Positions 1 to 64,000 of a stretch of DNA of 64,000 bases are shown one piece after another. The stretch is from NCBI GenBank assembly GCA_946500615.1, contig CAMMWP010000002.1, positions 109,124 to 173,123 of the forward strand, given 5' to 3'. Numbering within the stretch: position 1 is the first letter of the stretch; each line of letters opens with the position of its first letter. A program made the translations under genes and the position numbers. The notes beneath the pieces are model-generated. The model was not told where the DNA came from. It searched no databases and saw only the letters and a list, made by a program, of their open reading frames with translations. The stretch comes from an uncultured Clostridium sp. (GTDB lineage: Bacteria > Bacillota > Clostridia > TANB77 > CAG-508).

Positions 1-9811: not shown

Positions 9812-10195
9812 TTATTTCAATAAATCTTTATAATTATTTTTATCTTCTTGCATTTTTACCAATTGTGTAGTTAATAAGTAAACAATTTCCTTATTATAGT
9901 TATTTAGTTTTAGATAAGCTTCTAAAAATTTATCATCAACTAAATCATTAAATGAAGAAGAGTCAGACTCTATTAAATCATCAAAAAGGAAGTTAGAACT
10001 AATATTAAGTGCTTTACACAAATTAATAATTGTTGTTGCACTTCCAAAAGCAATACCTCTTTCTAATTGACTGATATACCTTGTTGATAAAGAAAGTTTT
10101 TCTGCTAATTTTTCTTGAGTATAATTTGTTCTAGATCTAGCTAATTTAATTTTTCTACCAATATTTTTTCTTAAATATTTCTCATTATTATCCAT
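9812..10195 (-). CDS. XRE-family transcriptional regulator
   Basis: HTH_3 pattern (IKLARSRTNYTQEKLAEKLSLSTRYISQLERG); SD GGAGGA. Confidence 0.75.
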   Translation of the reverse strand: MDNNEKYLRKNIGRKIKLARSRTNYTQEKLAEKLSLSTRYISQLERGIAFGSATTIINLCKALNISSNFLFDDLIESDSSSFNDLVDDKFLEAYLKLNNYNKEIVYLLTTQLVKMQEDKNNYKDLLK

Positions 10196-10359
10196 AAACT
10201 TTCCTCCATATTAATTTATTAGAAGTATATCAATTAGCCACATAAAATAGAATGAACTGATAATTAGATAAAAGTAGATGCAACATACGAAATGTTCATA
10301 AAAAGAAAAAGAAAAAAATAGATAAAATGTAAAAAATATAAAAAAATTTCAAAAAAGTA

Positions 10360-10388
10360 TTGCAAAATAAATAAAGTTATATTAAAAT
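10360..10388 (+). promoter_or_regulatory. sigma-A-type promoter of the mraZ/dcw operon
   Basis: TTGCAA (10360-10365), 17-nt spacer, TAAAAT (10383-10388). Confidence 0.55.
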
Positions 10389-10395
10389 CTAAATG

Positions 10396-10421
10396 AAGTG
10401 GAGAGAAGTGGTACAAAGTGG
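10396..10421 (+). promoter_or_regulatory. putative MraZ operator: three AAGTGG direct repeats at an exact 10-bp period
   Basis: AAGTGG at 10396, 10406 and 10416, immediately downstream of the -10 box. Confidence 0.6.
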
Positions 10422-10449
10422 TGGAAAAAGGAAAAGAGGTGGAAGACCA

Positions 10450-10875
10450 TTGCTAATTGGTGAATATGAGCATTCTCTAGACGTTAAAGGCAGATTAATT
10501 ATGCCAGTAAAATTAAGACAAGATATGGGTGAGAAGTTCATCGTAACAAAAGGGTTGGATGGATGTTTATTTGCTTTTTCACAAGAAGAATGGTTAAATT
10601 TTGAAACAAAACTAAAAGCATTACCTCTTTCTGATAGAAATGCCAGAAACTTTGTAAGATTTTTCTTATCTGGAGCTACTGAATGTGAATTAGACAAACA
10701 AGGAAGATTTTTAATACCAAATAACTTAAGAACAGCAGCTAATTTAGAAAAAGAAGTTGTCATCATTGGGGTAGGTACAAGACTAGAAATATGGGATAAG
10801 AGCATTTGGGAAAAATGCGATGAAGATATATCAGCAGATGAAATTGCCGAAAACATGGCAAACCTTGGTATATAA
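10450..10875 (+). CDS. mraZ: transcriptional regulator MraZ
   Basis: TTG 10450 with SD AGAGGTGG 6 nt upstream gives [14 protein letters not shown]..., the canonical MraZ N-terminus. Second half-domain [10 protein letters not shown]. The track start 10393 would put the operator repeats inside the CDS. Confidence 0.9.
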
Positions 10876-10895
10876 CTTGAAAAAGTTTATATAGA

Positions 10896-11085
10896 TACAA
10901 AAGAAAAGCATACAAAAGAAAAAGTACAAAAATACGAAAGTAAAAAATACAAAAGATAAAAGAAAAGTGAACAAAAGATAAAAATACAAAAGCTTTAAAA
11001 AATACAAAAGATAAATTTTTTAAAGTACAAAAGATTTGAATATACGAATTATAAAACCATAAGATACAAAAGTTCTTAACAAAAG
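10896..11085 (+). repeat. cluster of about ten (A)TACAAAAG motifs in the enlarged mraZ-rsmH spacer
   Basis: Motif starts at 10896, 10911, 10925 (variant), 10948, 10970 (variant), 10985, 11003, 11026, 11065 and 11078 (variant). Spacing is irregular, 13-39 nt. Confidence 0.7.
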
Positions 11086-11194
11086 AATAAAAACAATTAA
11101 AACCCAAAAGAAAAAACAATATATAAGGATAAAGACAACTGGTAGTTTTTATATATTAGAAAATCATGCTGAAATTTTAATATATAAAAAACAT

Positions 11195-11288
11195 ATTGCA
11201 CACAAATTTCGACTTACGTAAAATTTGGTGCCAACAATGACGCGGGCTTTAAAATGTTATAAACAGAAAAAAGCCCGCTATTGTTTTT
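11195..11288 (+). repeat. Family A intergenic repeat, copy A3 (short subtype)
   Basis: TTGCAC-17-TAAAAT module, then hairpin AACAATGACGCGGGCTTT / AAGCCCGCTATTGTT and TTTTT. Ends 42 nt before rsmH. Confidence 0.8.
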
Positions 11289-11329
11289 ACCAGTTGTTTA
11301 AGTATCATTAAATAATAAGAGGTGTAAAA

Positions 11330-12262
11330 TTGAATTTTGAACATAAACCAGTTTTGCTTCAAGAATGTATTGAAGGATTAAATATAAAACCAGATGGAAT
11401 TTATATAGATGGTACAATGGGAGGAGCAGGACATAGTGTTGAAATTGTAAAAAGATTATCAAATAATGGGGAATTAATTGGAATTGATAGAGATGAAGAA
11501 GCTTTAAAAGCGTCCAAAGAAAGGCTAGCAGACTTTCACAATGTAACATATGTACATGATAATCATGATAATATAAAAGAGATATTACAAAAATTAAAAA
11601 TAGATAAAGTAGACGGGATTTTATTAGATTTAGGTGTTTCTTCCTATCAATTAGATGAAAGAAATCGAGGATTTAGTTACTTAGGCGAAAATGAACTGGA
11701 TATGAGAATGGATAAAACACAAGAACTAACAGCTAAAAAGGTTGTTAATTATTATACAGAAAAGGAATTATCCAGTATCCTCTATGAATATGGAGAAGAG
11801 CGATTTTCAAAACAGATTGCAAGAAATATTTGTGATTATAGAAAGCAAAAAACAATTTGTACCACAAAAGAATTAGTAGAAATCATAGAAAATTCAATAC
11901 CAAAATCGAAACAAAATGATGGACATCCAGCTAAAAGGACATTTCAAGCCATTAGAATAGAAGTAAACAATGAGATAAGACCATTATATAAAACAATTCA
12001 AGATTGTATAGATTGTTTAAAACCACAGGGAAGACTATGTGTCATTACTTTTCACTCATTGGAAGATAGAGCCGTTAAAAATGCTTATATAGAAGCAAAA
12101 GGAAAATGTATATGTCCAAGTGACTTACCATACTGTGTGTGTGGAGCAAAATCTTTAGGAAAAATAATCAATAAAAAACCAATTATTGCAACAAAGCAAG
12201 AGCAAGAAGAAAACTCTAGAAGTAAAAGTGCAAAATTAAGAATTTTTGAAAAAATCGGATAA
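11330..12262 (+). CDS. rsmH: 16S rRNA (cytosine1402-N4)-methyltransferase RsmH
   Basis: HKPVLL, DGTMGGAGHS, DLGVSSYQLD and FHSLEDR motifs; TTG start with SD AAGAGGTG. Confidence 0.93.
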   Translation: MNFEHKPVLLQECIEGLNIKPDGIYIDGTMGGAGHSVEIVKRLSNNGELIGIDRDEEALKASKERLADFHNVTYVHDNHDNIKEILQKLKIDKVDGILLDLGVSSYQLDERNRGFSYLGENELDMRMDKTQELTAKKVVNYYTEKELSSILYEYGEERFSKQIARNICDYRKQKTICTTKELVEIIENSIPKSKQNDGHPAKRTFQAIRIEVNNEIRPLYKTIQDCIDCLKPQGRLCVITFHSLEDRAVKNAYIEAKGKCICPSDLPYCVCGAKSLGKIINKKPIIATKQEQEENSRSKSAKLRIFEKIG

Positions 12263-12286
12263 AGTAAAGAGGAGGTGAAATAACTT

Positions 12287-12781
12287 ATGGCAAATCGATA
12301 CCAATATGGGACAAGTCCTAGAAAAATAGAAACCAATGATAAGAAAGAAAAAAGTAGACAAAATATAAAAATTGTAAAAGATTTACCAAAACAAGAAGTA
12401 AAAATATCAAAGCAACAAAAAATGAAACATAGAAAAGCAACTTTATTAGTATTAGCTATTTTTGCAGTATTATTTACCATAAGTTATAGAAATACCAAAA
12501 TCAATGAAAAATTTAATGAAATGCAAACACTAAAAGCAGAAGTATCCTCTTTACAAAAAGAAAACGAACAACTACAAGTAACAATAGAAAATAGCTTGAA
12601 TTTAAGTAATATAGAAAAACAAGCAAAAGAAAAACTAGGGATGCAAAAACTAACCAATAAACAAACAGTATATGTTAATTTACCAAAAAAAGATTATATA
12701 GAAACAGCAACAGAAAAAGTGCAAGTCAATGAAGATAAAAATTGGTTTGAAAAATTTGTTGATAAAATTTTTGATAGATAA
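12287..12781 (+). CDS. ftsL: cell division protein FtsL-like (single TM plus coiled coil)
   Basis: Position between rsmH and the PBP gene. TM segment ATLLVLAIFAVLFTISY followed by a heptad-rich region. Confidence 0.7.
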   Translation: MANRYQYGTSPRKIETNDKKEKSRQNIKIVKDLPKQEVKISKQQKMKHRKATLLVLAIFAVLFTISYRNTKINEKFNEMQTLKAEVSSLQKENEQLQVTIENSLNLSNIEKQAKEKLGMQKLTNKQTVYVNLPKKDYIETATEKVQVNEDKNWFEKFVDKIFDR

Positions 12782-12953
12782 TAGCATTATATGTGTAAAA
12801 CTGTTTCCAATGATTGTATGAATATAAGAAGCTTATTCTTGTTGTATACAGGAAAATCGTTAAAAATGTTGAAATACCAAGAAAAAATTCAATTTTTTTT
12901 ATACAATAAAAAAATTTTAAGCACGTCCTAAGTGTTCAAAAAGGCATAAAAAT

Positions 12954-12986
12954 AAACACCTCTAATACATATTATTAGAGGTGTTT
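12954..12986 (+). promoter_or_regulatory. 14-bp perfect hairpin that sequesters the SD of the downstream PBP gene (terminator/attenuator-like)
   Basis: AAACACCTCTAATA (12954-12967) pairs with TATTAGAGGTGTTT (12973-12986). The 3' arm contains the SD AGAGGTG. ATG at 12989. Confidence 0.6.
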
Positions 12987-12988
12987 TT

Positions 12989-14980
12989 ATGAATGAAATA
13001 AAACTAACCAGTAAAAAGAAGATGAGAAATACATTATTCATATCTTTCCTAATTATGATTTGTCTCATAGTTAGAATTGGATATATACAATTGGTACAGG
13101 GAAAGGAATTATCTAAGTTAGCATATGAACAGCAAACATTAGACCGAAAAATTAATCCAAAAAGAGGAACGATTTATGATGCAACTGGAAATAACATATT
13201 AGCTGTTAGTAGCACTGTGGAAACAGTTACTGTAAATCCAAGTAATATTTCGGATGAAAATAAAGAAAAAGTAGCAATGGCTTTAACAAATATATTTGAA
13301 TTGGATTATGAAACTGTATTAAAAAAGGTAAAAAAGAGAAGTTCAATAGAAACAATTGTAAAAAAAGTAGATAAAGAAGAAACAGATAAACTTAGAAAAT
13401 GGATGGAAGAAAATAATATAACAAGTGGAATTAATATAGATGAAGACACAAAAAGGTATTATCCATATAATGATTTTGCATCACAAGTAATTGGATTTTG
13501 TGGAAGTGATAATCAAGGATTAGATGGAATAGAGGCTAAATATGATGAAGAATTAAAAGGAAAACAAGGAGCGATACAAAAACATACAGATGCAAAAGGG
13601 GGAGAAATTGGAGAAGAAGGGGAAAACTATATATCAGCAGTAGATGGGAATGATTTGGTATTAACTATTGATTTAACCATTCAATCCATTGTAGAAAAAT
13701 ATTTAGAAGAAGCATGTATTGACAATGTATGTACAGATGGTGGTAGTATTATTGTTATGAATCCACAAAATGGCGACATTTTAGCAATGGCTAATTATCC
13801 AAAATATAATTTAAATGAACCATATGAACCATTCACAGAAGAATTGCGAGCAAATTGGAGCTCTATGGAACAACAGGAAAAAACAACACAGTTACAATCT
13901 GTTTGGAGAAACAAAGCCATTGCAGATACATATGAACCGGGTTCTGTTTTTAAGTTGATTACAGCTTCTGCGGCATTAGAGGAAGGAATCACAGATACAG
14001 ATAATGAAGGAGAATTTTGCTGTACAGGGGGAATTGAAGTTGCAGGGGTTAGAATAAAATGTTGGAGATATTATCGACCACATGGTTCTGAAAGTTTGCG
14101 ATTAGCATTAATGAATTCTTGTAACCCAGTATTTATTGGATTAGGGCAAAAAATGGGTGTTACGAAATATTATGAATATTTAGAAAAATTTAAATTATTA
14201 GAAAGAACAGGCATTGATTTACCGGGAGAAGCAGGAAGTATATTTTTAGCAAAAGAAAAGGCAGGTCCAGTAGAATTGGCAACCATTAGTTTCGGGCAAC
14301 GATTTGAAATTACACCTATACAATTGGCAACAGCTGTATCTAGTATCGCAAATGGCGGAACGAGTATAAAACCAAGAATCGTAAAACAAATCATTAATAG
14401 TGAGACAAAAGAAGTTACGGATATCCCAGTGGAAAAAAGAGATACCGTTATATCAAAGGAAACGTCTGAAAAAGTGTTAAGTATGATGGAAAGTGTTGTA
14501 TCAGAAGGTACTGGTAAAAATGCAAAAGTGGCAGGATACAGAATTGGTGGAAAAACAGGAACTTCTGAGGATGGTGTTAATACAAATAAATATGTTACTT
14601 CTTTTTGTGGAGTAGCTCCAATTGATAATCCACAAGTAGTGGTATTAGTTACTTTATATAATCCGACAGGTGAAGGGGGACACCAAGGAGGTGGTGTGGC
14701 AGCACCAGTAGGTGGTCAGATTTTTAGTGAAATATTACCATATTTAGAAGTAAATAAGCAAATATTAGAAGAAAACGAAGAAGAAACAATCAGTCAAGTT
14801 CAAGTGCCAGACATTATGGGAAAAACACTAAAAGAAGCTGAAGAAATCCTTAAAGAAAATCAATTGAAAATGTTTATAGAAAATGAAGAAATAGACAAAG
14901 AAAATACATATGTAAAAAATCAAATTCCAAGTTCGGGAATAACTGTAAACGAACAAAGTAAAGTCGTTGTAGAATATTAG
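12989..14980 (+). CDS. class B penicillin-binding protein (SpoVD/FtsI-type transpeptidase, one PASTA domain)
   Basis: N-terminal TM, dimerisation domain, transpeptidase motifs SVFK, SCN, KTGT, and a single C-terminal PASTA domain. Confidence 0.9.
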   Translation: MNEIKLTSKKKMRNTLFISFLIMICLIVRIGYIQLVQGKELSKLAYEQQTLDRKINPKRGTIYDATGNNILAVSSTVETVTVNPSNISDENKEKVAMALTNIFELDYETVLKKVKKRSSIETIVKKVDKEETDKLRKWMEENNITSGINIDEDTKRYYPYNDFASQVIGFCGSDNQGLDGIEAKYDEELKGKQGAIQKHTDAKGGEIGEEGENYISAVDGNDLVLTIDLTIQSIVEKYLEEACIDNVCTDGGSIIVMNPQNGDILAMANYPKYNLNEPYEPFTEELRANWSSMEQQEKTTQLQSVWRNKAIADTYEPGSVFKLITASAALEEGITDTDNEGEFCCTGGIEVAGVRIKCWRYYRPHGSESLRLALMNSCNPVFIGLGQKMGVTKYYEYLEKFKLLERTGIDLPGEAGSIFLAKEKAGPVELATISFGQRFEITPIQLATAVSSIANGGTSIKPRIVKQIINSETKEVTDIPVEKRDTVISKETSEKVLSMMESVVSEGTGKNAKVAGYRIGGKTGTSEDGVNTNKYVTSFCGVAPIDNPQVVVLVTLYNPTGEGGHQGGGVAAPVGGQIFSEILPYLEVNKQILEENEEETISQVQVPDIMGKTLKEAEEILKENQLKMFIENEEIDKENTYVKNQIPSSGITVNEQSKVVVEY

Positions 14981-15296
14981 GAAATAAAACCGTAATAGAA
15001 TGGTAACCCTAAATGACTACTTTTTAGAGTAAAAAGTTTAAAAACTCTATACAAAAAAAAATTTTCGTTATATAATATGAAGGATTAAATAGAATGATTT
15101 GCATATAATTAAGTATTAATAATCGAAAGGATTGAAAAGGTTGTAAAACAATTACAATTTGGCATCGCACAGGGGAGGACTTTATTTGAAATTTAATCAA
15201 TGCATAGAAAGTAGGAATCATAAATTTCAAACTTGTTTTCCTTGCTCAAATTTAATTATTTTCCAACCAAATTGCCTTAGGAAGGAATGAGAAAAA

Positions 15297-16793
15297 ATGG
15301 AATTAAAACAAATATTAGTAGGTTTAGAAAACTTAAAAGTAAAAGGAGATTTAGATATTCAAATATCTGGAATTGAAAACAATTCAAAAAATGTAAAAAA
15401 AGGATATTTATTTGTAGCAATACAAGGGTTTTCAACAGATGGTCATCAATATGTGGAAAATGCAATAGAAAATGGTGCAGTAGCTATTATGATACAAGAA
15501 GGTTGCAATTTAAGAAGTATGAAAATACCAGACAATATAACAGTTGTCATGGCAAAAGATACAAGAGAAGGATTGGCAATTGTATCAGATAATTTTTATG
15601 ATCATCCATCAAGAAAATTTAAATTAATTGGTGTTACAGGAACAAAAGGAAAGACAACAACAACATTTATGATAAAAGAAATATTAGAAAAAGCAGGAAA
15701 AAACGTAGGGTTAATAGGAACAATAGCAACATATATAAATGGCAAAAAAATCAAAGATAGTGATAGAACAACACCAGAAAGTTTAGAATTGCAACAAACT
15801 TTTGCAGAAATGGTAAAACAAGGTGTCGAAGTTGTAGTAATGGAAGTTTCTTCACAAAGTTTAAAATTAAATAGAGTTGAAAAATGTGAATTTGACATTG
15901 TTGTATTTACGAATTTTTCAGAAGACCATATTAGTCCAAAAGAACATCCAGACATGGAGGACTATTTCAAGTCAAAATTAAAATTATTTAAAATGTGTAA
16001 AACAGGAATTACCAATGCAGATGATTTACATGGAGCAAAAATACCAAGACTATTTCCAGAAAGTAATATAACAACATATGGAATTGATAATTATGCAAAT
16101 TTATTAGCGAAAGATATTACGATTACAAATTCTTATGTAGATTTTAAAGTAAAGATAAAAGATAAAAATGAGAGAGTAAAAACAGGAATACCGGGAAGAT
16201 TTAGTGTATATAATTCATTAGCAGCAATTTGTGTTGCACAAAAATTTGGTGTGGAACCAGAAAAGGTAAAAGAAGCACTAACAGAGGTAAGAGTACCGGG
16301 AAGATCAGAATTAGTAGATAATAAAAGAGAACTACCAATTATGATAGATTATGCACATTCACCAGAAAGTTTAGAAAATATACTTCAAGCAACAAAAAGT
16401 TACACAAGAGGAAAAGTGATATCTGTATTTGGATGTGGTGGAGACAGAGATGCAGGCAAAAGACCAATCATGGGAGAAATATCAGGAAGAATTGCTGACT
16501 TCACATTTATTACTTCAGACAATCCAAGAACAGAAGATCCACAAAAAATTGTAGAGCAAATTGAAGAAGGCATTAAAAAAACAAATGGAAAATATGAAGT
16601 GATTATCGATAGAGTAGAAGCGATAAAAGAAGCGATAAAAATGGCAACCAAAAGAGATATTATTATTTTGGCAGGAAAGGGACATGAACCATATCAAGAA
16701 ATTAACGGAAAAAAATATCCATTTGATGAAAGAATTATTGTTAGAGAGATTATAGAAGAATTAAATAAGGTAACAAAAACAAAGAAAAAATAA
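15297..16793 (+). CDS. murE: UDP-N-acetylmuramoyl-L-alanyl-D-glutamate--2,6-diaminopimelate ligase
   Basis: GVTGTKGKTTT P-loop; DNPR motif (TSDNPRTEDP), typical of meso-DAP-adding MurE. Confidence 0.92.
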   Translation: MELKQILVGLENLKVKGDLDIQISGIENNSKNVKKGYLFVAIQGFSTDGHQYVENAIENGAVAIMIQEGCNLRSMKIPDNITVVMAKDTREGLAIVSDNFYDHPSRKFKLIGVTGTKGKTTTTFMIKEILEKAGKNVGLIGTIATYINGKKIKDSDRTTPESLELQQTFAEMVKQGVEVVVMEVSSQSLKLNRVEKCEFDIVVFTNFSEDHISPKEHPDMEDYFKSKLKLFKMCKTGITNADDLHGAKIPRLFPESNITTYGIDNYANLLAKDITITNSYVDFKVKIKDKNERVKTGIPGRFSVYNSLAAICVAQKFGVEPEKVKEALTEVRVPGRSELVDNKRELPIMIDYAHSPESLENILQATKSYTRGKVISVFGCGGDRDAGKRPIMGEISGRIADFTFITSDNPRTEDPQKIVEQIEEGIKKTNGKYEVIIDRVEAIKEAIKMATKRDIIILAGKGHEPYQEINGKKYPFDERIIVREIIEELNKVTKTKKK

Positions 16794-16816
16794 AACGAAA
16801 GAAAGGTTGGATTAAA

Positions 16817-17797
16817 TTGATACTTGAAGTAAAGACATTAATGATTTCATTTGTAATATCTCTTATTTTAGGATGTATGATTATTCCAATATTAAAGAAA
16901 TTAAAGGTAGGACAAATAGAAAGAGATGATGGACCACAATCTCATTTAAAAAAGCAAGGAACCCCTACAATGGGTGGAATGATTATCATTATTGCCATGA
17001 TTATAGTAGTAACAGGAATGTATATATGGATGTCAATAAATGATAGTAGAGAAATAGCAAACAAAATATTACCAATTTTATTATTAACAATAGGATTTGG
17101 ATTAATAGGATTTATAGATGATTTTAAAAAACTTGTATTGAAAAATACAAAAGGCTTAAAGCCAAGTTATAAGATGATAGGGCTATTGGTTATTTCAGTA
17201 GCCTATGTAGCCTATTTGGTATATGGATTGAAACTGAGAACACAAACCTATATTCCAATTGCAAAAATGTATATTGATATACCAATTTATTTGTATATCC
17301 CTTTTGCTATCTTAGTTATATTAGGAGCAACAAATGCCGTAAATTTAACAGATGGAATAGATGGACTTTCTTCTAGTGTATGTGTTATTATTATCACTTG
17401 CCTTGCTGTGATAGGAATCATTTTGCAAGTTTATGAAGTATCTTTATTTGCAAGCATTGTTATCGGATGTGTTTTAGGATTTTTAATGTTTAACATTCAT
17501 CCAGCAAAAGTTTTTATGGGAGATACAGGTTCTTTAATGCTAGGTGGTGTTATTTCTGGATTAGCATTATATTTAAAAATGCCATTATTGTTACTTGTGA
17601 TCGCATTAGTACCAGTACTAGAGACAATTTCTGTTATGATTCAAGTAGTGTATTTTAAAAAAACAGGAAATCGATTTTTCAAGATGGCACCATTGCATCA
17701 TCATTTTGAATTATCGGGTTGGAAAGAGAATAAAGTAGTAATCGTGTTTAGTGTTGTCACATTAGTTTTATGTGTCATTGGACTAAAGATAATATAA
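16817..17797 (+). CDS. mraY: phospho-N-acetylmuramoyl-pentapeptide transferase
   Basis: GTPTMGG, NLTDGIDGL, MGDTGSL and PLHHHFE motifs; start codon uncertain. Confidence 0.92.
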   Translation: MILEVKTLMISFVISLILGCMIIPILKKLKVGQIERDDGPQSHLKKQGTPTMGGMIIIIAMIIVVTGMYIWMSINDSREIANKILPILLLTIGFGLIGFIDDFKKLVLKNTKGLKPSYKMIGLLVISVAYVAYLVYGLKLRTQTYIPIAKMYIDIPIYLYIPFAILVILGATNAVNLTDGIDGLSSSVCVIIITCLAVIGIILQVYEVSLFASIVIGCVLGFLMFNIHPAKVFMGDTGSLMLGGVISGLALYLKMPLLLLVIALVPVLETISVMIQVVYFKKTGNRFFKMAPLHHHFELSGWKENKVVIVFSVVTLVLCVIGLKII

Positions 17798-17924
17798 GAA
17801 AAATACGAAAAAATCTATAGGGGAATAAGATAGAAGTGGATTTTTTCTATACAATGAGAAAGCATGCTATATAATGTGCGAAATTAAAGAATTTTTATTG
17901 TATTGCTTTTTTCTTGGGAAAGGA

Positions 17925-19070
17925 ATGATAGAAAGAATGGTAAAGAAGAAAGGCAAGAGTTTTTCAAGCTTTCTAAAAAACCCAATTGATTTTACATTAT
18001 TGATAACCATATTGTTATTATTATCAATTGGGTTGATTATGTTACTTTCAGCAAGTTCACCATCGGCACTTTCTGAAAGAGGAAATAGCTATTCATATTT
18101 TTATAAACAAGCCATTTTTGCAGTAGCTGGTTTATTTATGATGTGGGTCATCTCAAATATAGATTATCGATTTTATCAAAAATATGCTAAATTAGCTTAT
18201 GTAATTGCATTTTTATCATTGCTAGCAGTGTTATTTATTGGTAGAACTGTCAATGGAGCAAAGCGATGGATTTATGTAACAGAGACATTGTCTGTTCAAC
18301 CATCTGAAATGACAAAAATGTTAATGATTTTATTTTATGCAGCTATATTAGTCAAAAACAGAGATGAATTGAGTAAATATGGAAAAGGATTTATAAAACA
18401 TTTATTATTATTAGTTCCAATTATTGGATTGCTAATAATAGAACCACATTTTAGTGCTTCCATTATCATTATTGGAATTGTAGCAATTATGATGATAATT
18501 GCAGGATGTAAATTTTGGCATTTTCTTGTAACAGGAGCAGTTGTGGGAATACCGGGAATCATTGGGTTGATTTTGTTAGAGCCATATAGAGCACAAAGAG
18601 TTGTGACCTTTCTAGATCCATGGAAAGATGCAACAGGAAATGGATGGCAAGTTATACAAAGTTTATATGCTATAGGCTCAGGAGGACTGTTTGGAGCTGG
18701 ATTAGGTGAAAGCAAACAAAAATATTTGTATATCCCAGAACCACATAATGATTTCATATTTTCTATATTAGGGGAAGAACTAGGGTTTATTGGATGTGCG
18801 ATTGTCATTATATTATTTGCTATATTCATATGGAGAGGAATATTAATAGCAATGAAATCGCCAGATATGTTTGGAAGTTTGCTTGCTATAGGAATTACAG
18901 CACAAATTGCAATACAGGTTATTATTAACATAGCAGTTGTTACATCATCAATGCCAGCAACAGGAATGCCATTACCATTCTTTAGTTATGGTGGATCTGC
19001 ATTGTTTATATTACTCTGTGAGATGGGAATACTTTTAAATATTTCAAAAGCAGGGGCAAAAAAAGAATAA
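17925..19070 (+). CDS. ftsW: SEDS-family peptidoglycan glycosyltransferase FtsW/SpoVE
   Basis: Ten-TM SEDS pattern (QPSEMTK, PEPHNDFIFS, GMPLPFFSYGGS). Start uncertain: 17874, 17925 or 17937. Confidence 0.85.
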   Translation: MIERMVKKKGKSFSSFLKNPIDFTLLITILLLLSIGLIMLLSASSPSALSERGNSYSYFYKQAIFAVAGLFMMWVISNIDYRFYQKYAKLAYVIAFLSLLAVLFIGRTVNGAKRWIYVTETLSVQPSEMTKMLMILFYAAILVKNRDELSKYGKGFIKHLLLLVPIIGLLIIEPHFSASIIIIGIVAIMMIIAGCKFWHFLVTGAVVGIPGIIGLILLEPYRAQRVVTFLDPWKDATGNGWQVIQSLYAIGSGGLFGAGLGESKQKYLYIPEPHNDFIFSILGEELGFIGCAIVIILFAIFIWRGILIAMKSPDMFGSLLAIGITAQIAIQVIINIAVVTSSMPATGMPLPFFSYGGSALFILLCEMGILLNISKAGAKKE

Positions 19071-19177
19071 AAAGGGATTTTGGGGATAGACGCATGTTCC
19101 CTTTTTATAGAATACATACAAAAATTTAAAATTTAATAAAAAAGGGAAAAATGCGTCTATCCCTAAAATCCCTTTTT
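19070..19177. terminator. inverted pair of family E terminator-like units between ftsW and murG
   Basis: AAAAGGGATTTTGGGGATAGACGCATGTTCCCTTTTT (19070-19106) and its near-perfect inverted copy (19138-19177). Confidence 0.6.
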
Positions 19178-19199
19178 AGGAAGGAATGAGAAAAAGAAA

Positions 19200-20330
19200 A
19201 TGAAAGTAGTTATTGCAGCGGCAGGAACAGCGGGGCATATTAATCCCGGTTTGGCAATTGCAAAAAAAATACAAGAAGAGCAAAAGGATGCAAAAATAGT
19301 TTTTATTGGTACAACAAGAGGTTTGGAAAATGATTTAGTGCCAAGAGCAGGATATGAATTAAAAACAATTGATGCTTATGGATTAAGTAAACAGCTTTCT
19401 ATAGAAAATATAAAAAAGATGATTAAGACAATAAAGGGATTTGGAGAAGCTAAAAACATATTAAAAGAATTAAAACCAGATATTGTGATAGGAACAGGAG
19501 GATATATTTGTGGTGCAACTATCTCAGCAGCACATCATTTGAAAATACCAACTTTATTACATGAAAGTAATGCATTTCCCGGAAAAGCAGTAAAACTATT
19601 GGCTAGGAAAACAGATACCATTTTGGTTTCTTTTGAAGTAGCTATGGAAAGAATCAAGCATGCAAAAAATGTCGTTTATACAGGAACACCTGTTAAAATA
19701 AAGAAACAAGATTACAGTAAACAACAAAAAACAGAAATGATAAGAAAAATAGGGCTAAGTGAAACAATGCCTATCATATTAGTATTTGGAGGAAGTCAAG
19801 GAGCTAGAAGGATTAATCATGCCATTATGGAGATTATAAAAAATGGAAGCAATGAACAATATCAAGTGATTTGGGCAACAGGACCGAAACAATATGATAT
19901 AATAAAAGAACAATTAGAAAATGAACAAAAAAATATTAATCATATTAAAAACATGAAAATTCTTCCATATATCTATAATATGGAAGAAATCATGAATATC
20001 GTAGATGTTATAGTGGCAAGAAGTGGGGCAATGACAATTACAGAGATATCAAATTTAGGAAAACCATCTATTTTGATTCCATTACCAAATGTAAGTCATG
20101 ATCATCAATTATATAATGCAAAAGTGCTAGAAAAAGTAAAAGCAGCCAATATTATTTTAGATAACGAACTAAATGGAGAAAAATTGGATAAAAATATCAA
20201 GGAAATTGCATTAGATAAAGAGACTTGTCAAGAGATGGGTAAAAATGCATTAAAAATTTCTACAAATCATGTTGAAAATAAAATATATGAACAAATTATA
20301 AAAACGATTCGTCAAAAGATGTCAGAATGA
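19200..20330 (+). CDS. murG: UDP-N-acetylglucosamine--N-acetylmuramyl-(pentapeptide) pyrophosphoryl-undecaprenol GlcNAc transferase
   Basis: AAGTAGHINP, FGGSQGA and ARSGAMTITE motifs. Confidence 0.92.
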   Translation: MKVVIAAAGTAGHINPGLAIAKKIQEEQKDAKIVFIGTTRGLENDLVPRAGYELKTIDAYGLSKQLSIENIKKMIKTIKGFGEAKNILKELKPDIVIGTGGYICGATISAAHHLKIPTLLHESNAFPGKAVKLLARKTDTILVSFEVAMERIKHAKNVVYTGTPVKIKKQDYSKQQKTEMIRKIGLSETMPIILVFGGSQGARRINHAIMEIIKNGSNEQYQVIWATGPKQYDIIKEQLENEQKNINHIKNMKILPYIYNMEEIMNIVDVIVARSGAMTITEISNLGKPSILIPLPNVSHDHQLYNAKVLEKVKAANIILDNELNGEKLDKNIKEIALDKETCQEMGKNALKISTNHVENKIYEQIIKTIRQKMSE

Positions 20331-21802
20331 AAGGGAAAATAATGATTAAAAGTATACAATTTAAAATTATTATCGTATTTTTTCTAATAGGAATTATCAC
20401 AATTACAAGTTTAGGAGCCATATATATTCGCTCAATTAATGCTTTAGAAATCGGGATAAACACAAATGAAATTGGAAATTTAACTGAATTAGAAAATTAT
20501 ATTGAACAAATGAGACAAACCAATATCACATCACTGATAATTGCAGGTGTGGTATTTGTTGTAGGTGGTATATTAATAGCGATTGTGTTATCTAGATTTG
20601 TTATTTATCCAATCAATAAATTAATAAAAAGTGCAGAAAAAATAACAGAAGAAGAAAAGAAAAAAATACCACATAAAGAAGAACATAAAAAAGCCAAAAG
20701 CAAGAAAAATGAAGCAGCTAATATTGAAAATGTTTTAGGTGTTATGACAACAGAGCTAAAGGAAAAATTAAGTGAAGTTTCAACCCAAAAAAACCAAATA
20801 GAAACCATTCTTTTACATATGACAGATGGAATTATCGCCTTTAATATGGAGGGGGAAATTATCTTAATTAACCCAGCAGCTAAAAAGTTTTTAAGTATTG
20901 GACCAGAAGATATTACATTCGATGATATTTTTGCCAAATTTAAATTAGGAATTAATATGGAAAAAATTATTTATCTAGAAAATTGGACTTCAACAGAACA
21001 AAGGATACAAGTAGAAGATAAATATATGAACGTGTTTTTTGCACCATTTAAGAATGAATCAGATAGACCAAATGGTGTTATAGCGGTTATCCAAGATATA
21101 ACAGAACATGTAAAATTAGATAATATGCAAAAAGAATTTGTGGCAGATGTATCACATGAATTGAAGACACCAATTACTTCCATTATGGGATATGCGGATA
21201 CTTTATTAGAAGGAGAATATGATAAAGAGACACAGGACAAGTTTTTAAATGTGATTGCATCAGAGGCGAGAAGAATGGCACGACTTGTTACAGATTTATT
21301 AACATTATCAAGATATGATAATAATAAAAATAAAGTAAGAAAGGTATCTTTTGATTTAGGAGAATTGGTTAAAAAATGTCAAGATAAATTAGCAATAGAA
21401 ATCAAAAAGAAAAATCATACAGTAAATTCTTTTGTAACAGCAGATGTTCCGCCAGTTTTTGCTGACAAAGATGATATCGAAAGAGTTATTTTAAATATAT
21501 TAACAAATAGTATTAAGTATACACCAGAAGGTGGAGAGATAAAGATTTATGTAGGATTTGTCTATAATGATGCTTATATAAAAATTTTTGATAATGGAAT
21601 AGGGATACCAGAAGAAGATTTATCTAGAATATTTGAAAGATTTTATCGAGTAGATAAAGCACGTACAAGAGAAATGGGAGGTACAGGTTTAGGCCTTTCT
21701 ATTGCAAAAGAAATTTTAGATAAAAATGGTGGAAGTATCGATATAAAAAGTACAGTAGGACAAGGAACGGAAGTAGTTATTAGAATTCCTACAAAAGGTT
21801 AA
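20327..21802 (+). CDS. sensor histidine kinase (2 TM, PAS, HisKA, HATPase_c), no adjacent response regulator
   Basis: H-box SHELKTPITSI; N/G boxes NSIKYTP, DNGIGIP, GGTGLGLSIAKE. ATG 20327 overlaps the murG stop (ATGA). Confidence 0.88.
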   Translation: MKGKIMIKSIQFKIIIVFFLIGIITITSLGAIYIRSINALEIGINTNEIGNLTELENYIEQMRQTNITSLIIAGVVFVVGGILIAIVLSRFVIYPINKLIKSAEKITEEEKKKIPHKEEHKKAKSKKNEAANIENVLGVMTTELKEKLSEVSTQKNQIETILLHMTDGIIAFNMEGEIILINPAAKKFLSIGPEDITFDDIFAKFKLGINMEKIIYLENWTSTEQRIQVEDKYMNVFFAPFKNESDRPNGVIAVIQDITEHVKLDNMQKEFVADVSHELKTPITSIMGYADTLLEGEYDKETQDKFLNVIASEARRMARLVTDLLTLSRYDNNKNKVRKVSFDLGELVKKCQDKLAIEIKKKNHTVNSFVTADVPPVFADKDDIERVILNILTNSIKYTPEGGEIKIYVGFVYNDAYIKIFDNGIGIPEEDLSRIFERFYRVDKARTREMGGTGLGLSIAKEILDKNGGSIDIKSTVGQGTEVVIRIPTKG

Positions 21803-22027
21803 TGTTCAGACCTCCCCATTTTGGATTAGGTATATGTTAAATTTTTAAGGTTCTCGGCTACCCTCCAATTCTCGTTTAAGAAATTCTAATATCTAAATCA
21901 TAACGATACCCGGAAACAGGACCCTTTATGACTTATATATAAGAATTTCTAAAACGATTCCGGTCGCATTCGAACCTTAAAAATTTAACATATACCTAAT
22001 CCAAAATGGGAAGGTTTGAACATTAAC
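21798..22027 (+). repeat. Family B long-hairpin element, copy B1 (56-nt arms, 118-nt core)
   Basis: Arms 21798-21853 and 21972-22027 are complementary at 54 of 56 positions. The core is about 94% identical to copy B2. Confidence 0.85.
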
Positions 22028-22126
22028 TCAAAAGGATAGACATTACAAAAAAATTGAGGTTTAGATTGAAAATTAAAAAAAATTAAGGTATAATAAATTA
22101 GATTTAGATAAAAAGGAGAGAGAAAA

Positions 22127-22765
22127 TTGAATCCAAAGATAAAGGAAATTTTAGAATGGTTATATTGTATTATTATTGCAGTTGTATTAGCATTAATATT
22201 TAGATATTTTATTGGCACACCAACAATAGTACAACAAGTATCTATGAAGCCAACATTAGAACAAGATCAAAGGTTATGGCTTAATCGATGGTCAAGAACA
22301 ACAAAAACATTACCAAAAAGAGGAGAAATTATCACTTTTGAAGCACCATCCAAAAAGTCATTTACAAATTCAGAAATAGATAAAAATAACCCAGTAGCTG
22401 TATATGATAATGAACCAACAAATATATTTGGAAAATTTACAAAATATGTGTTAGAAATCGGAAAGGAAAGTTATATAAAGAGAGTGATTGCATTACCCGG
22501 AGAACATGTAGAAATAAAAGAAGGAAATGTATTTATCAATGGAGAAAAAATGGAAGAGCCATACTTACAAGAGGGAGTTGTTACAGATGTGACAGGAGTA
22601 GGATTTTCAGATTTTATTGTTCCAGATAATACTGTTTTTGCTATGGGAGATAATCGTACACACAGCACAGATTGTAGAGTTTTTGGATGTATTCCACTAG
22701 AAAAAATAGAAAGTACAGTGGCAATAAGAATATGGCCATTAGATAAATGGGGAAAAGTAGATTAG
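22127..22765 (+). CDS. lepB: signal peptidase I
   Basis: S26 motifs SMKPTL, YIKRVIALPGE, GDNRTHSTDCR. TTGAAA-17-TATAAT promoter upstream. Confidence 0.9.
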   Translation: MNPKIKEILEWLYCIIIAVVLALIFRYFIGTPTIVQQVSMKPTLEQDQRLWLNRWSRTTKTLPKRGEIITFEAPSKKSFTNSEIDKNNPVAVYDNEPTNIFGKFTKYVLEIGKESYIKRVIALPGEHVEIKEGNVFINGEKMEEPYLQEGVVTDVTGVGFSDFIVPDNTVFAMGDNRTHSTDCRVFGCIPLEKIESTVAIRIWPLDKWGKVD

Positions 22766-22799
22766 AAAATAAGGAGCAAATACAAGGAGCAAATATCAG

Positions 22800-23693
22800 A
22801 TGTTTGATGAAATTATCGGAAACAAACCAATAAAAGAAGAACTATTGAAATCATTACAAGATAATAAAGTATCACATAGTTATTTATTTATAGGAATAGA
22901 AGGAATTGGAAAACAATTAATTGCAAAAACTTTTGCACAAATGATATTGTGCACAGATAAAAAAGAAAAAGGATGTCACCAATGTAAATCCTGTATCGAA
23001 TTTCATTCTAACAACCATCCAGACTTTCTATATATAGAACCAGACGGAAACAGTATAAAGATTGATCAAATACGATATTTGCAAAGAAAAATTCAAGAAA
23101 AACCAATCATTTCCAATAAAAAAGTATATATGATAAACGATGCTAATAAAATGACACAAGAAGCACAAAACTGTTTATTAAAAACATTAGAAGAACCACC
23201 AGAATATGCAACAATCATCTTAATTGGAAATAATGAAAATGCATTTCTAAATACGATAAAATCGAGATGTATGATTTTGAATTTCAAGGCAATTGAAAAA
23301 GAAAAAATAAAACAATATATGGAACAAAATTATGGAATGTATGATTTGAGTCTGAATATGTTGGAGGCTTTTCAAGGAAGTATAGGAAAAGCAATACAGT
23401 TGAAAGACAAAAAAGAACAATATGAGAAAATAGAAGAAATTATCAAAAATTTAGATAAAAAAGATATAATAGATATCATATTATTAAGTGAAGAGATTTA
23501 TAAAGAAAAAGATGAAATTGCAAATATATTAGAGTATATAGAGATTATATTACTAAAATTAGCTCAAAAAGAAATGAAATATGCAAATTGTATAGAAATT
23601 GTAGAAGATACAAAAAAAAGATTATATCAAAATGCCAATTATGATATGAGTATAGATAATATGATATTAAATATGTGGGAGGAAGTAAATTGA
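22800..23693 (+). CDS. holB: DNA polymerase III subunit delta'
   Basis: HSYLFIGIEGIGK, zinc module CHQCKSC, LLKTLEEPP. Confidence 0.85.
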   Translation: MFDEIIGNKPIKEELLKSLQDNKVSHSYLFIGIEGIGKQLIAKTFAQMILCTDKKEKGCHQCKSCIEFHSNNHPDFLYIEPDGNSIKIDQIRYLQRKIQEKPIISNKKVYMINDANKMTQEAQNCLLKTLEEPPEYATIILIGNNENAFLNTIKSRCMILNFKAIEKEKIKQYMEQNYGMYDLSLNMLEAFQGSIGKAIQLKDKKEQYEKIEEIIKNLDKKDIIDIILLSEEIYKEKDEIANILEYIEIILLKLAQKEMKYANCIEIVEDTKKRLYQNANYDMSIDNMILNMWEEVN

Positions 23694-24601
23694 AGGATAT
23701 AGTAGGCGTAAGATTTAAGAAATTAGGAAAAATATATTTTTTCAATCCTAAAAGATGGAAATTAAAAAAGGGAGATAAAGTAATTGTAGAAACAGCACAG
23801 GGAGAAGAGTTTGGCGAAGTTATGATTCCTAACAGAACAGTCCCAGAGGATAAAATTGTAGAACCATTAAAAATGGTAATAAGAATAGCAAATGGAAAAG
23901 ATTATAAACACTATGAGGAATGCAAAAAAATAGAAAAAAAAGCATTTGAAGTATGTAAGAAAAAAATAAAAGAACATGGATTGGAAATGACATTGACAGA
24001 TGTAGAAGTAAAATTTGACAACAGCAAAATTTTATTCTACTTCACAGCTGATGGAAGAATTGATTTTAGAGAATTAGTTAAAGATTTGGCAGCAATATAT
24101 AAGACAAGAATAGAATTAAGGCAAATTGGTGTAAGAGATGAAGTGAAAAAAATCGGTGGAAACGGCGTATGTGGAAGGGAATTGTGTTGCTGTACATTTC
24201 TAAATGATTTTGAGGCAGTATCTATAAAAATGGCAAAAGAACAAAATATTTCTTTAAATCCTTCAAAAATATCTGGAAATTGTGGCAGATTAATGTGTTG
24301 TTTAAAATATGAAAATGACGTTTATGAAGAAAAATTAAAAAAATTACCACATATTGGTGCTATTGTGAAAACAGAAGAGGGCGAAGGAGAGATAGACTCT
24401 ATAGAGACATTAAAAGAAAGAATAAGAGTTAAAATTAAAGATGGTGATGATTATATCTATAGAAGATATGATGCAAAAGATGTGAAAGTGATAAAAGATG
24501 AAGAAAAAGAAAGAATGGATCAAGAGGAAATAGAACATCAAAAGGAACTAGAGGAATTAGAAAAATTAGAAAAAGCAGAAGAAGGTATGAGAGAAGTATA
24601 G
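23690..24601 (+). CDS. ricT: PSP1-domain protein RicT/YaaT (stage 0 sporulation regulator family)
   Basis: PSP1 core ELRQIGVRDEVKKIGGNGVCGRELCCCTFL...CGRLMCCLKYE. TTG 23690 overlaps the holB TGA (TTGA); SD GGGAGG 7 nt upstream. Confidence 0.85.
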   Translation: MKDIVGVRFKKLGKIYFFNPKRWKLKKGDKVIVETAQGEEFGEVMIPNRTVPEDKIVEPLKMVIRIANGKDYKHYEECKKIEKKAFEVCKKKIKEHGLEMTLTDVEVKFDNSKILFYFTADGRIDFRELVKDLAAIYKTRIELRQIGVRDEVKKIGGNGVCGRELCCCTFLNDFEAVSIKMAKEQNISLNPSKISGNCGRLMCCLKYENDVYEEKLKKLPHIGAIVKTEEGEGEIDSIETLKERIRVKIKDGDDYIYRRYDAKDVKVIKDEEKERMDQEEIEHQKELEELEKLEKAEEGMREV

Positions 24602-24775
24602 CAAAGGGAAGAACAATAAAGGATAAATGAAAAGGGAATAAAACAACACAGAACAAACTAATAAAAAACAAATGAAAAATGACAAAACAATACAGAGCAA
24701 ACTGGTAAAAAATAAATAAAGTAAAAAGAAGAACATAAAAACTATAGAAACAAAGAATTAAAGGAGGTGAATATA

Positions 24776-24946
24776 ATGGCATATAAAATAACAGATAAAT
24801 GTATATCATGTGGAGCTTGTGCTGCTGAATGTCCAGTTGGATGCATTTCACAAGGTGATGATAAATTTGTAATTGACCAATCAGCTTGTATTAGTTGTGG
24901 TACATGTGCAGGTGTTTGTCCTGTAGAGGCACCAGAAGAAGAATAA
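24776..24946 (+). CDS. fdx: clostridial-type 2x[4Fe-4S] ferredoxin (56 aa), not in the ORF track
   Basis: MAYKITDKCISCGACAAECPVGCISQGDDKFVIDQSACISCGTCAGVCPVEAPEEE: two CxxCxxCxxxCP motifs; SD AAGGAGGTGA. Confidence 0.9.
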   Translation: MAYKITDKCISCGACAAECPVGCISQGDDKFVIDQSACISCGTCAGVCPVEAPEEE

Positions 24947-25033
24947 GAAAAAAAGGGGATTTTTGAGGATACACTCAATCTTCCCTTTTTAATATTAGGA
25001 AAGTCATGCTGACTTTCTAATATATTAAAACAC

Positions 25034-25123
25034 ATTGCACACAATTTTACGTATGTAAAATTGGCGCCGAACAATAACGCGGGCTTTAAAATGTTATAGA
25101 TAGAGAAAAAGCCCGCTATTGTT
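25034..25123 (+). repeat. Family A intergenic repeat, copy A4 (short subtype)
   Basis: TTGCAC-15-TAAAAT module plus hairpin AACAATAACGCGGGCTTT / AAAGCCCGCTATTGTT. Ends 22 nt before the TPK gene. Confidence 0.8.
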
Positions 25124-25144
25124 CTAGATAAGGAGAAATGAAAT

Positions 25145-25792
25145 ATGGAAACGTTAATAGTTGCAGGAGGAGAAATCGATATAGAAATATTACAAAAAAT
25201 TGTAAAGAAAAATGAAAAACCAAACATTATTGCTGTAGATAAAGGATTAGAGGCATTACATCAATTAAAAATCATACCAAATCATATAGTGGGAGATTTT
25301 GATTCAATTTTACCTCAAATTTTAGCATCTTATAAAAAGTTACCACAAGTCGTTTTTCATCAATTTAATGCCGAAAAAGATAATACAGACACAGATATAG
25401 CTTTAAAACTAGCAATAAAATTGAAAAGCTCTAGAATTACAATTGTAGGGGCATTGGGAAAAAGAATGGACCATGCAATTGCTAACATCCACATATTAAA
25501 AGATGCCTTAGAAGCCAAGATTCCTTGCCAAATTGTAGATAAATATAATCGAATTTATTTGATAGATACATCTGTTTCAATAAAAAGGAATGAGGCTTAT
25601 GGAAAATATGTATCTTTAATTCCTTTGACAAGTACAGTGGAAGGAATTACTTTAACAGGATTTAAATATACATTGGATAATGATAACTTATCAATTGGAA
25701 TAAGTTTAGGGATTAGTAATGAAATTGTAGAGGATATAGCACATATTGATATAAAAAATGGAATTTTAATAGTAATAGAAAGTAATGATTAG
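25145..25792 (+). CDS. thiN: thiamine pyrophosphokinase
   Basis: VDKGLE, GDFDS, KDNTDTDIAL and GALGKRMDH motifs. Confidence 0.8.
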   Translation: METLIVAGGEIDIEILQKIVKKNEKPNIIAVDKGLEALHQLKIIPNHIVGDFDSILPQILASYKKLPQVVFHQFNAEKDNTDTDIALKLAIKLKSSRITIVGALGKRMDHAIANIHILKDALEAKIPCQIVDKYNRIYLIDTSVSIKRNEAYGKYVSLIPLTSTVEGITLTGFKYTLDNDNLSIGISLGISNEIVEDIAHIDIKNGILIVIESND

Positions 25793-25828
25793 AAAAATTC
25801 AATTGCCGTAGAAAGCTAAAAAAGAAAA

Positions 25829-25955
25829 TTTCATTCTGAAAGAAAACAAAGAACCAAAAAAAGAAAGTTTCATTCTAATAGAAATTAAAAACAAAAAAAT
25901 TCATTCTGGCAGAAAACGAAAAAACAAAAAGAAAATGTTTCATTCTGATAGAAAA
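25829..25955 (+). repeat. four spaced copies of (T)TTCATTCTnnnAGAAA in a convergent intergenic region
   Basis: Copies at 25829, 25868, 25900 and 25938, each with a TTCT-N3-AGAA mini-palindrome in an A-rich background. Confidence 0.65.
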
Positions 25956-26050
25956 TAAGAGAAAAAAAGGAATTTTGAAGTCCGCCTCCAAGATTCCTTT
26001 TTTCTATGTCATAAAAAATAAAGTTGTACACAAATTTTACTACGTACATT

Positions 26051-27007
26051 CTATTTATTTTTATTTGTAATTTCTTCCAAATCTAATAATTCTTGCCATC
26101 TTTCATCAACAATTCTTTGGAAATCTTCTATCATCCATTCATTACCCGGTTTGAACATATGTCTAAATCTTTTTTGTGGTTTTAAGAACTCTTCGATTGG
26201 TAATTTTTTAGCAGGTTTATATGAAATATGATATACACCATTAACTACTTCATATAAAGGCCAATAGCATGTTTCAACAGCAAGTTTATTAATTTTCATC
26301 AAGTCTTCTGTTGGATATCCCCAGCCTCTAGGACATGGCGATAATACGTTTAGAAATGCTGGTCCTTCTGTATATATGGCTTTTTCAGCTTTTTCATATA
26401 AATCTTTAAAATTCATGTAAGCAATGGTTTGGCCAACATAAGGAATGTGATGACCTACCATGATTTTACTTAAATCTTTTCGACATTGTGTTTTTCCGGG
26501 AATAACACTTCCAGCAGGTGAGGTAGTTGTATCTGCATATTTAGGTGTCGCAGAAGAACGTTGAATACCTGTATTCATGTATGCACCATTATCATAACAT
26601 ACATAAACCATATCATGTCCTCTTTCCATAGCACCTGATAAAGATTGTAAACCTATATCGTAAGTTCCACCATCTCCACCAAAAGCAATGAATTTTGTAT
26701 CTCCATCAGCTGGTAATTTTCCTTGTTTTTTCATAGAAACATAAGCAGCCTCTGCTCCTGCAAGAGTAGCACCAGCACATTCAAATGCAGTATGAATAAA
26801 AGAATCTGTCCAAGCAGTATAGGGATATATAAAAGTAGAAACTTCCATACAACCAGTTGCAGTAGCAACAACAGCATGGTCTTCTGGTTTTAAAGCTCTC
26901 ATAATGTGTCTTGCAACAGGAGGAGCACCACAACCAGCACACATTCTATGACCTGAAGTAAATCTTGAAGGTTTATTCGCAACGATTTCTTTTAAATTAT
27001 AAGGCAT
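26051..27007 (-). CDS. 2-oxoacid:ferredoxin oxidoreductase, beta (TPP-binding) subunit
   Basis: CAGCGAP and GGDGGTYDIG motifs. Start overlaps the alpha-subunit stop by 1 nt. Confidence 0.88.
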   Translation of the reverse strand: MPYNLKEIVANKPSRFTSGHRMCAGCGAPPVARHIMRALKPEDHAVVATATGCMEVSTFIYPYTAWTDSFIHTAFECAGATLAGAEAAYVSMKKQGKLPADGDTKFIAFGGDGGTYDIGLQSLSGAMERGHDMVYVCYDNGAYMNTGIQRSSATPKYADTTTSPAGSVIPGKTQCRKDLSKIMVGHHIPYVGQTIAYMNFKDLYEKAEKAIYTEGPAFLNVLSPCPRGWGYPTEDLMKINKLAVETCYWPLYEVVNGVYHISYKPAKKLPIEEFLKPQKRFRHMFKPGNEWMIEDFQRIVDERWQELLDLEEITNKNK

Positions 27008-28200
27008 TATTTGTCACCTTCCTTTCTTAGTCCTAAATAACGGTAAGGATCATCTATTTTTTCTGTTTTTACAATTTCTGATAAATCTGTGTAAACACTT
27101 TCAATGTCATCTGACTTTGTATCTCTACCACCAATACCATACACATAGTTCACGGCAGGTACATGAATATTGTTTACATACATAGCAGATGTGACATCTT
27201 CAAATAAAGCACCACCAGCAGCATTTAAAGAATCAGCTTTATCTAATATGGCAATCGCTTTTAAATGAGATAAAGCATTTGCGATTTCATCTACTGGGAA
27301 TGGTCTAAATACACGAAGTTTTAATAAACCTGCTTTTATACCTTGATCCCTTAATTTATCAACAACAAATTTTGTTGTACCAGCAGTTGAGTTCATACAA
27401 ACAATAGCAATTTCCGCGTCATCTAGTTTATATTCTTCAAAAAGACTATATTTTCTACCAGTCATTTTTTCAAAATCTTTTGCAACATCTAGAATAACTT
27501 GTTTTGCATGTTTTATAGCCTCTGCTTGCTGTGCTTTATGCTCAAATAGATAACTTTGTAAATCCAATGGACCAACAGCAATTGGTTCATTTTTATTTAG
27601 TAAATAATGTTCTGGTTTATATGTTCCAACAAATTCTTTTACTTTATCATCTTCAAGTAATTCTATATTTTCAATAGAATGAGAAGTAATAAATCCATCT
27701 TGACATACCATTAATGGAAGCATAACATTTTTGTTTTCTGCAATTTTATGTGCCATTAAAAGGTTATCATAAGCTTCTTGGTTGTTTTCTGAAAATAACA
27801 TAATCCAACCAGCATCTCTAACACCCATAGCATCTGAATGGTCATTATGAATGTTTAAAGGTCCTGATACAGCTCTGTTTACCAAAGACATAACAATTGG
27901 TAAGCGTAGGCTAGAAGCAATATAAATCATTTCCCACATTAAAGATAAACCATTTGCAGAGGTAGCTGTCATTGCTCTTGCTCCAGCAGCTTCTGCACCA
28001 ATACAAGCACTCATAGCACTATGTTCACTTTCAACAGCAACAAATTCTGTATCAACAAGCCCATTATCAACAAAAGTTGAAAAGTATTGTGGGATTTCTG
28101 TTGAAGGTGTAATTGGGAAGGCTGCGACAACATCTGGATTGATTTGTTTCATAGCAGTTGCTGCTGCTTCATTACCACTTAATCTTTCTCTAATACTCAT
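27007..28200 (-). CDS. 2-oxoacid:ferredoxin oxidoreductase, alpha subunit
   Basis: POR N-terminal pyrimidine-binding domain pattern (AFPITPSTEIPQ..., ESEHSAMSACIGA). Confidence 0.88.
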   Translation of the reverse strand: MSIRERLSGNEAAATAMKQINPDVVAAFPITPSTEIPQYFSTFVDNGLVDTEFVAVESEHSAMSACIGAEAAGARAMTATSANGLSLMWEMIYIASSLRLPIVMSLVNRAVSGPLNIHNDHSDAMGVRDAGWIMLFSENNQEAYDNLLMAHKIAENKNVMLPLMVCQDGFITSHSIENIELLEDDKVKEFVGTYKPEHYLLNKNEPIAVGPLDLQSYLFEHKAQQAEAIKHAKQVILDVAKDFEKMTGRKYSLFEEYKLDDAEIAIVCMNSTAGTTKFVVDKLRDQGIKAGLLKLRVFRPFPVDEIANALSHLKAIAILDKADSLNAAGGALFEDVTSAMYVNNIHVPAVNYVYGIGGRDTKSDDIESVYTDLSEIVKTEKIDDPYRYLGLRKEGDK

Positions 28201-28201
28201 A

Positions 28202-28504
28202 TTATTGAGCTCCCTCCTCTCTCATTTCAATAGCACCGAAAGGGCATACTTTGGCACAAACACCACAACCTTTACAGTAATCATAATTGAAATCTTTTCT
28301 TTTTAAATCTTCTTTTCCTACTGGAATAGCATTTTCTGGACAAACAGGGAAGCATAATCCACATTGTTTACATTTGTCAGACAAAAATACAGGATAAGAA
28401 CTTCTCCAGTCGCCTGTCTTAAATTCTTTTGCATTTCCAGCTGTATAAATATCACCACCCGGAGTTAATTTCTCCATAGGTGTATTGGCATTGATATCTG
28501 TCAT
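28202..28504 (-). CDS. 2-oxoacid:ferredoxin oxidoreductase, delta (4Fe-4S ferredoxin-type) subunit
   Basis: CKQCGLCFPVCP and CKGCGVCAKVCP. ATG 28504 with SD AGGAGG 8 nt upstream is preferred over the track start 28534. Confidence 0.85.
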   Translation of the reverse strand: MTDINANTPMEKLTPGGDIYTAGNAKEFKTGDWRSSYPVFLSDKCKQCGLCFPVCPENAIPVGKEDLKRKDFNYDYCKGCGVCAKVCPFGAIEMREEGAQ

Positions 28505-28517
28505 TATTAAATCCTCC

Positions 28518-29099
28518 TTATTGAATTTTTTCAACTTCTTTTAAAGCTAATTCTAATGCTTTCATATTTCCATCTATAACTTCGGGTTTTTTTGCAAATT
28601 TATGTTTAAAAGAACCTTTCATATCTTCTAATAATTCATCATCAGTCATAATTTTACTTACTTTTACAATTGCAGCTAGCATAGGGGTATTTGGAAAATA
28701 TTTTCCCAAAGCTTCTTCTGAAATTTTTCTAGCGTCAATTGTGTAAATTTCTCCAGAATATCCTTTTAATGCTTTTTTTAAATAATCAGCAGATTTTGTT
28801 GTATTAATAACAATTGCTCCAGTTTCTTTTAAACCAGAAGTAACATCAACTGATTCTAAAAGTGTATCATCTACAACAACTACATAATCAGGTTCATAAA
28901 TATTACTGTGAATTGTGATAGGTGTTTCACTGATTCTGTTATAAGCAGTGATAGGGGCACCCATTCTTTCAGGTCCATATTCAGGAAATCCTTGAATATA
29001 TTTGCCAGTATTAAAAGCCGCGTCAGCTAATAATAAAGATGCTGTTTTGGCACCTTGACCACCTCTACCATGCCATCTAATTTCTATCATGTTATCCAT
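28518..29099 (-). CDS. 2-oxoacid:ferredoxin oxidoreductase, gamma subunit
   Basis: IRWHGRGGQGAKTAS motif. ATG 29099 is 10 nt from AGGAGG; the track TTG 29105 is only 4 nt away. Confidence 0.85.
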   Translation of the reverse strand: MDNMIEIRWHGRGGQGAKTASLLLADAAFNTGKYIQGFPEYGPERMGAPITAYNRISETPITIHSNIYEPDYVVVVDDTLLESVDVTSGLKETGAIVINTTKSADYLKKALKGYSGEIYTIDARKISEEALGKYFPNTPMLAAIVKVSKIMTDDELLEDMKGSFKHKFAKKPEVIDGNMKALELALKEVEKIQ

Positions 29100-29170
29100 T
29101 CTCAAATTGCCTCCTTTTTATTAAAATTTTACGACTTTAGTATATGCCTAAATGGATCTAATGTCAATAC

Positions 29171-29215
29171 GGGACAGGCCAAAATGGACAAAAATTGGTT
29201 AAAAGGAACAGACCT
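29171..29215 (+). repeat. Family D GGGAC-rich unit, copy D4
   Basis: GGGACAGGCCAAAATGGACAAAAATTGGTTAAAAGGAACAGACCT aligns with the copies at 48268, 48669 and 48787 (inverted). Confidence 0.6.
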
Positions 29216-29323
29216 GCTGGGGGACTAGACATATATAATATAAAGCCATTCACGATTTTGTATAAGCTAAATTTTTCGTAGAACTTGCACAAAAAAATAT
29301 GAGCCTCTTTCATTAAAAATGAA

Positions 29324-29514
29324 ATCTGAGGGGATCTATATGGTATATTTTTAAGGTTCTCGGCTACCCTCCAATTGCCGTTTAAGAAATTCTAATATCT
29401 AAATCGTAACGATACCCGAAAACAGGACCCTTTACGACTTATATATAAGAATTTCTAAAACAATTCCGGTCGCATTCAAACTCTTAAAAATATACCATAT
29501 AGATCCCCTCAGAT
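29324..29514 (+). repeat. Family B long-hairpin element, copy B2 (32-nt perfect arms, 127-nt core)
   Basis: Arms 29324-29355 and 29483-29514 are perfectly complementary but differ in sequence from the B1 arms. The core is homologous to B1. Confidence 0.85.
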
Positions 29515-29643
29515 GAGAAAAGCTGAATGGTAACACTTGGTACATATCTAATAAAGATTTTTTACAAATTACTTGTATAATAAAGATAATTATGATATAA
29601 ATATAGTATAAAAATAAAGCTAAGGAAGAAAGGCGGAATTTTT

Positions 29644-30378
29644 GTGGAAGAAGAAATAAATCAAGAGCAAAAAACAATTTTAATCGTTGACGATGAACAA
29701 CCAATCAGAGAAATATTGGTTTATAACTTAGAAAAAGAAGGATATAACACTATAGAAGCAAGTGATGGAATTACAGCTTTAAATATAGCATTGGAACAAT
29801 ATCCCGATTTAATTCTATTAGATATTATGCTTCCAAAAATGGATGGGTTATCTGTATGTAAAAGGATAAAAAATTCATATAATGTACCAATTTTAATGTT
29901 AACAGCAAAAGATGGTGAAATTGATAAAATATTAGGACTAGAATTGGGAGCAGATGACTATATAACAAAACCATTTAGTGTAAGAGAATTGATAGCAAGA
30001 GTCAAAGCCAATTTAAGAAAAGTAGAAAATATTTCTATGCCTAGAGTAGAAAATGATTATACTAAGAAAAAAGAGAATAAAATAACTGTTAATGATTTGG
30101 AATTAGATTTAGATAAATTTGAAGTAAAAATTAGAGGAGAGATTATAGATTTAACTGTAAGAGAATTTGAAGTTATTAAATTTTTAGCATCACAACCGGG
30201 ACAAGTTGTAACAAGAGAAACATTATTAGAAAAAGTTTGGGGATATGAATATTATGGAGATATTAGAACCGTAGATGTAACGGTAAGAAGAATTAGAGAA
30301 AAAATTGAAAAAGATACATCTTCACCCAAAATTTTAATAACAAAAAGAGGAGTAGGGTATTATATAGCATCGAAATAA
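29644..30378 (+). CDS. OmpR/PhoB-family response regulator, no adjacent kinase
   Basis: Receiver domain (ILIVDDEQP...DLILLDIMLPKMDG...LTAK) plus winged-helix domain (RTVDVTVRRIREKIE); GTG start. Confidence 0.88.
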   Translation: MEEEINQEQKTILIVDDEQPIREILVYNLEKEGYNTIEASDGITALNIALEQYPDLILLDIMLPKMDGLSVCKRIKNSYNVPILMLTAKDGEIDKILGLELGADDYITKPFSVRELIARVKANLRKVENISMPRVENDYTKKKENKITVNDLELDLDKFEVKIRGEIIDLTVREFEVIKFLASQPGQVVTRETLLEKVWGYEYYGDIRTVDVTVRRIREKIEKDTSSPKILITKRGVGYYIASK

Positions 30379-30472
30379 AACAATGGCGGGCTTTCTTAAA
30401 CATGTTCTTTATTTATAATATTTTAAAGCCCGCGTCATTGTTCGACGCCAATTTTACGTAAATAAAATTGTT
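30377..30472 (-). repeat. Family A intergenic repeat, copy A5 (long subtype, inverted orientation)
   Basis: The reverse complement aligns with A1 and A2, including the ATGTTTAAGAAAGCCCGCC segment. Confidence 0.8.
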
Positions 30473-30524
30473 AAGGAAAACAGGAAATATCCATGTTTTC
30501 CTTTTATCTGAAAGGAATAGAAAA

Positions 30525-31577
30525 ATGGATAGAACAAAAACAAGAAAAATCATGGTAGGAAATGTACAAATCGGTGGTCAAAATAAAGTAGTCATACAGT
30601 CAATGTGTAATACAAAAACAAAAGACATAACATCCACAGTACAACAAATATTAGCATTAGAAAAAGCAGGATGTGAAATCATAAGAGTAGCAGCATTAGA
30701 TAAAGAAGATGCCAGAGCAATAAAAGAAATAAAAAAACAAATCCATATTCCTATAGTAGTGGATATACATTTCGATTATCAAATTGCCTTAGAAGCTATA
30801 CAAGCAGGGGTAGATAAAGTAAGAATTAATCCGGGAAATATTGGAAACGAAGAAAAAGTAAAAGCAGTTGTCGATAAATGTAAAGAAAACCATATTCCTA
30901 TTAGGATAGGGGTCAATGCAGGTTCTTTAGAAAAAGATTTACTAGAACAATATGGAAAGCCAACAGCAAAGGCAATGGTCGAGAGTGCAAAAAGACATAT
31001 AGAAATATTAGAAAAATTAGACTTTAAAGACTATTTAATTTCGTTAAAAGCATCAAACTTAGACTTATGTATAGAAAGTTATGAAGAAGCATCAAAAACT
31101 TTTGATTGTCCATTACATTTAGGCATTACAGAAAGCGGAACAGAATTTAGTGGAACTGTAAAATCTAGCATTGGATTAGGATATATGCTTAGAAAAGGGA
31201 TAGGAGATACCATGAGAGTGTCTCTTTCAGATGATCCAGTAAAAGAAATTAAAGTAGCAAAAGAAATATTAAAAGATTGTAATTTATTTCATAAAGTGCC
31301 TACATTAGTTGCATGTCCTACTTGTGGAAGGACACAAATAGATTTAATCCCAATGGCAAAACAAGTAGAAGAATTTTTATCTACGATAGAATCAGATATA
31401 ACAGTTGCCGTTATGGGATGTGCAGTAAATGGACCGGGAGAAGCAAGAGAGGCAGACATTGGAATTGCAGGTGGAATAAAAGAAGGATTGTTATTTAAAA
31501 AAGGAAAAATTATAAAAAAAGTACCACAAGAAAATATAGTAGAAGTCTTAAAACAAGAAATCTTAGCAATGCTCTAA
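30525..31577 (+). CDS. ispG: 4-hydroxy-3-methylbut-2-en-1-yl diphosphate synthase
   Basis: [18 protein letters not shown] start, IQSMCNT, CPTCGRT and [12 protein letters not shown] 30525 (SD AAAGGA) is preferred over the track TTG 30468, which lies inside repeat A5. Confidence 0.9.
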
Positions 31578-31635
31578 TCAAGAAGAATCATTTAGGTAAA
31601 TTTTAGTCAAAAAAGATAGTGAGGAAAATAAGTAT

Positions 31636-32529
31636 ATGGAATTGATAATAGGAAAAACAGCTGGTTTTTGTTATGGTGTAAAAAGAGCAGTAGAAGGGGC
31701 CAAAAAAGAATTAAAAACAAATAAAGTTGTATATGGATTAGGCGAAATTGTACATAATCAAGAAGTGGTAAAACAATTGGAAGATATGGGGATGCAATTT
31801 ATTGATGATATAAAACAAGCAAAAGGAAGTACAATTATTCGAGCACATGGAATTACAAAACAAATTTATGAAAAAGCAGAACAAAATTATATTCATTTAA
31901 TAGATTACACATGTCCGAAAGTATTAAAAATTCATGAAATAGCAGAAGAATATGCAAAAAAAGGATATTATACTTTCTTATTAGGGGATAAGAAACATCC
32001 AGAAATTATTGGTACATTAAGTTATTGCGGAAAGGATACATATATAATAGAAAAAGAAGATGATACGGTTAAAGCATTAGAAGCATTACAAAAGTCAGCA
32101 AAAAAAAAGTTGTTAGTCATTTCTCAAACCACATATAGTCTAGAAAAATTCTATATTATAGAAGAAATTATAAAAAATGAATTACCGATAAATATGGATT
32201 TAATTGTAAAAAATACTATTTGTCAAGCAACAGAAATTAGACAAAAAGAAACAGAAGAAATTTCTAAAAAAGTAGATTACATGATAATTATAGGAGGAAA
32301 AAATAGTTCTAATACAAAAAAATTATATGATATTGCAAGACAAAATTGTGGCAAGGTAATGTTTATAGAAAATGAAAAAGAATTAGACATAGACAACATA
32401 GAAGAACAGGACAAAATTGGCATTATGGCTGGAGCCTCAACGCCAGAGGAGAGTATACTAAAAGTAGTTGAAAAATTACACAAATATAACAAAGGGAAGT
32501 TAGAAGTAGGAACATTGCGTATGGTATGA
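31636..32529 (+). CDS. ispH: 4-hydroxy-3-methylbut-2-enyl diphosphate reductase
   Basis: GFCYGVKRAV, the conserved Cys positions and SSNTKKL. Confidence 0.9.
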   Translation: MELIIGKTAGFCYGVKRAVEGAKKELKTNKVVYGLGEIVHNQEVVKQLEDMGMQFIDDIKQAKGSTIIRAHGITKQIYEKAEQNYIHLIDYTCPKVLKIHEIAEEYAKKGYYTFLLGDKKHPEIIGTLSYCGKDTYIIEKEDDTVKALEALQKSAKKKLLVISQTTYSLEKFYIIEEIIKNELPINMDLIVKNTICQATEIRQKETEEISKKVDYMIIIGGKNSSNTKKLYDIARQNCGKVMFIENEKELDIDNIEEQDKIGIMAGASTPEESILKVVEKLHKYNKGKLEVGTLRMV

Positions 32530-32620
32530 AAAGTTAGCCAAGAATTAAAAAAATTTAATTGTGAAATGATTTTCCAAAGGGTTAAATGTCGAATTATGCG
32601 ATGAAAAAGAAGAAAATATG

Positions 32621-32649
32621 AAAAGAACTTGTTGACAAGTTCTTTTTTT
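32621..32649 (+). terminator. rho-independent terminator after ispH
   Basis: AAAAGAACTTG-ttgac-AAGTTCTTTTTTT. Confidence 0.7.
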
Positions 32650-32811
32650 GACAGTATACTTAACATAAATTATATAATTTTTATTCAATAGAAATTTCTA
32701 TTTGATTTTAATCAAAATGTCAAATCTGTTTTCATTTATTCCCAGATAAAATCCACAATTCATTGAAAAATATCTAAAGGAGGTTAAATTTAGTGCACTA
32801 AAAATTGTATT

Positions 32812-33441
32812 ATGAATAGAAAATTTGTTGCAAAAAGTAATTTTGTTTTAAGAAGAGTTCTAAATTCAGAAGATAATCTGGATATTTTAAAAGAATTTAT
32901 AGAAGTGATATTAGATATCAATATAAAAGAAGCTAAAATTAATCCATATCTAGAAAAAAAGAAAAATAACTTACCAGCAGAAGAAAATTTTGGTATTGCA
33001 GATTTAAGAATAAAGACAAACGAAAATGAAGAATTTAATATAGGAATACAAATGATAGATGGAGAACATATCCTAACAAAAATGTTTTTGTATTATGCAC
33101 AAATTTATAGTAACCAACTAGAATATGATGATAACCGAGAAATAGCAAAAACGATAACCATTAACATTTTAGATTTTATATTTACAAAAGAAATGAAATA
33201 TCATAGTAGAATGGTATTAAAACATGAAGAAATACAAAATACAATAGAAGATTACCTAGAAATGCATATAATAGAATTGCCTAAGTTCTCAATAAAAATA
33301 GGGAAGGAGATGAAGCTAAAAGAAGCTTGGATAAGCTATTTAAAAGGCGACAATATAGAAGAGGCAATTAAAAGAAGCAAAAAAATACAAAAATTAGAGA
33401 ATGTATTAAAAAAATATTGGAGAGAAGAAGTAATGGAATAA
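32812..33441 (+). CDS. Rpn-family / PD-(D/E)XK nuclease-like putative transposase (short, possibly truncated)
   Basis: N-terminus SNFVLRRVLNSEDNLDILKEFIEVIL and the D...IQ core (ADLRIKTNENEEFNIGIQMID) resemble the PDDEXK_2/Rpn family. No SD is within range of the ATG. Confidence 0.5.
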   Translation: MNRKFVAKSNFVLRRVLNSEDNLDILKEFIEVILDINIKEAKINPYLEKKKNNLPAEENFGIADLRIKTNENEEFNIGIQMIDGEHILTKMFLYYAQIYSNQLEYDDNREIAKTITINILDFIFTKEMKYHSRMVLKHEEIQNTIEDYLEMHIIELPKFSIKIGKEMKLKEAWISYLKGDNIEEAIKRSKKIQKLENVLKKYWREEVME

Positions 33442-33458
33442 AAGAAATGGAGAAAGTG

Positions 33459-33497
33459 AAAAGAAGAATGCACTGTTTTTGCAAGCATTCTTCTTTT
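33459..33497. terminator. bidirectional terminator between convergent genes
   Basis: AAAAGAAGAATGC / GCATTCTTCTTTT stem with A/T runs on both sides. Confidence 0.65.
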
Positions 33498-33505
33498 AAA
33501 CAAAA

Positions 33506-35855
33506 TTAATGTGCGTCTGTTAACGTTGGTTTTAAATTAACAGTAATTACCGTACCTTCTGGAACTAACTCATTTACAGAATAATCCTGTGTGGTTACAA
33601 CACCAGATCCAGAAAAACTAATATTAAGATTTTTAGACCTTAAAGCGTTTGTTGCTTGTGCCACTGTCATTCCAGATAAATCGGGAACACTAACAGAAGT
33701 ACCAACCGTATCCCCTTCTCCATATAACATCATAATAGAATTTTTGGTTAATTGAACACCCGGTTTTGGTGTTTGATCTGCAACTAAGGTAGAATTTTCA
33801 TCTCCAGAAGAAGTAACTTTACAGACAAATCCAGCATTAGAAAGAATTTTTTTAGCCTCTGTTATCGTTTTATTTCTAACCTCTGGAACAGTGATTAAAT
33901 TATCAGACGTAGTGTCATTTTCTGTTGCGTCTGAAGTAACCCCTAAATATGGTAATATTTCAGATAACATTTGTGAAACAGTAGGAGCAGCAACTTGACC
34001 ACCTTGATATCCATAATCTTTATTTTGAGGGTCATATAAGGTAAGCAATATAACAACTTGCGTGTCTTCAATTGGAGAAATAGCAACAAAAGATGAAACA
34101 TAACCATCATCTTTATTAGATTCAGTAGGTTCAGAAGTTCCAGATTTTCCTCCAATAGAATATCCCGTAACTTGAACGTTTTTTCCTGTACCTTCTAATA
34201 CAACAGATTCCATCATTGACTTTATTTGTTCTGTTGTGGATTTTGATAAGACTTGCCTAACTTTTGTAGGCTGTGTTTCTGTAACTGCACCAGTATCTGT
34301 ATTGGTAATTGATTTAATAATATTTGGTTTCATGAGAACACCATCATTAGCAACACAAGAAATAGCGGTAATCATTTGAAGTGGTGTTATTTGAAATCTT
34401 TGCCCAAAGGCATATGTAGCAAGCTCAACAGGACCAACTTCCTCTAAATTATGAAAAATACTATTTTGTTCTCCATAAAGTCCAGAATTTGTTGTTTCAA
34501 ATAATCCAAAAGCTTGATAATATTTATATAAAGTAGAGGCACCAATTCTTTGACCTAATTGGATGAATGCAGGATTACAAGAATTTTGAAGAGCCTTTCT
34601 TAGAGATTGAGAACCATGAGGATTATACTTTCTCCAACAATCAATCTTTCTATCTTCTACAACTTCATAACCGATACAAGTAAAGTCATTTTCAACATCT
34701 GGTGTGGTAATCCCTTCTTCTAATGCAGCACTTGCAGTGATAATTTTAAAAGTAGATCCCGGTTCATAACTGTCTGAGACAGACTTGTTAGCCCACATTC
34801 TATATAAAGCTTCACTTTTTTCATCATCTGACAAGGAATCATAAGTTTGTGCTAAAGTAGAATTTGGTGTATAAGGAGAATTTAAATCATAATCTGGGTA
34901 ACATGCCATTCCTAAAATATCACCAGTTTGAGGATTCATGACAATGACATTTCCGCCATCTTCACAGTCATATTTTTGAACAGCTTGCTCTAAGTATTTT
35001 TCAATAGTAGATTGAATATTAAAATCGATAGTAAGTGTAATATTACTTCCATTTTCAGCAGATATATAGGTCTCTTCAGCATTAGGAATCTCTTTTTGGC
35101 TACTATCTTGTGCACTTACAATTTTTCCGTGGAGTACCGGTCAAAACAGAATCCCATTTAGATTCAATTCCACTTAATCCTTGATTATCGCTTCCACAAA
35201 ATCCAATGACACTAGAAGCAAGTTCTCCATAAGGGTAATATCGTTTATTATCTTCATCAATATTGATTCCAATGGAAATTTTATTTTCTTTCATCCAAGC
35301 TTTTAGTTCATCTACTTTTTCCTGTTCCACTTTTTTAATAATGGTTTCTACTTGTGCAGTACTGTTTACTTTTTCAAGTGTTTCATTATAGTCTAATGCA
35401 AAAATATCGGAAAGACCTTTGGCAACAGTTTCTTTTAATTCCTTTGTTTTTTCATCTGAATCATTTACCTTTATTTTTGTAGGGTTAATGGTAATGGTAT
35501 CTACTTGTGCACTAATGGCTAAGGCTTCCCCAGTAGAAGCATAGATATTTCCTCTTTTAGGACTAAGAATTTGGTTAATGGATTGTTGTTGGTACGCAAG
35601 TTCAGTTAGATAGGCACCATCAACAAATTGTAGATAACCAATTCTTCCTAAAAGTAAAATAAAGATAATGATAATAACAATAAAAGTATTACGTAATTTT
35701 GGTGTATAAATTAAATTTTTAGAATCAAATTTACGATTTAGATGAATGATATTAGAATCTGGTTCTTTCTTTATTTTTTCATGTTTTTTACTAGAGGTAT
35801 GGATAGATTGTTTATGCATTTGATTATTTTTTTTATCTTTTTTATTTGTACTCAT
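33506..35855 (-). pseudogene. class B penicillin-binding protein with two PASTA domains (PBP2B-like), split by a 1-nt frameshift near 35128
   Basis: N-terminal part (ATG 35855, TM, dimerisation domain) stops at 35103. The +1 frame continues GKIVSAQDSSQKEIPNAEETYISAENG... into the transpeptidase ORF (STFK, SCN, KSGT, 2x PASTA). Confidence 0.85.
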
Positions 35856-36020
35856 AAATTCGCCTCTTTTGTTAAAAATTTGCAATTATATTGTATATTA
35901 AATATCCACAAAAAGCAACAGAGACACAAAAATTTCACAATAAAAGATAACAAAAACGATATTGAAAAAAATCATAATATACAATATAATATAACCATAA
36001 AAAATGAAAGGAATAAAAAC

Positions 36021-36911
36021 ATGAATCATATTTTAGAAGATACCCAATGTATTATGAAAAAATACAAAATTAAGGCCAATAAATCACTGGGGCAAAACTT
36101 TTTAATAAGCCAAGAGGTAATTGACAAAATTATAGAAAGTAGTCAAATACATAAAACAGATTTGGTTATTGAAATAGGACCCGGATTAGGAACACTTACG
36201 AAAGAATTATTAGAAAGAGCAGGAAAAGTAATTTGTATAGAATTGGACAAAAAGATGATAAAAATATTAACAGATAGATTTTCATTATATAAAAATTTTG
36301 AAGTTATTCATGAAGATGTCTTAAAAATTCATTTAAATAAAATAATTAAAGAAGAAAAAGAAAAAAATGGATTTCAATCTGTGAAAGTGGTGGCCAATTT
36401 ACCATATTATATTACAACCCCTATTATCATGAAATTATTGGAAGAACGATTAGATTTAGAGAGCATCACAGTTATGATTCAAAAAGAGGTAGCAGACAGA
36501 TTGATTGCAATACCCGGCAAGAAAGAAACGGGTGCCATTACATATACAGTATTCTATTATGCAACAGCAGAAGGTGTTTTAGAAGTTCCAAACAATTCTT
36601 TTATACCAGAGCCAGAAGTGACATCAAAAGTGATTAAATTGACATTAAGAAAAGATCCACCAGTAGAAGTAAAAAGTAGAGGTGTTATGTTTAAAATTAT
36701 AAAAAGTGCATTTATGCAAAGAAGAAAAACTTTACTAAATGCATTAACAAATACAAAAGTATTTATGAGCAAAGAAGAGGGAATTCAAATTTTAAAAGAA
36801 TTACATTTAGATGAAAATGTAAGAGCAGAAAAATTGACTCTAGAGAATTTTGCAGAGATAACAAATAAAATATTAATAGATGATAAGATACAGAAAAATC
36901 AAGACAGTTGA
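36021..36911 (+). CDS. rsmA: 16S rRNA (adenine1518/1519-N6)-dimethyltransferase
   Basis: LGQNFL, EIGPGLGTLT and ANLPYYITTPI. ATG 36021 is preferred; the track start 35742 overlaps the divergent PBP gene. Confidence 0.9.
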   Translation: MNHILEDTQCIMKKYKIKANKSLGQNFLISQEVIDKIIESSQIHKTDLVIEIGPGLGTLTKELLERAGKVICIELDKKMIKILTDRFSLYKNFEVIHEDVLKIHLNKIIKEEKEKNGFQSVKVVANLPYYITTPIIMKLLEERLDLESITVMIQKEVADRLIAIPGKKETGAITYTVFYYATAEGVLEVPNNSFIPEPEVTSKVIKLTLRKDPPVEVKSRGVMFKIIKSAFMQRRKTLLNALTNTKVFMSKEEGIQILKELHLDENVRAEKLTLENFAEITNKILIDDKIQKNQDS

Positions 36912-36966
36912 AATATATTATAGGTAGTTTTGATAAAATTAAGAAAAATACAAAATTGGAGGAAAC

Positions 36967-37485
36967 ATGGAGAAAAGAGACTTAGTAGATAAAAACAGAA
37001 AGTTTATTGGAGAAATATCAACAGCAGGAAGTAACATACAAGAAGGAAAATATATACAAGTAGTCATTATTTGTATTCAAAATCATAAGAACGAATTTTT
37101 AATACAAAAAAGAGCAAAAAAGAAAAATGGAAAATGGGCTTTAACAGGTGGACATGTTATTTCGAAAGAGGAAAATGTGTTGGCAATATTAAGAGAAACA
37201 CAAGAAGAATTAGGACTAACCCTACAGGAAAGGGAAGTAGAATTGGTATTTTCTAAAAGAGCATATGATTGTTTTGTAGATGTATATTATACTAAAAAAG
37301 AAGTGGAACCAGAAAACTTAACTTTAGAACCAAGAGAAGTGGAAAAAGTAGAATGGATGAGTTTAGAAAAAATAATATCTTTAAGAGAAAATGGTATCTT
37401 TTTAGAAGAGCATTATGATTGTTTGCAAGAATGTCTATATTTTTTAAATAAAATAAAAGAAGGAGAACAAAAATGTATAAACTAG
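36967..37485 (+). CDS. NUDIX hydrolase
   Basis: Nudix box GGHVISKEENVLAILRETQEELGL. Confidence 0.8.
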   Translation: MEKRDLVDKNRKFIGEISTAGSNIQEGKYIQVVIICIQNHKNEFLIQKRAKKKNGKWALTGGHVISKEENVLAILRETQEELGLTLQEREVELVFSKRAYDCFVDVYYTKKEVEPENLTLEPREVEKVEWMSLEKIISLRENGIFLEEHYDCLQECLYFLNKIKEGEQKCIN

Positions 37486-38309
37486 TAGCCATAGATTTAG
37501 ATGGAACATTGGTAACAGATGAGAAAGAATTAACGAAAAAAACGATAGAAGTGATTAAAGAAGCATCAAAAAAAGGTGTTAAAATTATGATTTCAAGTGG
37601 AAGATCATTTTATCGATTAGAAAAATTTATAGATGCATTAGATTTACGACAAGAAAATCAATGTACAATATGTTTTAATGGTGCAATAATTGTAGAGAAT
37701 ATGACAAAAGAAGTGATATATTCAAAAAATTTAGATGGAAAAGAAGTAGAAGAATTAATTGAATTAGGAAAGACATTAGAGTTACCAATTATGATATATG
37801 CTAGAGATATACAATATGTAGAAAAAGTGCCAGAAGTTGTTCAAAAAAATAAAAAAAATTTAAAAGGCATGCATTTAGAGGTGGTGAATTTTAAAAAACT
37901 AGATTTTACGAAAGAACAACACTATATTTATAAAATATGCTTTATCGATAAACCAGAAGTTATTATAGAAAAAAGAAAACAAATTCCCCAAAAATTGTTA
38001 GAAAAATATGAGATGACTAGCAGCGTTCCTGAATATTTAGAAATTGTGAAAAAAGGGATTAAGAAATCAGAAGCGATAAAATTTGTTATGCAACAGTATG
38101 ATATAAAACAAGAAGAGGTAATGACAATTGGGGATGGAGAAAATGATGTGGAGATGTTACATTTTGCAGGTCTAGGGATAGCAATGGAGAATGCAACAGA
38201 TGATGTGAAAAGTTTTGCAAATGATGTAACAACTTCTAATAATCAAGATGGAGTGGCTAATGCGATTGAAAAATATATTTTGAAAGGGGAAGTATATGTT
38301 AGCAAGTAA
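37473..38309 (+). CDS. Cof-type HAD-IIB phosphatase
   Basis: DLDGTL, SGR and GDGENDVEM motifs. Confidence 0.82.
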   Translation: MYKLVAIDLDGTLVTDEKELTKKTIEVIKEASKKGVKIMISSGRSFYRLEKFIDALDLRQENQCTICFNGAIIVENMTKEVIYSKNLDGKEVEELIELGKTLELPIMIYARDIQYVEKVPEVVQKNKKNLKGMHLEVVNFKKLDFTKEQHYIYKICFIDKPEVIIEKRKQIPQKLLEKYEMTSSVPEYLEIVKKGIKKSEAIKFVMQQYDIKQEEVMTIGDGENDVEMLHFAGLGIAMENATDDVKSFANDVTTSNNQDGVANAIEKYILKGEVYVSK

Positions 38310-38433
38310 ATTAAACATAGGGCATTATCATGGAGATACAGAAAAAGTAAAATTTCAAGATGTTGTTATGAACAATTTAGGGGATTATAAGTTTCCAATA
38401 CTAAAATGTGATGATTTTGGTCATATTGTTTAA
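38296..38433 (+). pseudogene. possible remnant of an S66 LD-carboxypeptidase C-terminus (45 codons)
   Basis: MLASKLNIGHYHGDTEKVKFQDVVMNNLGDYKFPILKCDDFGHIV resembles the ...evv...lg...iPvl...dfGH tail of S66 enzymes, but stops before the final conserved block. Confidence 0.3.
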
Positions 38434-38549
38434 TAAAGTTCTAAAATTTTAGTAGAATATTGAAATTTTAGAACTTTTATTTTTTATAGGCACACATTTT
38501 ATGTAAAGAAAACATAAAATATAACAAAAACATAAAAGGAGGAGAAAAC

Positions 38550-39812
38550 ATGTCTAGCTACATAATACAAGGAGGAAATAGGCTAGAAGGAAATGTAAAG
38601 ATATCTGGATCTAAAAATTCTAGTTTACCAATAATTGCAGCAACCATATTAAATGGTGGAGAAACGACTTTATATAATGTACCCAATATTCATGATACAC
38701 AAATGATGTTTGAAATTTTAAAGAAAATAGGAGGAAAAGTAACCAAAAAGAAGAACAAAGTCATTATTAACACAAAAGATATAAACAAATATGAAATTCC
38801 AGAAGATTTAATGAGACAAATGCGTTCTTCTGTGATTTTTGCGGGAAGTCTATTAGGAAAATATAGAAAATGTACATTATCTTATCCGGGTGGATGTGAT
38901 ATTGGAACAAGACCAATCGATTTACATTTAAAAGCATTTGAAAAATTAGGAATAAATATTGATAAAAACTATGGAAAAATAGCATGCAGTTGTGATAAAA
39001 TAAATGGAGAAAAAATTGACTTTGAATTTCCAAGTGTAGGAGCAACTGAAAACGCCATACTAGCCAGCTGTTTAGGAGAAGGAACAACAACAATAACCAA
39101 TGCTGCAAGAGAGCCAGAAATAATAGACTTACAGAACTTCTTAAACAAGATGGGAGCAAAAATAAAAGGAGCGGGATCGAATAAAATAGAAGTCATAGGG
39201 GTAAAAAAATTAAAAGATGTCAGTTATAACATTATGCCAGACAGAATTGAAACAGGAACATTTTTATGTATGGCGGCTATGACAAATGGAAATTTAATTT
39301 TAGAAAATATTAACCAAACACACATTGTACCAATTGTCAACAAGTTAGAAGAATGTGGTTGTAAAATAGGCATTCAAGCAAATACATTAGAAATCAATGC
39401 ACCAAAACGATTAAAAGCAACAGATATTAAAACAATGCCATATCCGGGATTCCCAACAGACATGCAATCTATATTTGCGACAGCATTAACCATTGCAAAA
39501 GGAACCTCAGTCATTGTAGAAAATATATTTGAGAATAGATATAAATATACACAAGAATTAATTCGAATGGGAGCCAAAATAACAATAGAAGGAAGAACGG
39601 CAATTATCAAAGGGGTTAGGAGACTATATCGTGCAAATGTAAAAGCAACAGACTTAAGAGGGGGAGCTGCTCTGGTTATGGCAGCATTATCCACAAAAGG
39701 AGAAACAAAAGTGGAAAATATCGAATATATTTTAAGAGGATATGACAATTTTGAAAATAAAATACAAAATATTGGTGGAAATATCATAAGACATATAGAC
39801 TACAATTCATAG
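38550..39812 (+). CDS. murA: UDP-N-acetylglucosamine 1-carboxyvinyltransferase
   Basis: KISGSKNSSLP; active-site Cys in YPGGCDIGTRPIDLH. Confidence 0.93.
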   Translation: MSSYIIQGGNRLEGNVKISGSKNSSLPIIAATILNGGETTLYNVPNIHDTQMMFEILKKIGGKVTKKKNKVIINTKDINKYEIPEDLMRQMRSSVIFAGSLLGKYRKCTLSYPGGCDIGTRPIDLHLKAFEKLGINIDKNYGKIACSCDKINGEKIDFEFPSVGATENAILASCLGEGTTTITNAAREPEIIDLQNFLNKMGAKIKGAGSNKIEVIGVKKLKDVSYNIMPDRIETGTFLCMAAMTNGNLILENINQTHIVPIVNKLEECGCKIGIQANTLEINAPKRLKATDIKTMPYPGFPTDMQSIFATALTIAKGTSVIVENIFENRYKYTQELIRMGAKITIEGRTAIIKGVRRLYRANVKATDLRGGAALVMAALSTKGETKVENIEYILRGYDNFENKIQNIGGNIIRHIDYNS

Positions 39813-39975
39813 AAAATAAAAAGAAAAAATAAACTAGGGCATGAAATGAATTGAAAAAAATAGACAATCATGCCCTTAACTTTACATAGGAAACACCATG
39901 TAACTTTTTGCTTTGTAATGCAAAGTGAAAATATTTATTTAACAGTTAATTTTCTAAAGAAGAGGAGGAAACAAA

Positions 39976-40983
39976 TTGAAACAAAAGGCTCCAAAAGAAC
40001 AAGAAGTAAATTTATATTATTTTGATAATGGACAAGAACCAAAAGAAACAATAGACGAAATGATGAAAAGAAAGAAAATAAAAGAAAGAGAAAAGAGAAT
40101 AGAACAAAGAAAAAAAGAAGATGTAGAGGATCAATTTGACTTTGATACAGAAACCGTTATCGGAATGACCAATAAAAACAAAATAAAACAACAAGAACAT
40201 AAAAAAAAGGAATTTGAAAAACAGCAAAGAAAAAGAAATAAAACAATAAAAAGAATAAAAAGAATTACCAAAATGATCATATTATTAGGTATTATAATAG
40301 GAGCAATTGTATTTGCAACATGTTCACCAATATTTAATATACAAACGATAGAAGTATTAAACAATAAAAGAGTACCAGCAGAGACGGTAATTAGCTTATC
40401 AGAAATCAGCAAAAATGAAAATATCTTTCGTTTCATAGCAACAAAAACTATCAATAAGATAAAACAAAATGCCTATATAGAAGATGTGAAAATAAAAAGA
40501 GTCATTCCCAATAAAATACAAATAGAAGTAACTGAAAGAGAGCCAAAATATAGTATACCAGTTTTAGGAGAATTTGGTTATATAAGTACACAAGGATATA
40601 TATTAGAGATCAGTCAAAATGAATTAAACTTACCAGTAATTTATGGAATGCAAACAAAAGAAGAAGACATTGTTGCTGGAAAGAGAATAAATGAAGAAGA
40701 TTTGAAAGAATTAGAAACCATATTAAAAATAACAAGTGCAATTGAAGATGCAGGTTTATATAACAAACTTACTAATATTGACATAAGTAATAAAAATGAT
40801 TATAGTATATATATGCAAGAAGAGAAAAAGATTATACACTTAGGAGATGCATCGAATTTAAGTAATAAAATGTTATATATAGTAACCATTATAGAGCAAG
40901 AGAAAGAAAGAGAAGGAGACATCTTTGCAAATGGAGATTTAAATAGTAATTTTAAAGTATATTTCAGAGAAAAATTAACATAA
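39976..40983 (+). CDS. ftsQ: cell division protein FtsQ/DivIB (TM plus POTRA) with a long K/E-rich N-terminal tail
   Basis: TM IILLGIIIGAIVFATC, POTRA-like IQTIEVLNNKRVPAETV, position upstream of ftsA. Confidence 0.8.
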   Translation: MKQKAPKEQEVNLYYFDNGQEPKETIDEMMKRKKIKEREKRIEQRKKEDVEDQFDFDTETVIGMTNKNKIKQQEHKKKEFEKQQRKRNKTIKRIKRITKMIILLGIIIGAIVFATCSPIFNIQTIEVLNNKRVPAETVISLSEISKNENIFRFIATKTINKIKQNAYIEDVKIKRVIPNKIQIEVTEREPKYSIPVLGEFGYISTQGYILEISQNELNLPVIYGMQTKEEDIVAGKRINEEDLKELETILKITSAIEDAGLYNKLTNIDISNKNDYSIYMQEEKKIIHLGDASNLSNKMLYIVTIIEQEKEREGDIFANGDLNSNFKVYFREKLT

Positions 40984-40995
40984 AGAGGTGAGAAA

Positions 40996-41715
40996 ATGAC
41001 CAATAAAAAAGTGATAAGTATCATTTTAGGAATCATGTGTTTTGCACTAACATTAGGAATATGTATACAGATAAAGACCATAAAAAGTACCAATTCTACA
41101 ATAAGCCAAAATCAAGAGGCAAATGATCTAAGAGATGAAATATTAAAATATAAAGAAAAATATGATAATCGTTTTAAAGAATTAGAAGAAGCTGAAAAAC
41201 AACTAGAAACAGAAAGAGAAGAAGCAACGCAAAATAATTCAGAATTAGAAAATGCACAACAAGAAATAACCAAAGGAAACAAAATAACTGGAATGACAGA
41301 AGTAACAGGACCGGGAGTGGTGATTACACTAACAGATGGAAAAGGAATAGCGACATCTACATTAAACCCAAGCCAATTAATTGTCCATGATTTAGATGTC
41401 TTAAGTGTGGTAAATGAATTGATTAATGCAGGGGCAGAAGCCATCTCTATTAATGAACAAAGATGGGTTTTAACAACAGCCATATCATGTAGAGGAAATA
41501 CAATAGACATTAATGGAGAAAGAATAGGAGCACCATTTGTTATAAAAGCAATTGGTTTACCAGAATATTTAGCAGGACTAGAAAGAGTAGGAGGATACCT
41601 AGAATATATGAAAGAAGATGGTGTTGGTGTAAAATTAGAAAAAACGAACCATGTAACCATACCAAAATATTCGGGTGTTATTAAATTTGAATATTTGCAA
41701 AATGTAGGAGAATAG
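40996..41715 (+). CDS. DUF881-family division/sporulation-associated membrane protein (YlxW/YlxX-like)
   Basis: N-terminal TM, coiled coil, MTEVTGPGVVITLTDG block. Confidence 0.75.
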   Translation: MTNKKVISIILGIMCFALTLGICIQIKTIKSTNSTISQNQEANDLRDEILKYKEKYDNRFKELEEAEKQLETEREEATQNNSELENAQQEITKGNKITGMTEVTGPGVVITLTDGKGIATSTLNPSQLIVHDLDVLSVVNELINAGAEAISINEQRWVLTTAISCRGNTIDINGERIGAPFVIKAIGLPEYLAGLERVGGYLEYMKEDGVGVKLEKTNHVTIPKYSGVIKFEYLQNVGE

Positions 41716-41725
41716 GAGGATTGCT

Positions 41726-42418
41726 ATGAAAAAAGGTAAAATAGCAATGACAATTACAATGGGCATTGCATGTTTTGCATTAGTTACAGTCATGATGATG
41801 CAATTTAAAGTTGTCAATGAAACAGATATAACAGAGATTGAAAACATGCAAGAAGCAGAATTAAAAACAGAGCTAGCGAATTGGAAAACAAGATATGAAC
41901 AAATCAATGATCAATATGAAGAAACAACAAAAAAGATAGAAGAATACAAAGGTGATGAAGCATCAAATCACGAAGCAAGTCAATTACTTAAAGAAGAATT
42001 AGAACAAACAAATACATTATTAGGATTAACAGACGTTCATGGAGAAGGGATTGTGATAACCTTAAAAAGTGGAGAAGGAATCACTGCCATTAGTGCTGAT
42101 GATTTATTAATTATTGTAAATGCGTTAAAATTTGCAGGAGCAGAAGCAATAGCCATTAATGATGAGAGAATCGTTAATACAACAGATATTGTAGATATTT
42201 TAGACGGTTCATTTATAAAAATTAATGGAAAAAGAATATTAGAACCATATGTCATAAAAGTAATAGGAAACCAATCGCATATGGAAAGCGCCGTGACAGG
42301 AAATGGTGGTAAAGTAGAAGAATTACAGACATTAGGGCATATAATAACGATTGAAAAAGATAAGGACATAACGATTGGAAAATATAATGGAGAAATTGAA
42401 ACCAAATATATAGAATAG
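41726..42418 (+). CDS. DUF881-family membrane protein, second paralog
   Basis: Same architecture; LTDVHGEGIVITLKSG block. Confidence 0.75.
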   Translation: MKKGKIAMTITMGIACFALVTVMMMQFKVVNETDITEIENMQEAELKTELANWKTRYEQINDQYEETTKKIEEYKGDEASNHEASQLLKEELEQTNTLLGLTDVHGEGIVITLKSGEGITAISADDLLIIVNALKFAGAEAIAINDERIVNTTDIVDILDGSFIKINGKRILEPYVIKVIGNQSHMESAVTGNGGKVEELQTLGHIITIEKDKDITIGKYNGEIETKYIE

Positions 42419-42430
42419 GGGGAAAATAAC

Positions 42431-42796
42431 ATGATATTTATAGCAATACTAATTGGATGTATATTAGGAGCAATCTTGGGATTGAATGCACCAATCATTT
42501 CATATACATATTCTAGTTATTTAGCAATTGCTATCATAGCAGCTTTAGATTCAGTTTTTGGAGGAATTGCATCTGTCATAAAAAAGAATTTTGATTTAAA
42601 AATATTTATATCAGGTTTTTTCGGAAATGCCATTTTAGCAATTTTGCTAACCATTTTAGGGCAAAAATTGAATGTAGACATTTACTTAGCAGCGATTGTT
42701 GTTTTTGTATGGAGAATGTTTATGAATTTGGGAATTATCAGACGATATTATGTGGAAAAATGGACAGAGCGTATAAAAGAAAAATATAAAAAATAA
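42431..42796 (+). CDS. sbp: small basic protein Sbp (DUF1290)
   Basis: 121-aa multi-TM protein in the conserved position between the DUF881 pair and ftsA. Confidence 0.7.
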   Translation: MIFIAILIGCILGAILGLNAPIISYTYSSYLAIAIIAALDSVFGGIASVIKKNFDLKIFISGFFGNAILAILLTILGQKLNVDIYLAAIVVFVWRMFMNLGIIRRYYVEKWTERIKEKYKK

Positions 42797-42933
42797 ATCA
42801 AAAAAAAAGTTTTTTAGTATTACAACATTATTGCAAAAATATTACAAAAATATTACAATTGCTATTGACTTTTTTTTTAAAATGTAATATATATACACAT
42901 AGAAAAAATATACTAATAAATGGAGGAATTAAC

Positions 42934-44163
42934 TTGGCGATAGGTGATATCATAGTGGGTATTGACATAGGTACAAGTAAAGTTTGCACTGTTGTAGGAG
43001 AAGTAAATAACTTTGGTCAAATCGAAATTATCAGCAATACCTCATATAAATGTAGTGGACTAAAAAAATGCAAAATTATAAATGAAGATGAAATAAGTTT
43101 AAGTATAGCCAAAACAATAAAAGATGCTGAAGAAGAAACAAATTTAAAAATTAATTCAGCATATGTGACCATTCCGGGACAATATGTAACGATTGTACAA
43201 AACATGATAACAAAAGATGTAAAAGATAAGTATTCCGGAATAGCTGTTAGAGATGTACAAAATGCCATTATGCAAGTAAAAGACATAGAAATACCTGACG
43301 GAAAAACATTGATAGATATTGTTCCAGATAAAATTACTTTAGATAATGGAACAGTTGTCACAGACCCAGTAGGAAACTTAAGCTCAAATTTTTCAATCAG
43401 TGCACAAATTATATTAGCAGATAAAGAGTATGTTAGACAATTACATAATATATTTAAAAAGGCAGGTTTAGAAATTGACGGAATTGTGCCAACCACATTG
43501 GCTGAAAGAAATTTAATATTAGATAGTAATGAATTACATGACAATATTATGCTTTTAGATATAGGAGCAGGAAGCATTGATATAGGTGTTTTCGAAAGTA
43601 GTAGTTTTATATATACAAATTCAATTCCTCTAGGTGGAGATAATATTACAAACGATATCGCTTTAGTACTAAATATATCAGAAGAGGAAGCAGATAAACT
43701 AAAAAGACAATATGGATTAGCATTAAAATCATTTATTGATAATGATAATGATATTATCTTAAATACATCAAAAGATGAGAACAAAAATAGAATTATAAAA
43801 AGTTCTGAACTAATTGAAATTATTGAAGCAAGAATAGAAGAAATGTTTTCAATTATTAACAAAGATATAACAAATAACGGATTAAAACATAAAATAAACA
43901 ATGTTATTTTAACAGGACAAGGTATTATAAATATTAATAAAAGTGATGTAGCAGGAAAAATCAATTTGAATATTCCTGTAAAAATTTCAACAGGAAGAGC
44001 CATTAGTACTGTTAAACCAGCATATAGGACAAGTTATGCACTAGTTAGATATATAGCAGCAAGACCATTTGCAAAAACTGTTTCAAGTAGCATAGATACA
44101 CAAAATAATGAAAATGTATTTAAAACAATCTTAGAAAAAATTAAAGAATTTTTCTATACATAA
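42934..44163 (+). CDS. ftsA: cell division protein FtsA
   Basis: VGIDIGTSKV, DIGAGSIDIGV and a C-terminal amphipathic helix. TTG 42934 with SD GGAGGA is preferred over the track start 42859. Confidence 0.9.
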   Translation: MAIGDIIVGIDIGTSKVCTVVGEVNNFGQIEIISNTSYKCSGLKKCKIINEDEISLSIAKTIKDAEEETNLKINSAYVTIPGQYVTIVQNMITKDVKDKYSGIAVRDVQNAIMQVKDIEIPDGKTLIDIVPDKITLDNGTVVTDPVGNLSSNFSISAQIILADKEYVRQLHNIFKKAGLEIDGIVPTTLAERNLILDSNELHDNIMLLDIGAGSIDIGVFESSSFIYTNSIPLGGDNITNDIALVLNISEEEADKLKRQYGLALKSFIDNDNDIILNTSKDENKNRIIKSSELIEIIEARIEEMFSIINKDITNNGLKHKINNVILTGQGIININKSDVAGKINLNIPVKISTGRAISTVKPAYRTSYALVRYIAARPFAKTVSSSIDTQNNENVFKTILEKIKEFFYT

Positions 44164-44208
44164 GATATTAATTTTAAAATATATAAAAGATAAGGGAGGA
44201 AAAACTAA

Positions 44209-45330
44209 ATGATGGATTACAATGAGGATAATAATATTACAATGATGGATGGAACAGCAACAATAAAGGTAATAGGTGTTGGAGGAGCAGGAAATAATGC
44301 TGTCAATAGAATGATAGATGCAGGAATTAAAGGTGTAGATTTTATTGCTGTTAATACAGATAGACAAGCTCTTCAAACTTCAAAAGCAAATACAAAAATT
44401 CAAATAGGAGAAAAAATCACAAGAGGATTAGGAGCAGGTGCCAATCCAGATATTGGTGCACAATCAGCAGAAGAAAGTAAAGGCGAGTTAGCAGAAGTTT
44501 TAAGAGGTGCAGACATGGTATTTGTTACAGCTGGAATGGGTGGAGGAACAGGTACAGGAGCAGCACCTGTTGTTGCACAAGCTGCAAAAGAAATGGGAAT
44601 TTTAACCATTGGTGTTGTTACAAAACCATTTACATTTGAAGGAAAGAAAAGACTTTCACAAGCAGAAAGAGGAATAGAAAGCTTAAAAGGAAAAGTAGAT
44701 ACATTGGTAGTCATACCAAATGATAAATTACTACAAATCATTGATAGAAAAACATCTATTATAGAAGCTTTCAAAATGGCAGATGATGTGTTAAGACAAG
44801 GTGTACAAGGTATATCAGACTTAATAGCAATACCGGGACTTGTAAACCTAGACTTTGCCGATGTAAAAACCATCATGCTAAATCAAGGTATGGCACATAT
44901 GGGTGTTGGTAGAGCTGGAGGAGAAAATAGAGCAGAAGATGCAGCCAAAGAAGCAATCCAAAGTCCATTACTAGAAACATCAATTGAAGGAGCAAAAGGT
45001 GTCATTATTAACATTACTGGTGGAGAAGACTTAGGATTACATGAAGTAAACACAGCAGCAGAATTAGTTCAACGCAGTGTTGATCCAGAAGCAAATATTA
45101 TCTTTGGTACAGTAACAGATCCTAGCATGGAAGACGAAATTCAAATTACAGTTATTGCAACAGGATTTGAAAAAAATGAGCCTATATCAAGTATCGGAGT
45201 AGACAATATTGTTTCAAAAACTTGGGAAAAGAAAATAAATTCTATTCCAGCAAGTTCAGAAGTGAATAATTCACAAAATGATTTAGATATTCCATCTTTC
45301 TTAAGAAAGAATAAAAATAAAAATATGTAA
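44209..45330 (+). CDS. ftsZ: cell division GTPase FtsZ
   Basis: [11 protein letters not shown] tubulin signature, NTDRQAL, C-terminal DIPSFLRK peptide. Confidence 0.97.
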
Positions 45331-45492
45331 CTTCATAAATATATATGAATGAATAAAATCAAATCAAATAGAAAAAACTCTATAACAAAAAGAAGTAATC
45401 GAATTTTATCGATTATTTCTTTTTTTTTACAATAAGAAAGGACAGCTTTTTCAAAATATAAATAGTAGAATAGATAAGCAGGTGATTATCTG

Positions 45493-46377
45493 ATGACAAT
45501 ATATATAGATGTTGTATTCATTGAAAATTTATTAATGAATTATATTATATTATTTGCAACCACAGTCGTTCTAAAATTAAAAACCAAACATATGCGATGT
45601 TTATTAGCAAGCCTAATCGGTGCAATCTATACAATATTGGCCTATATTTCAAGATTACAAATATATTCTAATTTTTTTCTGAAATTGCTATTATCGTTTA
45701 TCATGATATATATAGCACTAAATCCGAAAAATATAAAGCAATTATTCAAATATACACTGATATTTTATTTAACTTCTTTTGTATTTGGTGGAGCTGCTTT
45801 TGCATTAATCTACATAGTAAAGCCACAAGAATTGTTAAGAAATAATGGGCTGATATTAAACAGTAATTCATTAAAAATTATATTTATATCTGCTATTGTT
45901 GCATTTATGATTATAACAATTGCATTTAAAATTGTGAAAAATAAAATATCTGCTAAAGACATGTACTGTAATATACTTGTAAAACTAAATGATAAAGAAA
46001 TAGAAGCAAAAGCGATGATTGACACAGGAAATTTTTTAAAAGAACCAATTACCAATACACCTGTTATTGTTGTAGAACATACACTTTTGTATGACTGTAT
46101 ACCAAAAGAAATATTAAACCATCTAGAAAATATTTTAGGAGGTGATTTTAGTGAAATACCTGATAAAATTAGAGATGAATATGTTTCAAGACTAAAAGTC
46201 ATTCCATTTTCATCATTAGGTAAACAAAACGGCATGTTATTAGGTATAAAAGCAGAAAAAGTAACCATAAAAAATGAAGATGAGGAAAAAGATATCAATA
46301 ATGTGATTATAGGTATATATAATAAATCATTAACCAAAAGAGGGGAATATAGAGCATTGTTAGGGGTTTATAGGTAA
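45493..46377 (+). CDS. spoIIGA: sigma-E processing peptidase SpoIIGA
   Basis: Five N-terminal TM segments; aspartic protease motif MIDTGNFL; immediately upstream of sigE. Confidence 0.88.
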   Translation: MTIYIDVVFIENLLMNYIILFATTVVLKLKTKHMRCLLASLIGAIYTILAYISRLQIYSNFFLKLLLSFIMIYIALNPKNIKQLFKYTLIFYLTSFVFGGAAFALIYIVKPQELLRNNGLILNSNSLKIIFISAIVAFMIITIAFKIVKNKISAKDMYCNILVKLNDKEIEAKAMIDTGNFLKEPITNTPVIVVEHTLLYDCIPKEILNHLENILGGDFSEIPDKIRDEYVSRLKVIPFSSLGKQNGMLLGIKAEKVTIKNEDEEKDINNVIIGIYNKSLTKRGEYRALLGVYR

Positions 46378-46460
46378 AACCTTATTGAAAAAATCTAAAT
46401 ATATAAAACAAGGAGAAATAATCCAATCAGCTCTAACATGATATAAGAATTGGATTATGC

Positions 46461-47207
46461 GTGGGTAAAATGAAAATTATTGATTTTGTAAAAAATAGTA
46501 TACATACAATTTGTGCAAAATATTTGAATGATAATGACGAAATAGAATATTTGCCAATATTTTATATTGCAGGTAGTCAAACACTTCCACCACCACTACC
46601 GCCAGAGGAAGAAGAGTATTATATAAAAAAGTTATCAGAAGAAAATAATTTAGAAGCAAGACAAATTTTAGTAGAAAGAAATTTAAGATTAGTGGTATAT
46701 ATAGCCAAAAAATTTGAAAATACAGGAATAGGAATTGAAGACTTGATATCAATAGGAACAATAGGACTAATGAAAGGAGTCAACACATTTAATAATGAGA
46801 AGAAAATAAAATTGGCGACATATGCTTCTAGATGTATAGAAAATGAAATTTTAATGCACTTGCGAAAAAGTAATAAAATTAAAGGAGAAATTTCAATAGA
46901 TGAACCATTAAATAAAGATGGAGATGGAAATGAATTATTACTTTCAGATATATTGGGAACAGAACCAGATGTTACTTCAAGAAATTTGGAAGATGAAGTG
47001 GATAAAACCTTGCTTCGAGCTGCTGTATTAAAATTAAATGACAGAGAAAAAAATATTATGGAAATGCGTTTTGGATTTCAAACTGGAAAGGAAAAAACAC
47101 AAAAAGAAGTGGCAGATGAATTAGGCATTTCTCAAAGTTATATTTCAAGATTAGAAAAGAAAATTATTAATAAAATGAAAAAAGATATTGTAAGTAAGAT
47201 TGGATAA
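46461..47207 (+). CDS. sigE: RNA polymerase sporulation sigma factor E (pro-sigma-E)
   Basis: Pro-sequence followed by [12 protein letters not shown]; regions 2-4 ([25 protein letters not shown]). Start is 46461 or 46470. Confidence 0.92.
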
Positions 47208-47495
47208 CAAATATAATAGATTTTATGTATACGAAGCAAATCACTTAAATTATGAAATTCTATAAAACGAATAGAAATCTCTTTTTGGGAAATACTGATA
47301 ATAAGTATTTTTTACATTATAGGAAACAGTATTTCCTATAATGTAAAAAAACAAAATTGTACGGAAAAATTGCTTTACAATTTTTCGCACGACAAATCTT
47401 ATACGCTTCTTGATAGACCTTAAATTAATATAGTAAATATTAAAAAATAGAAAAAGGTCTAATGAAGCTAGATTTGTCCAAAGGAGGTTTTCTTT

Positions 47496-48269
47496 TTGCT
47501 AAATAAAGTTGAAATCTGTGGAGTCAATACATCTAATTTGCCATTATTAAGTAAAGAAGAAAAAGAAACACTTTTTGTAAAAATAAAAGCAGGAGACGAA
47601 GAAGCAAGAAATACATTTATCAATGGGAATTTGAGATTAGTATTAAGTGTTATACAACGCTTTTACGGAAGAGGAGAAAATGCAGACGATTTATTTCAAG
47701 TAGGATGTGTAGGACTAATAAAAGCAATTGACAATTTTGATTTAAGTCAAAATGTACAATTTAGTACCTATGCAGTACCAATGATAATAGGAGAAGTCAA
47801 AAGATATCTAAGAGACAATAATAGTATTAGAGTTAGTAGGTCAGTCAGAGACTTAGCTTACAAAGTGATACAATTTAAAGAACGATATACAAAGGAACAT
47901 GGAAAAGAGCCTAATATAGAAGAAATAGCAAAAGAGCTAGAGGTAGAAAAAGAAGATATTGCTTTTAGTTTAGATGCTATACAAGATCCTGTATCTCTAC
48001 AAGAGCCAATATATAATGATGGAGCAGATAGTATCTATATTATGGACCAAGTAAAAGACAGCAAAAATACAGATGAACTATGGGCAGAAAAGATAACGAT
48101 AAAAGGAGCTATGGAAAAACTAAATGAAAAAGAAAGAATGATTATCAATAAACGATTTTTTGATGGGAGAACACAAATGGAAGTAGCAGAAGAAATTGGT
48201 ATATCACAAGCACAAGTGTCTAGGCTAGAAAAAACAGCAATACAACATATCAAAAGATTGTACCGTTAG
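47496..48269 (+). CDS. sigG: RNA polymerase sporulation sigma factor G
   Basis: VEICGVNTSNLPLL N-terminus, GNLRLVLSVIQRF, FSTYAVPMIIGEVKRYLRD; SD AAAGGAGG. Confidence 0.92.
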   Translation: MLNKVEICGVNTSNLPLLSKEEKETLFVKIKAGDEEARNTFINGNLRLVLSVIQRFYGRGENADDLFQVGCVGLIKAIDNFDLSQNVQFSTYAVPMIIGEVKRYLRDNNSIRVSRSVRDLAYKVIQFKERYTKEHGKEPNIEEIAKELEVEKEDIAFSLDAIQDPVSLQEPIYNDGADSIYIMDQVKDSKNTDELWAEKITIKGAMEKLNEKERMIINKRFFDGRTQMEVAEEIGISQAQVSRLEKTAIQHIKRLYR

Positions 48270-48313
48270 GGACGTGCCAAATCGGTCAAAAAGTGGACAA
48301 AAGGGACACATCC
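48268..48313 (+). repeat. Family D GGGAC-rich unit, copy D1 (overlaps the sigG stop)
   Basis: AGGGACGTGCCAAATCGGTCAAAAAGTGGACAAAAGGGACACATCC. Confidence 0.6.
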
Positions 48314-48426
48314 AATATAGGGATGTTCCTTTTTGATGTTATAGGAACACTATATCTGATGACAATTTTTGTGATTTTGTGAATATACTATAAATAATAA
48401 ATTCTAACAAATAGGAGGAATTTGAA

Positions 48427-48663
48427 ATGCAAGAAAAAGGATTGGATTTTAAACATAAAGAAGTTATTAATATTAATGATGGAAAAAGACTTGGATATGT
48501 ACAAGATGTATGTGCAGATTTGGAAACAGGCAATATCACACATATCATTGTACCGGGTTCTGGAAATAAGTTAATGAATATTTTTAAAACCAATAATGAA
48601 ATATCTATTCCATGGAAAAATGTAAAATGCATAGGAGAAGATTTGATTTTAGTAGAATTGTGA
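48427..48663 (+). CDS. ymxH: YlmC/YmxH-family PRC-barrel sporulation protein
   Basis: KEVININDGKRLGYVQDVCADLETGNITHIIVPG; conserved position after sigG. Confidence 0.85.
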   Translation: MQEKGLDFKHKEVININDGKRLGYVQDVCADLETGNITHIIVPGSGNKLMNIFKTNNEISIPWKNVKCIGEDLILVEL

Positions 48664-48668
48664 GCATT

Positions 48669-48787
48669 AGGGACGTGTCCAATCGGTCCCTAAATAGCCA
48701 AAAGAGACAGACCTTACAATAATATTATGAAATTGTTATTAAGGTCTGTCCCTTTTGAACAAAAAATGTCCATTTTGGCATGTCCCC
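48669..48787. repeat. inverted pair of family D units (D2 and D3) forming a 119-bp palindromic structure
   Basis: D2 at 48669-48716 and inverted D3 at 48740-48787. Inner arms AGACAGACCTTA / TAAGGTCTGTC form a hairpin followed by a T-run. Confidence 0.65.
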
Positions 48788-48853
48788 ATTGATTTTTTTC
48801 AATATTTACAGTATAATGCTAATATCGTATATATAAAGAAGGGAAGAATTTGA

Positions 48854-50611
48854 ATGAAAGCAATAGAGATTAGAAATAGATATTTAGAATTTTTTAAAAA
48901 ACATGGACATGTCGTTATACCATCAGCTTCATTAATACCAGAAAATGATCCATCTGTATTATTTACAACAGCAGGGATGCAACCATTAGTGCCATATTTG
49001 TTAGGAGAAAAACATCCAGAGGGAACAAGATTAACCGATTATCAAAAATGTGTAAGGACAAATGACATTGATGAAGTTGGAGATAATCGACATTTGACTT
49101 ATTTTGAAATGCTTGGAAATTGGTCATTGGGAGACTATTTTAAAGAAGAATCTATTAAAATGAGTTTTGAATTTTTAACAAAGGAACTACAAATACCAGT
49201 GGAAAAATTATCTGTAACTTGTTTTGCAGGAGACGAAGATTGTCCAAAAGATGAAGTTTCAGCAAAAGTATGGAAAGATGCAGGGATATTAGATGGCCAT
49301 ATTTATTTCTATGGAAAAGATGACAACTGGTGGATTGCAGGAGAAGAAGGCCCATGTGGACCAGATACAGAGATGTTTTATGATACAGGGAAACCTGCAT
49401 GTGGGCCAGATTGTCAACCTAGCTGTGATTGCGGTAAATATGTAGAAATTTGGAATAATGTATTTATGGAATATTACAAAGACAAAAATGGATATTCTAA
49501 ATTAAAACAACAAAATGTAGATACTGGTTTAGGGTTAGAAAGAATGACGATGTTATTACAAGGAAAAGAAACACCATTTGATACAGAATTATTCTTGCCA
49601 GTCATGGAAAAAGTACAAGAACTTCAAAAAGTAGATAATATAGAAAGTAGGAGAATTATTGCAGAACATTTACGTTCAAGTATGATGATCATTGCAGATG
49701 GCGGAAGACCAAGTAATATTGATAGAGGGTATGTACTAAGAAGATTAATTCGTAGAATGATTAGACACATGAATAAATTACAGATTGATTTATCAGAATT
49801 ATCTAATTTAATTGATATAAATGTAGACAATTTAAAAGAAATGTATCCAGAATTAGAACAAAATAGAGAAACTATTAAAAATGTTATCAATGAAGAAAAA
49901 GATAAATTTGTCAAAACATTAACACATGGAGAAAGAGAATTCCAAAAAGAAATGCAAAAAGCAAAAGAAAATGGAAAAAATGAAATAGATGCTAATATTG
50001 TATTTAGATTATATGATACATATGGATTTCCACCAGAAGTAACAAAGGAACTAGCAAAAGAAAATGACATGACAGTGGATTTAAAAGGTTTTGAAGAATT
50101 ATTTAAAGCACATCAAGAAAAATCAAGACAAGGAAGTACACAAAAATTCAAAGGTGGATTAGCTGATCAAAATGAAAAAACAATTTGCTATCATACAGCA
50201 ACACATTTACTACATCAAGCATTAAGAACCGTGTTAGGAGACCATGTAAAACAAAGTGGTTCTAACATTACAGAAGAAAGATTACGTTTTGATTTTACAC
50301 ATCCACAAAAGATGACAAAAGAAGAAATTCAAAAAGTAGAAGAGTTAGTAAATGAACAAATTCAAAGAGATTTACCAGTTACTTGTGAGGAAATGAATTA
50401 TGAGGATGCGAAAAAATCTGGAGCGATTGGATTATTTACAGATAAGTATGGAGATAAAGTAAAAGTATATACGATTGGAGATTTTAGTAAAGAGATTTGT
50501 GGAGGACCTCATGTTACTCATACAGGAGATATGGGAAGATTTAAAATAAAAAAAGAAGAATCTAGTTCATCAGGAATTAGAAGAATTAAAGCTGTTTTAA
50601 TAAAAGAATAA
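48854..50611 (+). CDS. alaS: alanine--tRNA ligase, short form (585 aa; catalytic, tRNA-recognition and editing domains, no C-Ala domain)
   Basis: FTTAGMQP, FEMLGNWSLGDYFK, editing motifs HTATH and CGGPH. TTGATT-17-TATAAT promoter upstream. Confidence 0.85.
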   Translation: MKAIEIRNRYLEFFKKHGHVVIPSASLIPENDPSVLFTTAGMQPLVPYLLGEKHPEGTRLTDYQKCVRTNDIDEVGDNRHLTYFEMLGNWSLGDYFKEESIKMSFEFLTKELQIPVEKLSVTCFAGDEDCPKDEVSAKVWKDAGILDGHIYFYGKDDNWWIAGEEGPCGPDTEMFYDTGKPACGPDCQPSCDCGKYVEIWNNVFMEYYKDKNGYSKLKQQNVDTGLGLERMTMLLQGKETPFDTELFLPVMEKVQELQKVDNIESRRIIAEHLRSSMMIIADGGRPSNIDRGYVLRRLIRRMIRHMNKLQIDLSELSNLIDINVDNLKEMYPELEQNRETIKNVINEEKDKFVKTLTHGEREFQKEMQKAKENGKNEIDANIVFRLYDTYGFPPEVTKELAKENDMTVDLKGFEELFKAHQEKSRQGSTQKFKGGLADQNEKTICYHTATHLLHQALRTVLGDHVKQSGSNITEERLRFDFTHPQKMTKEEIQKVEELVNEQIQRDLPVTCEEMNYEDAKKSGAIGLFTDKYGDKVKVYTIGDFSKEICGGPHVTHTGDMGRFKIKKEESSSSGIRRIKAVLIKE

Positions 50612-50786
50612 AATATACTATATGACTGCTCTCAGCTTGAAAGGTCTAGATGGTAACCTTAAAATAGATATGAAATGAGAGAATTGCATAAAAAGCCTTG
50701 ATTATCAAGGTTTTTTATGTTATACTATATAGTGTAAAGTTATTTTAAATAAAGAGGTGAGAAACTTAGAGATTCTAAGTATAAAT

Positions 50787-51158
50787 ATGAAAAGTGTAAA
50801 TGTTGAAAAAGAAAATATAAATGTAAGAGATATAATAAGAAATTTTTCTAAGTTCTGTAAGATGATTTGGGATGATGGTATTATTAACCTTATGGGTCTA
50901 GAACCAATTGGAGGAAAAAATAATAGCGAAGTAGCAATCGGAGTTTCTGAAGTAGAAGCAGCAGAATCAAAAAGTGTAGAAGAATTAGAAAAACGATTTG
51001 ATTATTCAAATGTTATGGAGACAGCAGAAAAAGAGAGTAAAAGCAAAAGAAAAAATAAAAGAAAGACATATTCTGAAGTTAGAACAGAAGTTACGAAATC
51101 AAATAGGGAAAATTCTGATACGAGAGTGCAAAATTCTAAAGGATATGAAAGAGATTAA
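50787..51158 (+). CDS. hypothetical protein with a K/R/E-rich C-terminus
   Basis: ORF only. Start uncertain: GTG 50757 lies inside the SD-like AAAGAGGTGA. Confidence 0.4.
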   Translation: MKSVNVEKENINVRDIIRNFSKFCKMIWDDGIINLMGLEPIGGKNNSEVAIGVSEVEAAESKSVEELEKRFDYSNVMETAEKESKSKRKNKRKTYSEVRTEVTKSNRENSDTRVQNSKGYERD

Positions 51159-51199
51159 TATAAAACATACAAGAATTTTAAAATTCTTGTATGTTTTAC

Positions 51200-51228
51200 T
51201 TGACAAAAGGAAAAACTACCAGTATAAT
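51200..51228 (+). promoter_or_regulatory. consensus sigma-A promoter for tRNA-Met
   Basis: TTGACA (51200-51205), 17-nt spacer, TATAAT (51223-51228), 20 nt before the tRNA 5' end. Confidence 0.75.
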
Positions 51229-51247
51229 AATACTTGCTTGGAAATAT

Positions 51248-51324
51248 GGCGAAGTAGCTCAGTTGGCTAGAGCATTCGGTTCATACCCGAAGGGTCATGT
51301 GTTCGAATCACATCTTCGCTACCA
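51248..51324 (+). tRNA. tRNA-Met (CAT anticodon, elongator type), CCA encoded
   Basis: Manual cloverleaf. Acceptor GGCGAAG/CTTCGCT, D arm GCTC/GAGC, anticodon stem TTCGG/CCGAA with loop TTCATAC, T arm ATGTG-TTCGAAT-CACAT, then ACCA. It lacks the three G-C pairs of an initiator anticodon stem. Confidence 0.9.
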
Positions 51325-51336
51325 AAATATTACACA

Positions 51337-51387
51337 ATGCTAAAAACAAGGTATTTCAAAGAGTTTGAAATACCTTGTTTTTAGCAT
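51337..51387 (+). terminator. terminator after tRNA-Met
   Basis: 24-bp perfect inverted repeat ATGCTAAAAACAAGGTATTTCAAA / TTTGAAATACCTTGTTTTTAGCAT with an internal T-run. Confidence 0.75.
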
Positions 51388-51549
51388 TGAATAGGAAAAA
51401 TCGAGTTTTCCTATACAAGAACATCGTTTCGATCTAACAATTGCAGTCATGATAACAGTAGTAGTAACATTTATTTTAGTAAAAGTCAGACTAAAGTAGA
51501 AAATGTCAAATATCTGGATAAAATCATATAATATAAAGAAGTGTGAAAA

Positions 51550-51842
51550 ATGACAATAGAAATGTTTTTAGCATTGCTACTTGGTCTATCTACGCTATCA
51601 AGTTTGATAACAGAGGTGATAAAAAGATATTCAATACAGTTGGAAATATAATAAGTTTTATTGCAGCCATAATTGTTGGCTTAGCAGGAACATGAATATA
51701 GTATCAATTAGGAGGCATAGATTTCACATTTAATAATGTAATCTATGCTATTTTGATGGGCGTAGCTTCTAGTTTGGTTAATTCAGTAGGATACAATAAA
51801 ATCAAAGAAGCTATACAAAAAAATTTTAATATAGGAGGATAA
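51550..51842 (+). pseudogene. phage holin-like gene, decayed (one frameshift, two in-frame stops)
   Basis: MTIEMFLALLLGLSTLSSLITEVIK..., then a frameshift at the A5 run 51621-51625. It continues NIISFIAAIIVGLAGT with TGA at 51693 and TAG at 51699, then YQLGGIDF...VGYNKIKEAIQ. Confidence 0.7.
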
Positions 51843-51845
51843 AAA

Positions 51846-53345
51846 GTGCGAAAATTAAAGTATATAATATTGCCAATATTAGCAATTGTCATGTGTGGAT
51901 TGGGCATTTATTTTGGGGTTTTAAAGCAAAAAGAAACAATAGAGGGATTAACAGAAGAAAAGACAATACAAATGTATGAAATGTCGAAAGAAGATATTGA
52001 GGAATTACCTTCTAAGGAAATTGTTGAACAGACAGAAGAAGACGAGCAAGAAGTATCAGCAGAGCAAGATGTTGAAAATGAAGAGTTTAAATTGCAAGGC
52101 GAAATAGCATATAATGGAACAACAGAATATCCGAAAGTTTCTTTAGGAAACTATGTAGGATTAACGTATTACAATCAGACAGACAGTAGATGGAGAAATC
52201 ACAGATATAGTTCTATTGGAGATTTGAACCAAACAATAGGAACAAGTGGTTGTGGCCCAACCGCTACAGCAATGATAGTAACTGCCATAAAAGGGACAAT
52301 AACACCTCCAGAAATGGGAGATTTATTTGTTCAATATGGCTATCGTTCTGCAAACAACGGAACGTATTGGTCAGCATTTAGGTGGGTGGCAGATGTATTC
52401 GACATAGGATATCAAGAATGTTCTAGTTTAGATACAGCTGTAGATCTAGTGAGAAATAATAATTATGTCATAGTTTCTGTAGGAAATGGTTTATTTACTA
52501 CTGGAGGACATTTTATAGTTATAGTCGGAATAGAAGGTAATACTTTAAAAATTTATGACCCATACTTGTATTCTGGAAAATTTGATACTTCTACTCGTAG
52601 AGGAAAAGTAACAGTTAGTGGAAATACTGTTTATTGTAGTATAGAAAACTTTAGAAATTATGCAAATTATAAAGGATTTTTCGCTTACAAACATGACGGA
52701 AACGTACAAGAAAATACAGGCAATGTAACAACTTCGACTTACACTAGATATGTTAATACAAGTAGCAAAAATTTAAATGTAAGAAGTGGAGCAGGAACAA
52801 ACTACAGTGTGATAGGAAGTTTAGAAAAAGGAACACAAGTAACAGTGTTAGAAACAAATGGTTCATGGTCTAGAATTGCAAAACCAATAAGTGGTTGGGT
52901 AAATTCTTCTTATTTAGATTCTAGTTATGTAGGTACTAGCACATCTAATACAGTAGGTCAAACAAGAAAAATAAAAGCATGTTATTTATATTCTAATACT
53001 AATTTGACAGGGACTAGATACACATATAAAGCCAATACAACAGTAACAATATTGTCTAATGTATCTTCTGATGTAGACAGAGTAAGGGTAAATGTAACTG
53101 GAAGAATAGCATATATAAATACAAATAACTATACAACTTCTATAAGTTCTAACACAACAGGGCAATATAAGAGACTAGCAAGTAAAACGTATCTATATGC
53201 TAATAGTAATTTAAAAGGAACAAGATACACTTATTTACCTCAAACACAAGTAAAAATAATAAAAAATGTATCAAGTGAGGTAGATTATGTCTATGTTGTT
53301 AAAACTGGTAGATATGCATATGTAAGAAATAATGTTTACAAATAA
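51846..53345 (+). CDS. membrane-anchored cell-wall hydrolase: C39-like cysteine peptidase domain, SH3b domain and two C-terminal ~60-aa repeats (endolysin-derived)
   Basis: N-terminal TM; GTSGCGPTATAMIV (Cys) and GGHFIVIVG (His); SH3b NVRSGAGTNYSVIGSLEKGTQVTVLE..GWV; tandem repeat YLY.N.NL.GTRYTY. Confidence 0.7.
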   Translation: MRKLKYIILPILAIVMCGLGIYFGVLKQKETIEGLTEEKTIQMYEMSKEDIEELPSKEIVEQTEEDEQEVSAEQDVENEEFKLQGEIAYNGTTEYPKVSLGNYVGLTYYNQTDSRWRNHRYSSIGDLNQTIGTSGCGPTATAMIVTAIKGTITPPEMGDLFVQYGYRSANNGTYWSAFRWVADVFDIGYQECSSLDTAVDLVRNNNYVIVSVGNGLFTTGGHFIVIVGIEGNTLKIYDPYLYSGKFDTSTRRGKVTVSGNTVYCSIENFRNYANYKGFFAYKHDGNVQENTGNVTTSTYTRYVNTSSKNLNVRSGAGTNYSVIGSLEKGTQVTVLETNGSWSRIAKPISGWVNSSYLDSSYVGTSTSNTVGQTRKIKACYLYSNTNLTGTRYTYKANTTVTILSNVSSDVDRVRVNVTGRIAYINTNNYTTSISSNTTGQYKRLASKTYLYANSNLKGTRYTYLPQTQVKIIKNVSSEVDYVYVVKTGRYAYVRNNVYK

Positions 53346-53494
53346 AATAAAAGAGCTAGATAAGTATATTAAAAAATAAAAGGATATCAAATAAAAATAG
53401 GTAGTATGAAACCTACCTATTTTTGTCTGTATGTAAGCTTCCGGCATAGACGGAGCATGGTTACTATAGAAAATTATACAATGATATTATAGAT

Positions 53495-54034
53495 CTATTT
53501 ATCTTCAAATAAAATACTCAGAATATTTGGATAAATTGTATTGGCATGGTTTTTCCAATTTTCAACAATCTTTTTAGCCCTATCTCTTGAGCCAGCATAT
53601 GTTTTTACCTCAAAAATTGTCTCGTTATTTTCTACAATTTTCAAAGTTACTGTATAATTGTTTTCATCCTTAGGGGTAAATTCAGCAATAACAGAAGAAG
53701 CTTCTTCAATATTAGAAAACTCTTTTTTAAAAATATTATCTGCTTTTAATTTTAACAATCCGGGCATAACATCTTTGGTCAATGTATATGCATTTTTTCC
53801 TTCACTAGTAATTCTTAATACTTGTTCATCTTCTTTTGTATATACACCTACTAGCTTTGAATCTATTAAATCTGTCAAGATTTGTTTAAAATAAAAGTAA
53901 TTTATATTATTAATAGAAGAAATAATTTTAAACAAACCATCTTGTACAATATCTCCATCAATTAGATTTAAGATATAAAGAATTAACACTTTATTTTCAG
54001 CCAAAGTAGTAGTATTATTTGAATTTGAACTCAT
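53495..54034 (-). CDS. DUF4364-family protein (putative winged-helix regulator)
   Basis: ENKVLILYILNLI...FYFKQILTDLIDSKLV pattern. ATG 54034 with SD AAGGAG 8 nt upstream. Confidence 0.5.
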   Translation of the reverse strand: MSSNSNNTTTLAENKVLILYILNLIDGDIVQDGLFKIISSINNINYFYFKQILTDLIDSKLVGVYTKEDEQVLRITSEGKNAYTLTKDVMPGLLKLKADNIFKKEFSNIEEASSVIAEFTPKDENNYTVTLKIVENNETIFEVKTYAGSRDRAKKIVENWKNHANTIYPNILSILFEDK

Positions 54035-54175
54035 AAATAGCACTCCTTACTTTGATTATTTGCTAAATTATATCATAACAAAGAAAAAAAGTAAAATAAA
54101 TTATATAAAAAATCTTTAAATTTAGAGAAAAAAGTAGTATACTATTGTAGGAATTTTAAGAAAGGAAGGAAAAAT

Positions 54176-55132
54176 ATGAAAAAAGGAAAAGTAGTTCTAG
54201 TAGGAACAGGATTTGTAGGAATGAGTATGGCATACTCAATGTTAAACAGAGGAGGAATACAAGAACTTATATTAATAGATATTGATAAAAATAAAACAAT
54301 AGGAGAAGAAATGGATTTATCTCATGGATTACCATATGCACCACAAAAAATGATTATTAAAGCAGGAGATTATGATGAATGTAAAGATGCACAAATAGTG
54401 GTCATCACTGCTGGCATTGCACAAAAACCGGGACAAACAAGATTAGAATTAGCACAAATAAATGCAAAAATCATGAAAGATATAACCAAAAGTATTATGG
54501 CAAGTGGATTCAATGGAATCATTGTTGTAGCAAGTAACCCAGTAGATTTAATGACATATGTAGTATTTAAAGTATCTGGTTTGCCAAAAAATCAAGTCAT
54601 TGGTTCAGGAACTGTTTTAGATACCGCAAGATTGAGATATATGGTTGGTCAGTATCTAAAAATCTCAAGTAAAAACATACATGCATACATTATGGGAGAA
54701 CATGGAGACTCTTCATTTGTTCCTTGGGAACATTGCTATGTGGGATGTAAAAAGATTATAGATGTCATGAAAGATAATAACCATCCAATGGAAAAACTAA
54801 ATAAGATACATGAAGATGTTGTGAATGTTGCTTATGAAATTATCGAAAAGAAAAGAGCAACATATTATGGAATAGGAATGGCGTTAAATAGATTAGTAAG
54901 AGCAATTTTAGATGACGAAAATGCAATATTAACTGTATCAACATATTTAGATCATGCATATGGACAAGATGACATTTATATTGGTGTTCCAGCAATTATA
55001 AACAAAACAGGTGTAAGAGAATTGGTAAATCTAGAATTGAGTGAAAAAGACCAAGAAAAATTAAATAATAGTTGTAAAGTGATAAAAGAAATGAGAGAGC
55101 AATCAATAGAACAAATCATTAATGAAAAATAA
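54176..55132 (+). CDS. ldh: L-lactate dehydrogenase
   Basis: VVLVGTGFVG Rossmann motif, ITAGIAQKPGQTR, GEHGDS. Confidence 0.9.
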   Translation: MKKGKVVLVGTGFVGMSMAYSMLNRGGIQELILIDIDKNKTIGEEMDLSHGLPYAPQKMIIKAGDYDECKDAQIVVITAGIAQKPGQTRLELAQINAKIMKDITKSIMASGFNGIIVVASNPVDLMTYVVFKVSGLPKNQVIGSGTVLDTARLRYMVGQYLKISSKNIHAYIMGEHGDSSFVPWEHCYVGCKKIIDVMKDNNHPMEKLNKIHEDVVNVAYEIIEKKRATYYGIGMALNRLVRAILDDENAILTVSTYLDHAYGQDDIYIGVPAIINKTGVRELVNLELSEKDQEKLNNSCKVIKEMREQSIEQIINEK

Positions 55133-55290
55133 TTTATGCGAAATATTTGCATTTTAAAAAAATATATGTTAAAATAGCAACATATATTTTGAGATATAAA
55201 ACTGATAAAAGACTGAATGAATGAGTATTTATGTTAGCTTGGAAAATTAACAGTAATTTCAGTCAGACAAGAGAAAGGAATGAAATCAAT

Positions 55291-55539
55291 ATGGAAATCG
55301 CAAAATGGATATTAGTTGTAATCTATTTTATTGTAGCATTAGCTGTTATTATATTAGCATTAATACAATCAAAAGAAGATGCAGGACTATCTTCAACAAT
55401 TACAGGTTCATCAACAAATAATTTCTTTGAAAAAAATAAAAGTAGAACAAAAGAAGGAAAACAAAAAAGATGGACAGTGATATTGTCAATTGTGTTTGCA
55501 ATACTAACAATTGTATTAGGAATTTTATATATGGCATAA
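55291..55539 (+). CDS. secG: preprotein translocase subunit SecG
   Basis: Two-TM 82-aa protein, LIQSKEDAGLSS loop, conserved position upstream of rnr. Confidence 0.75.
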   Translation: MEIAKWILVVIYFIVALAVIILALIQSKEDAGLSSTITGSSTNNFFEKNKSRTKEGKQKRWTVILSIVFAILTIVLGILYMA

Positions 55540-55613
55540 ACTAAAAAGGGATTTTGGGCACGCACTCATTTTTCCCTTTTTTTGGTATCTGTCTCAAAAA
55601 GAAAGGAATTCGA

Positions 55614-57824
55614 ATGGAAGAACAGGAACTGAAAGTTTTAAATTTAATAAAAGATAAAGATTATGCACCAATGAAAGCAAAAGAAATTGCTATGATGATG
55701 CATGTACCAAAAAGTGAATATAATGAACTTTTAAGAATATTAGGAAAGTTAGAAATGGAATTAAAAATCCAAAAGAACAGAAAAAATCAATATAGAGCAG
55801 TGGATGAAGTTTATTATGATGGGATTTATAGAAAAAACCAGAAAGGATTTGGATTTGTAAAAATAGAAGATCAAGAAGATGAAATCTATATTGCAAAAGA
55901 AAATTCAAAAAATGCTTTAAATGGCGACAGAGTGTTAATAGAAATTATTGAAGGAAAAAATAAGGTAAAAAAAGCAGAAGGTAAAGTTGTAAAAATATTA
56001 AAGCATGAAAAAGATACCATTGTAGGAAGATTTGAAATTAATAAAAATTTTGGATTTGTTGTACCAGATGATAAGAACTTTGGAACAGATATTTTCATTT
56101 CTAAAAAGAATTTTGGAAAAGCTAGAAACAACCATAAAGTATTAGTAAAAATTATCAAATATCCCGAAAAAGGAAAAAAAGCAGAGGGAAAAGTGATAGA
56201 GGTATTAGGAAATGTCAATGAAGCAGGTGTTGATATGTTATCTTTAATAAAAGAGCATCATTTACCATCAACATTTCCAGAGCCAGTTGTGGAAGAAGCG
56301 AAAAAATGTGGAAATCAAATTGATGAAACAGATATTATAAACAGAAGAGATCTAAGAAAAGATATCATTTTTACCATTGATGGAGAAGATGCAAAAGATT
56401 TAGATGATGCAGTAAAGGTAACAAAATTAGCAAATGGAAATTATCGATTAGATGTCCATATTGCAGATGTTAGTCACTATGTAAAACCAAATAGTTTATT
56501 AGACCAAGAAGCTTTACTAAGAGGAACAAGCATCTACATGCTAGGTAGAGTGATTCCAATGTTACCAAGAGAATTATCCAATGGGATTTGTAGTTTAAAT
56601 GCAGGAGAAGACAGATTTACATTGTCTTGTAGTATGGAAATCAATTCAAAAGGAGAGGTTATTTCATCAGATGTGTATAAAGCAGTTATTAATGTGACAG
56701 AAAGAATGACTTATACAAATGTGCAGAAGATATTGGACTATGTAAATACAAATAGACAAGAAATATCAAACAGTACAGATTTAGAGGGAATAAAAACGAT
56801 TGATAGTATAGAGGAAGAAATGATTAATCGATATAAACCATATATTTCTGAATTTAAATTAATGGAAGAATTGGCATTAATTTTAAAACACAAACGATTA
56901 GAACAAGGATATTTAAATCTAGATATTCCAGAAAGTAAAATTGAATTAGATATAGACGGAAGGGTTACCAATATCAGAAAATATGAAACCAATTTTGCTA
57001 ATGAAATCATAGAACAATTTATGCTTACAGCCAATGAAACGATTGCAGAAAAATTTTTCTGGCTAGATGCACCATTTATATATCGTGTACATGAAAAGCC
57101 AGATTATGAAAAGGTTCAAGAACTGAATAAATTTTTATTTAATTTTGGGTTAAAGATTAAAGCAAATAAAGACAATATATATCCGAAAGAATTTGCGAAA
57201 ATTCTAGAAGAAGTAAAAGGGAAAGATGAAGAAAAAGTAATTTCTAATTTGGTTTTAAGAACCCTAAAAGTAGCAAGATATGAAGCAGAAAATCAAGGAC
57301 ATTTTGGAATTGCTAGCAAATATTATTGTCACTTTACATCTCCAATTAGAAGGTATCCAGATTTATTTATTCACAGAATTATTTCAGAATATTTAAAGGA
57401 TAATTATGATGTAGGAGAAAAATTTATAGAGGAATATAAAAAACAAGCAGATGAAAGAGCAAAACAATCTTCAGAAAGAGAAAATATTGCGACAAAAGTG
57501 GAAAGGGAAAGTGAAGATATCAAAAAGGCAGAATATATGGAAGGAAAGATTGGAGAAGAATATGAAGGAATGATTTCTTCAGTAACATCTTTTGGTATTT
57601 TTGTAGAATTGGAAAATACAGTAGAAGGGCTGATTCGATTTGAAGATTTAGGAGATGAATATTTTATTTATGACGAAGAAAGAAAAAGGTTAATTGGTGA
57701 ACATACCAAAAAAACTTATAAAATAGGAGACAAAATCAAAATTAAAGTAAAAGATGCAAGCAAATTAATGAGAACAATTGATTTTGTGTCAATGGGCACG
57801 GAGAGGATTGACACAATTTTATAA
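55614..57824 (+). CDS. rnr: ribonuclease R
   Basis: Cold-shock-like domains, RNB domain (TIDGEDAKDLDDAV, HFTSPIRRYPD) and a C-terminal S1 domain. ATG 55614 with SD AAAGGA. Confidence 0.92.
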   Translation: MEEQELKVLNLIKDKDYAPMKAKEIAMMMHVPKSEYNELLRILGKLEMELKIQKNRKNQYRAVDEVYYDGIYRKNQKGFGFVKIEDQEDEIYIAKENSKNALNGDRVLIEIIEGKNKVKKAEGKVVKILKHEKDTIVGRFEINKNFGFVVPDDKNFGTDIFISKKNFGKARNNHKVLVKIIKYPEKGKKAEGKVIEVLGNVNEAGVDMLSLIKEHHLPSTFPEPVVEEAKKCGNQIDETDIINRRDLRKDIIFTIDGEDAKDLDDAVKVTKLANGNYRLDVHIADVSHYVKPNSLLDQEALLRGTSIYMLGRVIPMLPRELSNGICSLNAGEDRFTLSCSMEINSKGEVISSDVYKAVINVTERMTYTNVQKILDYVNTNRQEISNSTDLEGIKTIDSIEEEMINRYKPYISEFKLMEELALILKHKRLEQGYLNLDIPESKIELDIDGRVTNIRKYETNFANEIIEQFMLTANETIAEKFFWLDAPFIYRVHEKPDYEKVQELNKFLFNFGLKIKANKDNIYPKEFAKILEEVKGKDEEKVISNLVLRTLKVARYEAENQGHFGIASKYYCHFTSPIRRYPDLFIHRIISEYLKDNYDVGEKFIEEYKKQADERAKQSSERENIATKVERESEDIKKAEYMEGKIGEEYEGMISSVTSFGIFVELENTVEGLIRFEDLGDEYFIYDEERKRLIGEHTKKTYKIGDKIKIKVKDASKLMRTIDFVSMGTERIDTIL

Positions 57825-57866
57825 GTCTACAGTAGATATTTCCTGTAGCAGGTTGAGTGATTTTTT

Positions 57867-58063
57867 GTTTCTGTTCAGTGTTTAGTTCTCTGGAGGTATA
57901 TATATTATATTTTAAGCGGATTTCGGGGGGACCGACACGCTACATACTCTTATTAAATCAGTGACAGTTCCGTGGGAGCTGATTTCATTAGAGTATGTAA
58001 AGTGTTGGGATAGCGAAAAATATAATATATATACCTCCAGAGAACTAAACACTGAACAGAAAC
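57867..58063. repeat. long-hairpin element C (47-nt perfect arms, 103-nt partly self-complementary core)
   Basis: 57867-57913 is the exact reverse complement of 58017-58063. Inner arm ends (GGTATAT...TTTT then AAG) resemble family B. Confidence 0.85.
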
Positions 58064-58107
58064 ATTTTTTTTAAAAATTGTGCAAAATATCTCTGTTTCC
58101 ATAGACA

Positions 58108-58284
58108 TTAAGTTATGCATATAGATACAATGCTTAGTATAATAGAAAATAAAGAAAAAACAATCACAAAGACGCCACCAAATTTATTTTTATTTTTATA
58201 TTCATAGATCCCATAACTAATGGATTCTTTTAAAACATATAAGCAAAAAAACAGAAAAAGAACAAACTCTAAATAACTAATCAT
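58108..58284 (-). CDS. small two-TM protein (58 aa) encoded directly after gerAC; candidate germinant-receptor D-type subunit; not in the ORF track
   Basis: MISYLEFVLFLFFCLYVLKESISYGIYEYKNKNKFGGVFVIVFSLFSIILSIVSICIT. SD GGGAGG 5 nt upstream; ATG 17 nt after the gerAC stop. Confidence 0.6.
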   Translation of the reverse strand: MISYLEFVLFLFFCLYVLKESISYGIYEYKNKNKFGGVFVIVFSLFSIILSIVSICIT

Positions 58285-58300
58285 AAATACCTCCCAAATA

Positions 58301-64000: not shown

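What the first reader, a model, noticed from the sequence alone, without database searches (positions are those of the whole stretch)
21798..22027. Family B: ~190-230 bp long-hairpin elements with a conserved core and copy-specific, self-complementary arms
B1 (21798-22027) and B2 (29324-29514) share a ~145-nt centre with about 9 differences: ATTTTTAAGGTTCTCGGCTACCCTCCAATT...TTCCGGTCGCATTC....

The outer arms differ in sequence between the copies, yet each copy pairs with itself:
- B1: 56-nt arms, complementary at 54 of 56 positions.
- B2: 32-nt arms, complementary at 32 of 32 positions.

Inside the core there is a clean compensatory change. B1 has TCATAA paired with TTATGA, and B2 has TCGTAA paired with TTACGA (A-T to G-C).

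The core folds into a long imperfect hairpin, with CGTTTAAGAAATTCTAATAT pairing with TATATAAGAATTTCTAAAACG. The left arm of B1 begins inside the last codons and stop of the histidine kinase gene.

Classical MITE terminal inverted repeats would be conserved between copies, so this pattern does not fit a simple MITE. It suggests one of three things: selection for a ~200-nt hairpin RNA or DNA, insertion of a core into pre-existing palindromes, or arm homogenisation within each copy. No adjacent reverse transcriptase, TnpB or transposase gene is present.
Basis: seen in the sequence. Interest (0 to 1): 0.65.

Follow-up and report, generated by a model that had tools for sequence, protein, structure and literature searches.

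The report
Long-hairpin miniature transposon (MITE) family
The two elements are copies of a 230-bp non-coding mobile DNA repeat from chicken-gut Clostridia that folds into one long hairpin, and its two arms most likely stay matched because they are recombined or copied against each other in place, so this is a new family of a known kind of element, not a new RNA gene.

Summary
B1 (21798-22027) and B2 are two copies of one repeat. Arm complementarity is 54/56 in B1 and 32/32 in B2, and fold z-scores are -18 and -12.7.

The "not a MITE" reading does not hold.
- **Size and coding:** full copies are 230-231 bp, with stop codons in all frames.
- **Target-site duplications:** three independent insertions carry 8-bp duplications. 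Two are confirmed against empty sites in related species.
- **Copy number:** the core is about 50-80 times deeper than its single-copy flanks in chicken-gut metagenomes.
- **Databases:** there is no Rfam, plasmid or phage match.

The arms are not unrelated. They have the same length and are homologous, differing by about 33-42% between copies, against about 7% for the core.

Within six copies, the inner 31 bp of the arms show 0 mismatches in 186 pairs and no G-U pairs. The outer 16 nt are 17.5% mismatched. This edge-decay pattern is what gene conversion between inverted repeats produces.

Orthologous copies in related strains show three further things: the core in both orientations, one arm replaced, and one compensatory change that arose in place.

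The best reading is a MITE whose arms are homogenised within each copy. The termini (GTTNCTGTTCAGAC) and the 8-bp duplication suggest an IS6/IS26-like transposase, but no partner was found. This is a new member of a known kind, of moderate interest.

The parts
21798..22027 (+). B1, a full-length family-B element (230 bp): left arm, asymmetric core, right arm
   Evidence: The boundaries come from empty-site comparison with L011, L014, L018 and L019.
21790..21797 (+). Left copy of the B1 8-bp target-site duplication (TACAAAAG), inside the last codons of the histidine kinase gene
   Evidence: Relatives end CCAACAAAAGGATAG with no element. Strain L006 has TACCAAAG as its right copy.
22028..22034 (+). 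Right copy of the B1 target-site duplication (T-CAAAAG, one base lost), followed by the old gene end GATAG
21798..21850 (+). B1 left arm: terminus GTTAATGTTCAGAC, a variable middle and a conserved inner part TATGTTAAATTTTTAAGG. Element bases 3-5 (TAA, 21800-21802) now serve as the kinase stop codon.
21851..21869 (+). Conserved left internal-loop motif TTCTCGGCTACCCTCCAAT. The CTCGG(C/T)T..C motif is shared with related hairpin families.
   Evidence: invariant in 5 copies. Related families in L044, L034 and L019 carry it too.
21873..21956 (+). Apical imperfect hairpin of the core, with conserved mismatches and bulges and one compensatory pair (21900/21929)
   Evidence: In metagenomes most copies have G at 21900 and C at 21929.
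21957..21975 (+). Conserved right internal-loop motif ATTCCGGTCGCATTCGAAC. The G(C)RCATTCG motif is shared with related families.
21976..22027 (+). B1 right arm. Position 22023 (T) pairs with 21802 (A). Strains L006 and L008 have G here.
29324..29534 (+). B2, a second family-B copy. The inverted repeat is 29324-29355 with 29483-29514. The right terminus runs to 29534 (GGTAAC). The left terminal ~20 nt are replaced by unrelated sequence, so it is probably an immobile relic.
   Evidence: The surrounding intergenic region carries about 390 nt between two conserved anchors where L016 has about 45 nt.
57866..58064 (+). A related long-hairpin element ('family C') with the same architecture. It has 48-nt perfect arms, terminus GTTTCTGTTCAG, inner arm GGTATATATATTATATTTT and a different core.
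   Evidence: z = -18.9. Depth is 100-400 against 8-20 for the flanks, and other copies have different but complementary mid-arms.
20327..21802 (+). Histidine kinase gene. Its last Gly codon and stop codon are partly supplied by B1.
   Evidence: (HisKA, HATPase_c).
22127..22765 (+). Signal peptidase I gene downstream of B1. Its promoter-like site (22066-22094) lies outside the element.

Best explanation
Family B is a non-autonomous DNA transposon of the MITE type, 230-231 bp long. It is present in many copies in a clade of uncultured, spore-forming chicken-gut Clostridia.

Shown:
- It inserts into AT-rich sites with an 8-bp target-site duplication.
- It has semi-conserved termini (GTTNCTGTTCAGAC) and no coding capacity.
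- Filled and empty sites both occur among related genomes.

Inferred:
- It is moved in trans by a DDE transposase. The 8-bp duplication and the TGTT-containing termini point to an IS6/IS26-like enzyme.
- The whole element is a quasi-palindrome. The two arms are inverted copies of one homologous sequence that drifts between copies.
- Within each copy the interior of the arms is kept perfectly complementary at the DNA level. This happens by intramolecular recombination, gene conversion or template switching between the two arms.
- The same process flips the asymmetric core and occasionally replaces one arm.
- Only the arm edges, which lack homology on their outer side, escape correction and decay.

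The copy-specific self-complementary arms are therefore most likely a product of concerted evolution of an inverted repeat. They are not evidence of an RNA gene, nor of insertion into palindromes.
For: Mobility:
- The B1 site is empty in L011, L014, L018 and L019. It is flanked by TACAAAAG and T-CAAAAG in the window.
- The L002 copy is flanked by ATTTTTTT and ACTTTTTT. The site is empty in the window, L016 and L054.
- The L042-L050 copy is flanked by ATTAAAGA and ATGAAAGA.
- Core depth is about 500-1000 against 8-16 for the flanks in runs X1, X5 and X6, and contigs break inside the element.
- The copies sit at at least 6 distinct insertion sites in several species.
- All frames are closed, and there is no Rfam family.

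Arms:
- 29 of 94 pairs carry double changes, against 11.2 in shuffles (0 of 500 shuffles reach the observed value). All 155 cells in columns 22-52 are Watson-Crick, with no G-U.
- In six copies every left/right mismatch lies 31 nt or more from the inner end.
  - The inner 31 bp have 0 mismatches in 186 pairs.
  - The outer 16 nt have 14 in 80.
  - The same inner positions differ by 33% between copies.

Dynamics at orthologous copies:
- L002 and L034 differ by 3-4% genome-wide. They share one arm but differ by about 30% in the other.
- The arm plus core-left junction lies next to holB in L034 and L035. It lies next to the signal peptidase gene in L053 and L052.
- In L006 the right half is replaced by the reverse complement of the left half.
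- Pair 21802/22023 is A-T in the window and A.G in strains L006 and L008, whose flanks differ by only 0.3%.

Termini and literature:
- The IS6/IS26 terminal-repeat consensus is GGTTCTGTTGCAAA with an 8-bp duplication (PMC6807381).
- The termini here are GTTGCTGTTCAG, GTTTCTGTTCAG and AGTTCTGTT.
- Long-hairpin MITEs of this size, such as Chunjie, are known (PMC3184786).
Against: - No autonomous element or transposase with matching ends was found in the window, in 54 related loci or in viral contigs.
- The centre of the element is more conserved than its termini (6.7% against about 40% divergence). This is unusual for a MITE.
- Two asymmetric loop motifs are conserved across sister families and remain unexplained.
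- Perfect inner arms could also reflect selection for a duplex of 31 bp or more.
- The sample is small: seven insertion loci.
- The inversion evidence rests on short-read metagenome contigs, which can mis-orient a segment between inverted repeats. L006 is a single k=31 contig.
- Core-plus-arm contigs occur in metatranscriptomes, so an RNA role is not excluded.
- The three target-site duplications each carry one difference.
Confidence: 0.7

Rival explanations
1. It is a MITE, but the arms are not homogenised in place. Transposition needs a perfect hairpin (in single-stranded DNA or otherwise), so only masters with matching arms spread. Every copy seen is a young offspring of one of many diverged master lineages.
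For: - Several arm lineages coexist. Arms close to those of B1 occur elsewhere in run X2 with 3-4 differences.
- Many distinct complementary arm pairs appear among loose ends.
- Compensatory changes in hairpin spacers are known for REPINs (PMC3116915).
Against: - The copies look old. Their outer arms are 17.5% mismatched and each 8-bp duplication carries a difference, yet the inner 31 bp have 0 mismatches in 186 pairs.
- Changes occur at orthologous, vertically inherited copies.
- L034 and L035 keep a copy whose arms do not match.
Confidence: 0.13
2. It is a structured non-coding RNA, or a cis-acting RNA hairpin in untranslated regions (stabiliser, RNase III site or regulator). In this reading its stem is maintained by selection on RNA pairing and its conserved loop binds a protein.
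For: - Folding is very strong and covariation is clear.
- The asymmetric loop motifs are invariant, and the core stem keeps conserved bulges.
- 6 of 7 loci are in sense orientation downstream or upstream of genes.
- Metatranscriptome contigs contain core and arms.
Against: - No Rfam family matches. Only sub-threshold plant miRNA-hairpin models hit, at 58 bits against a gathering score of 230.
- The inner arms have no G-U pairs or single-sided changes.
- The element has target-site duplications, dozens of copies and presence/absence variation.
- The core occurs in both orientations at one locus.
- There is no promoter or terminator of its own.
- The RNA evidence is low depth, and DNA carry-over is possible.
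Confidence: 0.1
3. It is a REPIN-like element moved as single-stranded DNA by a single-copy REP-associated tyrosine transposase (RAYT, of the IS200/IS605 type).
For: - It has a hairpin architecture with compensatory changes, as REPINs do.
- Y1_Tnp genes occur in relatives L010, L013, L019, L034 and L035. The L010 protein has its best NCBIfam hit to REP-associated tyrosine transposase, though below the curated cut-off.
Against: - 8-bp target-site duplications are not made by Y1 transposases.
- The RAYT-like genes are flanked by a different repeat, the GGGGACG hairpins.
- The window has no Y1 gene.
Confidence: 0.04
4. A mobile ~125-nt core inserts into the centre of pre-existing local palindromes such as terminators, so the arms are host sequence.
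For: The arms differ between copies, and some copies sit just after genes or terminators.
Against: - The arms are homologous, of equal length and share termini in all copies.
- Empty sites lack the arms entirely.
- In L002 the terminator hairpin is intact outside the element.
Confidence: 0.02

Closest known systems
Chunjie and similar long-hairpin bacterial MITEs (Geobacter uraniireducens; reviewed in PMC3184786)
   Same: - Chunjie is 178-235 bp, AT-rich and non-coding.
- It has terminal inverted repeats and 9-bp direct repeats.
- Its predicted hairpins fold at -98 to -130 kcal/mol.
- It sometimes overlaps gene ends.
- Family B is 230 bp, has an 8-bp duplication, folds at -110 kcal/mol and overlaps a gene end.
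   Different: - There is no sequence relation that I could test, and the host phylum differs.
- The paired arms here are 53 nt long, with a variable middle that co-varies.
- The asymmetric core is conserved across species.
REPINs (REP doublets forming hairpins) with RAYT transposases (PMC3116915)
   Same: - Both have conserved parts separated by a segment where only length and pairing are kept.
- Compensatory changes are common in both.
- Both are high-copy intergenic hairpins.
   Different: - REPINs have no target-site duplication and are tied to a Y1 transposase flanked by the same REPs.
- Family B has 8-bp duplications.
- The RAYT-like genes of this clade are flanked by another repeat.
bcr1 of the Bacillus cereus group (reviewed in PMC3184786)
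   Same: bcr1 is a Firmicute MITE-like repeat of about 155 bp with direct repeats. It is transcribed, and compensatory changes keep its double-stranded structure.
   Different: bcr1 has 5-bp direct repeats and a cruciform with two stem-loops. It has no long variable arms, and its compensation is interpreted at the RNA level.
IS6/IS26 family insertion sequences, including the long clostridial members (PMC6807381)
   Same: Both make an 8-bp target-site duplication. The IS6/IS26 terminal-repeat consensus GGTTCTGTTGCAAA shares G1, TTCTGTT and G7 with the termini GTTGCTGTTCAG (B), GTTTCTGTTCAG (C) and AGTTCTGTT (E).
   Different: - No transposase gene was found.
- G2 and G10 of the consensus are not kept.
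- The inverted repeats here are far longer than 14-18 bp.
- The resemblance is a lead, not a demonstrated relation.
Quasi-palindrome correction by template switching, and gene conversion between inverted repeats (general knowledge, not checked in a paper here)
   Same: Both processes produce a perfect interior with decaying edges, strictly Watson-Crick double changes, inversion of the segment between the repeats, and replacement of one arm by the complement of the other.
   Different: These are processes, not families. Their action here is inferred from sequence patterns only.

Membership tests
Bacterial MITE (non-autonomous DDE-type transposon) | Small (under about 400 bp) and without a transposase or other gene | tested here: met
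   Copies are 230-231 bp with stop codons in all six frames. A peptide search found no predicted protein.
Bacterial MITE (non-autonomous DDE-type transposon) | Terminal inverted repeats | tested here: met
   The arms are 53-56 nt, and the termini GTTNCTGTTCAGAC are shared by the copies.
Bacterial MITE (non-autonomous DDE-type transposon) | Direct target-site duplication of fixed length | tested here: met
   Three insertions have an 8-bp duplication, each with one difference. It is unclear for L001 and L003, and B2 is truncated.
Bacterial MITE (non-autonomous DDE-type transposon) | Many dispersed copies, with filled and empty sites in related genomes | tested here: met
   Core depth is about 50-80 times the flank depth. 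Copies sit at different loci in several species. Empty sites were seen.
Bacterial MITE (non-autonomous DDE-type transposon) | A cognate autonomous IS with the same ends | tested here: inconclusive
   None was found in the window, the fetched loci or viral contigs. Whole genomes of the hosts could not be searched.
IS6/IS26-derived element | 8-bp target-site duplication | tested here: met
   The family property is taken from PMC6807381.
IS6/IS26-derived element | Terminal-repeat consensus GGTTCTGTTGCAAA with G1, G2 and G7 | tested here: inconclusive
   G1, G7 and the (C)TGTT motif are present. G2, G10 and CAAA are absent.
IS6/IS26-derived element | Mobilised by a DDE_Tnp_IS240-type transposase | not testable with these tools
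   No such gene is in the held sequence. This needs host genomes or an assay.
REPIN / RAYT system | No target-site duplication, and the same repeat flanks a single-copy Y1 transposase gene | tested here: not met
   Duplications are present. The Y1 genes in relatives are flanked by GGGGACG hairpins, not by family B.
Curated structured RNA family (Rfam 15) | A match at the family gathering score | tested here: not met
   The only hit above gathering score in the window is a tRNA. At the element the best hit is MIR7533, at 58 bits against a gathering score of 230.
Retron non-coding RNA (msr/msd) | Lies next to its reverse transcriptase gene, and is single-copy | tested here: not met
   The window has no reverse transcriptase, and the element is multi-copy. 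The retron-type reverse transcriptase in L010 and L013 is a separate insertion.

The most novel reading that the evidence does not exclude
The B, C and E long-hairpin elements may form a superfamily that is more than passive MITEs. Their features are conserved termini, a variable stem of 31 bp or more that is strictly Watson-Crick, and two conserved asymmetric loop motifs (CTCGGCT..C and GCRCATTCG).

One possibility is that they replicate or transpose through a hairpin intermediate. In that case one arm would be re-synthesised from the other, with flip-flop of the core, as in rolling-hairpin replication.

The other possibility is that the conserved loop is the binding site of a host or domesticated nuclease. 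That would give a new helper-plus-hairpin system analogous to RAYT with REPINs.
Probability: 0.12. Interest if true: 0.7.

Novelty: new member of a known kind. Interest (0 to 1): 0.35.

Why it matters
- It explains a striking sequence pattern, covariation over about 30 base pairs, without invoking an RNA gene. Long inverted repeats can mimic RNA covariation through DNA-level homogenisation. The absence of G-U pairs and the decay at the arm edges are what distinguish the two.
- It documents an abundant repeat family that is not in Rfam and has no match in the plasmid or phage collections searched. The family breaks short-read assemblies of chicken-gut Clostridia.
- It can rebuild gene ends. B1 supplies the stop codon of a histidine kinase gene.
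- It marks insertion hot spots. The kinase / signal peptidase / holB spacers also receive REP-like hairpins, another hairpin family and a retron in related species.
- If the conserved loop motifs turn out to be a protein-binding site, the family could lead to its still unknown transposase or helper.

Tried and rejected
- **Rfam:** scans at gathering and permissive thresholds found no family.
- **Plasmids and phages:** blastn of the core found nothing.
- **Metagenome and viral scans:** a gapped core pattern against JGI metagenomes and viral contigs gave 0 hits. Terminus patterns against viral contigs gave 0 hits.
- **Peptide search for more copies:** I searched the protein database with peptides from spurious ORFs that cross the element.
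- **Strain variation in the B1 arms:** laying contigs of four runs on each arm showed none. Contigs simply break at 21844 and 21981.
- **B2 in other assemblies:** three of the four contigs break inside the element. The fourth, L022, spans it but adds nothing new.
- **Autonomous partner:** I looked for paired termini 0.1-3 kb apart in all fetched loci and found none.
- **Rpn-family nuclease gene (32812-33441):** considered as a possible helper, but no family-B-like ends flank it.
- **IS10-like similarity:** the mid-arm CTGAGAGG motif was judged coincidental.
- **Retron link:** rejected. The reverse transcriptase in L010 and L013 is a separate retron-type insertion.
- **Insertion into pre-existing palindromes:** rejected on arm homology and empty sites.
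Full report
**1. The observation**

Both elements are in the sequence as described.
- B1 has 56-nt arms at 21798-21853 and 21972-22027, 96% complementary. B2 has 32-nt perfect arms at 29324-29355 and 29483-29514.
- As single strands they fold at -109.8 kcal/mol (z = -18.07) and -77.2 kcal/mol (z = -12.66). No shuffle folds as well.
- The two copies share 153 nt at 92% identity. The 129-130 nt core is 94.6% identical.
- The core motifs occur nowhere else in the window, and none are expected by chance.
- The compensatory pair 21900/21929 is real. It is A-T in B1 and G-C in B2.
- The B1 left arm overlaps the end of the histidine kinase ORF 20327-21802.

**2. Origin and spread of the family**

The window holds a cell-division (dcw) cluster, spoIIGA/sigE/sigG, RNase R and gerA genes, so the host is a spore-forming member of the Clostridia. 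Runs that hold it are chicken-gut metagenomes.

An exact 20-mer of the core hit only three of 185,579 species genomes. All three are uncultured Clostridia or Eubacteriales MAGs. JGI metagenomes, viral contigs, plasmids and phages gave nothing. Rfam has no family for it. The only weak hits are generic plant miRNA hairpin models far below threshold.

In chicken-gut assemblies the core is about 500-1000 deep where the single-copy flanks of this organism are 8-16 deep. Contigs break inside the element. The core is therefore repeated some 50-80 times per genome equivalent, possibly spread over several related species.

**3. It is a mobile element with an 8-bp target-site duplication**

A look-up of a ferredoxin identical across relatives, and of signal peptidase homologues, brought in about 50 syntenic loci.

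- **B1.** In L011, L014, L018 and L019 the kinase gene ends ...CCAACAAAAGGATAG/A, and the spacer follows directly. The window reads CCTACAAAAG[GTTAATGTTCAG...CTGAACATTAAC]T-CAAAAGGATAG. Strain L006 has TACCAAAG as the right copy. The element is therefore 21798-22027 with an 8-bp duplication TACAAAAG. It now supplies the last two bases of the Gly codon and the TAA stop, so the protein still ends TKG.
- **L002.** This copy lies between signal peptidase and holB, just after a terminator T-tract: ATTTTTTT[GTTACC...GGTAAC]ACTTTTTT. The site is empty in the window, L016 and L054.
- **L042-L050.** This species carries an independent insertion a few bases from the B1 site: ATTAAAGA[GTTGCTGTTCAGAC...GTCTGAACAGCAAC]ATGAAAGA.

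All full copies are 230-231 bp and closed in all frames. These are the defining features of a MITE. Long-hairpin MITEs of this size are known. Chunjie, for example, is 178-235 bp, has 9-bp direct repeats and folds at -98 to -130 kcal/mol (PMC3184786).

**4. The arms**

The arms of different copies are not unrelated. They have the same length and align. Each arm has three parts:
- a terminus, GTT(A/G)(C/T)(T/C)(G/A)TTCAGAC;
- a variable middle;
- a conserved inner part, TAT(G)GTTATATTTTTAAGG.

On five copies, 29 of 94 predicted pairs show changes on both sides, against 11.2 in shuffles. No shuffle of 500 reaches the observed value. In alignment columns 22-52 all 155 cells are Watson-Crick, with no G-U pair and no mismatch.

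Measured on six copies:

| Region | Within one copy (left vs right arm) | Between copies |
|---|---|---|
| Inner arm | 0 mismatches in 186 pairs (inner 31 bp) | 33% different (inner 35 nt) |
| Outer 16 nt of arm | 14 mismatches in 80 (17.5%) | 42% different |
| Core | not applicable | 6.7% different (range 3-10%) |

Every left/right mismatch lies 31 nt or more from the inner end of the arm. If the outer mismatch rate applied to the interior, about 33 mismatches would be expected there, and none is seen.

This pattern has three features: a perfect interior, decaying edges, and double changes without G-U intermediates. Gene conversion or template switching between inverted repeats produces exactly these, because correction needs homology on both sides. 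Selection on an RNA stem would tolerate G-U pairs.

**5. Direct signs of the process at orthologous copies**

- **One arm replaced.** L002 and L034/L035 are 3-4% diverged genome-wide and carry the same insertion. Their signal-peptidase-side arms are the same apart from two single-base length differences. Their holB-side arms differ by about 30%, so in L034 and L035 the arms do not match while in L002 they do.
- **Core in both orientations.** The distinctive arm ...GAGAGGGGAGGGTATG... joined to the left side of the core lies next to holB in L034 and L035. In L053 it lies next to the signal peptidase gene. L052 also has the core in that second orientation at the same site.
- **Half-element variant.** In strain L006, about 99% identical to the window in the flanks, the right half of B1 is replaced by the reverse complement of the left half, with a deletion.
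- **A compensatory change in place.**
  - Position 5 of the left end is A in the window and in L006, which makes the stop codon. Most other copies have C there.
  - Its partner 22023 is T in the window but G in L006 and L008. G is the state in most other copies.
  - The right-hand flanks of those strains differ from the window by only about 0.3%.
  - That a rare difference should fall on this base and be the complementary one is unlikely by chance, roughly 1 in 1,000 by my estimate.

Caveats:
- All of this rests on metagenome contigs.
- An assembler can mis-orient a segment between perfect repeats longer than its word size.
- L006 is a single k=31 contig.
- L034 could be a chimera of two strains. 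That would still imply two alleles with both arms changed.

**6. A wider superfamily**

- **Family C.** The window element at 57866-58064 has the same build (z = -18.9). Its terminus is GTTTCTGTTCAG and its core is different. It is 10-20 times deeper than its flanks. Other copies keep the terminus but have different, complementary mid-arms.
- **Other relatives.** Elements in L044/L042 ('E', terminus AGTTCTGTT), L034 4430-4535 and L019 7845-8075 share the inner arm and two asymmetric loop motifs, CTCGG(C/T)T..C and G(C)RCATTCG.
- **Possible transposase.** The termini and the 8-bp duplication resemble the IS6/IS26 family. Its consensus is GGTTCTGTTGCAAA with 8-bp duplications, and it includes long clostridial members (PMC6807381). 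This is a lead only. No transposase with such ends was found.

**7. Rivals**

- **RNA gene or cis-acting RNA hairpin.** This is not excluded. The loop motifs are invariant, most copies are in sense orientation, and metatranscriptome contigs contain core and arms at depth 3-9. Against it stand the duplications, the copy number, the two orientations at one locus, the lack of G-U pairs and the lack of a promoter or terminator of its own.
- **REPIN/RAYT mechanism.** This is contradicted by the duplications. The RAYT-like genes of this clade are also flanked by a different GGGGACG repeat.
- **Insertion of a core into existing palindromes.** This is contradicted by arm homology and by the empty sites.
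- **Selection among transposing masters, without correction in place.** This explains the variety of arm lineages. It does not explain the perfect interiors of old copies or the changes at orthologous copies.

**8. Verdict**

The element is a new family of a known kind, a long-hairpin MITE. It shows unusually clear concerted evolution and flipping of its inverted arms, and it has unexplained conserved loop motifs.

My confidence that it is a MITE-type mobile element is about 0.85. For the full explanation, including homogenisation within each copy, it is 0.7. For the IS6-like partner it is about 0.3.

Noticed in passing
window 57866-58064: This is a second long-hairpin repeat family ('C'). It has 48-nt perfect arms, terminus GTTTCTGTTCAG and a different core, and lies between the RNase R and gerAC genes. 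It is 10-20 times deeper than its flanks in metagenomes, and other copies have different complementary mid-arms.
   Followed up: partly
window 19068-19178, 24951-24989, 55542-55580; L010 9871-11183; L019 10177-11136: These are REP-like hairpins of the form AAAAAGGGATTTTGGGGACG...CCCTTTTT, present as singlets and doublets. In relatives the same repeats flank, in inverted orientation, a Y1_Tnp gene. The L010 protein has its best NCBIfam hit to REP-associated tyrosine transposase, below the curated cut-off. This looks like a REP/RAYT system in gut Clostridia.
   Followed up: partly
window 6427-6498, 6822-6893, 11201-11272, 25038-25109, 30412-30471 (minus strand): This is a repeat family of about 72 nt (...GGCACACGAACAATGACGCGGGCTTTAAAATGTTATAGACAGAAAAAA), usually just upstream of genes. 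There is no Rfam match and its nature is unknown.
   Followed up: no
L010 14098-15195 and L013 14098-15195: In two related species a retron-type reverse transcriptase (PADLOC RT_II-A, E = 4e-53) sits between the kinase and signal peptidase genes. That is the same spacer that holds B1 in the window. The kinase / signal peptidase / holB spacers are an insertion hot spot. Besides family-B copies they receive family E and another hairpin relative, REP-like hairpins, a retron and, in L036-L040, a 63-aa ORF.
   Followed up: partly
window 32812-33441: This is an Rpn-family PD-(D/E)XK recombination-promoting nuclease / putative transposase gene (TIGR01784, above the curated cut-off). It is conserved in synteny in relatives, and no family-B-like ends flank it.
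   Followed up: partly
window 5403-10195: This looks like a small island. It holds a RhuM-family protein, a large serine recombinase (7064-8575) and two HTH regulators, next to two of the 72-nt repeats and just upstream of mraZ. It may be a remnant of an integrated element.
   Followed up: no
L045 2800-2860: One strain's copy of the L042-type element has a cluster of five C/G-to-A changes within about 35 nt of the right core. The contig coverage is 3.9, so this could be sequencing error or local hypermutation.
   Followed up: no
window 29105-29323: The spacer upstream of B2 holds about 390 nt between two conserved anchors where relative L016 has about 45 nt. The extra sequence includes GGGGAC-type fragments. 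L011, L014 and L018 carry a different long hairpin (GGGGACGTGATGACTTTGGGGACGGAGC...) at the same place.
   Followed up: partly
window 51335-51389: This is a perfect 26-nt hairpin with a 3-nt loop, 14 nt after the tRNA at 51248-51321.
   Followed up: no
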